From: an uncultured Verrucomicrobiae bacterium
GTDB taxonomy: Bacteria; Verrucomicrobiota; Verrucomicrobiia; Opitutales; JABDGR01
Assembly: GCA_963765205.1 (NCBI GenBank)
Contig: CAVXVB010000009.1
Span: 832,001 to 896,000, forward strand
DNA: 64,000 nt
Direction of reading: 5' to 3'
The notes under the pieces were generated by a model. The model had not been told where the DNA came from and made no database searches. It saw nothing but the letters and a program-made list of their open reading frames with translations. This document shows, piece by piece, positions 1 through 64,000 of the stretch (the first letter of the stretch is position 1; each line of letters begins with the position of its first letter). Both the position numbers and the translations under genes were made by a program.

Positions 1-108
1 CTGTTGGACGGCATGATGCTGCTCCAGGAGAAAATCCGGAAGGAACCCGGCGCCACCGGCCTCTTCAGGCCGCGGCCCAACGAACCCGTCGTCGTGGGGG
101 CGAAATAG
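1..108 (+). CDS. nuoB: NADH-quinone oxidoreductase subunit B, 3' end (partial)
   Basis: Frame 1 reads [14 protein letters not shown]...GAK* (typical NuoB C-terminal helix), directly upstream of nuoC. Confidence 0.8.
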
Positions 109-112
109 CGCC

Positions 113-737
113 GTGGACACGATTTTCGAGACGCTCAAGGCCAGGTTTCCCTATGTCGCGCCGCGCCCGTCGGCCGACCACCCGGCGGTCAACGTCCCCG
201 CCGCGCAGCTGCGCGAGTTCGCCCAACGCCTGCGCGACGAGTTCGGGTATAACATGCTGCTCGATTTATGCGGCGTGGATTGGGAACCAGGAGACACCGC
301 GCTTCGGTGTGGTTTACCAATTTTACCATGGCGGGCGGAAGACCTACTTGCGCGTCGCCACGCTGGCGCCGGACGACGCGAATCCGGCCGTGCCCTCGCT
401 GGCCGCGCTGTATCCGGCGGCGGACTGGCACGAGCGCGAGGCCTATGACATGGTTGGCATCCGCTTTGAGGGGCACCCGCATTTGACACGCATTCTCATG
501 TGGGAAGGCTACCCGTATCACCCGCTGCGGAAGGATTTCCCCCTCGCGGGCATCGAGACGGAACTGCCTGCCGCCGACACAGCCGCGGCAACGAAGGCTA
601 AAGTCATCGCCGCGCCGATGATGGGCGGCCCGTTCCATTCCGCGACGGAAGCCCAGCATCACATGTCCGACGCCGAACCCCGCGCCGAAGACGAAAGCTG
701 GACCGAGGACCAGCCGAAGCCGGGGCAAAGAGGATGA
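113..737 (+). CDS. nuoC: NADH-quinone oxidoreductase subunit C (one apparent frameshift at ~282-284)
   Basis: N-part (LLDLCGVDW) is in ORF 113..448 and C-part ([20 protein letters not shown]...HPLRKDFP) is in ORF 153..737; removing one G from TGGG joins them as DWNQETPRF. Confidence 0.9.
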
Positions 738-860
738 TTTAGGAATTAAGATTTATGAATTATGAAGTAAAACCAGGGCCGCTTTTTGAACACCGCTTTC
801 CAAACCTTCGTCATGCAGCCTTCTTTTTCTTCACTTCTGAAATCTTAAATCCTAAATCAT
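734..860. repeat. AT-rich inverted repeat built from ~7-bp units between nuoC and nuoD
   Basis: ATGATTTAGGAATTAAGATTT (734-754) matches the reverse complement of 840-860 at 20/21 positions. Confidence 0.75.
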
Positions 861-875
861 AAATTTTACACTACC

Positions 876-2114
876 GTGTCCACCTCCACCGAAATATCCC
901 TGGGCGATGTGGGCGCGCGTGGTGCGGCCTACGCGGCGGAGCTGCCGGCTGAGCACATGACGCTCAACGTGGGGCCGTCGCACCCGACGACCCACGGCGT
1001 GCTGCGGTTGTTGCTGGAATTGGACGGCGACCGGATCATCAAGTGCGAGCCGGTTATCGGTTATTTGCACCGGGGCGACGAAAAAATCGCCGAGAACATG
1101 ACCTACAACCAGTTCGTGCCCTACACGGACCGGCTGGACTACCTGGCGCCTCTCGCCAACAACGTGGCCTATGCGCTCGCGGTGGAGAAGCTGGCCCACC
1201 TCGAAATCCCCCCGCGCTGCCAGGCCATCCGCGTCATCTGCTGCGAACTGGCCCGCATTTCCTCGCACTTTCTCGGCATTGGGGTCTTTGGCATGGACGC
1301 CGGGGCGTGGACGATTTTCATGTATACATTCACGCAGCGCGAAAAGCTGTATACGCTATTTGAGGAGCTGACCGGGGCGCGCTTCACCACCAGCTACACC
1401 CGCATTGGCGGCGTCGCGCGCGACATGCCCGAGGGCTGGCTGGGCCGCGTGAACAAGTTCTGCCAGGATGTCATTCCCGTCGTGGACGAAATTGACAAGC
1501 TGCTGTCGCGAAACAAAATTTTTGTCGAGCGCACGGAAGGCGTCGGCGTCATTTCCAAGGAGGACGCGCTGGCTTATGGGATCACGGGCGCGAACCTGCG
1601 CGCCTCGGGCGTCGAGGCCGACTTGCGCAAGGACAACCCGTATTGCGGCTACGAGAATTACGATTTCGAGGTGCCCATCGGCACGCGTGGGGACTGTTAT
1701 GACCGCTACCTTGTGCGCATCGAGGAATTGCGCCAGAGCGTACGCATCGTTCGCCAGGCTATTGAGAAAATGCCCGAAGGGGCGTGGTATGCGGAGGGCG
1801 CGAAAAAAATCTTCGCCCCGCCCAAGGGCAAAATCCTCAGCAGCATGGAGGAACTGATCCAGAATTTCATGATTGTGACGGAAGGCCCGCAAATGCCGCC
1901 TGGTGAGGTTTATTTCGAGGCAGAAAACCCCAAGGGCGCGCTGGGCTTTTACATTGTCTCCAAAGGCGGCGGCGTGCCGTATCGCCTGCACATCAAGGGG
2001 CCGAGTTTTGTCTCGCTGGGCATCCTGCCCAAAATGCTGCCCGGCCATTTGCTCACCGACACCACCGTCATCCTCGGCAGCCTCGATTTTGTGCTCGGGG
2101 AATGCGACCGCTGA
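876..2114 (+). CDS. nuoD: NADH-quinone oxidoreductase subunit D
   Basis: NVGPSHPTTHGVLRL, GYLHRGDEK, DRLDY, C-terminal GECDR. Confidence 0.97.
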   Translation: MSTSTEISLGDVGARGAAYAAELPAEHMTLNVGPSHPTTHGVLRLLLELDGDRIIKCEPVIGYLHRGDEKIAENMTYNQFVPYTDRLDYLAPLANNVAYALAVEKLAHLEIPPRCQAIRVICCELARISSHFLGIGVFGMDAGAWTIFMYTFTQREKLYTLFEELTGARFTTSYTRIGGVARDMPEGWLGRVNKFCQDVIPVVDEIDKLLSRNKIFVERTEGVGVISKEDALAYGITGANLRASGVEADLRKDNPYCGYENYDFEVPIGTRGDCYDRYLVRIEELRQSVRIVRQAIEKMPEGAWYAEGAKKIFAPPKGKILSSMEELIQNFMIVTEGPQMPPGEVYFEAENPKGALGFYIVSKGGGVPYRLHIKGPSFVSLGILPKMLPGHLLTDTTVILGSLDFVLGECDR

Positions 2115-2116
2115 CC

Positions 2117-2620
2117 ATGAACCTTTCCACAAAAACCCTCGACTACGTCGAACGCCTGCTGCCGCGGTATCCGCAGAAGCGCAGCGCGATGCTGATGGTG
2201 CTCCATACCATCCAGGAGGATCTGGGCTACATTTCCAAGGAGGCGATGGAGTGGACGGCGCAGAAACTGGAGGTCACGCCGATCATGGTTTACGAAGTGG
2301 TCACGTTCTACCCGATGTTCCGGCTGGCGCCCATTGGCCGGCGGCATGTCAAGGTTTGCCGCACGCTTTCGTGTGCCCTGCGCGGCGCGTATAAGGTGTG
2401 CGACTCGCTGCAGGAAAACCTCGCCTGCGGCCTCGGCGAGACCTCGGCGGACGGCAATTTCACCATCGAGTTTGTCGAATGCGTCGCCGCCTGCGGCTCG
2501 GCCCCGGTGGTGATGGTGGATGACCAACTCCACGAAAACATCACCCCGGAAAAAGCCCCGGATTTCGCGGCCCAACTCAAACTCCACACCACGGCCGCGA
2601 TGCCCCCCTCGCGCCACTAA
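2117..2620 (+). CDS. nuoE: NADH-quinone oxidoreductase subunit E
   Basis: 2Fe-2S ligands CRTLSC ... ECVAAC; VVTFYPMF. Confidence 0.95.
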   Translation: MNLSTKTLDYVERLLPRYPQKRSAMLMVLHTIQEDLGYISKEAMEWTAQKLEVTPIMVYEVVTFYPMFRLAPIGRRHVKVCRTLSCALRGAYKVCDSLQENLACGLGETSADGNFTIEFVECVAACGSAPVVMVDDQLHENITPEKAPDFAAQLKLHTTAAMPPSRH

Positions 2621-2641
2621 ATATAATTTTTCATAGTTCGC

Positions 2642-2667
2642 GGACAGCTCGGAGAGCCGTCCCTACC
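2642..2667. repeat. REP-like GC-rich palindrome ending in CCTACC
   Basis: GGACAGCTC-GGA-GAGCCGTCC-CTACC hairpin in the nuoE-nuoF spacer. Confidence 0.55.
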
Positions 2668-2726
2668 ACGCAAAATCCATTCACCAACCAAGCACGAGAA
2701 AACCAAGCACTAGAACACTTACTTCC

Positions 2727-4100
2727 ATGCTTTCCGAACGCCGCATCATCTATCGTCATGTGGACGAGCCGGGTTACACGACCGATTTGGCGTGTTACCA
2801 GCGGCTGGGCGGCTATGAAGTGTTGCGCAAGGCCCTCCAGCGCAAGCCCGGCGAATTGGTGCAGGAAGTGAAGGACTCGGGCATCAAGGGGCGGGGCGGG
2901 GCGGGCTTTCCGACCGGCGTGAAGTGGGGTTTCCTCGATTACAAGTCCGGCAAGCCGATTTACCTGATTTGCAACGCCGATGAATCGGAGCCGGGCACCT
3001 ACAAGGACCGCCAGATCATTTATAAAGACCCGCACCAATTGATCGAGGGCGTCATCCTCTCCGCCTATGCCATCCAGGCGAAGCTCGCTTTCATTTATAT
3101 CCGCGGCGAAATGTTCGAGGGCGCAAAAATCCTCGACCGCGCCATTGACGAGGCGCGCGCGGCGAATTTTCTTGGCGAGAACATTCTCGGCTCCGGTTAT
3201 TCGGTGGAAATTATTGTGCATCGCGGCGCGGGCTGTTATATCTGCGGCGAGGAAACCGGTCTCATCGAATCGCTCGAAGGCAAGCGCGGCTACCCGCGCA
3301 TCAAGCCGCCCTATTTTCCGGCCGTGCTCGGTCTCTATAATTGCCCGACCATTGTGAACAATGTCGAGACGCTCTGCTGGGTGCGGCATATCCTGGAAAT
3401 GGGCGGCAAGGAATTCGCGAAAATCGGCGTGCCCACCGACACCGGCACGCACATCTGGGGCATCAGCGGCCACGTCGTGCGCCCCGGTTATTACGAAATC
3501 GAAGCGGGCAAGGGCACCGTGCGCGATTTGCTCTATGATTTTGGCGGCGGGCCGCCGCCCGGGCGCTCATTCAAGGCGATCATCCCCGGAGGCGTCTCCA
3601 TGAAAATTTTGCGCGTCGGCGAGAAATTCAAGGTCAAGCTACCCGACGGTTCTCCGGGCGAGTGGGGCGTGCTGGACATCCCGCTCGACGGCGGCAGTTT
3701 CAGCCAGTGCGGCACCTCCCTCGGCACTGGCGGCATGATTGTCATGGATGACACGACGGACATGGTCGAGGCCCTCGCCAATCTCAATTCCTTTTACGCG
3801 CACGAAAGTTGCGGCCAATGCACGCCGTGTCGGGAAGGCTCGCTTTGGCTCAAACGCATCACCACGCGCGTGTGCGACGGCGGCGGGCGGCTGGAGGACA
3901 TTGATTTGGTCAAGAACATCGCCGATCAAGTCGCGGGCCGCACAATTTGCGCGCACGGCGAGGCCGTCGCGTGGCCCTGCCAGAGCAACGTGCCGAAGTT
4001 CCGCGACGAATGGGAGGCGAAAATCCGCGCCCAAATCCAAGTCCGCGAACATGCCAACGGCGCCGCGCCACCGGCTCGCAAGGGCCTGCGCCTTGTTTGA
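2727..4100 (+). CDS. nuoF: NADH-quinone oxidoreductase subunit F
   Basis: GRGGAGFPTG, NADESEPGT, YICGEETGL, ESCGQCTPCREG. Confidence 0.97.
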   Translation: MLSERRIIYRHVDEPGYTTDLACYQRLGGYEVLRKALQRKPGELVQEVKDSGIKGRGGAGFPTGVKWGFLDYKSGKPIYLICNADESEPGTYKDRQIIYKDPHQLIEGVILSAYAIQAKLAFIYIRGEMFEGAKILDRAIDEARAANFLGENILGSGYSVEIIVHRGAGCYICGEETGLIESLEGKRGYPRIKPPYFPAVLGLYNCPTIVNNVETLCWVRHILEMGGKEFAKIGVPTDTGTHIWGISGHVVRPGYYEIEAGKGTVRDLLYDFGGGPPPGRSFKAIIPGGVSMKILRVGEKFKVKLPDGSPGEWGVLDIPLDGGSFSQCGTSLGTGGMIVMDDTTDMVEALANLNSFYAHESCGQCTPCREGSLWLKRITTRVCDGGGRLEDIDLVKNIADQVAGRTICAHGEAVAWPCQSNVPKFRDEWEAKIRAQIQVREHANGAAPPARKGLRLV

Positions 4101-4128
4101 TTTTTCCCATCTTTAATTTTCCACCGCC

Positions 4129-5823
4129 ATGCCTTCGCCCAATCTTGTCACCATCAACGTGGACGGCCGCGACCTGCAGGTTCCGGCGGGAATGAACCTG
4201 ATTGACGCAATGGCCCGCCACGGGCTGGAAGTGCCGCATTATTGCTACCACCCGAAGCTCACGGTGGCGGGCAATTGCCGCATGTGTCTGGTCGAGACGG
4301 GAATGCCGATGAAAGACCGGCAGACGAACCAGATTCTGGTTGAGCCGGATGGCCGCATGAAAATCGGCTGGGGACCGAAACCCGCCGTCGCCTGCACCAC
4401 CAATTGCGCCGCGGGCTTGCATGTGCGCACGAACACGCCAGTCGTCAAGGACTGCCGCGAGGGTGTGATGGAATTCCTGCTCGTCAACCACCCGCTGGAT
4501 TGCCCGATTTGCGACCAGGCCGGCGAATGCAAGCTCCAGGAATTCGCCACCGATTATGGCCGTGGCTATAGCCGCTTCGTCGAGGAAAAGAACGTCAAGC
4601 CCAAGCGCACGCGCCTCGGGCCGCGCGTTACGCTCGACGACGAACGCTGCATCCTGTGCTCGCGCTGCGTGCGCTTCTGCTCGGAAATCGTCAAGGACAA
4701 CGTGCTCGGCTTCATTGACCGCGGCAGCCATTCCACACTGACCTGTTATCCCGGCCGCGAACTTGACAATAATTATTCGCTCAACACGGTGGACATCTGC
4801 CCTGTCGGCGCGCTCACCAGCACCGATTTCCGCTTCAAGATGCGCGTATGGTTTTTGAAGCCCACGCCCAGCATTTGCACCGAAAGCAGCGTCGGCGCCA
4901 ACACCGAGGTCTGGAGCCGCGAAGGCAAAATCTACCGCATCACCCCGCGCGACAACGACGCCGTCAATGACTGCTGGATGGCGGACAGCGGGCGCCTGCT
5001 TTACCAGCCGGTCGAGTCTCCACTGCGCATTGATTTCTTCGCGGTGGACAACGGCAAGTGCGCCGCCGGCAAGGCTCGCGCGCGCACCGCCGAACTGCTT
5101 AAAGGCGGCGGGGTGGGGTATGTCGGCTCGGCGCAGAGCAGCCTCGAAGAACAATTTCTACTCTGGAAACTCGTTAAGGCCGAACCCGGCCCGGTGTCTT
5201 TCGTCCGACATACGCGCGCTGGCGACGGTCTGTTGATTTCGAATGACGCGACTCCGAATCTCCGCGGCGCGTTCCTAACCGGCCTGCTGCGCGAGTTGCC
5301 GCAGGCCAATCTCGATGAACTGCGCGACAAGGTCGAGACCGGCGCGATTAAAACGCTGTTCGTCGTCCACGAAGACCTCGCCGCGCTCGGCTTTTCAGAA
5401 GAGGTGCTGCGCCGTGTGCAGGTGATTTACCTCGGCACTCACGCCAACCTCACCAGCGATCTCGCCCAAGTCGTGCTGCCGGGGCTGACGGTGTTCGAGA
5501 AAACCGGCAGTTTCGTGAACCAGCAATGGCGCGTGCAACGGTTTTTTCAGGCTGTGCCCGGGCCAGCGGGCGCCGTGCCGGATATGCTTTTGCTTAGCCA
5601 ACTGCTCGCCCAGATTGTTGGTGGAAGCGCCGCGCCCGTGTCGCCGGAAATCATCTGGTCGGAACTTGCCGCCGCCCTCGCGCCGCTGGCTGGGTGGACG
5701 TGGGCCGGAATCGGGATGCAAGGCCGGGTGCTGGACGGCTCGGCGTGGGCGCACATTTCCTTTGGCGAAGGCAAATCGCTGCACTACGACCCCGCGGCCC
5801 TCACCGCCGTCAAAGCCGGTTAA
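4129..5823 (+). CDS. nuoG: NADH-quinone oxidoreductase subunit G (short, 564 aa)
   Basis: CYHP...GNCRMCLVE, NHPLDCPICDQAGECKLQ, CILCSRCVRFC. Confidence 0.95.
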   Translation: MPSPNLVTINVDGRDLQVPAGMNLIDAMARHGLEVPHYCYHPKLTVAGNCRMCLVETGMPMKDRQTNQILVEPDGRMKIGWGPKPAVACTTNCAAGLHVRTNTPVVKDCREGVMEFLLVNHPLDCPICDQAGECKLQEFATDYGRGYSRFVEEKNVKPKRTRLGPRVTLDDERCILCSRCVRFCSEIVKDNVLGFIDRGSHSTLTCYPGRELDNNYSLNTVDICPVGALTSTDFRFKMRVWFLKPTPSICTESSVGANTEVWSREGKIYRITPRDNDAVNDCWMADSGRLLYQPVESPLRIDFFAVDNGKCAAGKARARTAELLKGGGVGYVGSAQSSLEEQFLLWKLVKAEPGPVSFVRHTRAGDGLLISNDATPNLRGAFLTGLLRELPQANLDELRDKVETGAIKTLFVVHEDLAALGFSEEVLRRVQVIYLGTHANLTSDLAQVVLPGLTVFEKTGSFVNQQWRVQRFFQAVPGPAGAVPDMLLLSQLLAQIVGGSAAPVSPEIIWSELAAALAPLAGWTWAGIGMQGRVLDGSAWAHISFGEGKSLHYDPAALTAVKAG

Positions 5824-5841
5824 TTTTCTTTCCTCTCCTTC

Positions 5842-6954
5842 ATGCTGCAACTGTTAATCTACCTTGTTTTGCACGCCATCTACGCGCTGCTGGTCATCAG
5901 CGTGCTGATGGGCATGTGCGCGTATGCGGTGTTGGCGGAGCGCAAGATCAGCAGTTGGATCCAAAACCGCGTCGGCCCGAATCGCACGCAACTGCCCATC
6001 CTCGCCTATATTCCCGTGGCCGGGACCATGCTCCAGCGCATTGGTTTTTCGCAGCCCATGGCTGATGGATTGAAATTTTTGTTCAAGGAAGATGTGGTGC
6101 CTGGGCATGTGAAGAAGTTTTACTATACGCTCGCGCCCTGCCTTTCGCTCGTGGCGGCCCTGACCACTTGCACAGTGCTGCCGTTTGGGCTGTGGTGGTC
6201 GGAAGACGCAAAACACAATCTGGTGGAGCAACCGCTCGTGCTGGCCAATCTCGACATCGGCCTGCTCTTCATCCTGGCGATCAGCTCGCTCGGGGTTTAC
6301 GGGCTGGTGCTGGCGGGCTGGGCGTCGAACAGCAAATACCCGTTCCTCGGCGGCATCCGCGCCTCGGCGCAGTTGATTTCCTACGAACTGGCGATGGGCG
6401 TCGCGCTGCTGCCCGTGTTCCTCTGGTCGAGCCGGCCCGGCGTGGACAGCCCGCTGAATTTGTATCGCATCGTGCAGGCGCAAGACGGTTTATGGCTGTG
6501 CATTTGGCAGCCCATCTCCGCGCTGGTTTTTCTGATTTGTATTTTTGCCGAGACGAACCGCCTGCCCTTCGATATGGCGGAGTCGGAGACCGATCTGGTC
6601 GGCGGTTTCCACACAGAATACGGCAGCTTCAAATTCGGGTTTTTCTTCATCGCGGAATACGCCCACATGATCGTCGGTTCGGCGGTGTTCGTCGTGCTCT
6701 TCTTCGGCGGCTGGAACTTTTTTCCCGGCCTGGCCGACCCCTGGCCGCACAACCTCCTCGGCTCGGTGCTCACCATCGTCTGGTTTTTGGCCAAAGTGGT
6801 TTGCTTCGTCTTCTTTTTCATCTGGATTCGCTGGACCCTCCCGCGTTTCCGCTACGACCAGGTAATGAAGCTCGGCTGGAACGTCCTGCTGCCGCTGGCG
6901 GTGGCGAACTTTGCCGCCTACCTCATTTTCTTCGCCCTCTTCCCCAATCTTTAA
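5842..6954 (+). CDS. nuoH: NADH-quinone oxidoreductase subunit H
   Basis: ERKI...RVGPN, AETNRLPFD, LPRFRYDQ; multi-TM. Confidence 0.97.
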   Translation: MLQLLIYLVLHAIYALLVISVLMGMCAYAVLAERKISSWIQNRVGPNRTQLPILAYIPVAGTMLQRIGFSQPMADGLKFLFKEDVVPGHVKKFYYTLAPCLSLVAALTTCTVLPFGLWWSEDAKHNLVEQPLVLANLDIGLLFILAISSLGVYGLVLAGWASNSKYPFLGGIRASAQLISYELAMGVALLPVFLWSSRPGVDSPLNLYRIVQAQDGLWLCIWQPISALVFLICIFAETNRLPFDMAESETDLVGGFHTEYGSFKFGFFFIAEYAHMIVGSAVFVVLFFGGWNFFPGLADPWPHNLLGSVLTIVWFLAKVVCFVFFFIWIRWTLPRFRYDQVMKLGWNVLLPLAVANFAAYLIFFALFPNL

Positions 6955-6976
6955 CCGCCTCCCCCGCGCAACCACC

Positions 6977-7525
6977 ATGGCCAAAGTCCTCGAACGCAAA
7001 CCCCTGACCTTTTGGGAGCGCACCTACCTGCCGCAAATCCTCGGCGGGCTGCGCATCACTTTCTTCAATATGTTTCGGCGCAAGGAAACGCTCGAATACC
7101 CCGAGCAGCGCCCGCAGCTTCCGCGCGGCTACCGCGGCGCGCCCACGCTCGTCAAAGACCCCAACGGCCGCGAAAAATGCGTCTCTTGCCAGCTTTGTGA
7201 ATTCGTCTGCCCGCCCAAGGCCATCCGCATCATCCCTGGCTCCATTCCCTTCGACGCCCCCACCGCGCACGTCGAGAAGGCGCCGAAGGAATTCGACATC
7301 AACATGCTCCGCTGCATTTACTGCGGCTTGTGCGAGGAAGTCTGCCCCGAGGAGGCCATCTGGTTGCAGGATATTTATTCCCTGACCGGCACCAGCCGCG
7401 GCCAGCTCGTCCATAACAAGGCCAAGCTCTACGAACTCGGCGGCACGCGGCCCGACACCCATTACAAGTGGGACAAAAAACTCGCCGCTGAAAAAGAGCA
7501 GGCCGCCGGCGGCGCGCATCATTGA
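6977..7525 (+). CDS. nuoI: NADH-quinone oxidoreductase subunit I
   Basis: Two CxxCxxCxxxCP 4Fe-4S motifs. Confidence 0.96.
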   Translation: MAKVLERKPLTFWERTYLPQILGGLRITFFNMFRRKETLEYPEQRPQLPRGYRGAPTLVKDPNGREKCVSCQLCEFVCPPKAIRIIPGSIPFDAPTAHVEKAPKEFDINMLRCIYCGLCEEVCPEEAIWLQDIYSLTGTSRGQLVHNKAKLYELGGTRPDTHYKWDKKLAAEKEQAAGGAHH

Positions 7526-7610
7526 ACCAGCGCCGCCTTTTTGCTCGATTAACCCCCGCGCTCCACGCTTAATCAAACCTTTTGCCCGTATTCCGCCACC
7601 CTTCCGCGCC

Positions 7611-8186
7611 ATGCTGCCCGCCTTTCTCTTTTACTTCTTCTCCGCGCTGACGATCCTCGCCGCGCTGCTCGTGGTGCTCAACCGCGAGGCCGTGAACAGC
7701 GCCATGTGCATGATTGTCGCGCTCTCCGGGGTGGCGGCGCTCTTTGTGCTGCTGCAGGCCTACTTTCTGGCGGTGCTGCAAATCGTGGTTTACGCCGGCG
7801 CAGTCATGGTGCTCTTCCTCTTTATCATCATGCTGCTCGACACCTCCGCTCGCCGCATTCATGTGACGGAGATGAACCTTGTGGCGGCCATCGCCGCGCT
7901 GATGGTGCTGGCCGGCGGGGCCATCTGGCTGGCGCACCAATTTCCCGCCGTGGGCGTTTTGCCCGACGTTCAGCCCATGCCCACGGATCAGGCTCCGATG
8001 GCCTACGCCACCACCGCCAAGGCGTTTGGCTACGGACTCTTCACCCGCTACATGCTCCCGTTCCAAGTCGCGGGCTTCCTGCTCCTCATCGCCATGGTCG
8101 GCGTCATTGTGTTGAGCAAGCGCCCGTCGGACGCCAAGGGCGACCCGGTCAAGGAACCGGCGCAGGAATCGGAAACCAATCCCTAA
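7611..8186 (+). CDS. nuoJ: NADH-quinone oxidoreductase subunit J
   Basis: [15 protein letters not shown] motif; operon position. Confidence 0.95.
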
Positions 8187-8193
8187 TTTCGCC

Positions 8194-8499
8194 ATGCAAC
8201 CCGGACTCCAAGCCTACCTGACCGTCGCCGGCATTCTATTTGCCATCGGCTTTTTCGGCGTGCTTCTGCGCAAGAACACGCTCGTCATCTACATGTGCCT
8301 GGAATTGATGCTCACGGCCGCAACCTTGGCGCTGGTCGCCTTCTCCCGCTTTTACGGCACGATGGACGGCGCGCTCTTTGTCTTCTTTATCATCACGGTC
8401 GCTGCGGCGGAAGTCGCCGTCGGCCTGGCCATCATCGTCGCGCTCTACCGCCGCCGCCGCACGGTGCAGGTGGACGAATTGAATTACCTCAAGCACTGA
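8194..8499 (+). CDS. nuoK: NADH-quinone oxidoreductase subunit K
   Basis: 101 aa, 3 [13 protein letters not shown]. Confidence 0.96.
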
Positions 8500-8509
8500 T
8501 TTTTTCCGC

Positions 8510-10387
8510 ATGGATTTGCCCAAGATATTGACCGTCATTCTGCTGCTGCCGCTCGGCTCGGCGGCGCTGATTGTGTTGTTCCTGCGCCGGCGCGGGAACC
8601 TAGCCGCCGCTCTGTCGGTGGGCGTCGGCTTCGCCATCATGGCGCTGTCGCTGTATGCCGTGCTCTCGTGGGACGGGCAAACCCTGGAAGTGTCACGCGA
8701 ATGGCTGCGCTTCGGCAATTACGCCTTTTCGATGGGTTTTTATTTCAACAACCAGACGGCGCTGATGCTGTTGGTGGTCTCGTTTGTCGCGAGCTGGATC
8801 CAGCTTTTCAGCGTCGGGTATATGGCGGACGACGAGGGCAAGGGCCGGTTTTTCGGCGGCCTGTCCATCTTCATGTTCTCGATGCTCGGCATCGTGGTCG
8901 CGGATAATTTGGTGATGCTGTTCGTGTTTTGGGAACTGGTCGGCTTCAGTTCTTACCTGCTCATCGCGCATTATTTTAAGACGGATTTCGCCAACATGGC
9001 CTCGAAAAAGGCCTTTATCGTCAACCGCGTCGGCGACTTCGGCTTCATCCTCGGCATTGTATGGTGCTGGGATCATTACGGCACAGTCAATTTGGCTGAG
9101 TTGGGGAAAATCGCCGCCGCCAATCCGGGCCTGTTGGGCACGACCGCCGCGGTCGGCATCGGCTTCCTGCTCATGTGCGGCTTCGTCGGCAAGAGCGCGC
9201 AATTCCCCTTGCAAGTCTGGCTGACCGATGCGATGGCCGGCCCCACGCCCGTCTCCGCGTTGATCCACGCCGCGACCATGGTGGCCGCGGGCATCTATTT
9301 TCTGGCGCGGGTCTTTTTCCTGCTCGCGCCCGCCACGCTCCACTGGATCGCCTGGAGCGGCGCGGCGATGACGGCCTTTGCCGGCCTGTGCGCGCTTGGG
9401 CAGACGGACATAAAGAAAATCCTCGCCTATTCCACGCTCTCGCACCTTGGCTATATGGCTTGCGCGGTCGGCCTCGGTTATCCGGAAATCGCCATGTTCC
9501 ACCTGGCGATGCACGCCTGCTTCAAGGCGACGCTCTTCCTCGGCGCCGGCTCTGTCATTGCCGGCTGCCACCACGAACAGGACATTTACAAGATGGGCGG
9601 CCTGTTCAAGAAAATGCCGATTACCGGCCTGACCTTCCTGCTCGCCATCCTGGCCAACTGCGCGATTCCTTTCTTTTCCGGCGGGTATTCGAAGGATTCC
9701 ATCATCTCCGCCGCGTTTTTGGCCGGGCATGACCAAGGCGTGATTTATTACGGTGTTTACGCCTTGGTGCTGGTCGGCGCGCTTTGCACGGCCCTGTATT
9801 CGGCCCGCCTCTTCTCCGTCGTATTCCTCGGCTCACCGCGCAGTGAGGACGCCGAGCACGCGCACGAAACCGGTCCCGCGATGACGGTGCCGCTGGTCGT
9901 GCTGGGTTTTCTTTCCCTGGCCGCCGGCTGGAAGGGCCTGCTTCCCGCGCGGAGCGCCGTAGTTTTTCTCGATGCTGTTGCCAAAATAAATGAGCGCGTG
10001 GAAAGTGTAGGCGCGGGCCACGCGCTGGAAGTCATCAACGTTGCCGTCATCCTCGCTGGCCTGGCGGCTTCCTATCTTTTTTATCGCAGCGTCAAGGATC
10101 GTGACGCGCTCGCGGCCAAGGCCCCCGGCGCGTTTCACGTCCTCGAACGCCATGGTTGGTTCGACGATGTTTACGATTGGTATGTCGCGCAAGTCCAGCA
10201 ACGCGTCTGCGATATTCTTGGCGCGCTCGACTTGCTCGTTTTCAAATTTACCCTGGGTTGGGGTTCGGGCGGCTTCGCCGGGTTGGCTGGTTCGCTGCTG
10301 CGCCGCGCCCAAGTTGGCAGCATCCATGCCTACGTTTACTGGTTCCTCGCCGGCGTGATTCTTTTCTGGGCCTTCGCGATTCACTAA
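8510..10387 (+). CDS. nuoL: NADH-quinone oxidoreductase subunit L
   Basis: GKSAQFPLQVWLTDAMAGPTPVSALIHAATMV. Confidence 0.97.
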   Translation: MDLPKILTVILLLPLGSAALIVLFLRRRGNLAAALSVGVGFAIMALSLYAVLSWDGQTLEVSREWLRFGNYAFSMGFYFNNQTALMLLVVSFVASWIQLFSVGYMADDEGKGRFFGGLSIFMFSMLGIVVADNLVMLFVFWELVGFSSYLLIAHYFKTDFANMASKKAFIVNRVGDFGFILGIVWCWDHYGTVNLAELGKIAAANPGLLGTTAAVGIGFLLMCGFVGKSAQFPLQVWLTDAMAGPTPVSALIHAATMVAAGIYFLARVFFLLAPATLHWIAWSGAAMTAFAGLCALGQTDIKKILAYSTLSHLGYMACAVGLGYPEIAMFHLAMHACFKATLFLGAGSVIAGCHHEQDIYKMGGLFKKMPITGLTFLLAILANCAIPFFSGGYSKDSIISAAFLAGHDQGVIYYGVYALVLVGALCTALYSARLFSVVFLGSPRSEDAEHAHETGPAMTVPLVVLGFLSLAAGWKGLLPARSAVVFLDAVAKINERVESVGAGHALEVINVAVILAGLAASYLFYRSVKDRDALAAKAPGAFHVLERHGWFDDVYDWYVAQVQQRVCDILGALDLLVFKFTLGWGSGGFAGLAGSLLRRAQVGSIHAYVYWFLAGVILFWAFAIH

Positions 10388-10421
10388 ACCGCGCCGCGCC
10401 ACCTACCTTTTTATTTTATCC

Positions 10422-12047
10422 ATGACCAGCGACGCGCTCATCCTGCCCCTGGCGATTGCCGTGCCCTTTGCGGCCGGGCTGCTGCTGCTGGTCAAAGGCA
10501 GGCAACTGGCACCGTGGCTGGCGCGCGCGGTGGCGTGGGTCGGCTTTGTGACCCCCGCGCTCACCGGCCTGTGCGTCTGGTATATATTTATCCTGCGCCC
10601 CGGCGAAATACCGATCATCTCGCACCCCGGCCCCGGCTTCCACAACTCGCCGGACTTTCTTTTCAATTCCGATCTGGACCTCGGCCTCGGCTTCATCGGC
10701 TTCACGCTCAAGCTGGGCTTGAATGGCCTTTCGATGCCGATGTTTGTGCTGGCGGGTCTGGTGGGCCTCGCCGCGGGCATCCACGCGCTTTATAATCAAA
10801 GCGACCGACCCTGCGCCTATTGGGGGTTGCTGCTTTTCATTGTCTCGGGCGCGGTCGGCGTGTTTGCGTCGGTCAATTTGTACTATTTTTATTTCTTCCA
10901 TGAATTTGCGCTGATTCCCACGTTCATCCTCATTGGTTGGTGGGGTGGGCCGGGCGGGCGCTCCGCTGCGCTGGAAATGACGATTTACCTCACCCTTGGC
11001 GCGATGCTCTCGCTGCTTGGGCTGTTGGCGCTCTACATGCACAGCGGCGCGCACAGCTTCGACTTGGTCAGCCTGCGAGCGTGGAGCCTGACGGCGGGTG
11101 CGGACGCCGGCTCCGGCCACAAAATTTTCGCGCTGCTGCTGTTTGGGTTTGGGATTTTGGTGTCGCTTTGGCCGTTCCACTCCTGGGCGCCCTCCGGCTA
11201 TGCCGCCGCGCCCGCGCCGGCGGCGATGCTGCACGCCGGCGTGCTGAAAAAATTCGGGCTATACGGCCTCCTGCAAATCGCCGTGCCGCTGCTGCCGGGC
11301 GGCATGGCGGACTGGGGCCACACGCTGGCGTGGCTGGCGCTTGGCAACGTCGTGATCATCGGCGCAGTCACGCTCGCGCAGCGCGACTTGAAGATGATGC
11401 TCGGCTACAGCTCGGTGATGCACATGGGCTATATATTCCTCGGTATCGCCTGCGTGAGCGCGCTCGGCGCGGGCGGTGCGGTGCTGCTGATGTTTGCGCA
11501 CGGCCTGTCCGTCGCCGCGTTGTTTCTGCTGTCAGACGCGGTGTATCGCCGCACGCACACCTACGACTTCGGCGCGATGGGCGGCCTGGCGCAGAAGGCG
11601 CCCGTGCTGGCGGGTTTCTTTGTGGCCGCGACCATGGCGGGCATCGGCCTGCCAGGCTTTGCAAATTTTTGGGGCGAATTCAGCGTGTTTGTCGCGCTGT
11701 GGAAATACTCCCACTGGATGACGGCAGCGGCGGCCTTGGGCGTTGTCATCTCGGCTGTCTACGGTCTGCGCGCCGTGTCCCGCGTTTTTTACGGCGAGCC
11801 TTCGCCCGCGTTTCAGCCGTTGTTTGACGCGCCGGTGGCCGATATTCGGTCGAGCGAACGCTGGCCGGCGGTGATTTTGCTCGGCGTGCTCATGCTGGTC
11901 GGTTTCTGGCCGGCTTCGATCAGCCGCGGCATCAATGAAGCCCTGCCTGCCGTTTACCAAAACACGAGTCCCTTGGGCGGCTATGCCGACAAAGGCAGCC
12001 CCAATCCGGCAGTCGTGCCGTCGTCCGCGCCGCCCAGCCACCTGTGA
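10422..12047 (+). CDS. nuoM: NADH-quinone oxidoreductase subunit M
   Basis: WPFHSWAP, LKKFGLYG, YSSVMHMG; operon position. Confidence 0.95.
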   Translation: MTSDALILPLAIAVPFAAGLLLLVKGRQLAPWLARAVAWVGFVTPALTGLCVWYIFILRPGEIPIISHPGPGFHNSPDFLFNSDLDLGLGFIGFTLKLGLNGLSMPMFVLAGLVGLAAGIHALYNQSDRPCAYWGLLLFIVSGAVGVFASVNLYYFYFFHEFALIPTFILIGWWGGPGGRSAALEMTIYLTLGAMLSLLGLLALYMHSGAHSFDLVSLRAWSLTAGADAGSGHKIFALLLFGFGILVSLWPFHSWAPSGYAAAPAPAAMLHAGVLKKFGLYGLLQIAVPLLPGGMADWGHTLAWLALGNVVIIGAVTLAQRDLKMMLGYSSVMHMGYIFLGIACVSALGAGGAVLLMFAHGLSVAALFLLSDAVYRRTHTYDFGAMGGLAQKAPVLAGFFVAATMAGIGLPGFANFWGEFSVFVALWKYSHWMTAAAALGVVISAVYGLRAVSRVFYGEPSPAFQPLFDAPVADIRSSERWPAVILLGVLMLVGFWPASISRGINEALPAVYQNTSPLGGYADKGSPNPAVVPSSAPPSHL

Positions 12048-12066
12048 CCCTGCCCGTTTCCCCGCG

Positions 12067-13623
12067 ATGAATCCCGCCATTTATCAAAGCATTACCGACA
12101 CGAACCAGTGGCTGATGCTCTGGCCCGAGATTATGCTCGGGCTGCTCGCCTTGCTGTTGCTGGCGCTGGATTTGGTGCTGAAGAAGGACAAGAACGTGAT
12201 CGTGCCCCGCGTCGCGGCGCTCGGCCAGATTGTCATCCTCATCGCCCTGCTCGGCCAGATTGGCTACGAGAGCGCGGAGCCGTCCATGGAAAAAATGGTG
12301 GATTGGCCGTTCTTCGGCGGCTTGATCACGCTGACGCCAATGGGCCAAGCCGGCCGCGTATTCATCCTGCTCACATCGCTTTCGGTCAGTTATCTGGCGC
12401 AAATTTATTTCAAAAAGCAGACGCTGCCGCGCATCGAGTTTTACCACATCATGCTGGTGGTCGCCGCCGCGATGATGCTGCTCGTGCAAAGCAGCCAGTT
12501 CGTGCTCTTCTTCGTCGCGCTGGAGACCGTGACGGTCGGCTTCTATGTCTTGGTCGCTTATGGCCGCAACAGCGCCCTTTCGTTGGAGGCCGGCTTAAAA
12601 TACCTGATTCTCGGCGCGCTCAGTTCGGCCATCCTGCTGTTTGGCATTGTGCTCCTCTACGGTGTGGCCGCCGCGCCCGGCGCGCATTCCTCCGCCCGGC
12701 CCCTGGCCGACGCGATGAATTTCCTCGAACTGGGCCGCGCCATCGCGCGCCACGCCGGCAATCCGCTGGCGGCGACCGGCGTGGCGCTGGTGTTGTGCGG
12801 GGTGGCCTTCAAAATCGGCGTGGTGCCCTTTCAGATCTGGGTGCCCGATGTTTATCAGGGCGCGCCGACGCCGACCACGGCCTATTTGGCGGTTGGCTCG
12901 AAGGCGGCGGGCTTTTTTGTCCTGCTCAACCTCGTCACCGGCCCCTTTGCCTCGCCGTGGCTGGCTCACGATGTCCTGGTGCCGCTGCTCTCAACCATTG
13001 CGGTGCTCTCGATTTTGTATGGCAATCTCGCAGCCCTCGGCCAACGCAATGTCAAGCGGGTGATAGGCCTGTCCGGCATCGCGCACGCGGGCTATATGCT
13101 CGTCGGCGTGGTAGCGGCGGCGCAAGGAGTATCCTGGGCGGCGGGGGCGGTGCTGTTTTATCTTTTCACCTACCTGCTCGGTTCGATGGCGGTTTTCGGC
13201 GTCATGGCCCACGTGGCCGGCCCGCGCGACGAAACGCAGGAACTTGGTGACTACGCCGAACTCGGCCAGCGCCAGCCCTTCCTTGGCGGGGTGCTCGCAA
13301 TTGGACTAGGCTCACTCGCGGGCATTCCACCGCTGGCGGGTTTTATCGGCAAGCTCCTGCTCTTCTACGCCGCGTTCCAGGCCCATCTGTATATGCTGCT
13401 CGCCGTCTCGATCATCGGTGTGGTCATCTCAATTTATTATTATTTTGGCTGGATGCGCGAGGCGCTCTTCCGCCAGTCCAGCGTGCCTGGTCTCGTCGGC
13501 TCGGAAGCCGCCGCCCCACCCTTGGCGCCCACGCAGTGGGGCCGCCTCGCTCTGGGCCTGCTTGCTGCCGCCACGCTGCTGGCGGGCCTCTATCAAGGAT
13601 TTTTCCCCGATTCGTTGAAATGA
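12067..13623 (+). CDS. nuoN: NADH-quinone oxidoreductase subunit N
   Basis: EAGLKYLILG, FKIGVVPFQIWVPDVYQGAPT, GIPPLAGFIGK. Confidence 0.96.
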   Translation: MNPAIYQSITDTNQWLMLWPEIMLGLLALLLLALDLVLKKDKNVIVPRVAALGQIVILIALLGQIGYESAEPSMEKMVDWPFFGGLITLTPMGQAGRVFILLTSLSVSYLAQIYFKKQTLPRIEFYHIMLVVAAAMMLLVQSSQFVLFFVALETVTVGFYVLVAYGRNSALSLEAGLKYLILGALSSAILLFGIVLLYGVAAAPGAHSSARPLADAMNFLELGRAIARHAGNPLAATGVALVLCGVAFKIGVVPFQIWVPDVYQGAPTPTTAYLAVGSKAAGFFVLLNLVTGPFASPWLAHDVLVPLLSTIAVLSILYGNLAALGQRNVKRVIGLSGIAHAGYMLVGVVAAAQGVSWAAGAVLFYLFTYLLGSMAVFGVMAHVAGPRDETQELGDYAELGQRQPFLGGVLAIGLGSLAGIPPLAGFIGKLLLFYAAFQAHLYMLLAVSIIGVVISIYYYFGWMREALFRQSSVPGLVGSEAAAPPLAPTQWGRLALGLLAAATLLAGLYQGFFPDSLK

Positions 13624-13706
13624 AGCCCACGGCGTTTATTTTTTCTTAACGCATTTACCCGGACATTTCATTATCCGTTGTCTCCTCCTTCAGGCATAAT
13701 CGTAAC

Positions 13707-14789
13707 ATGAACGCGTGCACTCCGCGACCGCTCGAGGACATTGCCTCCTGCCGCAACCTCGCTGAAAAGCATGACCGGGTGGACCTGTCCACCGGGGTGG
13801 AGTTGCAACCCGGGCACATCCTCGACGGCCGCTTTGTCATCGGCGAACCCATCAGCCAGGGAGGCATGGCCACCATCTATCTGGCTGAAGACAAGCAAAA
13901 CGACTGGTGCAAAGTCGCCATCAAGGTCCCCTTCCTGCGCTTTGAACGCGACCCCGCCTACGTCGCCCGCTTCCTGCGCGAGGAGCAAATCGGCCTGAAA
14001 TTAAGCCATCCCTCGCTGCTCAAATTTATCCCCGTTGAAGGCGACAAAAGCCGGCTTTACCTCGTCACCGAATACCTGGCCGGCAGCACGCTCTCGCGCC
14101 TGCTCCACAAGCACGGCCCGCTCCCGGAAGCCGACGCGCTGAAAATCGCCAGCCTGCTCTGCGACGCACTGCGCCATCTGCACGACTGCGGTTACATCCA
14201 CCGCGACCTCAAGCCTGATAATATCATGTTGTGTTGCGACCATACCATTCGCATCATGGATTTCGGCCTGGCTTCCCCCATCGCGGGCCGCCTCGACTTT
14301 TTGGCCGACAAAACCCCCGTCTTTGGCACGCCCCAATACATGGCCCCCGAACAAGTCAAACGCTCCCGCAGTGATGTGCGCACCGACATCTACAGCATCG
14401 GTGTCATCCTCTACGAAATGCTCACCGGCCAATTGCCCTTTACGCATCAAGACCCGTGGGTTATGGCGCAATCGCGCGTCGCCGGCGACCCCGCCGCGCC
14501 GCGCCAAATCAACCCCGCCATCTCCCCGGCGGCCGAGGAAATCGTCCTCCACGCCATGCAACGCAAGCCCGCCGCGCGGTATGCGACCATCACCGCCTTC
14601 CAGGCGGAACTCGACGCCCCGGAAAAAGTCCACGTCACCGGCTATTGCACGCGCCTGCGCCCGCCGCGCTTCGTGCTCAGTTATGAGCAGGCCCAAATCT
14701 ATTCCGGCATCGCCATGAGCATCGTGATCGCCATCCTGCTCATTGGCGGTTTTTTCGTCGCGCTGCATTTTACCGGCAAGCATCATTAA
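13707..14789 (+). CDS. Hanks-type Ser/Thr protein kinase with C-terminal TM helix
   Basis: GGMATIY, VAIK, HRDLKPDN, DFG, GTPQYMAPE; hydrophobic C-terminus. Confidence 0.92.
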   Translation: MNACTPRPLEDIASCRNLAEKHDRVDLSTGVELQPGHILDGRFVIGEPISQGGMATIYLAEDKQNDWCKVAIKVPFLRFERDPAYVARFLREEQIGLKLSHPSLLKFIPVEGDKSRLYLVTEYLAGSTLSRLLHKHGPLPEADALKIASLLCDALRHLHDCGYIHRDLKPDNIMLCCDHTIRIMDFGLASPIAGRLDFLADKTPVFGTPQYMAPEQVKRSRSDVRTDIYSIGVILYEMLTGQLPFTHQDPWVMAQSRVAGDPAAPRQINPAISPAAEEIVLHAMQRKPAARYATITAFQAELDAPEKVHVTGYCTRLRPPRFVLSYEQAQIYSGIAMSIVIAILLIGGFFVALHFTGKHH

Positions 14790-14816
14790 GCGACGCTACA
14801 TTAGAGAATAAAGGGG

Positions 14817-14898
14817 TGCTCGGGAAGGGACTTGAACCCTTACACCTTGCGGCATACGCACCTCAAGCGTACGTGTCTGCCAATTCCACCACCCGAGC
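14817..14898 (-). tRNA. tRNA-Leu(GAG)
   Basis: GCTCGGG acceptor stem, TGGAATTGGCAGAC D-arm, anticodon arm TACGC-TTGAGGT-GCGTA, long variable arm, GGTTCAAGTCC; CCA not fully encoded. Confidence 0.95.
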
Positions 14899-14953
14899 AA
14901 AATCAGAATGGTTACGCTAACAAACGCCCGGCCGATTGCAATAGCAAAGCGAT

Positions 14954-15979
14954 TTATTTCCGCCTCCCCGCCAGTAGCTGAAACTTCCCCCCGAGGTGCG
15001 CGGGGTGGAGCAATTCCATCAGGGTTTGGCGTGCAGGGGAAAACGCCTCGGCGTTTTCTGCGAGGAGTTTTTCGATTTCCGCCGCCGCGTGCCGCATGAA
15101 AAACGCCTCCTGCCGCTCGACCCGCACATCGGCAAAGCCGTTCTTCTGCAGCACGCGTTCGAGCCGGTCCCAGCAGACGTGGCAGGTGAGGTCCTGTTCG
15201 CCGGGCCGGGCCAGCAATGCATCCGAAATTTCATGTCTGTAATACGCCCGCGCCGTGCCGACGGGTCGTTCATTAATGAGTTCTGCCCAATCGTGCCCGT
15301 AATCGGCAAGGATGATAGCGCCCCGCGAGGGAGCAGCAGTGAGTTCGCGCAAAAGCTCTTCGGCATCGAGGGATATGTCCAGATGGTATTCCTCCGGCGC
15401 AACAGTGGGCAAGGACGGCACCAAGGATTGCGCCGCGGGGGACATGCCCTCCAACTCGACCTCGGCTAAATCTTCGCCGTCCACGCGCACACCCAACTCC
15501 CGCCATACGCCGCGCCGGAACACGAATCGGTGAAACGGTTGGGCGTCGAGCCACTCATTCGCAAAAATGACGCTGCGCGCCGGCGGCCTCAGTTCGTCTC
15601 CCAGCCGTCGGGTGATAATTTGGGTGAAGGGCTCGGCGTCCCGGCCAAACACACCTGCGCCCGGCTCCGCGCCAACTTCAAGCAGTGCATAATCTTTCGG
15701 CGCCTCCGGCTCGATCAGCTTCGCTGCGGCGGCCCGCAACAGCCGGCCAAAAATCCCGCCCCGCAGGCTGGTCGCCGTGTAGAAATCCGTCCCCGCGCCG
15801 CGGCCCACGCGCACGCGCTCCGCGTGCTGGTAGTAGCCCAGGCCCGGCGCGTAGAGCGCCTCGGCCACGAAATCGCGATAGCTTAAGACGCCGTTTGGCC
15901 CCGCCATCAGGCGCAGGCGCGCACGCATGGCCGGCTTGGGCGGGGTGGGGGAACGCGCTTGCGCGGCGGCGGGCTTCAT
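14954..15979 (-). CDS. SAM-dependent methyltransferase, MidA/NDUFAF7 family
   Basis: ALYAPGLGYY, DFYTA, EVGA, ANEWLDAQP, DYG, GEQDLTCHV. Confidence 0.85.
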   Translation of the reverse strand: MKPAAAQARSPTPPKPAMRARLRLMAGPNGVLSYRDFVAEALYAPGLGYYQHAERVRVGRGAGTDFYTATSLRGGIFGRLLRAAAAKLIEPEAPKDYALLEVGAEPGAGVFGRDAEPFTQIITRRLGDELRPPARSVIFANEWLDAQPFHRFVFRRGVWRELGVRVDGEDLAEVELEGMSPAAQSLVPSLPTVAPEEYHLDISLDAEELLRELTAAPSRGAIILADYGHDWAELINERPVGTARAYYRHEISDALLARPGEQDLTCHVCWDRLERVLQKNGFADVRVERQEAFFMRHAAAEIEKLLAENAEAFSPARQTLMELLHPAHLGGKFQLLAGRRK

Positions 15980-16004
15980 GTTGCAATGTCGGCTTCCCCC
16001 CACC

Positions 16005-17378
16005 GTGCCGCGTTCGCCCAATCTATTCAAGCGCGTCTTCCTGCCCGTCCTCGGTTTATTTCTGTTGACGGCGTTCCTCGTGCGCATGGCGTTTGACCGC
16101 GACTTCGACACGGCGCTGCTGGCCGGCGGGCGCGAAGTGCGCGGGCTGTTCGACCCGCAATTCTGGCAGCAATGGTGGCGGGTCGGGCGCGTCATGGAAG
16201 TGGCCCACCAGAATTACCTCCACGACAACAAGGTCACGTATGACAAACTGGCCGACTCGGCCCTCAACCATGTGCTCGACGGCCTCGATCGTTACACGGA
16301 TTACCTTTCGCCGGAGAGTTACCAGGAATTCGAGCGCGAGAGCAAACAGCACCCGGTGGGGATAGGCGTGGATATCGAGCGACGCAACGGCACCATCCAG
16401 ATCGTCCGCATTTATCGCGGCAGCCCCGCCGCGGAAAAGGGCTGGCAGCCCAACGACCGCATTCTGGCCATTGACGGCACCGATGTGCGCGACTTCACCG
16501 TGGCGGGCGTCGCGGATTTGTTGCACGGCCCGGAAAATTCGAAAGTGGTCGTCCGGCGCGAACGCCCGGGCGAATTCACCCAGGAGGAAACGCTCACACG
16601 CGGGGGTTTCGATGTGCCGAGCATTCGCGACAGCGAAGTGCGCCCGGACGGGGTCGGTTACCTGCGCGTCACCCAATTTGGCGACAACACGGGCGGCGAA
16701 TTCGCGGACACTCTGAGTGGCATGATGGGGCCGGAAACGCTGCGCGGGCTGATCATTGATTTGCGCGACAACACGGGCGGCTTGCTCGAAGCGGATGTCG
16801 AGGTCAAGATGCTGCAGACGTTGTTGCCGGACAACTCCAGCATCGTCACCACGAAAGACCGGGACGGCCACGTGGTGCAGAGTTTGAAGACGCCGCTGCC
16901 GGCGGCGCCGCCGTCGGTGGACGGCTCCCCGCTGGACCAGCCGGAGGACGTGCATTACGCCGGCCCCGTCGTCGTGCTCGTCAACGAAAACACCGCGAGC
17001 GCCGCGGAAATTGTCGCGGGAGCCTTGCAGGACCACCACCGCGCCGTCCTCGTTGGCCAGCGCACCTATGGCAAAAGCGTCGTGCAAAGCATCATTACGC
17101 TCAGCGACGGTGGCGCACTCCACCTGACCACCGAAGACTATTTCCTCCCCAGCGGCCACTCCATCCCGCTGGACGGCATTGCACCCGACGTGTTCGTCCC
17201 CCAAACAAGTGACGAGCATGAATCGCTACGCATCCAGAACTCCGACCTGCGCCCCGATTTGCACCGTTTCACGAATGCGACCTTTGTTGCCGCCTTCGGC
17301 TACGCACCCGTGCCCGACCCGGAAATTGAAACCGCCGCCAGCCTGATCCGCGCCGTCACCCCGAATTTCGCCAAATAA
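16005..17378 (+). CDS. S41 family C-terminal processing peptidase (PDZ + protease); start uncertain
   Basis: GIGV PDZ motif, DLRDNTGG, TASAAEIVAGALQD (Ser), RTYGK (Lys). Confidence 0.9.
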   Translation: MPRSPNLFKRVFLPVLGLFLLTAFLVRMAFDRDFDTALLAGGREVRGLFDPQFWQQWWRVGRVMEVAHQNYLHDNKVTYDKLADSALNHVLDGLDRYTDYLSPESYQEFERESKQHPVGIGVDIERRNGTIQIVRIYRGSPAAEKGWQPNDRILAIDGTDVRDFTVAGVADLLHGPENSKVVVRRERPGEFTQEETLTRGGFDVPSIRDSEVRPDGVGYLRVTQFGDNTGGEFADTLSGMMGPETLRGLIIDLRDNTGGLLEADVEVKMLQTLLPDNSSIVTTKDRDGHVVQSLKTPLPAAPPSVDGSPLDQPEDVHYAGPVVVLVNENTASAAEIVAGALQDHHRAVLVGQRTYGKSVVQSIITLSDGGALHLTTEDYFLPSGHSIPLDGIAPDVFVPQTSDEHESLRIQNSDLRPDLHRFTNATFVAAFGYAPVPDPEIETAASLIRAVTPNFAK

Positions 17379-17386
17379 ATTGCCGC

Positions 17387-18445
17387 ATGATTCTCGCCCT
17401 TGAAAGCTCGTGCGACGAATCGGCGCTGGCGCTGTTCGACCCCGCGCGCGGCCTCGTCGGCGAATGGGTCCACAGCCAGATCGCGCTGCACCGCGAATAT
17501 GGCGGCGTGGTGCCCGACCTCGCCAGCCGCGAGCACCTTGACCGTTTTCCCGCGCTGCTGGCCCTCGCCGCCCGGCAACCGGAATACGCGCAAGTCACGC
17601 AAATCGCCGTGACGTATGGGCCGGGCCTGGCCGGTTGTCTGGCCCTCGGGCTTGCACTGGGCCAGGCGCTTGCGTTCGCTAAAAATGTGCCCCTCACCGG
17701 TGTTAACCATCTGCGCGGCCATGTCTGGTCGCCGTTCATCACCCTCCACGCGCGCGAGCCGGGCCGCTTTGCGGAAAATATGCGCGCCTTGCTGCCACAC
17801 CTTGGCTTGATTGTCTCCGGCGGCAACACGCTGTTGTTTATTTTGGAGGAAGGCGGGCGCCTGCGCGTCGTCAACCGCACTGTGGACGACGCCGCCGGCG
17901 AGGCGCTCGACAAAGGCGCGAAGTTGCTGGGCCTGCCGTATCCGGGCGGCCCGCTCGTCGAGCAATGGGCTGCGCGGGGCGACGCGCATGCCTACGATTT
18001 TCCGCGCGCGCTCGGGGAGGGGAGTGCCCGCGCGCAGACTCCGTTCAGTTTCTCGGGCCTGAAAACCAGCCTGCGCTACCGCCTCGAAAAAATGACCCCC
18101 GCGCAAATCGAAAACGCCCAAGCGAACCTCTGCGCCAGCTACCAGGCCGCCGTCGTCGGTCAACTCTCCGCCAAAACCGCGGCCGTGCTCGAATCCGACG
18201 ATCCTGATCTCCCGCCTCTGCGCAGCCTCGGCCTCTCCGGCGGCGTGGCCAACAACCAAACCCTCCGCGCCGCGCTGGCCGCGCTCGCCGCAAAACATAA
18301 TCTCCCCCTCCTCGCCGCCGAACCCCGTCACACCGGCGACAACGCCGCCATGATCGCCTTCACCGCCTGGGCCCACCCCGCCCATGTCGTGAATTTTGAT
18401 TCCTCCCACCCCGCTACCTTCGAACCGTCGCTGTCGCTTGAGTGA
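17387..18445 (+). CDS. tsaD: tRNA N6-adenosine threonylcarbamoyltransferase
   Basis: ILALESSCDE, GGVVPDLASREH, NHLRGH, DDAAGEALDK, DNAAMIA. Confidence 0.95.
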   Translation: MILALESSCDESALALFDPARGLVGEWVHSQIALHREYGGVVPDLASREHLDRFPALLALAARQPEYAQVTQIAVTYGPGLAGCLALGLALGQALAFAKNVPLTGVNHLRGHVWSPFITLHAREPGRFAENMRALLPHLGLIVSGGNTLLFILEEGGRLRVVNRTVDDAAGEALDKGAKLLGLPYPGGPLVEQWAARGDAHAYDFPRALGEGSARAQTPFSFSGLKTSLRYRLEKMTPAQIENAQANLCASYQAAVVGQLSAKTAAVLESDDPDLPPLRSLGLSGGVANNQTLRAALAALAAKHNLPLLAAEPRHTGDNAAMIAFTAWAHPAHVVNFDSSHPATFEPSLSLE

Positions 18446-18489
18446 GCGGAAGTATGGTGGAAGAATCGAGAAACAGACCAGTTTTGATG

Positions 18490-18666
18490 CTATTTGATCC
18501 TTAAATGTGACAGCAATTCAGTGAACTTAGCGATATGTTTAACCATATCGGCAAATTTAACTTGAATTGCGTCATCATCAAGTCTAACAGACGCTTTATT
18601 AATTCGACTACCGGCTTGCGTCAGTAGATGCTCAATTTCTTCGTAATCTTCAATTTTATTTTTCAT
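18490..18666 (-). CDS. Small AT-rich hypothetical protein (58 aa), absent from the ORF track
   Basis: Translated by hand: MKNKIEDYEEIEHLLTQAGSRINKASVRLDDDAIQVKFADMVKHIAKFTELLSHLRIK*; open frame in AT-rich DNA. Confidence 0.45.
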   Translation of the reverse strand: MKNKIEDYEEIEHLLTQAGSRINKASVRLDDDAIQVKFADMVKHIAKFTELLSHLRIK

Positions 18667-19009
18667 ATTATTTTTAGGATTTTATATTGTCATACATATC
18701 ATCTAAATTTCTGAAACTAAATCGTGAAATGTTTTTAATTTAAAAGGCATTTGCCGACCCATCGCCTAAATGCCTAACTATCATTCACTTCCATTGGCAC
18801 TTCTGGATTTTATGTTGCGGTGTTGGGTGAGCCGCGTTGCATTTTTATTTAATTTGATTCAAGGACAGGTTAATGCTTGCACTATAATATACTAAAAAAT
18901 CCTCGATTTTCAAGGAAAAAATAAAAAAGGCTCAAAAGAATTAAGGTTTTTAATTACAACCACCACCACGGCCTTCTTTCTAAGCGAGGCGAATTCACTC
19001 AAACTAGGG

Positions 19010-19246
19010 TTAGCTTCTCTCAAAATACTTGTCTTTGGTAATCAGTTTGACGCCTTTCGCTATGCCATATAATCTCACGAGGCCGGGATCGGTGCGCCTC
19101 AACTCCATTAACCAGACGATCTCCGATTCCTTTTCGGGATTCTTCACCAACGGTTTAGACGCGCTCGTTTTCCGCTTCCGCGCCCGATGTTTGGCTCGGT
19201 GGATCGTTTTATCCGAAGCGTTAAGCCGCAACTTCATGGGCTTCAT
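19010..19246 (-). CDS. Small basic protein resembling a ribbon-helix-helix (DUF6364-like) antitoxin; no toxin partner
   Basis: MKLRLNASDKTIHRAKHRARKRKTSASK resembles the KLTL...I..AK.YA.....SLS pattern (recognised by eye). Confidence 0.4.
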   Translation of the reverse strand: MKPMKLRLNASDKTIHRAKHRARKRKTSASKPLVKNPEKESEIVWLMELRRTDPGLVRLYGIAKGVKLITKDKYFERS

Positions 19247-19510
19247 GGTTTCAGATTCATCGGATATCTTCAAGAGGCAATGGCGAGCGTTAGACCATTT
19301 GACAAGAAGCGGTCGGTGGGACGCCGACCGCAGCGACCGGGACGGTCGTGTCCCCGAGGACTGAAGAATCATGCCTATTTTGACCATGCGCCGTTGGCGA
19401 CAACTTTTACTTGACTATCTTACCTAATTGACCAAAGATAAGGCGCAAACACCGCCGAGACAGGGTTTGGCATCGCCTAACCCATTCTCTCCTGTCATTT
19501 TTTTATTTTC

Positions 19511-21264
19511 ATGATAACCGACACCGGCATAGACATCCCGGCGGTCAAAGAACCGTCGAAAAACGAGGGCATCAAGGAGGCCAGCCACTATCTGCGCGGC
19601 ACCATCTTGGAGGGCCTGGCGGACGCGTCCACGGGCGCGGTGTCGGAGGAGGATTCGCAGCTCCTGAAGTTCCACGGCACCTACCTGCAGGACGACCGCG
19701 ACTTGCGCAACGCGCGCCGCAAGGAAAAGCTCGAAAAGGCCTTCATTTTCATGGTGCGCGTGCGCGTGCCGGGCGGGGTCTGCACGCCGCCACAATGGCT
19801 GGAAATTGACCGCATCGCCGGCCAATACGCCAACGGCACCATCAAGCTGAGCACGCGCCAGGCGTTTCAGTTGCACGGCATCCTCAAGGGCAACCTCAAG
19901 GCCTCGATCAAGGAAGTCAACGAGGCGCTGCTTTGCACGCTCGCGGCTTGCGGCGACGTGAACCGCAACGTGATGTGCAACCCAAACCCGCATCTGTCCG
20001 CCATCCACGCGCAGGCGCTCGATTACGCCCTGCAATTGACGCAGCACCTTTCCCCGCGCACGCCCGCCTACCACGAAATTTGGCTCGATAAGGAACGCGT
20101 GGCCGGCGGCGACACCGGCGGCGAGGACGACGCGTCCGACCCGGTCGAGCCGATTTACGGCAAGCATTATCTCCCGCGCAAATTCAAAATCGCCATCGCC
20201 ATCCCGCCGGACAACGACGTGGATATTTTCGCGAACGATCTTGGCTTCATCGCCATTGTCGAGGAGGGGCGGCTCGCGGGCTTTAATGTCACGGTGGGCG
20301 GCGGCATGGGCATGTCGCACAACAACAAGGCGACGTATCCGCGCCTGGCCGACGTATGGGTTTTTGCACGCCCGCGCAAATCGTGGACGTTGCGGAGAAA
20401 GTCGTGCTCGTCCAGCGCGACTTTGGCGACCGCTCCGACCGCAAGCACGCGCGCCTCAAATACACCATTCAGGATCGCGGGCTGGACTGGTTCCGCGGCG
20501 AGGTCGAAGCGCGCCTCGGCTACAAATTGGAAACCGCGCGGCCCTTCACCTTCACCGACAATGGCGACCGCTACGGATGGACGGACGGCGTGGACGGCAA
20601 CCAGCATCTAACGTTGTTCATCGAAGGCGGCCGTGTGCGAGGCCGGCAGCGGGACGGCCTGCGCGAGATCGCCAAAATCCACCGCGGCGATTTCCGGCTC
20701 ACGGGGAACCAAAACCTCATCATCGGCGCCGTCGCCCCGTCCGAACGTCCGCGCATCGAGGCACTGCTCCAGGAATACGGTCTCGATCAAACCTGGCAGA
20801 ATATCACGGGCCTGCGGCGCGGCGGCCTCGCCTGCGTCGCGTTGCCGACCTGCGGGCTGGCGCTCGCCGAAAGCGAACGCAATTTGCCGAATCTGGTGGA
20901 CGAGCTGGAAAAAGTCATCCGCGCCGCCGGGCTGGCCGAGCAGTCCATCCACATCCGCTCGAGCGGCTGCCCGAACGGCTGCGCGCGCCCCTACCTGGGT
21001 GAAATCGGCCTCGTTGGCAAAGTGCCGGGCAAATACAATTTATACCTCGGCGCGGCGCACAACGGCTCGCGGCTGAACAAACTTTACAAGGAAGCGATCA
21101 CCAACGAACAAATCGTGGTGGAACTGACGCCCATCATCCAGCGCTACGCGGCCGAGCGCCATCCCGGCGAGAGCTTTGGCGACTTCGTCATCCGCGCGGG
21201 CTACGTCAAGGCCGTCACTTCCGGCGCGGTGGATTTCCATCACGACGCCGAGTGGCAAATTTAA
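19511..21264 (+). CDS. cysI: Sulfite reductase hemoprotein subunit (one apparent frameshift at ~20354)
   Basis: [27 protein letters not shown] in ORF 19511..; CVALPTC and [10 protein letters not shown] in ORF 20356..21264. Confidence 0.9.
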
Positions 21265-21298
21265 TCTCGACCGCGCGCTTGGTCTGTATCGACGCGCC

Positions 21299-21604
21299 TC
21301 AGTTCTGCTCCATCTGCTGTTGCAGCGACCAGTGGATGTTTTCCAGCAGACTGCAAAAGTGGTGGCATTGGCCATCCCACGTCTCCGCGTCGGAGCCCGC
21401 GCGCCGGTATTCAATCTCCTGGCTGAGTTGAAACAGCTTGGGCAGGCCGAGCAGGCCCAGCGTATTGCGCAATTCGCCCGCGAGGCCGCGCACGGCGGAC
21501 TCATCGCTCCGGTGCAAGGCGGCTCGCAATTGCGGCACCCGGGCGCTCATGGCGCCGAGGCAGAGTTGGAACACAAACCGGTCTTTGGCAGCAGGGGGTC
21601 TCAT
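21299..21604 (-). CDS. Hpt-like four-helix protein lacking the phosphoacceptor His
   Basis: AALHRSD...VRGLAGELRNTLGLLGLPKLFQLSQEIE follows the Hpt pattern with G at the usual His. Confidence 0.55.
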   Translation of the reverse strand: MRPPAAKDRFVFQLCLGAMSARVPQLRAALHRSDESAVRGLAGELRNTLGLLGLPKLFQLSQEIEYRRAGSDAETWDGQCHHFCSLLENIHWSLQQQMEQN

Positions 21605-21653
21605 GGCAGGGTTGAGTTAGGGAAGGAGGGCAGTTGGTCGGTGTTTTGAATAT

Positions 21654-22319
21654 TTACGCCGCGGCCGCAGCGGATTGATTCGTGGCGGCAAAGCGGGTGG
21701 CATGCGCGGCTGGCAGGCGAAATTCAAAATGCGCGCCACCTTCGCAGCGGTTGCGCATCCCGATTTTGCCGTGGTGGGTTGCGATAATTTGCCGGCTCAA
21801 GACCAGCCCGCGATCGGCCCCGGCGTCATCCGCGTCCAGGAGGCTAAAAAAGTGCTCTTCGTCTTCGAACAGTTCATTTTGCTCATCAAGCGGCACACCC
21901 GGGCCTTCGTCATCCACCCAGAGGCGCACCACGCCGTTTGCGCAGCACGCGCCCAAGGTGATGGTGCTGCCCGCCGGGGAGTATTTGATGGCATTGGAAA
22001 GCAGGTTTTCCAGCACGCGCTGGATGCGGACTTCGTCGCACTCGGCGAGCAGGGCCGAGGCGGGCATCTCCACTTTCAGGGTGATTTGTTTGTGGGCGGC
22101 AATCGGTTGAAAGATCCACTCCGCCAGGCGCACTATTGAGGCCAAATCTTTTTTGGAGAATGGCTGGGTCTTGCGCCACGGGCTGTTTGTTGAAGTGGCC
22201 GGGCGACTGGCAGGCTTGGCTGGGCTGCTGGCTCCGAGGAGCTGCGGCGCAGCGACAAATTCGCGCTGCGTGCGGATGAACAGGTGCTGGAAGGCGTTGG
22301 TGAGTGAGGTGGCATTCAT
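21654..22319 (-). CDS. Stand-alone histidine-kinase ATPase (HATPase_c) domain protein
   Basis: N box NLLSNAIKYS, G1 DDEGPGV, degenerate G2 (AGADRGL); no HisKA H-box seen. Confidence 0.75.
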   Translation of the reverse strand: MNATSLTNAFQHLFIRTQREFVAAPQLLGASSPAKPASRPATSTNSPWRKTQPFSKKDLASIVRLAEWIFQPIAAHKQITLKVEMPASALLAECDEVRIQRVLENLLSNAIKYSPAGSTITLGACCANGVVRLWVDDEGPGVPLDEQNELFEDEEHFFSLLDADDAGADRGLVLSRQIIATHHGKIGMRNRCEGGAHFEFRLPAAHATRFAATNQSAAAAA

Positions 22320-22539
22320 GGTTCCTCATCTTCGCCCAACCCGGGGAATTCGCCCATTGGGAAAAACCCGGAACGGGTGGGGGTGTTATCGGGTAAATGC
22401 CTCCGGGGAATCCTGTAGGGAGGCGCCGAAAACCTCCTGATTCTCCCTCGGAAACAGCGTTTTCAGGCCGTCCTGGGTGCTTTGATCAAAAATTTCTGAA
22501 TTTATCGCCGTCGCTTCCCTGGCTGGTCTCGAACACTCC

Positions 22540-23772
22540 CTACTGCTCTGCATTTCGATGCCGCATCACTGCATGACGCACCGCTGCGGCGAGCGCCGCG
22601 GCATTGCGCGCGGCGTCAAAGTTTTCCACCACCCAGGCATGGGCGCGCCGACGGATGGCTTCGGTTGCCTCTCCGTCGCGGATCGCGTGCAAAATCGCGT
22701 CGTGCCAGCTCTCCCAATCATCCAATGCAGCGACAAAACCTGTTTGCCCGTGAATCACCGCCTCCATCGCTCCGGGCATGGGACTGGTGATAACCGGCAC
22801 CCCCGCGACCATCGCTTCGGGGATGACATTCGGCAGGCCGTCCCGGTCGCCGTCCGGTGCGACGATGCCCGTGAATAAAAACACGTCCGCCCACTCGCGC
22901 TGGAGTTTCGCCACTTCGCCATAGGCCAGCGCGCCAGTGATGTGGGTGCAATCTTCCAGGTCGAGTTCACGCGCGCACGCGCGCAGGTTGCGCTCGAGCG
23001 GGCCGCCGCCAATAATGCGGCACTCGAAGGTGATTCCACTCGCGCGCAAATACCGCAGCACCCGCAGCAATTCTGGAAATCCCTTTTTGGGGATGAGCCG
23101 CCCGATGGCGAGCAAATGCAAAACCCGGCCTGGCGCGCGCCGTGGCGGTAGCGGTGGGATTTCACCGAGGCCGCGGCGAATTAAAACAATGTGCGAAGCG
23201 TTGGCCCCGCGATCAAGGAGGCGCGCGCGCGTTGCCAAGGTCGTCGTGTGGATCAGGCGCGCGTCGCGCAGCTTTTCTTCGAGCAGCCAGTCACCGCCGT
23301 GCTGAAACACATCGAAGGCGTGCGCACCCATGGTGTAGGGAACGCCCAGGAGGCGTTCGAGCATCCACCCGGCAGCGGCGGGCGTCGTGGCCCAGACGGC
23401 ATGGCACAAATGCAGGCGCTGCGCGAGCATCTCAAATCGCCGCGAGTAAACCAGCGCAAACCCCAAACCGAGCAAATTTTCCCCGGCGTTCAGCCCCGAT
23501 GGTGGCGGCCGGCGGGTGAGGGCGGTGGCGATTTCGAGCAGCACGCGTGGTCGCCGCCACAACCAGTAAGGCAACCACCAAAACAGGCTCAGCAATTCCC
23601 GCAAATCAAAGCGTTCAACGGCCAAGCCCTCCCATTGTTCCGCGCCGCCCCAGAGCGAGTGGAGCGTGAAATCCACGGGCTGCGCGCGCATGGCCCGCAC
23701 CTCGCGCTGCAAAAAAGTCTCCGACGCCTCGGGAAAGGTCGTGAACAGGTAAGCAAGGCGCAGGCGGGACAT
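22540..23772 (-). CDS. Glycosyltransferase family 4
   Basis: FPEASETF, GRLIPKKG, DRDGLPNVIPEAM. Confidence 0.88.
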   Translation of the reverse strand: MSRLRLAYLFTTFPEASETFLQREVRAMRAQPVDFTLHSLWGGAEQWEGLAVERFDLRELLSLFWWLPYWLWRRPRVLLEIATALTRRPPPSGLNAGENLLGLGFALVYSRRFEMLAQRLHLCHAVWATTPAAAGWMLERLLGVPYTMGAHAFDVFQHGGDWLLEEKLRDARLIHTTTLATRARLLDRGANASHIVLIRRGLGEIPPLPPRRAPGRVLHLLAIGRLIPKKGFPELLRVLRYLRASGITFECRIIGGGPLERNLRACARELDLEDCTHITGALAYGEVAKLQREWADVFLFTGIVAPDGDRDGLPNVIPEAMVAGVPVITSPMPGAMEAVIHGQTGFVAALDDWESWHDAILHAIRDGEATEAIRRRAHAWVVENFDAARNAAALAAAVRHAVMRHRNAEQ

Positions 23773-23895
23773 GAGGAAGGCGGGAGGTGGAAGGTGGAAT
23801 AAAAGTTGAGTTTATTGGGTCGGGGAGGGGCAATCAAATGCCGGATTGAGTCTGGATATTAATAAAACGTATTTAACCCCAATGGACTCTGTCTT

Positions 23896-25158
23896 TTACA
23901 TTGCTTTTAGCACCAGCGCCACGTTGGCGCCGCCGAACCCGCTGCTGTTGCTCAGGGCGACGCGCGGGCCTTGATCGAGATTGGCGCGGATGATGTTCAG
24001 GCCAGTGGCTTCGGGGTCGAGGATATGAATGTGCGCCGAGCCGGGGGTGAAGCCGTGCTTGATGGCCGCTGCGCAGATGACCGCCTCCAGAATGCTCGCC
24101 AGTGACAGTCCGTGGCCGGTCAGCGCCTTGGTCGAACTGATGGCGGGGCCATGGCCAGAATTAACGCCAAACACGGTTTTGAGCGCGCGCAGTTCGGAAA
24201 GGTCGCCGATGGGGGTAGAAGTGGCGTGGGCGTTGATATAATCCACATCGCCCGGTTGCAAGCCCGCCCGCCGTAGCGCGAGGCGCATGGCTTGCGCCAA
24301 GCCGCTGCCCTCGGGATGCGAAATCGCGACATTGTGGCCGTCGGACGCCATGCCCCAGCCGGGCATCTCGCAATAAATTTCCGCACCGCGCCGCTTCGCC
24401 TCTTCCTCAGTTTCAAGCACCATCGCGCACGCCCCGCCCGCGCCGACAAAGCCGTCGCGATCTTTATCGAAGGGCCGCGACGCGGTGTTCGGATCCGGGT
24501 TCAAGCTCAAGGCACGCATACCGGCAAAGGGCAAAATTGTCTCCAAATTTCCATCTTCACCTCCGACGACGAGCATCCGCTTCTGGCGGCCGGCGGCCAC
24601 TTCCTCCCACGCAAAGCCCAGCGCGTGCCCGGACGACGCGCAGGCCGACGCAAACCCGCACGACGAGCCCAGCACCTTGAACGCCGCGACCAGATTGAAA
24701 CTGAGCGTGCCGACCACCGACGCGACAATGCCCAGCGGTGAACAACGCATGACCCCGTGCTTTTCCAAGCGTGTCAAATTATGATGCAACATCAGCGTCG
24801 AACCCGCCGAGGCCGTGAACAACCCAGTATCCGGGTTGGAAACATCACCCGGCGCGAGCTTGGCGTCGGCGATGGCCTGCGTTAGCGCGCAATATCCATA
24901 GAGCACATGCGGCGCGAAGCCACGCAGGGTCTCGCGCCGGATTTTATAAAGGTCGGGAAAAGTCCAGTCCTCGGGGTCGGGAGACTCCACAGCGAAATCC
25001 TTGACCAACCCGGCCACCCGCACCGGGATATTCGGCGCGTCAAAACGCGGATACAACGACAAGCCGTGGCGCAGGTGGCGCAGACTGTCCACCACCGCCG
25101 CCTGGTCGTTGCCAATCGGGCAGATAAAGCCGAGGCCGGTGATGACTACCTTGGGCAT
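23896..25158 (-). CDS. Beta-ketoacyl-ACP synthase (FabB/FabF family)
   Basis: Cys-His-His triad: SACASSGH, NAHATST, TGH; SRPFDKDRDGFV; SSGFGG. Confidence 0.93.
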   Translation of the reverse strand: MPKVVITGLGFICPIGNDQAAVVDSLRHLRHGLSLYPRFDAPNIPVRVAGLVKDFAVESPDPEDWTFPDLYKIRRETLRGFAPHVLYGYCALTQAIADAKLAPGDVSNPDTGLFTASAGSTLMLHHNLTRLEKHGVMRCSPLGIVASVVGTLSFNLVAAFKVLGSSCGFASACASSGHALGFAWEEVAAGRQKRMLVVGGEDGNLETILPFAGMRALSLNPDPNTASRPFDKDRDGFVGAGGACAMVLETEEEAKRRGAEIYCEMPGWGMASDGHNVAISHPEGSGLAQAMRLALRRAGLQPGDVDYINAHATSTPIGDLSELRALKTVFGVNSGHGPAISSTKALTGHGLSLASILEAVICAAAIKHGFTPGSAHIHILDPEATGLNIIRANLDQGPRVALSNSSGFGGANVALVLKAM

Positions 25159-25220
25159 GAAGACCCGACCGTAGCAGGCAAAAGGCAAAATGGAAAATGG
25201 AAAATCGGCTCTCCCGCCAG

Positions 25221-26186
25221 TTACAAATGCCGTGTTCCCAGCTGCGCGCCGCCAACTGGCGGGGTAAGTTCGCGTTCAGAAGGCAGAGTGGGGGACGCCA
25301 CTTCGGTTGGGCGATGGACCTGTCCGTCGCCATTTGTCTGTGGCGCAGCCGCTTCCTCTGGCAACACGTAATCGAAGGTCAGGCAAATTTCTTCGGCAAA
25401 GGCGACCTTCTCCGTGCCGCAGGTGATGTGACCCTCGAAAAGGCCGAGGGGGTGCTTGATGCGCTTGGGCTTGACCACGAGGGTAAGCAGGTCGCCCGGC
25501 TTGCACACGCGCTGGCAGCGCACGCCGTCACAGGCTGTGAAGAATATTCGCGTGGGCGACACCGGGGCGGTCAACTCCGCCCGCTTGGTCTTGAGCAAGA
25601 ACAAGACCGCGAGCTGCCCGAGCGCCTCGAGCATGATCGAGGCCGGCAACACCGGGTTGTTCTTGAAATGGCCTTCGAGGAAAAATTCGTCGCCGGCGAT
25701 CTTATAAACACCCCGCGCCTCGTCCGAGCGCAGCGTGGCCTCCTGCACGAACAGGAACGGCGGCTGCTGCGGCATGAGCGCCATGATTTCCGCGACGTGG
25801 ACATGCACCGGTCGTTCCGGCAGCGGCAGGCCGCGGATGCGGCAGTCAATGTAGGTCTTCACGTCGCCAATGGTGCGTAGATCACGCAACTCATCGTTGT
25901 TTATTTTGATTTGCAGCACGTCCTCGACGAGCATCACAACCTCTACCATGGTTAGGGAGTCAATTCCCAAGTCGTCGAAAATACGCAAACCGTCACCCCC
26001 GCCATGCAGGCGTGGGCGCACCTCGGGGTCGAGGAACCGCTCAATGATGCCGAGGATGACCACACTGACGCCCTCCGGGGCGCCCGTGGCGCGGTAGTGC
26101 AACGCGCCCCGCACGGTTTCCGGCGAGCAACGCTTAAGTTGCTCGCGCAGGTCTTGTTCGGCTTCGGGAGTAAGTGGGTTGGGCAC
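25221..26186 (-). CDS. Acyl carrier protein fused to a FabZ-type 3-hydroxyacyl-ACP dehydratase
   Basis: ACP motif DLGIDSLTMVEV followed by hot-dog motifs PPFLFV, EGHFKNNPVLP, MLEALGQ in one ORF. Confidence 0.85.
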   Translation of the reverse strand: MPNPLTPEAEQDLREQLKRCSPETVRGALHYRATGAPEGVSVVILGIIERFLDPEVRPRLHGGGDGLRIFDDLGIDSLTMVEVVMLVEDVLQIKINNDELRDLRTIGDVKTYIDCRIRGLPLPERPVHVHVAEIMALMPQQPPFLFVQEATLRSDEARGVYKIAGDEFFLEGHFKNNPVLPASIMLEALGQLAVLFLLKTKRAELTAPVSPTRIFFTACDGVRCQRVCKPGDLLTLVVKPKRIKHPLGLFEGHITCGTEKVAFAEEICLTFDYVLPEEAAAPQTNGDGQVHRPTEVASPTLPSERELTPPVGGAQLGTRHL

Positions 26187-26308
26187 GGGAACCGCCGATA
26201 ATATGAAAAAAAAGACGGTTGGAAAATGTAAAAATTAACCTTTTTACCGCCAGAGTTCAATTCTAGCCTTGCTTTTCACCCACCGAATCACGACATTTGT
26301 GCCCAGCC

Positions 26309-26941
26309 ATGTCCCGTTTGTTTGCCTCCGCGAAAACCCTGGTCTCGAGTCCGCCCGAACATGCGGCCGAGGCCAGTGTGGATTGGGCTCTGGTGCAACG
26401 CGTGCAAGCGGGCGATGTGCGCGCTTTTGACGTGCTCATTCAGAAATACCGCGAGCGCCTGTTTGCGATAATCTACAACCTCACCGCCAACCGCGAAGAC
26501 GCCTCGGATCTCGCGCAAGAAGCCTTCATCCGAGCCTTCCGCTCCATCCAGCGTTTCAAAGGCGATTCCTCCTTTTTTACCTGGCTCTACCGCATTGCCG
26601 TCAACGCCTCCCTGACCCACCTCAAGCGCACGCGGATGCGCCGCTTTTTCAGCTTCGAAACCCTCAGCGAGGAAGTCTCCCAAAGCGAATTGGCCGAAAT
26701 CCTGGCGGACAAGCTCCATGCCGACAAACCCACGCTCATCAAGGAGTTGCAGGAAAAATTGAACGAAGCGCTCCAACGCTTGTCTCTTAATCATCGCACC
26801 GTGGTGATTCTCTTTGAAATAGAAGGCCTGAGTCACCAGGAAATCGCCCAAGTCATGGACTGTTCCGAGGGCACCGTGCGCTCCCGCCTCCACTACGCCA
26901 AACAACAACTGCAATCCTATTTACAAGACTACCTGCGCTGA
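26309..26941 (+). CDS. ECF sigma-70 factor (RpoE-like)
   Basis: DLAQEAFIRAF, FFTWLYRIAVN, GTVRSRLHYA. Confidence 0.93.
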   Translation: MSRLFASAKTLVSSPPEHAAEASVDWALVQRVQAGDVRAFDVLIQKYRERLFAIIYNLTANREDASDLAQEAFIRAFRSIQRFKGDSSFFTWLYRIAVNASLTHLKRTRMRRFFSFETLSEEVSQSELAEILADKLHADKPTLIKELQEKLNEALQRLSLNHRTVVILFEIEGLSHQEIAQVMDCSEGTVRSRLHYAKQQLQSYLQDYLR

Positions 26942-26966
26942 CTCCCGCGTCTGCGGGAACTTCGCC

Positions 26967-27536
26967 ATGCCGGAACCCACCCCAACACCGCGTAAAATTA
27001 CGCTCGAAGAACTGCTGCGCCTGAAGCGTCTTGAACGCCCGGGGCCGGAGTATTGGATGCGCTTCGACCGTGAACTCAATGAAAAGGTTTGGCGCGCTCT
27101 CACGCAACCGGTTCCGCGCACGGACTGGCTGGCGGCGTTCTGGGGCCGTCGCACCCGCTGGCTCGCGGCGGGCGCAGCCTCCCTTATGGCAGTCTTCTTC
27201 TCCTGGTCTGGGCGCATCGGCACTCCTATAATCGTTGCGCACCAGCCGGCCGCTGCTCAAATTGCGGCTAATGAAGTTTCCCTGGCGCCGTCTCCAACTC
27301 CCAGCGAGCCGGTGCATGTGGCCTCCGTTTTGCCTGCACCGATAAAGGCTGATGTTGTGCCAGTGGATGCGCCTTCCCAGTATGCCGTTTCAACGCTCGA
27401 CCCCTCAGTGAATCCTGCCAATGCAAAAATCCCGGCGAAAGTGGTTTTTACCGCCGAGCGCCCCAACGGCGAACGGTATGCTTCAGACGCTCTTTACACC
27501 GCCTCCGGCGCTGCTTGGCGCGAGTCGGCCTATTAA
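26967..27536 (+). CDS. Putative anti-sigma factor (single TM)
   Basis: Directly downstream of the ECF sigma; cytoplasmic N-terminus, one hydrophobic segment, Pro/Ala-rich C-terminus. Confidence 0.6.
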   Translation: MPEPTPTPRKITLEELLRLKRLERPGPEYWMRFDRELNEKVWRALTQPVPRTDWLAAFWGRRTRWLAAGAASLMAVFFSWSGRIGTPIIVAHQPAAAQIAANEVSLAPSPTPSEPVHVASVLPAPIKADVVPVDAPSQYAVSTLDPSVNPANAKIPAKVVFTAERPNGERYASDALYTASGAAWRESAY

Positions 27537-27539
27537 CCA

Positions 27540-28766
27540 ATGAAATCAGCCGGCATACTGACCGCTGGCCTGGCGGCAATTCTATGCACCGGGGCCGCGT
27601 TTGGGCAATCGCCCCAACCGGCGGATGTGGCGTCGGCTCCCCCTGTCATCGCACCGGCGACTGCGACCCCGGCTTCCGCAACAGCCAACGACTTTAAATC
27701 GGGCGATATTTTGGATGCACTGCAGGATCGCTACACGTCCCTGTTTGAAAAAATCAGCCCGGCGGTCGTGAGCGTGAATGCCGCCATCCCCGGTCCCACC
27801 ACCGAGACCCCGCCCACCGCCTATGTTTGGTCCGGCTTTTTCATTACACGCAGCGGCGATATCCTGACCACCAACGCCCATTACCTGCAAAATGCGACGC
27901 GCGTTTGGGTGATCAGCGGCAACGTCGGCTTTACGGCCGAAGTGAAAGGCCTCGATTTGGTGACCGACGTGGCCTTGTTGCACGCCGATTCACTGCCCAA
28001 GAATTTTGCGGTGCTCGACCTCGCCGACCATCCGGACCTTCCTCAAAAAGCCACCATGCTCATGTCGGTTACCTGCAAACAAGGCCAGGATCCCGGTCCC
28101 TCCACCGGTCTCGTGCAGGGTTACAACGTCAATGTTGGCAATCGCGAATTGCCCACGCTCTATTTGCGCACCAACATCCCCGACGATGGTGGCGAGGGCG
28201 GTTCGCCCGTCGTGGATTTGCAAGGCCGCCTGGTCGGCATGATGATTGCCTCCCTCACAGAAAGCCGCTCCTCCCTCGTGCTGCCATCGCGCGCCGCCCT
28301 GCGGGTCCGCGATGATTTGCTAACCAACGGCAAAGTCGCCTACGGCCAACTTGGCTTTCACGGCGAGCAACGCAGCGACACCGCTTCCGGCGTTAATATC
28401 TTTGTCACCAGCGTGGATTACGGCGGCCCGGCCCTCGACGCCGGACTCAAAACGGGCGACGAAGTCCGCACCCTCAATGGCGCCCCCATTAATAACGAAA
28501 CCGATTTGCGCCAGGCTGCTTTCTACCTCCGCCCCGACCAGGATGTCTCCCTCGGCGTGCATCGCGATGGCCAGGATCTCCAACTGACGCTGCACGTTGG
28601 CGAAATGCCCTTGGCCACCGACCTTAATAAGCAATTGGCCACGGAGGCAAAAACCACCCCGCCCACCGCCGCCACCGCGCCCAAGCCCGATTCCGCCCCC
28701 GCCAGCCTCATCCCCGGCGTCGGTGATCCGGCTCTGCCGCCGCCGCCGGTCGAGAAAGTGAAGTAA
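27540..28766 (+). CDS. HtrA/DegP-like trypsin + PDZ protein with non-canonical active-site loop
   Basis: Signal peptide, SGFFI, TTNAH, TDVAL, GGEGGSPVV instead of GNSGGP, one PDZ. Confidence 0.8.
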   Translation: MKSAGILTAGLAAILCTGAAFGQSPQPADVASAPPVIAPATATPASATANDFKSGDILDALQDRYTSLFEKISPAVVSVNAAIPGPTTETPPTAYVWSGFFITRSGDILTTNAHYLQNATRVWVISGNVGFTAEVKGLDLVTDVALLHADSLPKNFAVLDLADHPDLPQKATMLMSVTCKQGQDPGPSTGLVQGYNVNVGNRELPTLYLRTNIPDDGGEGGSPVVDLQGRLVGMMIASLTESRSSLVLPSRAALRVRDDLLTNGKVAYGQLGFHGEQRSDTASGVNIFVTSVDYGGPALDAGLKTGDEVRTLNGAPINNETDLRQAAFYLRPDQDVSLGVHRDGQDLQLTLHVGEMPLATDLNKQLATEAKTTPPTAATAPKPDSAPASLIPGVGDPALPPPPVEKVK

Positions 28767-28775
28767 GCCTCGCCC

Positions 28776-29195
28776 ATGCCCGTCCGCACCGACTTGCTCG
28801 TCGTTCGCACACCCGGCCGCGGCACCCATGAAATCACCGCGCAAGTCGAGGAAGCCCTGCGCCGCTCCGGCCTGCGGGAAGGCACGGTCACCATCTTTTG
28901 CCAGCACACCAGTTGCAGCCTGGTTTTGATGGAAAACGCCGACCCCACGGCGCGGCGCGATTTGCACCATTATCTGGACAAACTGGTGCCCGATGGCGAC
29001 CCGGACTTTGTCCACACCCTCGAAGGCAAGGACGACATGTCCGCCCACATCAAAATGGCCCTGACGCGCAGCGCCGAAATCATCCCGTTCCAAGGCGGCC
29101 GCCTGTTGCTCGGAACCTGGCAGGGGATTTTCCTCTGGGAGCACCGCCTCCGCCCCCATCAACGGCAGTTGGTGCTGACGTTGATGGGTGAATGA
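28776..29195 (+). CDS. yjbQ: YjbQ/UPF0047 family protein
   Basis: HTSCSL..ENADP, HIK, LGTWQGIFLWEH. Confidence 0.9.
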   Translation: MPVRTDLLVVRTPGRGTHEITAQVEEALRRSGLREGTVTIFCQHTSCSLVLMENADPTARRDLHHYLDKLVPDGDPDFVHTLEGKDDMSAHIKMALTRSAEIIPFQGGRLLLGTWQGIFLWEHRLRPHQRQLVLTLMGE

Positions 29196-29207
29196 GCCGG
29201 GAGGGGA

Positions 29208-29289
29208 TTCACCGCAAAGAAGCGAAGATCGCCAAGGAGAATTTGGGCGGTAAAGCCAGTTTTTGCGATCTTCGCGGTTTTGCGGTGAA
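29208..29289. repeat. Intergenic inverted-repeat element
   Basis: TTCACCGCAAA..GCGAAGATCGC ... GCGATCTTCGC..TTTGCGGTGAA. Confidence 0.7.
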
Positions 29290-29353
29290 AGCTACGGGAT
29301 ATTCCCACGCAATCAGCATTGCTTCGCGCAAAATTGCGGCCTAATTATCCTGC

Positions 29354-30169
29354 ATGTTTTTCCTCCGGCATTCCAGCCGCTTTTGCCGCGCCACCCTGGC
29401 CTTGCTCACGCTCAGTCTGGCTGCGGGCTGTGGCAACGCCACCAAACTTGTCGTCGCCCCGGAGACGGACGACCGGCAATACCAATACGGCGAAGAAATG
29501 CTCAAGGAAAACCGCCCCGACGACGCGCTGGCCGCCTTCCTGAATGTTATCAAGGCCCGCGAGGACGACGCCCCCGAATCTCATCTCGAAACCGGGCTGC
29601 TCCTGCTCAATGTCAAGAACGACCCCATCGCCGCCATCTATCATTTTCAAAAATATCTCGTGGCCCAGCCCAATTCCGAGCAGGCGCCGCGCGTGAAGCA
29701 GTTGATTGAGACCGCCGAAAAGAACTTTGCCCGCTCCCTGCCGATGCACCCCGACAGCGCGTATGACGAAGCCGACTTGATGGACCAGATCAAAACCCTG
29801 CAAACCGAAAACGAAAACCTGCGCCAGCAGTTGGCAGGCTCATCCGCCTTTCGTGCGGCCAGTGGTCTCCCCTCCGGAAACACCCCCGCTACGGTCATGC
29901 CCGTCACGCCCATCGCGAATCCCGCCCCTCCCGCCCCGCGCGCGTCCGTTCCGGTCACGGCCGCGCCGGTTGCTTCCGTCACCGCCATCACTCCGACTCC
30001 CTCCACGAACACTTACACCGTCAAGGAACACGACACGCTGATGTCCATCAGCCAGACCCTCTACGGCACGCGCAGCCGCTGGCAGGACATCTACAACGCC
30101 AATCGCGACAAACTGCCCAGCCCCGAATCGCTGCACCCCGGTCAAGTTCTCAACCTGCCGAAGAAGTGA
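29354..30169 (+). CDS. Lipoprotein with TPR-like region, coiled coil and C-terminal LysM domain
   Basis: Lipobox LAAGC; YTVKEHDTLMSIS...IYNANR...LHPGQVLNLP. Confidence 0.85.
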   Translation: MFFLRHSSRFCRATLALLTLSLAAGCGNATKLVVAPETDDRQYQYGEEMLKENRPDDALAAFLNVIKAREDDAPESHLETGLLLLNVKNDPIAAIYHFQKYLVAQPNSEQAPRVKQLIETAEKNFARSLPMHPDSAYDEADLMDQIKTLQTENENLRQQLAGSSAFRAASGLPSGNTPATVMPVTPIANPAPPAPRASVPVTAAPVASVTAITPTPSTNTYTVKEHDTLMSISQTLYGTRSRWQDIYNANRDKLPSPESLHPGQVLNLPKK

Positions 30170-30186
30170 TGGTCCCGCCGCCGGCC

Positions 30187-31314
30187 ATGCCGTATTTCGA
30201 CCATAACGCCACCACGCCGCCGCACCCCGCCACGCTGGCGGTGGGCCGGGAAACCGCCGAAGAGTCCTGGCACAACCCATCCAGTCCCTATCGGGCCGCC
30301 GCCCGCGCGCACGCGTTGCTCGAAACGGCGCGCGAAGAATTGGCCGCGCTCCTCGGGGGCGGGCCCGAGGAATATGTCTTTACCTCCGGTGCCACTGAGG
30401 CCAACAACGCCGTCTTGGCCCATTTCGCGCGGAAAAATCCGCCCGATGCGCGCGTCCTCGTGTCGGCCATCGAACATCCCAGCGTGCTCGAGGCCGCGCA
30501 AGAATGGTTTCCCCACCGGGTCGAATTGATTCCGGTGGATTCCACCGGGGTCGCGCGCCTGTATGCCCTTGACCGCGCGCTCGACGCCGGCCCCGTCGCC
30601 GTCGTCTCCCTGATGGCCGCCAACAACGAGACCGGCGTGCTCCAGCCCTGCGCCGAAGCCGCCCGCCAGTGCCGCGCGCGCGGCGTGCCCTTTCATTGCG
30701 ACGCCACGCAGGTTTTCGGAAAACTGCCATGGCGGGATATTGCTGAATATGATTTTGTCACCGGATCAGGGCACAAGTTTGGCGGCCCCAAAGGCGTCGG
30801 CTTTCTGAAAATCCCGAAAAGCTCCGGCTTTCACGGCCAGCTTGGGGGCGAACAGGAGCACGGCCGGCGCGCCGGCACAGAAAATCTACCCGCCATTCGC
30901 GCGATGCTCGCCGCGCTCACCACCCGCGCCGCGGACCTTCCAGCAAAAACCCCGAAGTGGGCGAGGGCGCGCGCCGATTTTGAAGTTGCGCTCGTCGCCG
31001 CCCTGCCCGGTGTCATTATCGTGGGCGAAGATGCCCCCCGGCTGTGGAATACCGTGATGTTCCTGCCGCCGCGCCACGCCAACACCCGCTGGATCGCCGC
31101 GCTCGACCGGCGTGGTTTTCAAATTTCGACCGGCTCCGCCTGTGCCACCGGCCGCGCAGGCCCTTCCCACGTCCTCACCGCGATGGGGGTTGACCCCGAC
31201 GACGCCCGCCGTGCGTTGCGCGTCTCCGGCGGGTGGGAGACCACCGCCGCCGACTGGGCCGCGCTTGCTGAGGCGTTCGCTGCGGCGAGGGTAGAGCTGG
31301 ACGCCGGTCGTTAA
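30187..31314 (+). CDS. Cysteine desulfurase (IscS/NifS family)
   Basis: YFDHNATT, FTSGATEANN, GHKFGGPKG, STGSAC. Confidence 0.92.
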   Translation: MPYFDHNATTPPHPATLAVGRETAEESWHNPSSPYRAAARAHALLETAREELAALLGGGPEEYVFTSGATEANNAVLAHFARKNPPDARVLVSAIEHPSVLEAAQEWFPHRVELIPVDSTGVARLYALDRALDAGPVAVVSLMAANNETGVLQPCAEAARQCRARGVPFHCDATQVFGKLPWRDIAEYDFVTGSGHKFGGPKGVGFLKIPKSSGFHGQLGGEQEHGRRAGTENLPAIRAMLAALTTRAADLPAKTPKWARARADFEVALVAALPGVIIVGEDAPRLWNTVMFLPPRHANTRWIAALDRRGFQISTGSACATGRAGPSHVLTAMGVDPDDARRALRVSGGWETTAADWAALAEAFAAARVELDAGR

Positions 31315-31402
31315 TGCCAGACACATAAAACGCTCAAGTAACTTCCAGCCTAAGGATTGCCAAGCCGCAATAAACCTTCTAAGGTGAAAGGAGCTTACCA
31401 TC

Positions 31403-32455
31403 ATGGCGCAACCCCGCAGACAATTCTGGCGCATCGCCGCCTGCTTGGTGATTCTCGTCACCGCCGGGCCTGGCCTCGCGCGCGCACAGATCAGACACAA
31501 CGACTTTACGGAGATGAGCAGCACGTTTTCGACCAACCAGGCTTCCTCCGTGCTCATCAGCCCGGGCCAAATGGGCATCTCCGGCCCCAGCATGTTCGTG
31601 GGGACGCTGCCCAACCTCGACAGTTCAGTGAATGACAAGCGCGCCACGCTCACCGGCAACAGTTTTCAAAAAACCTTCAGCACGCTGAACGGCCAGATGG
31701 CCGGCTCTCAGTGGAAGAGCAATTTTCCCCTCGGCCCGAACCTCCCGCTGAAAATGGCTCCCTCATCGCCCATGCACCAGCCGCAGATGGCGGACAGCAT
31801 GCAAAAAAATTCCCCACTCAACGATTTTGCCAGCCGCGACCAACTGGACCAGCACGAGGTCGGTCCTTCGAAATTCACCGACGCCTACACCTTTCACGCC
31901 GTGGACAATGGCACCCAGCTCGCGGAAGTTGGCCATGAATTGTCCCTGCAGGATATCAACCGTTACCAATTCCAAGGCTCCTTTTCCAGCGCACCCGGTC
32001 TGCCGGTCACCCATGCCGGCGGCGCCACCGACCTGCCCAGCGTTTCCGGCGGCTCCTTGAGCAACATTACCAGCGGAGACAGCCTCTTCGACTCCGGCTC
32101 CATGCCCACCAGCCATCCCCGCAGCGGCGCCGCCGTCGCCCCGAACTTTATCACTACCGGCGGCACCATTCCTTATAATCCCACCCGCGGCACGTCACCA
32201 TCCTCGTCGGTTCCACTCGGCGCCTCCAGCAACGGTGGCCCGGCCCCCAATGATTCGACCGACGGTTTCTCCGTCCCCTTGCAACATTCCGCATCCGCGC
32301 AAAGCTCGAACAAACCCCAAAATATCATGCCGACGGGAGGCCTTATTCCCAGTGGCACCTATGAGCCAACCTCACCCAGCGGCAAAGAACTTCCCATCCA
32401 GGTGGATCAAGGGGAAGTCATCGTGCGTGGCGCCACGCCAGCGCCGCAACAATAG
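31403..32455 (+). CDS. Secreted Ser/Pro/Gly-rich hypothetical protein
   Basis: Signal peptide ending ARA; low-complexity body. Confidence 0.65.
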   Translation: MAQPRRQFWRIAACLVILVTAGPGLARAQIRHNDFTEMSSTFSTNQASSVLISPGQMGISGPSMFVGTLPNLDSSVNDKRATLTGNSFQKTFSTLNGQMAGSQWKSNFPLGPNLPLKMAPSSPMHQPQMADSMQKNSPLNDFASRDQLDQHEVGPSKFTDAYTFHAVDNGTQLAEVGHELSLQDINRYQFQGSFSSAPGLPVTHAGGATDLPSVSGGSLSNITSGDSLFDSGSMPTSHPRSGAAVAPNFITTGGTIPYNPTRGTSPSSSVPLGASSNGGPAPNDSTDGFSVPLQHSASAQSSNKPQNIMPTGGLIPSGTYEPTSPSGKELPIQVDQGEVIVRGATPAPQQ

Positions 32456-32564
32456 GGAAGCCGGGGCCTTTCCATACATCAGTCTGGTGGGGAGGGAGAG
32501 GAGTAAATGGCAAAATTATGGGTCCTCCGCCCTAAAAACAACAGTTGCCCCGAGGGGAAACATA

Positions 32565-32592
32565 ATTAGACATAATGTTTATTGTGCGAAAA
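32565..32592 (-). other. dif-like XerC/XerD recombination site
   Basis: Minus strand TTTTCGCACAA-TAAACA-TTATGTCTAAT (11-6-11); XerD arm 9/11 to TTATGTTAAAT; intergenic between convergent genes. Confidence 0.6.
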
Positions 32593-32712
32593 TAGCCTTT
32601 GGGGGCAACGGGAGTTGCGATGTTTTGCGTCGGCCCGTTGGGGGATCGAATTCCGAAACACGATTATCCTCATATAGGTCGGGTCTAGCGCCTTTCACGG
32701 ACCCACACTCGG

Positions 32713-34950
32713 CTATCTTTCTTCGAGAATGCTTAATTCCGCGTTGGCGGTGCGCAATCGTTTCGAGATGGCAAAGGCCAGTTGTTCAAAAACCCGGTTG
32801 CCCAGCACGGGGTTGGATTTCAGGAGTGCATCAAAGTGGGCGCGAGAGAGGACATAAAGGTCGGCCGCCGTCTCGGCCTCCAGATCGGCCGAACGCGGTT
32901 CGCGGTCGAGAAAGGCCATTTCGCCAAAAAAGTCGCCCCGGCAAAAAGTTGCGATATGATGGCGCCGGCCGCCGGCGAGCGGCAGCAGGGCAAGAATGCG
33001 CCCGCGCCGGACAAAGAATATTTCGTCGCCCGGATCGCCGCGGGAACAGAGGCGGCCCGCCGCCGGCACGGAAACCTCATGGATGATCCCGGCCAGATTC
33101 TGCAGGGTCGCCGCATCGAATTTGGCAAAAATCTCGATTTCACCGAGACCTAGTGGAGCCGCCTCCTCCTGCGGTTGCCACCCGGCGTCGGCCAGGATTT
33201 TGTCCTCCATCCATTCGAGCGCGCTGTCGCGGGTGTCAAACACGCGGATGCCGTGGCCGCTGCGCACCAAGCCGAGCTGGGCCAGGTAAATCTCGGTGTC
33301 CCGGCGGCTGGGCAGGCCGGAAGGCATGCCGCTAAAGAGCAGTTCCCCGCCCCGCTCCTCGAGGCGCATCTTCATCTGTTCAAGCAGGTGCGCCGCCGTG
33401 TAATCCATGGAGTGGATTTTGCGCAAATCAATGAGCAGGAACCGCACGGTGGCCAAATCGTGATCGAGTTCGGAAAAGAGCTGATCGGTTGTGCCAAAGA
33501 ACAAATCGCCTTGGAGCTGCACCAGCTCCCCCTCTTGTCCGTGCTGGGCGAGAAGTTCGGCTTCGGCCCCAAGTCGGCGGCGTTTCGAATGCATGGCGCG
33601 CAAATCGAGCTTGCGGATAATCACCGAGCTGCGAATTTGTCCCCGAATGAAGAGCAGGATGGCGAAACAGATGCCGGCGGCGGACGCGGCAATCAAATCA
33701 TATTGCGCCACGAGGACGACGGTCAGTATCACCGCAAAATCCACCCGGGTCGAGGGTTGCCGGGCCAGGTGGAACACGCCGCGGTCAAACATTCGCCACG
33801 CCACGGCCAGCAGCACGCCGGCGAGTGCGGCGATGGGTACCCAGGCAATCAGCTTGCTAAACAGGAGAAAGGTGCCCACCAAGAGCAAACCTTCAGTCAC
33901 CCCCGACCACAAGGAACGGCCGCCACTGGTGAAATTGACGAGGGTCGGGCCCATCGTGCCCGAGCCTGGCATGCCGCCCATCAGAAAGGAGGTGGCGTTG
34001 GCCGCGCCCTGGGCGAGTAGTTCGCGGTTCGAATTGTGCCGGCGCCGGGTGAGGGCGTCGAGCACCACCCCGGTTTTGAGCGTATCAATGGAGAGCAGCA
34101 AGGACAGCGTTACCGCTGAAATGAAGATCAGGCTGAGATCCGCCGTCCCGACGTGAAACAGGGAAGTGGCCCGATCGTGAATCGCTCCGAAGAGCGAACC
34201 GGAGGCTTCGATCGGCCCGATCACCAGGGAGTTGCCCGTCACTTGCAGTAAATGGGGAATAAACAGCGCCAGGACAAAATAGACCGCAATCCCGGCGAAC
34301 AAGCCGAGAATCGCCGCCGGAATCCGTTTTGTGAACCGTGGGGCGGAGACCATGACGCTAATGGTCACGAGACCAACGATAATCCCCGGCCACTGCCACA
34401 ATTGCGGCGAGATTAGCCCGCGGCCCAGTGCAACGCCCTTCGGTAATCCGAGTAGTTTCGGCAATTGACCCAAGGCGATAATCACTGCCACACCGGAAAG
34501 ATAGCCGGTGACCACTTGATACGGGATATACTTGATGAGGCGGCCGGCACGCACCGCCCCATAAAGCAGTTGGAAAAGCGCCGCCAGCAAGGCCGTCAAT
34601 CCCAGCAAGGCGGTGACGCGTCCGGCATCCAAGTCGCCACTGGCGCTGAGCGTCGCCGCCAAGGCCGAGAGGACGGCGGCGGCTGGCGCGCACGGCGCGG
34701 AAATAAAACCGCCATTGCGGCCCACTAGCGGAGCCACAATGCCGAGCGCCGCTGCGCCGAAGATGCCCGCCCGTGCGCCTTCTGCGGCCAGACCCGGGTC
34801 AATCGATGTGTAGACCAGCACGCCAAACGCGATGGAGGAAGGCAGCGCGACCAGCATCGCCGCCAGCCCGCCCCAGAGGTCACCGGGGAAACTGCTGGCA
34901 CCCATCGGGGCCCGCCCGGTGGGTTTCTGATTGGTCGTTGGGTTGCTCAT
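32713..34950 (-). CDS. SulP/SLC26 anion transporter with STAS and cyclic-nucleotide-binding domains
   Basis: DLWGGL...LPSSIAFG, NRELLAQG, LQGDLFFGT (STAS), GDFFGEMAFLDREPRSA (cNMP). Confidence 0.92.
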   Translation of the reverse strand: MSNPTTNQKPTGRAPMGASSFPGDLWGGLAAMLVALPSSIAFGVLVYTSIDPGLAAEGARAGIFGAAALGIVAPLVGRNGGFISAPCAPAAAVLSALAATLSASGDLDAGRVTALLGLTALLAALFQLLYGAVRAGRLIKYIPYQVVTGYLSGVAVIIALGQLPKLLGLPKGVALGRGLISPQLWQWPGIIVGLVTISVMVSAPRFTKRIPAAILGLFAGIAVYFVLALFIPHLLQVTGNSLVIGPIEASGSLFGAIHDRATSLFHVGTADLSLIFISAVTLSLLLSIDTLKTGVVLDALTRRRHNSNRELLAQGAANATSFLMGGMPGSGTMGPTLVNFTSGGRSLWSGVTEGLLLVGTFLLFSKLIAWVPIAALAGVLLAVAWRMFDRGVFHLARQPSTRVDFAVILTVVLVAQYDLIAASAAGICFAILLFIRGQIRSSVIIRKLDLRAMHSKRRRLGAEAELLAQHGQEGELVQLQGDLFFGTTDQLFSELDHDLATVRFLLIDLRKIHSMDYTAAHLLEQMKMRLEERGGELLFSGMPSGLPSRRDTEIYLAQLGLVRSGHGIRVFDTRDSALEWMEDKILADAGWQPQEEAAPLGLGEIEIFAKFDAATLQNLAGIIHEVSVPAAGRLCSRGDPGDEIFFVRRGRILALLPLAGGRRHHIATFCRGDFFGEMAFLDREPRSADLEAETAADLYVLSRAHFDALLKSNPVLGNRVFEQLAFAISKRLRTANAELSILEER

Positions 34951-35176
34951 GGAATTTTTACCTGGATGGGGTTGACCTTTTCTATCGGGGTCGTAATGAC
35001 GGTCTTAAGCGAGCTGTTCCAGCTGCGCCTAGGAACGAGACTGGCCCGGCCCTGGCCCGCTCGCAATCCATCAATGTCTAGGGAAAATCCTTAGCGAGAA
35101 TTAGCCGCAATAGCAGTAGCTCAAAGGCCGCTAAACGATTAATAGTAACCAGCGCGGCACGCTTCCGCAAATAGCC

Positions 35177-36577
35177 ATGAACTTCGCATTAATCGGCTCC
35201 TCCGGGTCAGGCAAGGGCACTCAGCTCGCGCGCCTGACGCAGCAATTTGGCTTGGCGCCGCTCAATGTCGGCGGCATCCTGCGCGAAAACCTGGCCACTA
35301 GGACTGCCTTGGGTATGCTGGCCCGGAAATACATGAACCAAGGCGAACTGGTGCCCGACGAAGTGGTGGACGCCATGGTCGAGGCTTGGCTCGCGGGGAT
35401 TGGCCCGCGGCAGGGAATAATTTTGGACGGGTTTCCGCGCACGGTCTATCAAGCCCGATTTCTTGACGAATTATTCGCCGGGATGAAGCGCACCCTCGAC
35501 GCCGTCATTTACCTCAAGATCCACCCGGATACGGCGCTCCGGCGGCTCACCGGAAGATATTTCTGCCTACGCTGCCATGCATCCTATCACATGGAATATC
35601 TTCCTCCCGCGCAAGCGGGGGTGTGCGACCGTTGTGGAGGCAAACTTGACCGCCGCCCCGATGACAATCCGGCCTTCGCTCAAATGCGCTTGCGGGCCTT
35701 TCAGCGCACCACCGGCCCGCTGCTCGATTATTATCATTCCTCGAATCGTCTGGCGGTGGTGGAGGCGGAGGCCGCCGCCGAGGTGGTTTTCGAGAACATA
35801 CGCCAAGCGATAGAGTCCCTCACACGGCGCGAACCGCTGGCAGTGGCCGTGGTTTCCACGGCCTTAATGCAATTGCCCAAATCGGCGCAGATAACGACCG
35901 CCCCACGTCCGATTCCCAAGGGCGGAGGATTCGTGCTCGTCGGCGGGCCGGGCAGCGGCAAAGGCACCCAAGCCGAGCAACTCTGCGACCAACTCCACCT
36001 CCCGCATATCGCCACCGGCGATCTTTTTCGCGACAACCTCAAACGCCAGACCGAGTTGGGCAACCTCGCCAAGACCTACATGGATCGCGGTGAATTGGTG
36101 CCCGACGAGGTCACGGACGCGATGGTGCAGGCCCGGTTGGGACAACCGGACACCGCGGCCGGCTTCGTCCTCGACGGCTTTCCTAGGACGATGCATCAAG
36201 CCGAGGCGCTCACGGACATGCTCGAACACCTCGGGCGTCATCTTGCCGGCGTCATTTATATCAATGTTTCCGACGACGAAATCGTAAAACGGCTCTCGGG
36301 GCGGCTGGTCTGCCGCAATTGCCAGACGCCCTACCACACACTCTTCAAACCGCCGGCGCAGCCCGGAATTTGCGACCATTGCGGCGGCCCGCTCTATCAG
36401 CGCGACGACGACAACCCCACAACCGTCCGCGCGCGGCTAAAAACTTTTCACGGCCAAACCGGCCCGCTCATCGAGTATTACCAAAAGGCCGGCGTGGTCG
36501 CCGAAATCGCCGGAGAAGGGCAGGTCGCCCAAGTCACCGCGCGCACGCTGGACGCCGCCAAAAAGCTCGCGGCTTAA
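35177..36577 (+). CDS. adk: Tandem two-domain adenylate kinase
   Basis: Two full Adk units, each with a P-loop (GSSGSGKGTQ / GGPGSGKGTQ), GELVPD, LDGFPRT and a 4-Cys LID. Confidence 0.9.
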   Translation: MNFALIGSSGSGKGTQLARLTQQFGLAPLNVGGILRENLATRTALGMLARKYMNQGELVPDEVVDAMVEAWLAGIGPRQGIILDGFPRTVYQARFLDELFAGMKRTLDAVIYLKIHPDTALRRLTGRYFCLRCHASYHMEYLPPAQAGVCDRCGGKLDRRPDDNPAFAQMRLRAFQRTTGPLLDYYHSSNRLAVVEAEAAAEVVFENIRQAIESLTRREPLAVAVVSTALMQLPKSAQITTAPRPIPKGGGFVLVGGPGSGKGTQAEQLCDQLHLPHIATGDLFRDNLKRQTELGNLAKTYMDRGELVPDEVTDAMVQARLGQPDTAAGFVLDGFPRTMHQAEALTDMLEHLGRHLAGVIYINVSDDEIVKRLSGRLVCRNCQTPYHTLFKPPAQPGICDHCGGPLYQRDDDNPTTVRARLKTFHGQTGPLIEYYQKAGVVAEIAGEGQVAQVTARTLDAAKKLAA

Positions 36578-36604
36578 CCGCGCCCACCCCAAAATCCATT
36601 TGCC

Positions 36605-38109
36605 ATGTTTGAATCCGCCAATCTCGACCACCGCGTGGACAAAGCGGTGTATAAGCGCGAAGTGCCGAAGCTGCGCGAGGCACTCCTCAATGCGCAATAC
36701 GACCTGAAGGAAAGTGGCCGCTTTCCCGTCTTGATCCTCATTGCCGGCGTGGAGGGCGCCGGCAAGGGCGAGACCGTCAATCTGCTCAATGAATGGATGG
36801 ACCCGCGCTACATCAGCACCCAGGCTTTTTTTGAGCCGTCGGATGAAGAGCGCGAGCGGCCCGCCCTCTGGCGCTTTTGGCGCGCGCTGCCGCCGAAGGG
36901 CAAACTCGGCGTCTTTTTCGGGGCTTGGCACACCATGCCCGTCATCCAGCGCGTGCAAGGCGATATCACCGAGGGCGAGTTTGCACAGCAAATTGGCGAA
37001 ATTGTGCGCCTGGAAAAAATGCTGTGCGACGAGGGCGTCCTGCTGCTCAAATACTGGTTTCACCTCTCGAAGCCGCAGCAAAAACGCCGCCTAAAACAAC
37101 TGGAAAAGGATTCCGCCACGCGCTGGCGCGTCACCGAGCGCGAATGGGAATATTTCAAGGCTTATAAAAAGTTCATCCGCGTGTGCGAACCGTTTTTGCG
37201 CAAGACCTCGACGGGCGAAGCGCCCTGGATCGTCGTCCCGGCTGCGGATCCGCGTTACCGCGCCCTGACCGTGGGCCGCCACCTGCTGACCGCCCTGCGC
37301 GAGCGTCTTAAAGACCAGCCGGCCAAAGTCCCAGCGGTCAGCACGCCGCCGCTGGCGCTGCCTGCGGACAACCTGAACGTGCTGCGCGCGCTGAAGCTCA
37401 ACCAGCCGCTGACCAAGGACGCATACAAGGCGGAACTGGAGAAATGGCAGGGCCGCCTCAATGCCGCAGCGCGCGATCCCCGTTTCCGATCCCTTTCCGT
37501 GGTCACGGTGTTTGAAGGCAATGACGCTGCCGGCAAGGGCGGCGCCATCCGTCGCGTGACCAGCGCGCTCGACGCGCGGTCCTACCACAATATTTCGGTC
37601 GCCGCGCCCACCGAGGAGGAGCGCGCGCAACCCTACCTCTGGCGTTTCTGGCGGCATCTGCCGCGGCGCGGTCGTTTTGCCTTTTTCGACCGCTCGTGGT
37701 ATGGTCGCGTGCTGGTGGAACGCGTCGAAGGGTTTTGTAGCGAGGCCGACTGGCACCGCGCCTACGTCGAAATCAACGACTTCGAACAGGCCATGGTGCG
37801 CCACAACATCATTGTGGTTAAATTTTGGCTCGCCATCAGCAAGGAGGAGCAGCTCAAGCGCTTCCAATTGCGCGAGAAAACCGCCTTCAAGCGCTTCAAA
37901 ATCACTGCGGAGGACTGGCGCAACCGCAAGCAATGGGGCGCCTATGAGCTTGCCGTCTGCGACATGGTGGACCGCACCTCAACGTCCATCGCGCCGTGGA
38001 CGCTGGTTGAGGCCAATAATAAATATCACGCCCGCATCAAGGTGTTGAAGACCCTCTGCCAGGCCGTGGAAGCGGCGCTCGAAAACGTCAAGCCGGCCAA
38101 AAAAAGTAG
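36605..38109 (+). CDS. Polyphosphate:AMP phosphotransferase (two-domain PPK2, class II); probable true stop at 38107-38109
   Basis: GVEGAGKG and FEGNDAAGKGG Walker A motifs, FDRSWYGRVLVERVEG; the track ORF runs on to 38467, but one more A in the A7 run would put TAG in frame. Confidence 0.88.
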
Positions 38110-38175
38110 TACTGCGGAAAATCCGTGCGATTCCTCCGCGCCGGGATGCAAGTTCACGTCTTGGTTGAGCGCCGC

Positions 38176-39405
38176 TTATTCTTCGAGAAAATCCAGGGAG
38201 CGCCCGAAGGTTTCGCGGGACAGGGCGACGGCGACGATGGCGATGAGCACGCAGGCGCAGCCCACCACCGCCGCGCCGTCAATAATCCCGAGCCGGTCGC
38301 GCGCGAACGCAAAGGCCCACGAAATTGGGATCAGCGCCCCGCGCACCAAGTTCGGCACCGCCGTCGTCACCGTGGCGCGGAGGTTGGTGCCGAATTGCTC
38401 CGCGGCATTGGTCACCATCAGCGCCCAAAAACCGATGCCAATGCCGAGAAAGAGGCACCGCTCGTAATACCCGGTCAAATTCGCAGGCGTCCAATAGAGA
38501 TAAATGAGCGTGCTCATCAAACCGAGCAGATGAAAGATGATCAGGGCCGCGCGGCGGCGGCGAATGACCTGGCTCAAGCCGTTGCAGAGCAACCCGCCAA
38601 CCGTCAGCCCCGTGTAGGCGAGGGTTATGGCCGTGCCGGCCACCGGCACGGGATTCAGGTTCATCGCCTTCCCGAACTCCGGCGCGTAAGTGATAAGAAT
38701 GCCGATCACCAAATAAGCCGGCAGCCCGGCGAGGATGCACAACAGAAAGCGGTAAACGCGCGTCGGCGAACGAAACAGCAGCGGCAGGCTGCCGCGCACA
38801 ATGTTGGCCTGGCGCACGGAGTCGTAAAGGCCGGATTCATACAGGCCGACGCGCAGCAGGAGCAACAACAGCCCCATGCCCCCGCCAATCATATAGGCCG
38901 TGTGCCAATTGAACGCCTGGCCCACCCACGCCGCGAAAATTGCCCCCGGCACCCCCACCGTCGCGATCAGCATGGTGCCCAGCCCGCGCCGTTCGGCCGA
39001 CATGCATTCGCTGACCAACGTCACGCCCGCGCCCAATTCGCCGGCCAGGCCAAATCCAGCGACAAACCGCCACGCTTCATACGCTCCCACCGAATGGGCA
39101 AAACCGTTCGCCAGATTCGCCACGGAATATAAAATGATGGAGCCAAATAAAACGGAGAGCCGCCCGCGTTTGTCGCCCACCATGCCCCAAACAAACCCGC
39201 CCAGGAGGATTCCCGCCATCTGCCAGTTAAGCAGCCGCAACCCGACCGCCAAAGTGTCGGCATCCGCCACGCCCAAATCCAGCAGGCTCTGCTTTCGTAC
39301 GACGCTGAAGAGCAGCAAGTCAAACACGTCCACGAAATAGCCCAGCGCGGAGACGGTGATCAACAGCCCGAGGTGTTTTGACGATGGGGAGTTCTTGGCA
39401 ATCAC
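38176..39405 (-). CDS. MFS transporter
   Basis: About 12 TM; GDKRGRL motif A; RFVAGFGLAGE. Confidence 0.9.
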   Translation of the reverse strand: MIAKNSPSSKHLGLLITVSALGYFVDVFDLLLFSVVRKQSLLDLGVADADTLAVGLRLLNWQMAGILLGGFVWGMVGDKRGRLSVLFGSIILYSVANLANGFAHSVGAYEAWRFVAGFGLAGELGAGVTLVSECMSAERRGLGTMLIATVGVPGAIFAAWVGQAFNWHTAYMIGGGMGLLLLLLRVGLYESGLYDSVRQANIVRGSLPLLFRSPTRVYRFLLCILAGLPAYLVIGILITYAPEFGKAMNLNPVPVAGTAITLAYTGLTVGGLLCNGLSQVIRRRRAALIIFHLLGLMSTLIYLYWTPANLTGYYERCLFLGIGIGFWALMVTNAAEQFGTNLRATVTTAVPNLVRGALIPISWAFAFARDRLGIIDGAAVVGCACVLIAIVAVALSRETFGRSLDFLEE

Positions 39406-39568
39406 AGCGGTTCAGACAGGCTGGAAATTTAAAAAAAAGCAAAACGTTATTTGCCCTTGGCCGGGGCGGGCAGAAAGACGGCGCAACCGGGGACGGGTGC
39501 GGCGACGGGCATGAGGTGGCCGGTTTGGGCGTTGACGCAAAAGGCCGAGCGGGCCTAAAACGGCCACG

Positions 39569-40054
39569 CTATTTCTTCTCGGCCTGCGCCCTGGCCCATT
39601 CGGCCTGCTGGTCGGCCCACCATTGGTTGAGCTTGACGGGGTCCACGCCCAAATTGGCAATATCCTTGCCGTAGAATTTGAGGGAGATTTCCTGAAGACA
39701 CTCGACCGCGTAATCGCGTTCCGGCGCGGAGTCGTGCGTGGCGGCGTTAATCAGGATGGGGACGGCGAAGGTGTTCCAACTGACGATTTGGTCCATCAGC
39801 GCGATTTGCTTATCTGAGGTCAGCGCGGGGTCGTCGAGCTGCGTGACGAGGGCGGAAAGTTCGCGGTCGGCCTTGGTCGGAAAGAGACCCCAATGGTAAT
39901 GCTGATCAAGGGCGAGGACATAGAGCATCGCCACATAAAGGAAAAAGGCCGCCAGCGCCGCCGGGGCCAGGTAGCGCCGCCAGGGCGGGGGCGTCGGCCC
40001 AGGCGTGGGGAGCGCAGGCGCGGGGGGGGCGGGAGGGGCGGCGATGGTTTCCAT
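39569..40054 (-). CDS. Hypothetical single-TM protein with helical C-terminal domain
   Basis: Pro-rich N-terminus, TM segment, host-like codon usage. Confidence 0.6.
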   Translation of the reverse strand: METIAAPPAPPAPALPTPGPTPPPWRRYLAPAALAAFFLYVAMLYVLALDQHYHWGLFPTKADRELSALVTQLDDPALTSDKQIALMDQIVSWNTFAVPILINAATHDSAPERDYAVECLQEISLKFYGKDIANLGVDPVKLNQWWADQQAEWARAQAEKK

Positions 40055-40225
40055 TGTGAACAGCCTTTTAGATAAACCTATGCTTGGCCGTTTGTCAAAA
40101 GGAAGTGGAGGGAAAGTTGGCGAAAAACGCGCGCGCAAAGGCAACCATCCCGCACGGGGGCCAAAATTCTATAAACTCGGAACTGGCAACTTTGTTGCAC
40201 CCCTGCCACACTTTTCCCTTTTTCC

Positions 40226-41041
40226 ATGAACCCACATGATCATTTTTGGGAGCGCGTCCGCGCCGAGGCCGCGGCTGTGGCCCGGCGCGAGCCAGCCCTC
40301 GGGCCGTTGCTCGAGGAGGTCTTCGTGCGGCGCGGGTCGCTCGAGGAGGCGCTGAGCATCCGCCTGGCGCGCAAACTGGCCTACCACGCCACGCCGGAAA
40401 GCCAGCTCCTCGAAGTCTTCCATGAAATTTTCGCCGCGGGCCCGGACCTCAAGCTCCAGGTCCAGGCGGACATTCTGGCCATCAAGGAGCGCGACCCGGC
40501 CTGCCGCGATTTGCTCACGCCGATCTTGTATTTCAAGGGCTTTCACGCGCTGACGTGCCACCGCTTCGCCCACCATTTGTGGAACCACGGGCGCACCGAC
40601 CTCGCGCTGTATCTGCAAAGCCTCGTCTCCGAAGTCTTCGCCGTGGACATCCACCCGGCGGCGCGCATCGGCGGGGGCATTCTGCTCGACCACGCCACGG
40701 GCTTCGTCGCGGGCGAAACGTCCGCTATCGCCGACAACGTGTCCATCCTGCACGGGGTGACGCTCGGCGGCACGGGCAAGGAATGCGGCGACCGGCATCC
40801 GAAAATCCGCAGCGGCGTGCTGATCGGCGCGGGCGCGAAAATCCTGGGCAACATCGTGGTCGGCGAAGGCGCGAAAATCGGCGCCAACAGCGTCGTGCTG
40901 CACGACGTGCCCCCGCACGCGACCGTCGCCGGCGTCCCCGCGCGCATCGTCGGCCGCGCCGCCGAGGCCGAACCCGCCCGCGCCATGAAACACGACTTGG
41001 ACAATCTCGAGGAGTTCATCAACCACGGCGAGGGGATTTGA
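40226..41041 (+). CDS. cysE: Serine O-acetyltransferase
   Basis: ERDPAC, VDIHPAARIG, LDHATG, GTGKECGDRHPKI, hexapeptide repeats. Confidence 0.96.
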   Translation: MNPHDHFWERVRAEAAAVARREPALGPLLEEVFVRRGSLEEALSIRLARKLAYHATPESQLLEVFHEIFAAGPDLKLQVQADILAIKERDPACRDLLTPILYFKGFHALTCHRFAHHLWNHGRTDLALYLQSLVSEVFAVDIHPAARIGGGILLDHATGFVAGETSAIADNVSILHGVTLGGTGKECGDRHPKIRSGVLIGAGAKILGNIVVGEGAKIGANSVVLHDVPPHATVAGVPARIVGRAAEAEPARAMKHDLDNLEEFINHGEGI

Positions 41042-41110
41042 AACCGCTATTATAGGTGTTGACGCATTTTGGGACATTGCTCGTTTCGTAGCGCTGAGCT
41101 TTAGCCAGCG

Positions 41111-41317
41111 CTACGAAAATACCTCCGCAGCGCAAACGCGTATGTCATCCGGACTTCCGATGGCAAGGAACACCCCGTGCCCCATCCGGACTTTGCGCTG
41201 ATTGGAAACTACAACATCGTCGTGGAAGGCAAAAAGGGTGGCATCATCGTCATTGACCCTGATCATGTGGTGGCCATCCAATGGGTGAACAAGCGCCACC
41301 GCTCCAAAGCGGCGTGA
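41111..41317 (+). pseudogene. Small beta-rich hypothetical gene with no in-frame start codon
   Basis: Frame reads LRKYLRSANAYVIRTSDGKEHPVPHPDFALIG...IDPDHVVAI...KAA*; in-frame TAG at 41102-41104 just upstream. Confidence 0.5.
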
Positions 41318-41520
41318 GCACAGTGGGCTGCTCTTGCGACTCAGTGGCAACATGGAGCTTTTTGGATAAAGCACAAAATATGTCCAACGTAAAAAAAGTA
41401 CTGGAACTGTTTCGGGCAAAGGGAACTGTACAGCATGTCCTGACAGCAGCCGAGAAAGATTATCCGTGTTGGCAACGTGCCAATTATTCACGACGGTGAT
41501 ATATCAGCTGCTTTATAGCT

Positions 41521-41907
41521 TCATCTTGGGTTTTTTGACATAGACCTTTTGAGCACATCTCTTAGTATCTTTTGACTTTCCTCGTTATCATTAATTTCAC
41601 AACATACAGCAGCATGTCTAGCTGCTACTTCGGTTACTTTAAATTCTTTTTTCAATAGGCTTTCAACCACTCTCTTATGGCCAAAAAGACTGGCTACACA
41701 AAGTGCATCATTTAGTTCCTCTGGAGTGAAGGCAATTCCTAGCCCTAATAAACTCTTAACAATATCTAAATTTCCTTCTTCGCTCGCCCTGCGCATTGCA
41801 AATCGTACCTTTACCTTAAACCCGGGCTGTTCCTGATACTGGCCCATTAACTCATTTGCATAAATTCTTCCTATGATTTCAGTATATAGACCTTCGGGAG
41901 TTTGCAT
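41521..41907 (-). CDS. Low-GC ankyrin-repeat protein
   Basis: AMRRASEEGNLDIVKSLL and ALCVASLFGHKRVVESLL ankyrin-like repeats. Confidence 0.7.
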   Translation of the reverse strand: MQTPEGLYTEIIGRIYANELMGQYQEQPGFKVKVRFAMRRASEEGNLDIVKSLLGLGIAFTPEELNDALCVASLFGHKRVVESLLKKEFKVTEVAARHAAVCCEINDNEESQKILRDVLKRSMSKNPR

Positions 41908-42014
41908 GGATGTATGGGGTTAAGGGCTGAGTGTTGAACGAGAAATGAAACGCAATTATTTAATCCCTGCACCTGAACTCCGGCAACTCCAAAAGAGCAA
42001 TTCCATTTATCAGT

Positions 42015-44351
42015 TTAGCTCAAATCCACCGGATCCACGTCAATCGTTTCCAAGACTTCCTTGTCCAGGGGAAACTCCTCGCGGAGTTGGCTGAGGAGCG
42101 GGGCGATGCGGGAAATGCGGTCGGTGAAATACCAGAGTTGGAAGCGGTAATAGCCTTTTAATTTGTCGAGGGGCGGCGGGGCGGGGCCGCGCAGTTCGAC
42201 CCCGGCGGGCAATACCGCTTCCGCGCGCCGAGCCCATTGCTCGGCGTAAAATTTCACCTTCTCGGCGTTGTGGCCGCGAAACAGATGGCGGACGAGCCGG
42301 CGCGACGGCGGGTAATGGTATTCCCGACGCAGCGCGAGTTCGGCGTCGAGAAAGCCGTCGAAGTCGGCGCGCTTGGCGAACTGGATGGGCGCGGCGTGCG
42401 GCGTGTAGGTTTGCACGAAGACTTCGCCCGCAGTGTCCCCGCGGCCCGCGCGACCGGAGACTTGCACGAGGAGCTGAAACGTGCGCTCGTTGGCGCGGAA
42501 ATCCGTCTGGTGCAGCGAGAGGTCGGCGTCCACCAGGCCGCAGAGGGTGACGTTGGGGAAGTCGAGGCCCTTGGCGATCATCTGCGTGCCGACGAGCACG
42601 TCAATTTTGCCGCGGCGGAAATCGGCGAGGATTTGCCGGAAGAGCGTGCGCTTTTGCATCGTGTCGGAGTCGAGGCGCACAATTTTGGCGCGCGGCAGCA
42701 CGCGCAGCGCCGCCTCCTCGACGCGTTGCGTGCCCGAGCCGCGCTGGCGGAGGGATTCCGTTTTGCATTGCGGGCAGCGGCGCGGCGCAGGTTCCGTATA
42801 GCCGCACCAGTGGCAGCGCAGGCGCTCGTCGGTGCGGTGATAAGTGAGCGCGACGCTGCAGTTATGGCAATGGGACACAAAACCGCATTCAAGGCATTGC
42901 AGCGACGAGGAATAGCCGCGGCGGTTGAGGAACAAAATGCTTTGCTCGCGCTTATCGAAGCGGTCGCGCAGGGCTTCGGCGAGTTCGCGCGAAATCACCA
43001 GCGGGCCGGCGCGGCGGTTCTGGTGGCGCAGATCCACCAGGCGCATCGGCGGCAGCGAACGGCCGTCCACGCGCTCGGGCAGGCGGTTCAATTTGTAGCG
43101 GCCCTCGCGCGCGTTGAACAGCGATTCGAGCGCAGGCGTGGCGGAGCCGAGCACGGCGACCGCCCCGGCGAGTTTCGCGCGGTAAACCGCGGCGTCGCGC
43201 CCGTGGTAGCGCGGCGCCTCCTCCTGCTTAAAGGCCGGCTCGTGCTCCTCGTCCACCACTATGAGGCGCAAATTCGCCACCGGTGCAAACACCGCCGAGC
43301 GCGCGCCGACGACCACGCGCGCCTCGCCCCGCGCCACCGCCATCCACGAATCGAAGCGTTCGCCGGCCGAGAGATGGCTGTGCCAGACGACGACCTGCGC
43401 GCCGGTGTCGGCCAGCGCCGAGCGCAGCCGGCCGACGGTCTGCGGAGTCAGCGCGACTTCGGGCACAAGGTAAATGACGCCGCCGCCCGCCGCGAGCACC
43501 GCGCGGATGGAGCGCAGATACACTTCCGTTTTGCCCGAGCCGGTGATGCCGTGCAGCAAATGGACTTGGAATTTTTTTGCGTCGAGGCTCGCCGTAATGT
43601 CGGAAATGGCGGCTTGCTGGTGTTCGTTCAGCTCGAATTTTCCGACGGCGGCGGCGGCTTCGGTTTCGGCGATTTCGTCCTCATAGGCGACGCGCGGGTT
43701 TTCCTGCTTCACTTCCTCGGCAAGGCCTTTTTCGACAAGGGTATCGAACGTGGCGGGGGAAAGTTTCAGCCGAGCAATGAGCAGGCCGCGCGCGAGGGGG
43801 ACGGTTTGCTGGGCGAGAAAGCGGTAGGCGGCGGCCTGTTTGGGCGCGCGGCGTTCGAGCGCGGCGAGTTCTTCGGCGGTGAGCGCGAGGCGGCCCGCGC
43901 GCAACCGCCGTTCCATGCGCAGCGCCATGCCCGCGCGCACGGGCGCGGGAATCATGGTTTCGAAGACCGTCTCGATGGGCGCGAGGTAATAGGCGGCGAT
44001 CCATTTCGCGAGCGCGAGCAAATCGGGCGTCAAAATCGGCTCGGGAAAAACGAGTTCGAGGACGTTTTTGATTTTTGCGGCGGGCACATCCTGGGCGGTG
44101 CCGAGGCGCTCGACGATGCCGAGCGTGGGCGTGTGGCGCAGCGGCACGCGCACCAGGCAGCCGGGCTGCACGCGGCCCGTGAGGTGCGGCGGCAGGCGGT
44201 AGGCCAGCGCGTGATCCACCCCGGCAAGGGGAATGACTTCGACCAACTCGCCCCCGCCGGCATCCGTGGCACGCACGACGGTGGCGCGTCGCGAGTGGGC
44301 AACCACCGGGGGGAAGTCCGGAAAAAGATCAAATTCGCTCGCGCGCGACAT
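42015..44351 (-). CDS. priA: Primosomal protein N' (replication restart helicase)
   Basis: GITGSGKTEVY, DEEHE, NRRGYS, four CxxC, GTQMIAKGLDFP, QVSGRAGR. Confidence 0.97.
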   Translation of the reverse strand: MSRASEFDLFPDFPPVVAHSRRATVVRATDAGGGELVEVIPLAGVDHALAYRLPPHLTGRVQPGCLVRVPLRHTPTLGIVERLGTAQDVPAAKIKNVLELVFPEPILTPDLLALAKWIAAYYLAPIETVFETMIPAPVRAGMALRMERRLRAGRLALTAEELAALERRAPKQAAAYRFLAQQTVPLARGLLIARLKLSPATFDTLVEKGLAEEVKQENPRVAYEDEIAETEAAAAVGKFELNEHQQAAISDITASLDAKKFQVHLLHGITGSGKTEVYLRSIRAVLAAGGGVIYLVPEVALTPQTVGRLRSALADTGAQVVVWHSHLSAGERFDSWMAVARGEARVVVGARSAVFAPVANLRLIVVDEEHEPAFKQEEAPRYHGRDAAVYRAKLAGAVAVLGSATPALESLFNAREGRYKLNRLPERVDGRSLPPMRLVDLRHQNRRAGPLVISRELAEALRDRFDKREQSILFLNRRGYSSSLQCLECGFVSHCHNCSVALTYHRTDERLRCHWCGYTEPAPRRCPQCKTESLRQRGSGTQRVEEAALRVLPRAKIVRLDSDTMQKRTLFRQILADFRRGKIDVLVGTQMIAKGLDFPNVTLCGLVDADLSLHQTDFRANERTFQLLVQVSGRAGRGDTAGEVFVQTYTPHAAPIQFAKRADFDGFLDAELALRREYHYPPSRRLVRHLFRGHNAEKVKFYAEQWARRAEAVLPAGVELRGPAPPPLDKLKGYYRFQLWYFTDRISRIAPLLSQLREEFPLDKEVLETIDVDPVDLS

Positions 44352-44496
44352 GGTGGATGTTGAAGGGTGGAAATCACGGGGGCAACCCCGACGGTGGCCC
44401 GACTAGGCTACCCCACCCTATTTCCTGACGTTGACCTTCCGGCGCTTTAGTGTCAATTTTGTCTCAATAACGGATTCCTCCCTTCCCTTCACCCGC

Positions 44497-45060
44497 ATGG
44501 CCGCCACTGTTTCCAGCGCCACCGGCACCTCCGGCCCGCCGCCCCGCGCGCCGTCAGCGGAGCCTTCGATGGCCATCGAGAACCCGCGCGACACGTTCAA
44601 GGAATTTCTCGCCAGCAAGGGCCTGCGCGTCACGAACCAGCGCCTGGCAATTTTTGACGCCGCCTTCAACCAGCACGACCACTTCACCGCCGAGGACTTG
44701 CTCGAACGCGCCCGCGCGCTGGACGACTCGGTGTCCCGCGCCACCGTTTACCGCAGCCTGCCGATTTTGACCGAGAGCGGCCTGGTGCGCGAGGTGGACG
44801 TGGGCCGCGACTATAAATACTACATGGCCAACGCGCGCGCCCGCACCTTCCAGGCCCAGCTCATCTGCCTGGATTGTGACAAGATCTTCGAGGTGGATGC
44901 GCCCTTCATGGAATGGTATGGAAAAACTGTTTGTGACAAGCGCGACATGGAGCCGGAATCGCAGCGCCTGCAGGTCACGGCCCGCTGCCGCGCCCGGCTG
45001 CGCGGCGCCCGCTGCCCGCACGCCGCGGCCGCGACCGTCTCCTCGACCCGCGCCAAATAG
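44497..45060 (+). CDS. Fur family transcriptional regulator; start uncertain
   Basis: [24 protein letters not shown]. Confidence 0.9.
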
Positions 45061-45067
45061 GCATTTT

Positions 45068-45463
45068 ATGGCCGATCCCGACCGCCAATTCCAAATCAAG
45101 TTCTTCGAGGGCGTCCTCAAGCACAATCCGGATTACCCGGAGGTGATTGCCTTGCTCGGCGGCCTTTACACGGAAGAGGGCCGCGTGGACGAGGGCTTGC
45201 GCATGGATCGCAAGCTGGTGCGCCTGACGCCGCAGAACCCCATCGCGCATTACAACCTCGCCTGCTCGCTCGCGCTCAAGCGCCGCAAGGCCGACGCCGT
45301 GCGCGCCCTGCGCCGCGCCGTCGAAACCGGCTACCGCGATCTGGACAAACTGCGCGAAGACCCCGACCTGGCCTCGCTGCGCGACTACGCGGCTTTTCTG
45401 GAAGTCGAAGCCGAGCTAATTCGCGCGCAAACGCAGGCCAATCCCGAGCTGGGGCGGTCGTGA
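45068..45463 (+). CDS. TPR protein
   Basis: AHYNLACSLAL, AVETGY, DPDLASLR. Confidence 0.8.
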   Translation: MADPDRQFQIKFFEGVLKHNPDYPEVIALLGGLYTEEGRVDEGLRMDRKLVRLTPQNPIAHYNLACSLALKRRKADAVRALRRAVETGYRDLDKLREDPDLASLRDYAAFLEVEAELIRAQTQANPELGRS

Positions 45464-45559
45464 CCTAATCGCTTCTCATACGACTTAACGAATCGGAGAT
45501 TTTACGGAACTATGCACTTAACAAACCTTTGGGTCTCCTCGTTTCAAAAAATAAACGCT

Positions 45560-45943
45560 TCACTTGACGCTAACATAGCCACAAACAACCAGTTGCATCG
45601 TTCGCAACAAGTCAAAATGTTCTGGTATTGCACTAACACTAGCTGGGCCTCTGTCCCTTATAACATCTTTTATCATTTTAACGAATTCATCAATACTTTT
45701 TGCTTCACCTCCCGCAAAATTCTTGCGGGAATCTGGAACACTGGGGAATATCGCAACATGGTGAATCGGCGTTATATCACTTAATTCTTTGGGGGACGGT
45801 TCGAGATAAAGGTCAATGGCCTCCCGAATATTCTTCAACGCGGCCGCGCGCGTGCGGCCTTGGGACCAACAGCTTTTCAAAGAGGGGCAGTGGGCGGTGA
45901 AGTAACCGTCCTGACCGCGGGCAATGACAATTTTCAGCTCCAT
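45560..45943 (-). CDS. HicB-like antitoxin N-terminal domain fused to an AT-rich tail; no hicA
   Basis: DGYFTAHCPSLKSCWSQGRTRAAALKNIREAIDLYLE is a HicB/UPF0150 signature. Confidence 0.7.
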   Translation of the reverse strand: MELKIVIARGQDGYFTAHCPSLKSCWSQGRTRAAALKNIREAIDLYLEPSPKELSDITPIHHVAIFPSVPDSRKNFAGGEAKSIDEFVKMIKDVIRDRGPASVSAIPEHFDLLRTMQLVVCGYVSVK

Positions 45944-45999
45944 GGAAAACAAGTTTGCGGTCATGCCGGAAGAAGTCAATTTTATAGCTCGGACTGTCC

Positions 46000-46992
46000 A
46001 TGCCCGCCGCCCTTCCCGAATTGAACTACGAACCGCACGTCCTCGCGCCCGCGCGGGGCGGGCCGGCGCCGTTGTCGGCGTTGCAGCAGGAGGTGCTGCG
46101 CCTCAAGCGCGAGCGCCGGGCCGTCATCCTCGCGCATAATTACCAGGTCGAGGAAATCCAGCGCGTGGCGGATTTCGTGGGCGATTCGCTGGGCTTGTCC
46201 TACGAGGCGGCCAAGGCCGATGCGGAGGTCATCGCTTTTTGCGGCGTCCACTTCATGGCGGAGACGGCGAAAATCGTGAATCCCGGCAAAATTGTGCTGC
46301 TGCCGGACCTCGCCGCGGGATGCTCGCTATCGGACTCATGCCCGGCGGAAAAACTGGCCGCCTATAAAGCCGCGCACCCAGGCCTCTACGTGGTCGCCTA
46401 CATCAATTGCTCGGCGGCGGTGAAGGCGCTCAGCGACGTGATCGTGACGAGCAGCAACGCGGTGAAAATCGTACAACGCGTGCCGCCGGAGCGGGAGATT
46501 TTGTTCGTGCCCGACCAGAACCTGGGCCAGTGGGTCGCGCAACAGACGGGAAGGGCCATGCGCCTGTGGCCGGGGAGTTGCTACGCGCACGTCCTGTTCA
46601 CCGTGCGCGCCCTCGAAAAAATCAAATTGAAGTTTCCCGGCGCACCGGTCGTCGCCCACCCGGAATGCGTGCTGGCCGTGCGCGATCTGGCGGATGAGGT
46701 TTGCAGCACGGAAAAAATGGTGGCGTTCTGCCGCAACAATCCGGCGCCGGCCTTCATCGTGGCGACCGAGTCGGGCATGATGCACCGGCTGCACCGCGAA
46801 ATCCCGGACAAAACCTTCATCGCCGCGCCGACGGACAAATGCGCGTGCAACGACTGCCGCTTCATGAAACTCAACACGCTGGAAAAGCTGCACGCCTGCC
46901 TGCGGGACTTGCAACCCCGCATCGAGTTGCCGCCGGACATCCTCGAGCAGGCGCGGGCGCCGATCCAGCGGATGCTCGACTGGAGCCGGTGA
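46000..46992 (+). CDS. nadA: Quinolinate synthase
   Basis: ILAHNYQ, FCGVHFMAETAKI, AGCSL, AHPEC, CRFMK. Confidence 0.96.
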   Translation: MPAALPELNYEPHVLAPARGGPAPLSALQQEVLRLKRERRAVILAHNYQVEEIQRVADFVGDSLGLSYEAAKADAEVIAFCGVHFMAETAKIVNPGKIVLLPDLAAGCSLSDSCPAEKLAAYKAAHPGLYVVAYINCSAAVKALSDVIVTSSNAVKIVQRVPPEREILFVPDQNLGQWVAQQTGRAMRLWPGSCYAHVLFTVRALEKIKLKFPGAPVVAHPECVLAVRDLADEVCSTEKMVAFCRNNPAPAFIVATESGMMHRLHREIPDKTFIAAPTDKCACNDCRFMKLNTLEKLHACLRDLQPRIELPPDILEQARAPIQRMLDWSR

Positions 46993-47005
46993 ACCTTTGC
47001 CAGCC

Positions 47006-47260
47006 ATGCCTCCGCCGTATCAGGTCAGTTTCAAACCACGCGCCCTGAATGACCTTGCCGCGCTGCCTCAGGCTGGCGCGGCCCGAGTCATGGAGCGCTT
47101 GGGCCATCTCGCCCAAGGTCTGCCCGCCGACGTAAAGAAATTATCCCAGCAGGAACCCGGCTACCGCCTGCGCTCCGGTGAATGGCGCGCCTTGTTTGAT
47201 CTCGACAGCCAGCAAATCACCGTTTACCGTGTCTTGCATCGCCGCGAGGCTTACCGATGA
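47006..47260 (+). CDS. RelE/ParE family toxin
   Basis: 84 aa; DVKKL, YRLRSGEWR, VLHRREAYR. Confidence 0.88.
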   Translation: MPPPYQVSFKPRALNDLAALPQAGAARVMERLGHLAQGLPADVKKLSQQEPGYRLRSGEWRALFDLDSQQITVYRVLHRREAYR

Positions 47261-47460
47261 GCGCCCCATCCCTCCATCCCCGCTACATTGAAGAGGACGG
47301 CAAAAAAACCTTTGTGGTTCTGCCGTATGATGAGTTTGTGGGCCTGCAGGAGCACTTGGAAGATGCCGAAGATTTGCGCATTATCCGTCGCGAGCGGGAA
47401 ATTTCCCGTTCGGAACCGACGCTTTCACTGGATGAAGTCAGGCGGCGTTTGGGTCTGTAA
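47257..47460 (+). CDS. Type II antitoxin (acidic, 67 aa)
   Basis: ATGA overlap with the toxin; FVVLPYDEF..LQEHLEDAED...LSLDEVRRRLGL. Confidence 0.8.
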   Translation: MSAPSLHPRYIEEDGKKTFVVLPYDEFVGLQEHLEDAEDLRIIRREREISRSEPTLSLDEVRRRLGL

Positions 47461-47553
47461 ATTGTCGCCCATGCTCGACTGGAGCCGCTAACGCAAAAGG
47501 ACCATTTTATCATGGCGCGGGCCGGGGGTTGTGTTCATTATCCCGCTTCAAGC

Positions 47554-48030
47554 ATGAAATCAAACCCCTCAACTTGGACGACTGCCGCAGCGCGGTCGCT
47601 AGCCGGCCTGTTGGCGGCCGGGGCGCTGCTTTTCGCCGGTGCTTGCAGCGACGGGCCGAACAGCGACGTGGAGGAGACGGTGCAAATCATTTCCGCGCCG
47701 GCCAACGCCAAAGTGACGATTGATGGCGTGGACTCCGGCACCACGCCCATCCCGGCCGTGCTGGGCAAAGACCGCGAGACGCACGTCGTCATCAGCAAGC
47801 CGGGGTTTGCGCCCGCGGACATTTACGTCCATGTGCAGGACGGGCACCTGACACCAAACCCGGTGGACGTGAAACTGCGCTGCGAATTGCTGCCCGACAA
47901 ACCCGGCCCGAATCGCGCGGCCGAGCTGGCCACCTGCCTGGAAAATTTGAAGAAATACGTCGCCATCGGCAACATCGTGCCGGAGGACGAGGCCTATGCG
48001 GAGGCGCAAATCCGGGAGTTTTATAAGTGA
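47554..48030 (+). CDS. PEGA-domain lipoprotein
   Basis: Lipobox-like AGAC; ISAPANAKVTIDG...GTTP. Confidence 0.75.
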   Translation: MKSNPSTWTTAAARSLAGLLAAGALLFAGACSDGPNSDVEETVQIISAPANAKVTIDGVDSGTTPIPAVLGKDRETHVVISKPGFAPADIYVHVQDGHLTPNPVDVKLRCELLPDKPGPNRAAELATCLENLKKYVAIGNIVPEDEAYAEAQIREFYK

Positions 48031-48056
48031 AGTGCCTCAGTGCCTTCTTCAAAAAA

Positions 48057-48132
48057 TGGAGCCGGCAGTCGGACTCGAACCGACGACCTACGGTTTACAA
48101 AACCGTAGCTCTACCAACTGAGCTATGCCGGC
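48057..48132 (-). tRNA. tRNA-Thr(TGT)
   Basis: 76 nt GCCGGCA...ACGGT-TTTGTAA-ACCGT...GGTTCGAGTCC...TGCCGGCTCCA with encoded CCA. Confidence 0.97.
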
Positions 48133-48187
48133 AAATTGCTTATAAGCAACGAGTTATAAAATAGATTTTTGACCCTAAAATAGTAGT

Positions 48188-48210
48188 TGTCACCCGTTCG
48201 TGTAACTCGG
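48188..48210 (+). repeat. Putative integrase arm-type sites, left end
   Basis: TGTCACCCG-TTCG-TGTAACTCG-G; 20/23 identical to 63733-63755. Confidence 0.7.
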
Positions 48211-48222
48211 TAGTATTCGGGC

Positions 48223-49303
48223 ATGAAATCCCCACAAAAAAAACCCCGCCCGCCAGGATGGGCGAACGTATTCCAAGGTAGCTGAGTGCCTGTATCGAAG
48301 TGACGCATCAGGCATATATTATGCACTGCTCAAAAAGAGCGGCAAGCAAATCCGCCGGTCCCTCAAGACCGATGATCGCAAGTTGGCGGAACGTCGCTTG
48401 GCTGAATTCCGCGAAAAGGTTGACCGGCTCGACCTCGGCGAAGGCAAGACCCGCCTGACCTTTGACGAAGTGGCGGCGCGGTGGCTGGATTCCCTGCGGT
48501 CGCATCTCAAGCCATCCTCGGCGCTGCGCCGGGAAACCAGCCTCAAGCAACTGCGCCCCACCTTCGGAGCCGTCCCAGTGCGCAGCATTATCCGCCTGCA
48601 ATGCGAAGAGTGGGCCAAGCATCGTAGCCCGCAGATCGCGGCCTCCACCTTCAACAATGAGCGGGAAACCATGCTCTCGGTGCTGGAATACGCGCAGCGG
48701 GAAGGGTTGATCATGGACAATCCGGCCAAGGTCATCGGTCGCCGCAAGCTTGGCAAGACAACCGTGCTCATTCCCAGCCGGGAGCAATTCGAAAAGCTGG
48801 TTGCCACCCTGCGCGGTCTCGACATCCGCTACCAGGACGCCGCCGATTTTATCGAACTCCTAGCATACTCCGGGATGCGTAAGGCAGAAGCCAACGCCTT
48901 CGGCCTGGCTGACGTGGATTTTGAGCGCGGGAGCTTCAACGTTACTGGCGGCGAGCTCGGCACCAAAAACCACGAAATGCGTGTGGTCCCGCTCTTTCCC
49001 GTCTTCCGCGCGTTCGTTCAACGCCTCCAAACACAAAGCCCGCGTCCGGCAGATAAACCGCTGGTGCCGATCCTCGACGGCAAGAACGCTTTGGACACCG
49101 CTTGCAAGCTCAACGGTTACCCGCACTTTACGAATCATTGCATGAGACACTTTTTTGTCAGTAATGCGCTTGAAAAGGGCGTTGAATTCAAGACCATAGC
49201 TGCTTGGGTCGGCCACAAGGACGGCGGCTTGCTCGTCGCCAAAACCTACGGCCACCTCCGCGATACCCACTCTTTCGAAATGGCCAAAAGAATTACTTTA
49301 TGA
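48223..49303 (+). CDS. Tyrosine recombinase/integrase (apparent frameshift in the A8 run at 48236-48243)
   Basis: YSGMR, TKN, HCMRH, VGH, KTY catalytic set; the open frame extends upstream of TTG 48383 (KVAECLYR...GIYYA...RSLKT) and joins ATG 48223 if one A is removed. Confidence 0.9.
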
Positions 49304-49412
49304 ATGCAGAAGCAGAAGCCCAGAAAAATCGGCACCTCCGAGAGTTTTTGGAGACCAAAGCTGCAAGTGCCGTTTCTGGAGCTTCGCGAGATCGCGTAGA
49401 TGGCTCGGAGGC

Positions 49413-49467
49413 CCCGCCAACAAAAGCCCCCCGGCCCTTACGGGCGGGGGGGGCTTTTGTTGGCGGG
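49413..49467. terminator. Long GC-rich hairpin downstream of the integrase
   Basis: 20-bp perfect stem CCCGCCAACAAAAGCCCCCC / GGGGGGCTTTTGTTGGCGGG with inner GCCC-TTAC-GGGC. Confidence 0.6.
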
Positions 49468-49963
49468 CCTGAGCTTGTTAGAATTCTCAATAAGTCCCAA
49501 ATGCAAGTCGCTTTCGCTGCCAGAAGCCAGCAACCTTGAACTTGACGGCCAAAAGGAAGAGGCCAAAACTATGTTTTGACATAGCTTGAGCGGTCGCATC
49601 TCGACCGATTTCAACCGGACCATGGCAGATGAAAGAGGCCGTCGGGTATGCGGGTGATTCACCGGGGCAAGTCCCGCCGCAGCGGGATTGGGGTGTTTAG
49701 TCGAACGTAGGCGAGGTTCGCTCTAGAAAAAAGAACGGGTTAGTAGCCGAGAAGGTGCTCAGTGACGCTTTAAAATGGCCCAAAGTGCATGTTGGCATGG
49801 TGGCACTTCCCAGGCTATGGTTGGCGCGTGGGCTCATTTGCGGCGGTGACTTTTGCCTTGATGCGGCGAACGTTTTTGTTTAGTGAATCGTGGTGTTATG
49901 GTTGTTCCATGGCATAGCGTTCCGTTAAATGATGAAGAGGATTCACCATTTAACCGTGTGAAC

Positions 49964-50779
49964 ATGGCGAAAACCACCGCGCGCCTCGAAGTTAACGTAG
50001 TCGCCGGACGCAGCGCAGCCACCACGGTTTGTTCCTCGAATCCGCTGAAGCTCCTGGTTCCGCGCCCGCGCGGGGAAAGCATCTGGGCCTACCTGGGCAG
50101 TTTCGGGGGCGGGTTCGTGGCGGGGGATGAGACCAGCATGGCCATTCGTCTGGGAGCCGACGCCCGCTGTTTTCTATCCACGCAGGCTTCCACCAAAATC
50201 TACCGCAATCCTCGCGAGCTACCCTGCGGCCAATCGCTCCGGGCCGAGCTCGCAGCCGGTTCGCTGCTCGTCTTCGCGCCCGACCCCATCCAGTCCTTTG
50301 CCGGCTCGGCCTATGCCCAGCGCCAGGAATTTCATCTGCAAGCGGGCGCCAGTCTAGTGCTGGTCGATTGGTTTTGCTCCGGTCGCACAGCGCGCAACGA
50401 ACGCTGGATTTTCACGCGTTTGCAAAGCCGGAACGAAATTTTTGTCGGCGGAGAAAGATTGCTGGTGGATTCCCTGCTGCTGGATCAGGCCGATGGCCCG
50501 CTCGAAGGGACCCATCGCATGGGCCGCTTTAATTGCGTCGCCGTCATTGTCGTCATGGGAGCCTCCGTGGCCGAGGCCGCGGCGAACTGGCTCGCGGAAG
50601 TGGCCAGCCGTCCGGTGGCGCGGCGCGCCAGCCTCATCGTCACCGCCAGCCCCCTGCGGGAAGGCGTCATCGTGCGCGTGGCCGGCGAAAGTAGCGAGGA
50701 AGTCGCCCGCGAAATTCATCGCGGACTCGCCTTTGTGCCCAAATTGCTGGGTGACGACCCGTGGTCTAGAAAGTGGTAA
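49964..50779 (+). CDS. ureD: Urease accessory protein UreD/UreH; start uncertain
   Basis: [32 protein letters not shown]. Confidence 0.88.
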
Positions 50780-50786
50780 AACTATT

Positions 50787-51545
50787 ATGCACCTGAACCC
50801 TCGAGAACTGGACAAGTTAATCCTGCACCAAGCCGGTGTCCTGGCGCAAAAACGGCTGGCGCGCGGCTTGCGCCTCAATCATCCCGAGGCCGTCGCGCTG
50901 ATCGCTACGCAGTTGCTCGAATTCGTTCGCGACAGCAAAAGCGTTTCCGAATTGATGGACCTCGGCCGCCAGTTGCTCGGCCGCAACCAGGTGATGGAGG
51001 GCGTGCCTTCCATGATTACAGAAGTGCAGGTTGAGGGAACTTTTCCCGACGGCACCAAATTGATCACCGTGCACCATCCCATCGCCGCCGCCGAGGGCAA
51101 CCTCGTCCTGGCGTTGCAGGGAAGTTTTTTGCCCGTGCCGGACGCCGCCTTGTTCAAGCCGGAGGTCGCAGATATTGAGCCGGGTGAATGTCTCGCGTCG
51201 GAGGGAGTCGTGGAACTCAACGCAGGCCGCAACAGCATCAAGCTCCCGGTCACCAATCTGGGCGACCGCCCCGTCCAGGTGGGCAGCCACTACCATTTCA
51301 TCGAGACCAACGCCTCGCTCGAATTTGACCGGCTCGCGGCCTACGGCAAACGCCTGGACATTCCCGCCGGGACGGCCGTGCGGTTCGAGCCGGGCGAAAC
51401 CAAAACCGTGCAGCTCGTCGACATCGCCGGCCGGCGTGTTATCCACGGCGGCAATAATCTGGCCAGTGGCCCGGTTTCCGACGCCGGCAGGGCGGCGGCG
51501 GCCACCCGCATCGCGCAACAAGGTTTTTCCCACAAATCATCCTGA
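50787..51545 (+). CDS. ureAB: Fused urease gamma/beta subunit
   Basis: [11 protein letters not shown]...[16 protein letters not shown] (gamma) continues in frame into [15 protein letters not shown]...[15 protein letters not shown] (beta). Confidence 0.95.
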
Positions 51546-51551
51546 CCCACC

Positions 51552-53267
51552 ATGTCGCACCTCATGAAACGCCAGCATTACGCCGAGATGTTCGGCCCGA
51601 CCACGGGCGATCGCGTCCGGCTCGGCGACACTTCTCTCCTCCTGCAAGTCGAGCGCGACCACACGGTCTACGGCGACGAGTGCAAATTTGGCGGCGGCAA
51701 GCCCATTCGCGAAGGCCAGGGCCAGGCCGCCGGCGTGGGACAGGAGGATTGCCTGGATTGTGTCATTACCAACGCCCTCGTCGTGGACTACACGGGCATT
51801 TACAAAGCCGACGTGGGCATCAAGAACGGCCTGATTGCCGGGATCGGCAAGGCGGGCAATCCCGATGTCATGGCCGGAGTCTCCCAAAACATGATCGTCG
51901 GGGTGACCACAGAAGTGATCGCCGGCGAGGGGCTGATCCTTACCGCCGGCGGGATCGACTCGCACATTCATTTCATCTGCCCGCAACAGGCTCATGAGGC
52001 CATCGCTGCCGGACTGACCACCATGGTGGGCGGCGGCACCGGCCCGGCCACCGGGACTTGCGCCACCACCTGCACGCCGAGCGCGTTTTATCTCGAACGG
52101 ATGCTGCAGTCGACCGATGCCCTGCCGCTGAATTTTGGCTTCACCGGCAAAGGCAACACCGCCCTGCCGCAAGGATTGCAGGAACAGATTCTCGGCGGCG
52201 CCATCGGCCTGAAGCTCCATGAGGACTGGGGCACCACGCCCGCCGCCATTGATTGCTGCCTGCGCGTCGCCGATGACCACGACGTGGCGGTGACCATCCA
52301 TACCGACACCTTGAACGAATCGGGCTTTGTCGAAGCGACCATCGCCGCGATCAAAGGCCGCACCATCCATACTTACCACTCCGAAGGCGCCGGTGGCGGC
52401 CACGCGCCGGACATCATTCGCATCTGTGGTGAGGCGCACGTGCTGCCCAGTTCCACCAATCCGACGCGCCCCTATACCGTCAACACGATCGACGAGCATC
52501 TCGACATGGTGATGTTCTGCCACCACCTCGACCGCAAACTGCCGGAGGACGTCGCCTTCGCCGAGAGCCGCATTCGCGGCGAGACCATCGCCGCCGAGGA
52601 TATCCTGCACGACCTCGGTGCCATCAGCATGATGAGTTCCGATTCGCAGGCCATGGGCCGCATCGGCGAAGTCATCACCCGCTCGTGGCAAACGGCGGAC
52701 AAGATGAAGCAACAACGCGGGTCGCTGCCGGGCGAAGCCGCGGGCAACGACAATCTGCGGATCAAACGCTACATTTCCAAATACACCATCAACCCCGCGA
52801 TTGCCCACGGCATGGCGCATGCCATCGGCTCTGTGGAGGTCGGCAAGCTGGCCGACTTGGTTCTCTGGCGGCCCGCCTTTTTTGGGGCCAAGCCCGAAAT
52901 GGTGCTCAAGGGCGGCTTCATCGCCTGGTCGCAGATGGGCGACCCCAACGCCTCCTTGCCCACGCCGCAACCCGTTTTCATGCGCCCGATGTTTGGCGCC
53001 TTTGGCTCGGGCCCGGGCTCGTCGTGCATCGCCTTTGTCAGCCGGCGTTGCCGGGACCAAGGCGTCGCCGCCGGCTACGGGCTGCGCAAACGCATTGACG
53101 CCGTGCAAGCCTGCCGCAAACTCGGCAAGAAGGACATGAAATGGAACGATGCCACCCCGCGGATCACGGTCGATCCGGAAACTTACGCCGTCACGGCCGA
53201 TGGCGTGCCGTTGGTGTGCCAACCGGTCCGCGTGCTCCCGCTGGCCCAACGCTATTCCCTGTTTTGA
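51552..53267 (+). CDS. ureC: Urease alpha subunit
   Basis: [42 protein letters not shown]. Confidence 0.98.
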
Positions 53268-53911
53268 AAACGCCGGACCAGGATTGGCTGTTGTGGCAAC
53301 TCGCGGATTCCGCCTTTCCGACCGGAGGCTTTGCGCACAGCGTGGGATTGGAAGCCGCCTGGCAACATGGCGAGATTCGCAACCCCGCCGAGTTAACGTC
53401 TTTTCTCGAAGCCAGCCTGCGGCAATTGGCTCACTCGGCGTTGCCGTTCGCCGCCGCCGCGCATGACGCGCCGGAACAGGGAGCGGAACTGGACCGCTTG
53501 TCCGACGCCTTTCTCACTAATCATGTGGCCAACCGCGCCAGCCGCGCACAGGGCCGCTCTTTCCTGATGGTGGTGGAAAAAACTTTCGGTTTGGCACACC
53601 ACTCGCTGCCCTTCGGGCATTTCGCGCCGGTATTTGGCGGCACTGCCCGCCGGCTCGGCCTGCCGCGGATGAATACGACCCACCTTTTCTTTTTCCAGCA
53701 TTTGCGCGCGTTGGTTGCCGCCGCCATCCGGCTGGGCATCGTTGGCCCCATGGAGGCGCAGGCCCTCCAGCACCGCTTGGCGCCCCATGCGCGGGAGATA
53801 CTTTCCCGCGGCGGGCATTGGCCCGTTTCCGCCATGGCCCAAACGGCGCCGTTGCTGGAATTATGGCAGGGAACCCAAGACCGCCTCTACTCCCGCTTGT
53901 TTCAAAGCTGA
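53264..53911 (+). CDS. ureF: Urease accessory protein UreF
   Basis: [16 protein letters not shown]-terminal SRLFQS; TTG start overlaps the ureC TGA. Confidence 0.92.
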
Positions 53912-53913
53912 CC

Positions 53914-54690
53914 ATGAAAACCCATACGCATCACGACCACGACCATGGCCACGAAGATACCCATGCTCACGGCCATGGCCACACGCACGAACATCTCGAC
54001 CACCCCGGCCATTTCCACGAACGCGACCAACCGCTGCACCGCGATTTCCACCAGCGTGCGTTCACGGTCGGCGTGGGCGGGCCGGTGGGCAGCGGCAAGA
54101 CGGCGTTGATGCTCGCGCTGTGCCGGCAATTGCGCCGGCAAATGAACATCGCTGCCGTCACCAATGACATTTTCACCCGGGAAGACGGCGAATTCCTCAT
54201 CCGCAACCAGGCGCTGGAAGCCGAGCGCATCCGGGCCGTGGAAACCGGCGGCTGTCCGCACGCGGCTATCCGCGAAGACATTTCCGCCAACCTGCTGGCG
54301 CTGGAGGAACTCCATCAGCAATTTCACCCCGACCTGATGCTGCTGGAATCCGGCGGCGACAACCTGGCCGCCCACTTCAGCCGCGAGCTGGCCGATTACA
54401 CCATCTACGTTATTGACGTGGCCGGGGGTGACAAAATCCCGCGCAAAGGCGGCCCGGGCATCACGCAGTCCGACCTTCTGGTCATCAACAAAACGGATCT
54501 GGCCGCCGCCATCGGCGCGGATTTGGGCGTGATGGAGCGCGACGCGCGGCTCATGCGCGGCCACGGCCCGTTCGTGTTCGCGCAAGTCAAGCACGGTCTC
54601 GGGGTTGATGAAATCATGAACCACGTTATCCATCACTGGCAGCATGCCGCGGGCATCGCCCATCGTCATTCCGCCGCTGGAGAAAAATGA
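53914..54690 (+). CDS. ureG: Urease accessory GTPase UreG with His-rich N-terminus
   Basis: [25 protein letters not shown]; poly-His leader. Confidence 0.96.
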
Positions 54691-54778
54691 GCAGGCGTAA
54701 CCCAATGAAATCATTAAGACGCGAACCGGTGTAAACGATTATGCCTGCGGCCATGGAATCCTCCAACCTCGTTAAAAA

Positions 54779-55837
54779 ATGATCGCACATCTCTTGCCGC
54801 TGCCGAAAAACCTCAAGGGAAATGTTTTGGGCATCTATGGACTGCTGATCGGGGCAAACCTGGCGGTGTGGATTTGGGCGGTGATCTCCTTCCATGCTTA
54901 TCCGTTGCTGCTGGGCACCTCGCTGTTGGCCTATACGTTTGGCCTGCGCCATGCGGTGGACGCCGATCATATTGCCGCCATCGACAATGTCACGCGCAAG
55001 CTGATGCAGCAGGGAAAAAGACCGTTGGCCGTTGGCCTTTTCTTCTCCTTGGGCCACTCCACGGTCGTGTTTGGCCTGTCCCTCGTCATAGCTGTGACTT
55101 CCGCCGCGATCAAGGACCGCATGGAACCCGTTCATGTCATCGGCAGCATGGTGGGCACCTCCGTATCCGCCTTTTTTCTTCTGGCGATAGCGGCGGCCAA
55201 TATGATCGTCCTGGTTTCGGTCTACCGGATGTTCCGGGTCGTCAAGGCGGGGGGCGGCTATGTCGAGGAGGATTTGGAACTGATTCTTGCCCAGTGCGGC
55301 TTTTTGGGGCGGATTTTCCGCCGGGTATTTCGCCTCATCGAAAAAAGCTGGCACATGTATCCGCTCGGTTTTCTCTTTGGCCTGGGCTTCGACACGGCGA
55401 CGGAAATCGGCCTGCTGGGCATCTCCGCCACCCAGGCGTCCAACGGGCTGCCCGTCTGGTCTATTCTGGTCTTTCCGGCGCTTTTCACCACCGGCATGGC
55501 GTTGGTGGACACCACCGACAGCATTTTGATGCTGAGCGTGTACGGCTGGGCGTTCGTGAAGCCGATCCGAAAACTCTATTACAACCTGACCATCACGTTT
55601 GTCTCGGTGGCCGTGGCGTTGGTGGTTGGCGGCATTGAGGCGCTGGGCTTGGCGGTCGACCACTTTGAGTTGCATGGGGCCGTCTGGAATTCGGTTCGTG
55701 GGCTCAACGATAACTTGGGCGCGTTGGGCTTCATCATTATCGGCATCTTTGTCGCCAGTTGGGTGGTTTCGATTACGGTCTACCGGCTCAAACGGTACGA
55801 CGAAATAAAACCCGGCCTGCTGTCAGTTAAAAATTAA
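54779..55837 (+). CDS. High-affinity nickel permease (HoxN/NixA, NiCoT family)
   Basis: RHAVDADHI signature, GHS, LGFDTATE. Confidence 0.95.
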   Translation: MIAHLLPLPKNLKGNVLGIYGLLIGANLAVWIWAVISFHAYPLLLGTSLLAYTFGLRHAVDADHIAAIDNVTRKLMQQGKRPLAVGLFFSLGHSTVVFGLSLVIAVTSAAIKDRMEPVHVIGSMVGTSVSAFFLLAIAAANMIVLVSVYRMFRVVKAGGGYVEEDLELILAQCGFLGRIFRRVFRLIEKSWHMYPLGFLFGLGFDTATEIGLLGISATQASNGLPVWSILVFPALFTTGMALVDTTDSILMLSVYGWAFVKPIRKLYYNLTITFVSVAVALVVGGIEALGLAVDHFELHGAVWNSVRGLNDNLGALGFIIIGIFVASWVVSITVYRLKRYDEIKPGLLSVKN

Positions 55838-55918
55838 GCGGTCTGAGCAAAAACGCGCACGAAACTTGGCAAACACGGCCTTGATGGCGCGAATTCGCGA
55901 GGACTTGGAAAAGCGGCT

Positions 55919-55954
55919 GTCGCAATTCCGTTTGTTTTCGTCGCAATTCCGTTT
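55919..55954. repeat. 15-bp direct repeat with 21-bp period
   Basis: GTCGCAATTCCGTTT at 55919-55933 and 55940-55954. Confidence 0.75.
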
Positions 55955-56226
55955 AATTTTTGTTGTGAGCGGCCCTCCCGCATGACAAAAACTCGGGCCG
56001 GCAGGCGGGAGGTTAACCGGTCGGAAAATGGCGTATTTCCGAGGTGAATTTGCTCAGCCGTGCAATATTTTTCGCGGATGATTCGGCGTGATTCCAGCGT
56101 CCGCACCAGTTAATTCCAATTTCATATTGCATATAAATAAGGCCAGTCGTGATAACGCTGCGATATATAGGCAAAATAAAATTCCGATCGGTTCTTGGCC
56201 GATCGCTTAACGCAAACGTCACATTT

Positions 56227-56242
56227 TGGCATCGTTTATGCT
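56227..56242 (+). promoter_or_regulatory. Sigma54 (-24/-12) promoter for porin-urtABCDE
   Basis: TGGCATCGTTTATGCT: GG-N10-GC, about 100 bp upstream of ATG 56341. Confidence 0.7.
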
Positions 56243-56340
56243 CACTCGTTTTTTCACTGCAAAAGCCGGCTGAATGCTCACTTCAGCATGTCATCTTCCA
56301 ACCACAGCAGGCGCGAATTGCAGCGGAGAAATACGTCGCT

Positions 56341-57612
56341 ATGAATAATCCATCTGCGCTCAAACTGATCCACCGGTGCTTGTTAACCGGGGGTGTTTTG
56401 CTCGGCAGTGCCGCTGTCGCACTGGCCCAAGACACCGCCCCCACCTTGTCCAGCTTGGAACAAGAAAATCAAGCCTTGACCAGTCGCCTCAATGCGCTTG
56501 AGGCCATGGTGCAAAAACAGGGCTTGGCACCCAGTGCCATGCCGATGCCCAGCCCCGTGTCGTCCCTCGATAAAATCACGATCAGCGGCTTTGTTCAGAC
56601 CTCTTATTTCAGCAATCTTGAAAATGAAACTGCCCAGCGCATACCCAGCTATTTGTGGGACAACAAGAACAACAACTTCTCGATCAACAAGGTCAAGTTG
56701 ACTTTTGCCAGCACGCCGGCCGTGCGCAGTGACACGGATTGGAGTGCGGCTTTCCGTGTGTCGTTGATGGCGGGCGAGGACTCCTCGGTTTTGAATTCCG
56801 GCAGCACCGGCCCAATATCGGGTTTCCAATACCTGCGTGAGGCCTACGTGGAAACGAACGTACCCGTCGGAAATGGCTTGATTATCAAGGCGGGCGAATT
56901 GATCTCGCTGCTGAATTGGGAATCCGGCGACGGCGGCGCGGCCAACCCGAATTTTTCCCAAGGTTATCAATGGTATTACACCGGCAATGGCCCGTCCGGC
57001 GGCGTGCAGGCTGATTATGCTTTCACGGATTGGCTGGATGTGACCGCGCGTGTGGACAACGGCCTGTATGCCGGCCCCGTTGGCAACGCGAACAAGAAGG
57101 AAGCGATGGGTTCAATCAACCTCAAACCCACCAAGGATTTCTGGATGAATTTAATCGGCTTTGGCGGCTTGGGTGCCGACGGCTTGGATGCGAACGGCGG
57201 GTCGGTCATCGGCGGATATCAGATCACTCCCGAGCTGGGCACCGGGTTTGAGGGCGACTACTTTAGTTTTCACAATCAGGGCAACCCCTCGGGCGATTTA
57301 GAGTCGATTGGCGGCTGGATCTGGTATGACTTCACGCCCCAATACGGCATTGCTTTCCGGGCTGAATATCTGGATGACCCGGAAGGGGTTGGACTGAACG
57401 GCGGTCCGAACCCGTTTGGCCCCGGCTCCGGAATTTTGTCGCCATCCCCGAACGGAAATTTGGAAAGCTTCACGGTTACGTTCAACTGGCGTCCCGTCTC
57501 CTACTTGAAAATCCAACCTGAATTTCGGGTGAACCACACCTCGTATACGGGTGGCTTTGCCGGCAAACAAAACGAATACATTGTCGGGCTCGGCGCGACT
57601 TATTCGTTCTAA
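56341..57612 (+). CDS. Outer-membrane beta-barrel porin (BBP2/OmpL-like)
   Basis: Signal peptide, short coiled coil, alternating aromatic strands, C-terminal YSF. Confidence 0.8.
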   Translation: MNNPSALKLIHRCLLTGGVLLGSAAVALAQDTAPTLSSLEQENQALTSRLNALEAMVQKQGLAPSAMPMPSPVSSLDKITISGFVQTSYFSNLENETAQRIPSYLWDNKNNNFSINKVKLTFASTPAVRSDTDWSAAFRVSLMAGEDSSVLNSGSTGPISGFQYLREAYVETNVPVGNGLIIKAGELISLLNWESGDGGAANPNFSQGYQWYYTGNGPSGGVQADYAFTDWLDVTARVDNGLYAGPVGNANKKEAMGSINLKPTKDFWMNLIGFGGLGADGLDANGGSVIGGYQITPELGTGFEGDYFSFHNQGNPSGDLESIGGWIWYDFTPQYGIAFRAEYLDDPEGVGLNGGPNPFGPGSGILSPSPNGNLESFTVTFNWRPVSYLKIQPEFRVNHTSYTGGFAGKQNEYIVGLGATYSF

Positions 57613-57675
57613 GCCGCATTTTTTTGACCAGTCAGCTTCAACCTATTAAAAACCAACTCTCTAAAACTCAAAATC

Positions 57676-58998
57676 ATGAAAAGTTACCTGCTACCAATTG
57701 TGGCCCTGGCGGCCACGCTGAATCTCGTATCTCCCGCCGCAGCGGCCGACGCCGCCCCGCCGCCTGACACCGTCAAGGTGGGCGTGCTCCACTCCCTGAG
57801 TGGCACCATGGCCATCAGCGAAACTTCCCTGCGCGATGTGCTGCTTTTTGCCTTCGACCAAATTAACGCTGCTGGCGGTGTTAAAGTCGGCGGTAAATCA
57901 TACATGATTGATCCCGTGGTGGTGGACGGCGCTTCCAACTGGCCCTTGTTTGCCGAGAAGGCCAAGCAACTGCTGGAGGAGGACAAAGTGGCCGTCACGT
58001 TCGGCTGCTGGACCTCGGTGAGCCGCAAGTCCGTGCTGCCGGTGTTCGAGAAGGATAATGGCATGCTGTTCTATCCCGTGCAATACGAGGGGGAGGAGCT
58101 TTCCAAGAACATCTTCTATACCGCCGAAGCGGTGGGACAGCAGGCCACCCCGGCGGTGGATTACCTGCTCGCCCAGGGCAAAAAGAAGTTCTACCTCATC
58201 GGCACCGACTATGTTTACCCGCAAACCACCAACCTGATTCTTTACAAATACCTGCTGCTGCATGGTGTTCCCGTGGAGAATATTGGCGGTGGCTTGCGCA
58301 AAGACGCGGATGGCAAGGTTATTTCCGCCGGCCAATATGTGCCCTTTGGCCATACCGACTTTCAGCAGATTGTGGCGGACATCAAGCAGTTTGCCTCCAG
58401 CGGTGACGCCTGCGTGATCAACACCATCAATGGCGACTCCAACGTGCCCTTCTTCAAGGAAATTGTCGCCGCGGGATTGACCCCGTCCGACTGCCCGGTG
58501 GTCTCCTTCAGTTTGGCTGAAGACGAACTGCGCAGCATGCCGACCAAGGACATGGTGGGTGAACTCGGCTGCTGGACTTATTTCATGTCGCTGGACACCC
58601 CTGAAAACACGGCCTTCCTCAAAAGCTGGAATGACTGGCTGGCGACCGAAGACCACCCCGGGGTAATCAAGGAAAAGCGCGCGATGGATAGTCCTATGGT
58701 CTTGTCCTATGACGGCGTTTATTTGTGGAAACAGGCCGTGGAGAAAGCGGACTCCTTTGATGTGGACAAGGTGCGCGCGGTGCTGGAATCCGGTGACGAC
58801 AGCTTCGCCGGACCGGGTGGCAAAATCACCATGCAGGCGAATCACCACGCCACGAAGAACGTTTACATCGGTGAAACCAAAGCCAACGGCCAGTTCAAGA
58901 TTTTGCAGACTTTTGACCAAGTATATGGTGAGCCGTTCCTACTGAAGGGCTTGGACGACAAGTTGGCCGCGGCCGCGCCGCCCGCCACCACCAAGTGA
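57676..58998 (+). CDS. urtA: Urea ABC transporter substrate-binding protein
   Basis: [33 protein letters not shown]. Confidence 0.92.
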
Positions 58999-59038
58999 AG
59001 AATCGTTCACGGTCAATTCACATGATCTCCAATTCAAG

Positions 59039-59067
59039 GGGGCGGAGCACCAGCTCCGCCCCTTTTT
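59039..59067 (+). terminator. Intrinsic terminator-like hairpin between urtA and urtB
   Basis: GGGGCGGAGC-ACCA-GCTCCGCCCC followed by TTTTT. Confidence 0.8.
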
Positions 59068-59074
59068 ACATTAA

Positions 59075-60831
59075 ATGAAGAAACTATTGAAATGTATTGC
59101 TGCATTGGGTTTGCTGTTGCTGCTGCCGTGCCTCAAGGCGGTGGGAGCCGATTCTCCTGTACCTGACGATGCCGCAGTCCGCCAGCTTCTCGTTCAAGTA
59201 ATCACGAGCAAGGGAGCCGCGCAGCAAAAACTGCTTGGCGACATTGGGGAGACCGGTTCCAAAATTGCGGGAGACGTATTGACGGCCTGGACGCGAGACG
59301 AGGTTTACCTGTATCCCGCGCCCGATGGCACCAAGGTGCCCGTGTTGCTGGAAGACGCGCAGGATGCAAGCGGCAAAGCCCGTGCCCTGCGTATCATTGA
59401 TGGGCAGGTGGTCAAGGACGCCAGCGGCAAGGATTTGCGTTTTGGCGACAGTGAATTGGACACCGCGGATACGGACATGAGTTTGCGCACCACTATCAGC
59501 CGAACGATTGACACCCTGTCCCTCTCCAGCCCCGATGTTGACAGCCGCTGGTCGGCGGTGAACAAATTGGGCAATTCACAAAAACCCATCTATATTCCCA
59601 TTCTTCAGGCCAGGCTGGCCAAAGAGACGGATGCCACCGTGAAACGAGCAATTATGGAAGGCATCGCCACTTTGCAACTCAACGACCCCGAACCGGCCGT
59701 GCAAATTGCGGCGGTCAAGCAATTACAGGCCTTAAATTCGATCGGTAATCTTGACAACCTGCAGCGGCTCGCCGCCGACCCCAAAACCGGCCGCGATGTC
59801 GTGCAAGCCGCCAATCTGGCTCTTGGTTCCATTCAAAGGCACGTTTGGTTTGTGAATTTCTATGGCACGATTTTTCACGGCCTGAGTCTTGGTCCATTCT
59901 CCTGGTGGTCGCACTCGGCCTGGCCATCACCTTTGGCCTGATGGGGGTCATCAACATGGCGCATGGCGAAATGATCGCCATTGGAGCCTACACCAGCTAT
60001 GTCGTGCAAAACCTGTTCGGCACTGGCTTTTCCTTTGCTGTTACCTTGCCTTTTAGCGTTATGGGCAAACCACTCGGTTTTGGCCTGAGTCTGCCGGGAT
60101 TGAACGCCACGGGCTGGTTTTATCAAAGTTATTTTTTGTTCGCGATTCCACTCAGTTTTCTGACTGCCGCGCTGGCGGGGCTCGTGCTGGAACGCACCGT
60201 CATTCAATACCTTTACCGCCGTCCGCTCGAGTCGCTCTTAGCCACCTGGGGCGTGTCCCTCGTCATGCAGCAGCTCTTCCGGATGATTTTTGGGGCGAAC
60301 AACGTCCAAGTCAACTCGCCCTCCTGGCTGCTGGGCCACTTCGATGTGAATGACGTTTCATTTGGCTATAATCGCGTATTCGTCATCGCCTTTGCCTTTT
60401 TAATTGTGTTGGGCACCTGGCTGTTGCTCACCAAAACGCCCCTGGGTCTGCTCATTCGCGCCGTGATGCAAAACCGTTCTATGGCTTCTTGCATGGGCGT
60501 GCGCACCAGCCGCGTGAACATGATGACTTTTGCCTTTGGGTCCGGGCTGGCTGGCTTGGCCGGGGCCTTTCTTTCGCAAATTGGCAATGTGGGGCCGAGT
60601 TTGGGCCAAAGTTACATTGTGGACAGTTTTATGACGGTGGTGGTGGGCGGGGTCGGCAGCATCATTGGCACGGTTTATGCAGCGTTAGGCATCGGCACGG
60701 CGGACCAGGTTTTGCAGCAATTGTTCGGATCGCCAGTAATGGGCAAAATCATCGTCCTCGTCTGCATCATTTTATTCCTGCAATGGAAGCCAGGCGGACT
60801 GTTTTCCATTCGTGGCCGAAATCTGGATTGA
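59075..60831 (+). CDS. urtB: Urea ABC transporter permease with large N-terminal periplasmic domain (apparent frameshift at ~59893)
   Basis: ORF 59075.. ends FHGLSLG; the next frame continues SILLVVALGLAITFGLMGVINMAHGE. Confidence 0.88.
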
Positions 60832-60835
60832 CACC

Positions 60836-62019
60836 ATGCGGGCCAAGACGACCAATTTCGAGCTGTGGTTTGTGGCGGCGGCGGCCGTGGTGCTGCTGGT
60901 AATCATGCCGGGGTTAAATGCGCTCACCGCGCCGGGCAGCCCGCTGCACGTCAGTGACTTCACCATCAATCTTTACGGCAAGTATCTCTGCTATGGCATT
61001 GTGGCGATCAGCGTGGATTTGTTGTGGGGCTACACCGGCTTGCTTAGTCTCGGCCAATGTCTGTTTTTCGCCTTGGGTGGATATATGATGGGCATGTATC
61101 TCATGCGGGAGATTGGCGACCTGGGCCAATACCACATGCCCATTCCCGATTTTCTCGTGTTTTTGGGGTGGAGCAAACTGCCCGGCTTTTGGAAACCGTT
61201 CTCCAGTTTCCCGTTTGCCTTGATGATGGTCATACTGCTCCCAGCGGTCCTGTCCATCGTGTTTGGCTACATGGCCTTTCGCGCCCGCATTCGCGGGGTC
61301 TATTTTTCCATCCTGACCCAGGCGCTCACCTACGCCGCCTGTTTGCTGTTTTTTCGCAATAGCATGCTCATGGGGGGAACAACGGATTCACGGATTTCAA
61401 GTTTCTGGCCGGTTACGACCTGCGTACCCCCGCCACCCAGCGCGGGCTTTATATTTGCAGTGTGCTGTTGCTGCTGGGAACTTACTTCCTTTGCAAATGG
61501 CTGACGGGGACCAAATTTGGCAAGGTTCAGCGTGCCATTCGCGACAGCGAAAATCGCGTGCTTTTCTCGGGTTATGCCACCGCGCACTTCAAGCTGTTCG
61601 TGTTTGTCCTGGCCGCCATCATCGCAGGGCTGGCCGGCGCCCTCTATGTGCCGCAGGTGGGGATTATTAATCCGAGTGAAATGGCCACGGATAAGTCATT
61701 GGAGGCCGTGGTTTGGGTCTCGGTGGGCGGACGGGGCACCCTGATTGGCCCCGTGATTGGCGCGGTCATCATCAACGCCCTAAAAAGCTGGGCCACGCGC
61801 GCTTATCCCGACCTCTGGCTGTTGTTTCTCGGGATGACTTTTATCTTGGTGACCCTGTTCATGCCCAAGGGCATTGTCGGACTGCCCGCGCAATTGCGCG
61901 GGTTGAAACGGCGTTATCTGGCCGTCAAACCTGCTGAAACCAAAGCCGTCCCGGTCCCGTCGGACCCGCTCCCAGCCTCAGCTCCAGGCGAAATTTTGGC
62001 GAAATCGAACGACAAATGA
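60836..62019 (+). CDS. urtC: Urea ABC transporter permease (apparent frameshift in the G6 run at 61372-61377)
   Basis: [23 protein letters not shown]; one extra G restores [10 protein letters not shown] and joins [16 protein letters not shown]. Confidence 0.88.
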
Positions 62020-62783
62020 TCATGTCCGAACCCAAACCATTTATCCTCGCCCTGCAAGAGGTGAACAAGTCCTTTGAAGGCTTCAAAGCGATTTCCGATC
62101 TCACCTTTTATATGGACGACGGGGAATTGCGGGTCATCATCGGTCCCAACGGTGCTGGCAAGAGCAGCATGTTGGATTTGATCACCGGCCGCACCAAACC
62201 GGACAGCGGAAAAATTGAATTTGCGCCTAATACGGACCTGACCAAACTGAATGAGGCCGAAATCACCCGCCTTGGCATCGGGCGAAAATTTCAAACCCCG
62301 TCGGTTTACATTGATCACACGGTCTTTGAAAATATCTGGCTCTCGCTGGAAGGCAGCCGCAGCGTGTGGAACACGCTGTTCTCCCGGATCACCTCGGAAC
62401 GCCGGGACCGGATTTTTGAAGTGCTCAAGACTGTCGCGCTGGATGGCAAGGCTGATTGGAAGGCGGGCGCGCTTAGCCATGGGCAAAAACAATGGCTGGA
62501 AATTGGCATGTTGCTCGCGCTCAATCCGAAGCTCTTGCTGGTGGATGAACCCGCCGCCGGCATGACCGACGAGGAAACCTACAAGACCGGCGAACTGCTG
62601 CTCAGCCTGGAAGGCAAACACAGTATCGTGGTCATTGAACACGATATGACCTTTGTCCGGCAAATCGCCCGCAAAGTCACCGTGCTGCATCGTGGCACGG
62701 TGTTGTGCGAAGGCACGGTGGATGAAGTGCAAAACAGCGAACAAGTCATGGAAATCTATCTTGGACGCAAAAAGAAAAACTGA
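62016..62783 (+). CDS. urtD: Urea ABC transporter ATP-binding protein
   Basis: [27 protein letters not shown]. Confidence 0.93.
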
Positions 62784-62785
62784 CG

Positions 62786-63481
62786 ATGCTGCAACTTTCC
62801 AACATCACCGCCTCCCTCCAAGGTTCGCGCATTTTGCGCGGCGTAAACCTCACCGTGCCTGAACGCAGTCTGGTGTGCCTCATGGGGCGCAATGGCGTGG
62901 GCAAAACCACCACCCTTAAATCCATTGTCGGACTCGTGAAGCCGGACACCGGCACGGTGAAACTGGACGGCAAAGACTTGATGGGCCTCACGCCCAACGT
63001 CCGTGCCCGGCAGGGGATTGGCTATGTGCCACAGGGGCGCGATATTTTTCCGCATCTCACCGTCTGGGAGAATTTAAAGGTCAGCCTCGTGGTCCACAAG
63101 GTCAAAAGCACCGCCCCGGTGGACCGGGTGCTGGAACTCTTTCCCATTCTCAAGGAATTTCTCCAGCGCAAAGGAGGGGTGCTGAGCGGCGGCCAACAGC
63201 AGCAACTGGCCATTGCGCGGGCCTTGCTCACGGAACCTAAAATTTTGATTCTGGACGAGCCGACCGAGGGTATTCAGCCCAACATCATTGACCTCATCGG
63301 CGAAACCCTCTTGAAAATTAAAAAAGAAGGAAAACTAAGCATCCTTCTCGTGGAACAATATCTCGATTTTTGTTTGAGCGTAGGCGACAGTTTTTACATC
63401 ATGGATCGTGGCACGATTGTGGCCGAAGGTTTGATTGCGCACCTGACTGATGAAGTTGTAAGGAAGCACCTTACCGTTTAA
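62786..63481 (+). CDS. urtE: Urea ABC transporter ATP-binding protein
   Basis: GRNGVGKT, YVPQGR, LSGGQQQQ, DEPTEGIQP. Confidence 0.93.
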   Translation: MLQLSNITASLQGSRILRGVNLTVPERSLVCLMGRNGVGKTTTLKSIVGLVKPDTGTVKLDGKDLMGLTPNVRARQGIGYVPQGRDIFPHLTVWENLKVSLVVHKVKSTAPVDRVLELFPILKEFLQRKGGVLSGGQQQQLAIARALLTEPKILILDEPTEGIQPNIIDLIGETLLKIKKEGKLSILLVEQYLDFCLSVGDSFYIMDRGTIVAEGLIAHLTDEVVRKHLTV

Positions 63482-63732
63482 TCCGTGGTTGCGCTAATAC
63501 CGGAGAAATCCATTACGGCTAGAAACGCTGGCGGTGTTGGCTGCGGCATTGCGGGCCTTAAAGCAGTCCCCGGACAAGCATATGCCGGGGGAGCTTGCGC
63601 CGGGGTCTACGACCGCTCGCCATTCAGGAATCCGCAAGTCCGGGAGGTGTAGCGCATGCGGAACGCACGCCCGGTAGTCTCCACGGTCTGCGGGTTGATT
63701 GGCAAATAGCCAAGATGTAGCCTTCCAAAATG

Positions 63733-63755
63733 TGTAACCCGTTTGTGTAACCCGG
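63733..63755 (+). repeat. Putative integrase arm-type sites, right end
   Basis: TGTAACCCG-TTTG-TGTAACCCG-G, 13-bp period as at the left end. Confidence 0.72.
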
Positions 63756-63881
63756 CGGTCGAAAATAAAATGCTTTTGGAGCTTTCAGGACAAGGGCACG
63801 ATTCCCGCTAGCATCTGCCTGGCATGGACTTGATCACTCAAGAGCATAAGAGACGACTATAGTAAATTGTAACATTTAAAA

Positions 63882-63919
63882 TTACAAAACCTTAGCTCTA
63901 CCAACTGAGCTATGCCGGC
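63882..63919 (-). repeat. Distal att site: displaced 5' half of tRNA-Thr (positions 1-38)
   Basis: GCCGGCATAGCTCAGTTGGTAGAGCTAAGGTTTTGTAA, 37/38 identical to the tRNA. Confidence 0.93.
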
Positions 63920-63944
63920 GCTAAACTTTTTCGATCAATGGCGG

Positions 63945-63974
63945 ACTCTATCGCGATGGAAGCCATGGGGGCAA
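63945..63974 (-). promoter_or_regulatory. Candidate original sigma70 promoter of tRNA-Thr
   Basis: TTGCCC-N18-TAGAGT on the minus strand, about 25 bp upstream of the displaced tRNA half. Confidence 0.45.
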
Positions 63975-64000
63975 GCCTATCGTGGCGGGCGCAACAATCG

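What the first reader, a model, noticed from the sequence alone, without database searches (positions are those of the whole stretch)
48057..63974. Island that replaces the 5' half of tRNA-Thr and separates the tRNA from its original promoter
Seen: the direct repeat covers tRNA positions 1-38 and ends exactly at the 3' edge of the 7-nt anticodon loop. The island lies upstream of the intact minus-strand tRNA. Established: tRNA-targeting tyrosine integrases usually duplicate the 3' part of the gene and sit downstream of it, and the anticodon loop is a known crossover site. Inference: here attP supplied the 5' half, so the intact tRNA must now be transcribed from island DNA. The AT-rich 48133-48187 stretch has a minus-strand TATAAC -10-like hexamer and a perfect TTGCTTATAAGCAA palindrome at 48136-48149. 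The likely native promoter (63945-63974) now points into a half-tRNA and on into the island, antisense to urtE.
Basis: partly seen in the sequence, partly recalled or inferred. Interest (0 to 1): 0.85.

Follow-up and report, generated by a model that had tools for sequence, protein, structure and literature searches.

The report
Reverse-facing urease island in tRNA-Thr
A 15.8-kb mobile DNA island carrying urea-uptake and urease genes has inserted into a threonine tRNA gene backwards, supplying the gene's front half and cutting it off from its own promoter; this layout is rare but known, and it is the rule for a whole family of such elements in Verrucomicrobiota.

Summary
Confirmed. A 38-nt repeat (37/38) covers tRNA-Thr(UGU) nt 1-38, ends at the anticodon loop's 3' edge and brackets a 15.8-kb integrase-urease-urea-ABC island upstream of the genome's only Thr(UGU) gene. 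In island-free relative G002 the gene beyond 63920 sits directly upstream of this tRNA, and the stranded host promoter (TTGCCC-18-TAGAGT) is strong. The polarity is heritable: 92 of 105 related integrases (>=40% identity) lie divergently upstream of a tRNA; 33 show a 5' fragment, none a 3' one; 72 of 83 targets read ANN codons. Intact relatives carry int, an Xis-like HTH and a rolling-circle Rep, often with defence genes. This copy looks immobilised: frameshifted int, no HTH or Rep, a mutated fragment. No strong island promoter faces the tRNA (4 of 83); a weak candidate uses the Int arm repeats as -35. 5'-fragment islands are published (159 of 3919 in Islander). This scan reported the Verrucomicrobiota clade before on other DNA (e1-7725393); I found no paper on it.

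The parts
48057..48132 (-). Intact tRNA-Thr(UGU); nt 1-31 inferred to be element-derived, nt 39-76 host-derived, crossover in or at loop 32-38
48095..48132 (-). Repeat copy 1 (tRNA nt 1-38), the integrase-proximal att site
48132..48156 (.).
   Evidence: IHF consensus recalled; only one HU/IHF-family gene found in the genome
48177..48205 (-). Weak candidate outward promoter for the tRNA: TTACAC (in the distal arm repeat) -17 nt- TATTTT; alternative GTGACA-17-AAAAAT at 48193-48165
   Evidence: inference, low score
48188..48208 (.). Pair of arm-type repeats (GGGTKACA-like, 13 nt apart) next to the integrase
   Evidence: Int binding inferred
48187..48216 (+). Integrase promoter TTGTCA-18-TAGTAT overlapping the arm repeats, 6 nt before the ATG (leaderless mRNA inferred)
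48223..49303 (+). Tyrosine integrase with catalytic R-K-H-R-H-Y residues present; the ATG at 48223 is out of frame with the coding body, the shift lying around the A8 run at 48236-48243
49413..49467 (.). Perfect 20-bp inverted repeat, terminator-like, after int
49540..49880 (+). Non-coding repeat that lies about 400-460 nt downstream of Rep in two intact family members; probable remnant of the lost Rep module
49883..55837 (+). Urease block: ureD, fused ureA/B, ureC, ureF, ureG, NiCoT nickel transporter; 95-97% identical in DNA to a non-island copy in G003
56149..63481 (+). Porin (BBP2) and urea ABC transporter urtABCDE; the breaks in urtB (~59890) and urtC (~61371) are assembly errors
63525..63715 (.). 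Second non-coding repeat shared with other islands of this genome
63733..63753 (.). Distal pair of arm-type repeats, 128 nt from the anticodon-loop edge
63882..63919 (-). Displaced host 5' half of tRNA-Thr (nt 1-38), with C28 changed to A
63945..63974 (-). Stranded host tRNA promoter TTGCCC-18-TAGAGT, now reading into the half-tRNA and the island, antisense to urtE
   Evidence: native flank shown

Best explanation
This is an immobilised member of a Verrucomicrobiota family of integrative elements whose tyrosine integrase recombines at the anticodon loop with reversed polarity. The circular form carried, in order: integrase, two arm repeats, an IHF-like site, the 5' half of the tRNA, the loop, and a second arm. 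Crossover in or at the loop left the element's 5' half joined to the host's 3' half (the intact gene), and pushed the host promoter and host 5' half to the far end (shown by sequence and by an empty site in a relative; the reaction itself is inferred). The cell's only ACA-reading tRNA gene therefore has to be transcribed from island DNA (follows from geometry). The most likely promoter is a weak one whose -35 is an Int arm repeat, overlapping the divergent int promoter (inferred, about 40%). Intact relatives carry int, an Xis-like HTH gene and a rolling-circle HUH Rep; this copy lost those, took up urease and urea-uptake genes, and acquired an int frameshift and a fragment mutation, so it is now probably fixed cargo for nitrogen scavenging.
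For: Repeat ends at the loop edge in 18 of 28 fragments and 1-3 nt further in 9. G002 has the best hit of the 64137+ gene (48% identity, E 5e-52) directly upstream of its tRNA-Thr. 92 of 105 near-full-length integrases at >=40% identity are divergent-upstream of a tRNA; 31 of these 92 show a fragment on the island side, all 5', none 3', plus 2 more in longer stretches. The distal arm pair lies 126-129 nt from the loop in 21 of 28. The group is one side of a 100/100 branch (35 of 95 members sampled). Two loci show a bare 5' half beside int, an attP-like junction (L222, L229). PF23343 Rep in 12 of 18 delimited islands and HTH_17 in 10 of 18; the element with the 91%-identical integrase at the same tRNA has both, the window island neither. 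The window int is the only 1 of 83 without an in-frame start, and a contig of run X1 spans the A8 run without a gap while correcting two other single-base errors.
Against: Only 1 of 3 empty same-genus sites checked (G002, G003, G004) keeps the same upstream gene. No attB or attP junction was seen in four runs, at about 5x depth in the best. No strong promoter faces the tRNA in element DNA: 4 of 83 beat the 95th percentile of shuffles against 12 of 28 host flanks; the arm-based candidate occurs in 19 of 51 against about 6 expected. 10 divergent loci with 9 kb or more of room show no fragment. One basal member (L256, 40%) has conventional 3' polarity. Run X1 may be the sample the genome came from, so the frameshift check is not independent.
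Confidence: 0.85

Rival explanations
1. Same island, but the tRNA is driven by the AT-rich TATAAC/palindrome stretch.
For: TATAAC and the perfect palindrome are present 1-25 nt upstream of the tRNA; AT-rich DNA can serve as a promoter without a good -35 (general knowledge).
Against: Closest relative has TGTAAC and no perfect palindrome; the hexamer at this position varies across 83 elements; not among the top 8 promoter-model hits; the motif fits an IHF-type consensus in 30 of 83 against 3.8 shuffled and recurs in 3'-type relatives.
Confidence: 0.15
2. The element is still mobile: the A8 run is a slippage switch that gives some full-length integrase, or one of the genome's sister integrases and Rep proteins acts in trans on the intact arms.
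For: Catalytic residues and both arm pairs are intact. The genome holds three other full-length clade integrases (62-76% identical) with near-identical arm repeats, PF23343 Rep genes and two TrwC relaxases. The urease block was exchanged recently with G003.
Against: No other of 83 members lacks an in-frame start; HTH and Rep are gone; the far fragment has a stem mutation; the G003 copy lies outside any island of this type; no junction contigs.
Confidence: 0.2
3. Crossover lies near the 5' end or D-loop of the tRNA, so the intact gene is almost wholly host-derived and the far fragment is partly element-derived.
For: The D-arm is also a palindrome; the far copy differs from the host consensus at position 28; three other pairs differ at position 16.
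Against: Identity ends at the loop edge across many different tRNAs; the distal arm is spaced to the loop at 126-129 nt; attP-like junctions end at the loop.
Confidence: 0.05
4. The repeat is a chance or assembly duplication and there is no island.
For: The assembly has single-base errors in this region.
Against: E 9e-12 repeat, integrase, arm pairs at both ends, an empty site in G002 and dozens of elements with the same anatomy.
Confidence: 0.01

Closest known systems
tDNA islands with a displaced 5' fragment (Islander, PMC4383910; reverse-orientation element of Zhao and Williams 2002, J Bacteriol 184:859, not readable here, seen only as cited in PMC6563490 and PMC1635311)
   Same: Tyrosine integrase, intact tRNA plus co-oriented 5' fragment upstream, anticodon-centred site; 159 of 3919 Islander islands have a 5' fragment.
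   Different: The passages I could read give counts and single cases, not a clade in which the polarity is fixed across at least 17 tRNA types, nor the att anatomy, the ANN preference or the promoter question.
OD (opposite, divergent) integrase-tRNA shape and autoregulated integrases such as KplE1 IntS (Panis et al. 2010, PMC2951348)
   Same: Integrase promoter overlaps arm-type sites; OD shape is rare (SIT and OD together under 8% of 1273) and was predicted and, for one case, shown to be autoregulated.
   Different: The sections read treat integrase regulation, not the source of the tRNA's transcription; IntS itself is a co-oriented 3'-type system.
ICEKp1 at tRNA-Asn (PMC13023037, abstract)
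   Same: Integration rewires promoters between a tRNA gene and the element.
   Different: Mirror image: there the host tRNA promoter drives int; here the tRNA loses its promoter and int keeps its own in both states.
Integrative elements with a rolling-circle HUH Rep (PF23343) and an Xis-like HTH gene, carrying defence cargo
   Same: Intact relatives have int, HTH_17 and a Rep with HUH and YxxKY motifs, with RM, SIR2, OLD, SLATT or toxin-antitoxin cargo.
   Different: The window copy has none of this core and carries metabolic cargo; no named family was matched.

Membership tests
Islander tDNA island, 5'-fragment class | Intact tDNA and an end fragment of it in the same orientation, 5' fragment upstream | tested here: met
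Islander tDNA island, 5'-fragment class | Tyrosine integrase (PF00589) inside the interval, not Xer or integron | tested here: met
   PF00589 45.5 bits over cut-off 27.1; far below all Xer and integron cut-offs; but frameshifted at its start
Islander tDNA island, 5'-fragment class | Length 2-200 kb, fragment outside a coding domain | tested here: met
   15.8 kb; fragment in the intergenic stretch after urtE
Islander tDNA island, 5'-fragment class | Empty site in a relative joins the far flank to the tRNA | tested here: met
   G002; not seen in G003 or G004, which have other neighbours
Anticodon-loop (site A) integration | Strand exchange within the 7-nt loop | tested here: inconclusive
   Identity boundary fits; exchange point needs a recombination assay
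Active integrative element | Excision circles or empty attB | tested here: inconclusive
   None in four runs of contigs at low depth
Rep/Xis-bearing core of this clade | HTH_17 and PF23343 Rep after int | tested here: not met
   Absent from the island; present in the sister element at the same tRNA
ICE, IME or prophage | Relaxase, T4SS or virion genes on the element | tested here: not met
   All island ORFs scanned are integrase, urease or transport genes; relaxases lie elsewhere in the genome
Autoregulated OD-shape integrases (Panis 2010) | Int represses a promoter overlapping its arm sites | not testable with these tools
   Overlap seen in 54 of 61 loci with the arm-derived -35; repression untested

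The most novel reading that the evidence does not exclude
A phylum-wide family of rolling-circle integrative elements routinely takes over transcription of host ANN-decoding tRNAs by using its own Int arm sites as the -35 of overlapping divergent promoters. Int occupancy would then set the level of an essential tRNA (and of AGA/AGG/ACA-rich, often foreign, gene translation), the element end could not be lost except by precise excision, and silencing int, as in this copy, would both lock in the cargo and free the tRNA from repression. Six tRNA genes of this one genome sit behind such DNA.
Probability: 0.15. Interest if true: 0.75.

Novelty: new variant of a known kind. Interest (0 to 1): 0.42.

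Why it matters
About 96% of catalogued tRNA islands leave the host promoter in charge of the tRNA. Here a whole integrase clade does the opposite at many tRNAs, including single-copy ones, yet carries no obvious strong replacement promoter, which poses a direct test: what transcribes these tRNAs, and does Int control it? Among deeper relatives the same att module is found in both polarities, giving a natural series for how target orientation flips. The elements are also ready-made, precisely mapped integration modules for a phylum with few genetic tools. For this genome, the island fixes a urea-scavenging pathway whose urease block has moved recently between species.

Tried and rejected
TATAAC/palindrome as the tRNA promoter: not conserved, low score. 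Proximal arm as -35: 5 of 51, no better than background. Viral contigs as carriers of attP: of 80 loci returned none was a near-full-length member above 32% identity, so no phage of this clade was found in that scan (159 hits, 80 kept). Excised circles: no terminal repeat of 20-199 nt in the 80 metagenome loci; no attB/attP joint in runs X1, X2, X3, X19 (low depth, contigs only, not evidence of absence; the one long joint in X3 has a 34-nt side and lands at another place). RNA runs held only 0.06 of the words and cannot show start sites. Frameshifts in urtB and urtC as decay: rejected, X1 contigs and G003 have the missing base. L229 as a polarity flip inside the clade: rejected, a bare 5' half lies beside its int. 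Terminator after the stranded promoter: only the D-arm hairpin was found; the 301-nt transcript folds no better than shuffles (z -0.25). Rfam: nothing but the tRNA and the 5' ureB sRNA model above cut-off. The two non-coding repeats fold weakly (z -0.4 to -2.3): no function assigned. A symmetric core-type site in attP could not be defined by eye. A 5' fragment for the tRNA-Asn integrase of this genome was not found within 214 kb. Literature searches for a Verrucomicrobiota or Opitutales clade: searches gave nothing relevant; three key papers (Zhao and Williams 2002, Williams 2002, the 2020 TIGER paper) could not be read, and supplements and the TIGER/Islander database were not seen.
Full report
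Observation. ARAGORN finds tRNA-Thr(TGT) at 48057-48132 on the minus strand. It is the only Thr(TGT) gene among the 55 tRNAs of the genome G000 (92% complete). A 38-nt direct repeat joins 48095-48132 and 63882-63919 with one mismatch. It covers tRNA nt 1-38, stops at the 3' edge of the loop TTTGTAA and does not extend upstream of nt 1. The mismatch is C28 to A in the far copy; the island-free relatives G002 and G003 have C28, so the far copy has drifted. No 3' fragment of this tRNA exists in the genome.

Content. Between the repeats lie a tyrosine integrase divergent from the tRNA, then ureD, a fused ureA/B, ureC, ureF, ureG, a NiCoT nickel transporter, a porin and urtABCDE, all on the plus strand. 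The apparent breaks in urtB and urtC are assembly errors: contigs of run X1 put one G back at each place and G003 has the extra base too. A locus titled as an uncultured Opitutales record holds a 91%-identical integrase at the same tRNA, and same-genus genomes share the left flank, so the host is an Opitutales bacterium (Verrucomicrobiota).

Native flank. In G002 (same genus, no integrase at this site) the best hit of the gene that starts at window-equivalent 64137 lies directly upstream of tRNA-Thr(TGT) (41% identity, E 1e-46; 48%, E 5e-52). Two other empty sites, G003 and G004, have different upstream neighbours, so the support is 1 of 3. A promoter model trained on 42 other tRNA flanks of G000 scores the stranded flank TTGCCC-18-TAGAGT (63974-63945) at 13.4, among the best native scores.

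The polarity belongs to a clade. All 5 genome-collection homologues lie divergently upstream of a tRNA. A search of 401 genomes of the order found matches at E <= 1e-40 in 32, and a metagenome scan returned the best 80 of 588 hits. Pooling these, 105 near-full-length integrases at 40% identity or more (not dereplicated; the window and three other G000 elements included) fall as 92 divergent-upstream, 8 without room, 4 without a tRNA and 1 co-oriented. On inspection, the co-oriented case (L229) and one no-tRNA case (L222) have a bare 5' half beside the integrase, an attP-like junction; L256 (40%) has conventional 3' polarity and is a real exception; L240 and L253 show no tRNA. Of the 92, 31 show a fragment on the island side in the DNA held, all 5' and none 3'; longer stretches add two, at 21 and 30 kb; 10 with 9 kb or more of room show none. 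In 28 fragments identity ends at the loop edge in 18, 1-3 nt later in 9, and one is decayed. An IQ-TREE tree of 56 proteins (35 of the 95 dereplicated members at 40% or more, all 21 below) puts the group on a 100/100 branch; the group was defined by identity to the query, which favours that result. Among the outer relatives the two polarities alternate, for example sisters L093 and L094, and L062 within a divergent group. G000 alone has 5' fragments at Thr(TGT), Thr(CGT), Arg(TCT), Lys(TTT) and Arg(CCT), and a clade integrase at Asn(GTT). Of 83 dereplicated divergent loci, 72 target tRNAs with U36, which read ANN codons, against 15 of 55 tRNAs in G000 (my count); kin are not independent.

att anatomy. 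Reading from int: two direct GGGTKACA repeats 13 nt apart, about 62 nt from tRNA nt 1; an AT-rich stretch; the 5' half; the loop; and at the far end a second repeat pair 126-129 nt from the loop in 21 of 28. In the window these are 48188-48208 and 63733-63753. I read them as Int arm sites by analogy with lambda-type integrases (inference). The AT-rich stretch matches the IHF consensus (recalled, WATCAANNNNTTR) in reverse with at most one mismatch in 30 of 83 loci against a shuffled mean of 3.8. The same motif lies beside the tRNA end in the co-oriented relatives L062, L093 and L096, so the module is the same and only the tRNA half is flipped. The genome has one HU/IHF-family gene, so the binding protein is uncertain.

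Promoters. The int promoter is clear: an arm-derived TTG(T/C)(C/A)A with a -10-like hexamer 16-18 nt later in 54 of 61 loci, and an ATG 5-10 nt after it in 47 of 54; in the window TTGTCA-18-TAGTAT-6-ATG. This matches the overlap that gives autoregulation in KplE1 IntS and an OD-shape integrase (PMC2951348, passages and sections 10-11). The tRNA-facing side is weak. Only 4 of 83 element flanks beat the 95th percentile of shuffles, against 12 of 28 host flanks. A -10-like hexamer peaks at -51/-50 in 23 of 83, and fits the distal arm as -35 in 19 of 51 against about 6 expected; in the window this is TTACAC-17-TATTTT (48205-48177), score 3.9, with GTGACA-17-AAAAAT at 6.4 as alternative. That the tRNA must be transcribed from island DNA follows from geometry; which promoter does it is open.

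State of this copy. In 18 delimited relatives PF23343 Rep occurs in 12 and HTH_17 in 10, with restriction-modification, SIR2, OLD, SLATT, Mrr and toxin-antitoxin cargo. The Rep proteins have HUH and YxxKY motifs, and the sister elements at Thr(TGT) in G006 and G007 keep HTH and Rep, while the window island has neither. A non-coding repeat at 49540-49880 lies about 400-460 nt downstream of Rep in L064 and L031, which suggests that the genes between int and this repeat were deleted (inference). The window integrase keeps its catalytic residues but is the only 1 of 83 with no in-frame start: its ATG at 48223 is out of frame with the body around an A8 run. An X1 contig crosses the run with no gap; X1 may be the source sample. 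UreC is found in 2 of 10 family genomes. The G003 copy is at a site with no clade integrase or arm pair; its urease block is 95-97% identical in DNA, the transporter block about 80%, and core genes 77-80%, so the urease block moved recently by some route other than this island's integrase, or before its capture.

Comparison with what is known. Islander lists 159 islands with a 5' fragment among 3919 (PMC4383910, parts 1-2 of 3 read). A survey of thaumarchaeal elements'-distal recombination considerably less frequent and cites Zhao and Williams 2002 and four archaeal papers (PMC6563490, passages). I could not read Zhao and Williams, Williams 2002 or the 2020 TIGER paper. ICEKp1 shows the mirror-image promoter capture in a 3'-type element (PMC13023037, abstract). 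Passages of PMC12884075, PMC13626063, PMC9897764 and PMC1635311 added nothing on 5' polarity. Five searches for a Verrucomicrobiota or Opitutales clade or for the promoter question found no paper; supplements and the TIGER/Islander database, which may list these islands, were not seen. Earlier notes of this scan report the same polarity in other genomes, one of them for a Verrucomicrobiota integrase group; I saw them after my own clade analysis, and they gave the Zhao and Williams lead.

Verdict. The island and its reversed polarity are real (about 0.95). The class is published and rare; what is added is a large clade with fixed polarity, a defined att module, a preference for ANN-reading tRNAs, a Rep/Xis core, and the finding that no strong replacement promoter is visible. 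New variant of a known kind, interest 0.42.

Noticed in passing
G000:C9:912116-913345, C9:228137-232173, C8:97495-100780, C5:319167-327866, C12:35810-45810: Five more tRNA genes of this genome (Asn-GTT, Arg-TCT, Thr-CGT, Lys-TTT, Arg-CCT) sit behind elements or remnants of the same 5'-type family; the Asn element faces the Thr island 17 kb away and has no detectable fragment.
   Followed up: partly
window 49840-55837: Urease block 95-97% identical in DNA to G003, against 77-80% for core genes and about 80% for the adjoining transporter block: recent transfer and a mosaic cargo. G003 has a 41-nt tandem duplication at the end of ureD.
   Followed up: partly
   Followed up: no
window 63525-63715; G000 C8:392973-394413, C5:93191, C7:239449, C9:1462629-1465306: A 190-240 nt non-coding repeat shared with other islands of the genome, two of them with a PF23343 Rep nearby; candidate cis-acting replication or transfer signal.
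   Followed up: partly
window 49540-49880; G000 C5:49079, C11:189223, L064, L031, L272: A second dispersed non-coding repeat ending in a conserved ATGGTTGGCGCGTGGGTTCATTT-like motif, found in several islands; no Rfam match.
   Followed up: partly
window 59890 and 61371: Single-base assembly errors split urtB and urtC.
   Followed up: yes
L022:9799-9874 and L043: Element-preceded tRNAs with a G-U pair in the acceptor stem where relatives have Watson-Crick pairs, as expected for chimeric genes; three intact/fragment pairs differ at D-loop position 16.
   Followed up: no
L082 (G122), L023, L025, L026: Tandem 5' fragments at one tRNA (L082), and tRNAs hit from both sides, with a 5'-type element upstream and 3'-type fragments downstream.
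   Followed up: no
L093/L094, L062/L255/L257: Closely related integrases (about 30-38% identical to the query) with opposite tRNA orientation and the same spacer anatomy: candidate recent polarity flips.
   Followed up: partly
G000:C9:1287772-1288740: Cluster of seven tRNA genes duplicating isoacceptors found elsewhere, typical of a mobile element.
   Followed up: no
L229:9516-13540 and L231: Elements carrying a tRNA called Ile(TAT) and, in L229, an extra divergent tRNA-Arg(CCT) next to an attP-like junction.
   Followed up: no
window 46997-47500: ParE-family toxin gene and a small partner ORF between nadA and the PEGA gene, absent at this place in G006 and G002.
   Followed up: no
window 51702-51998 (-): Rfam 5' ureB sRNA model (RF02514) matches antisense to ureC at 105 bits; may only reflect coding conservation.
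   Followed up: no
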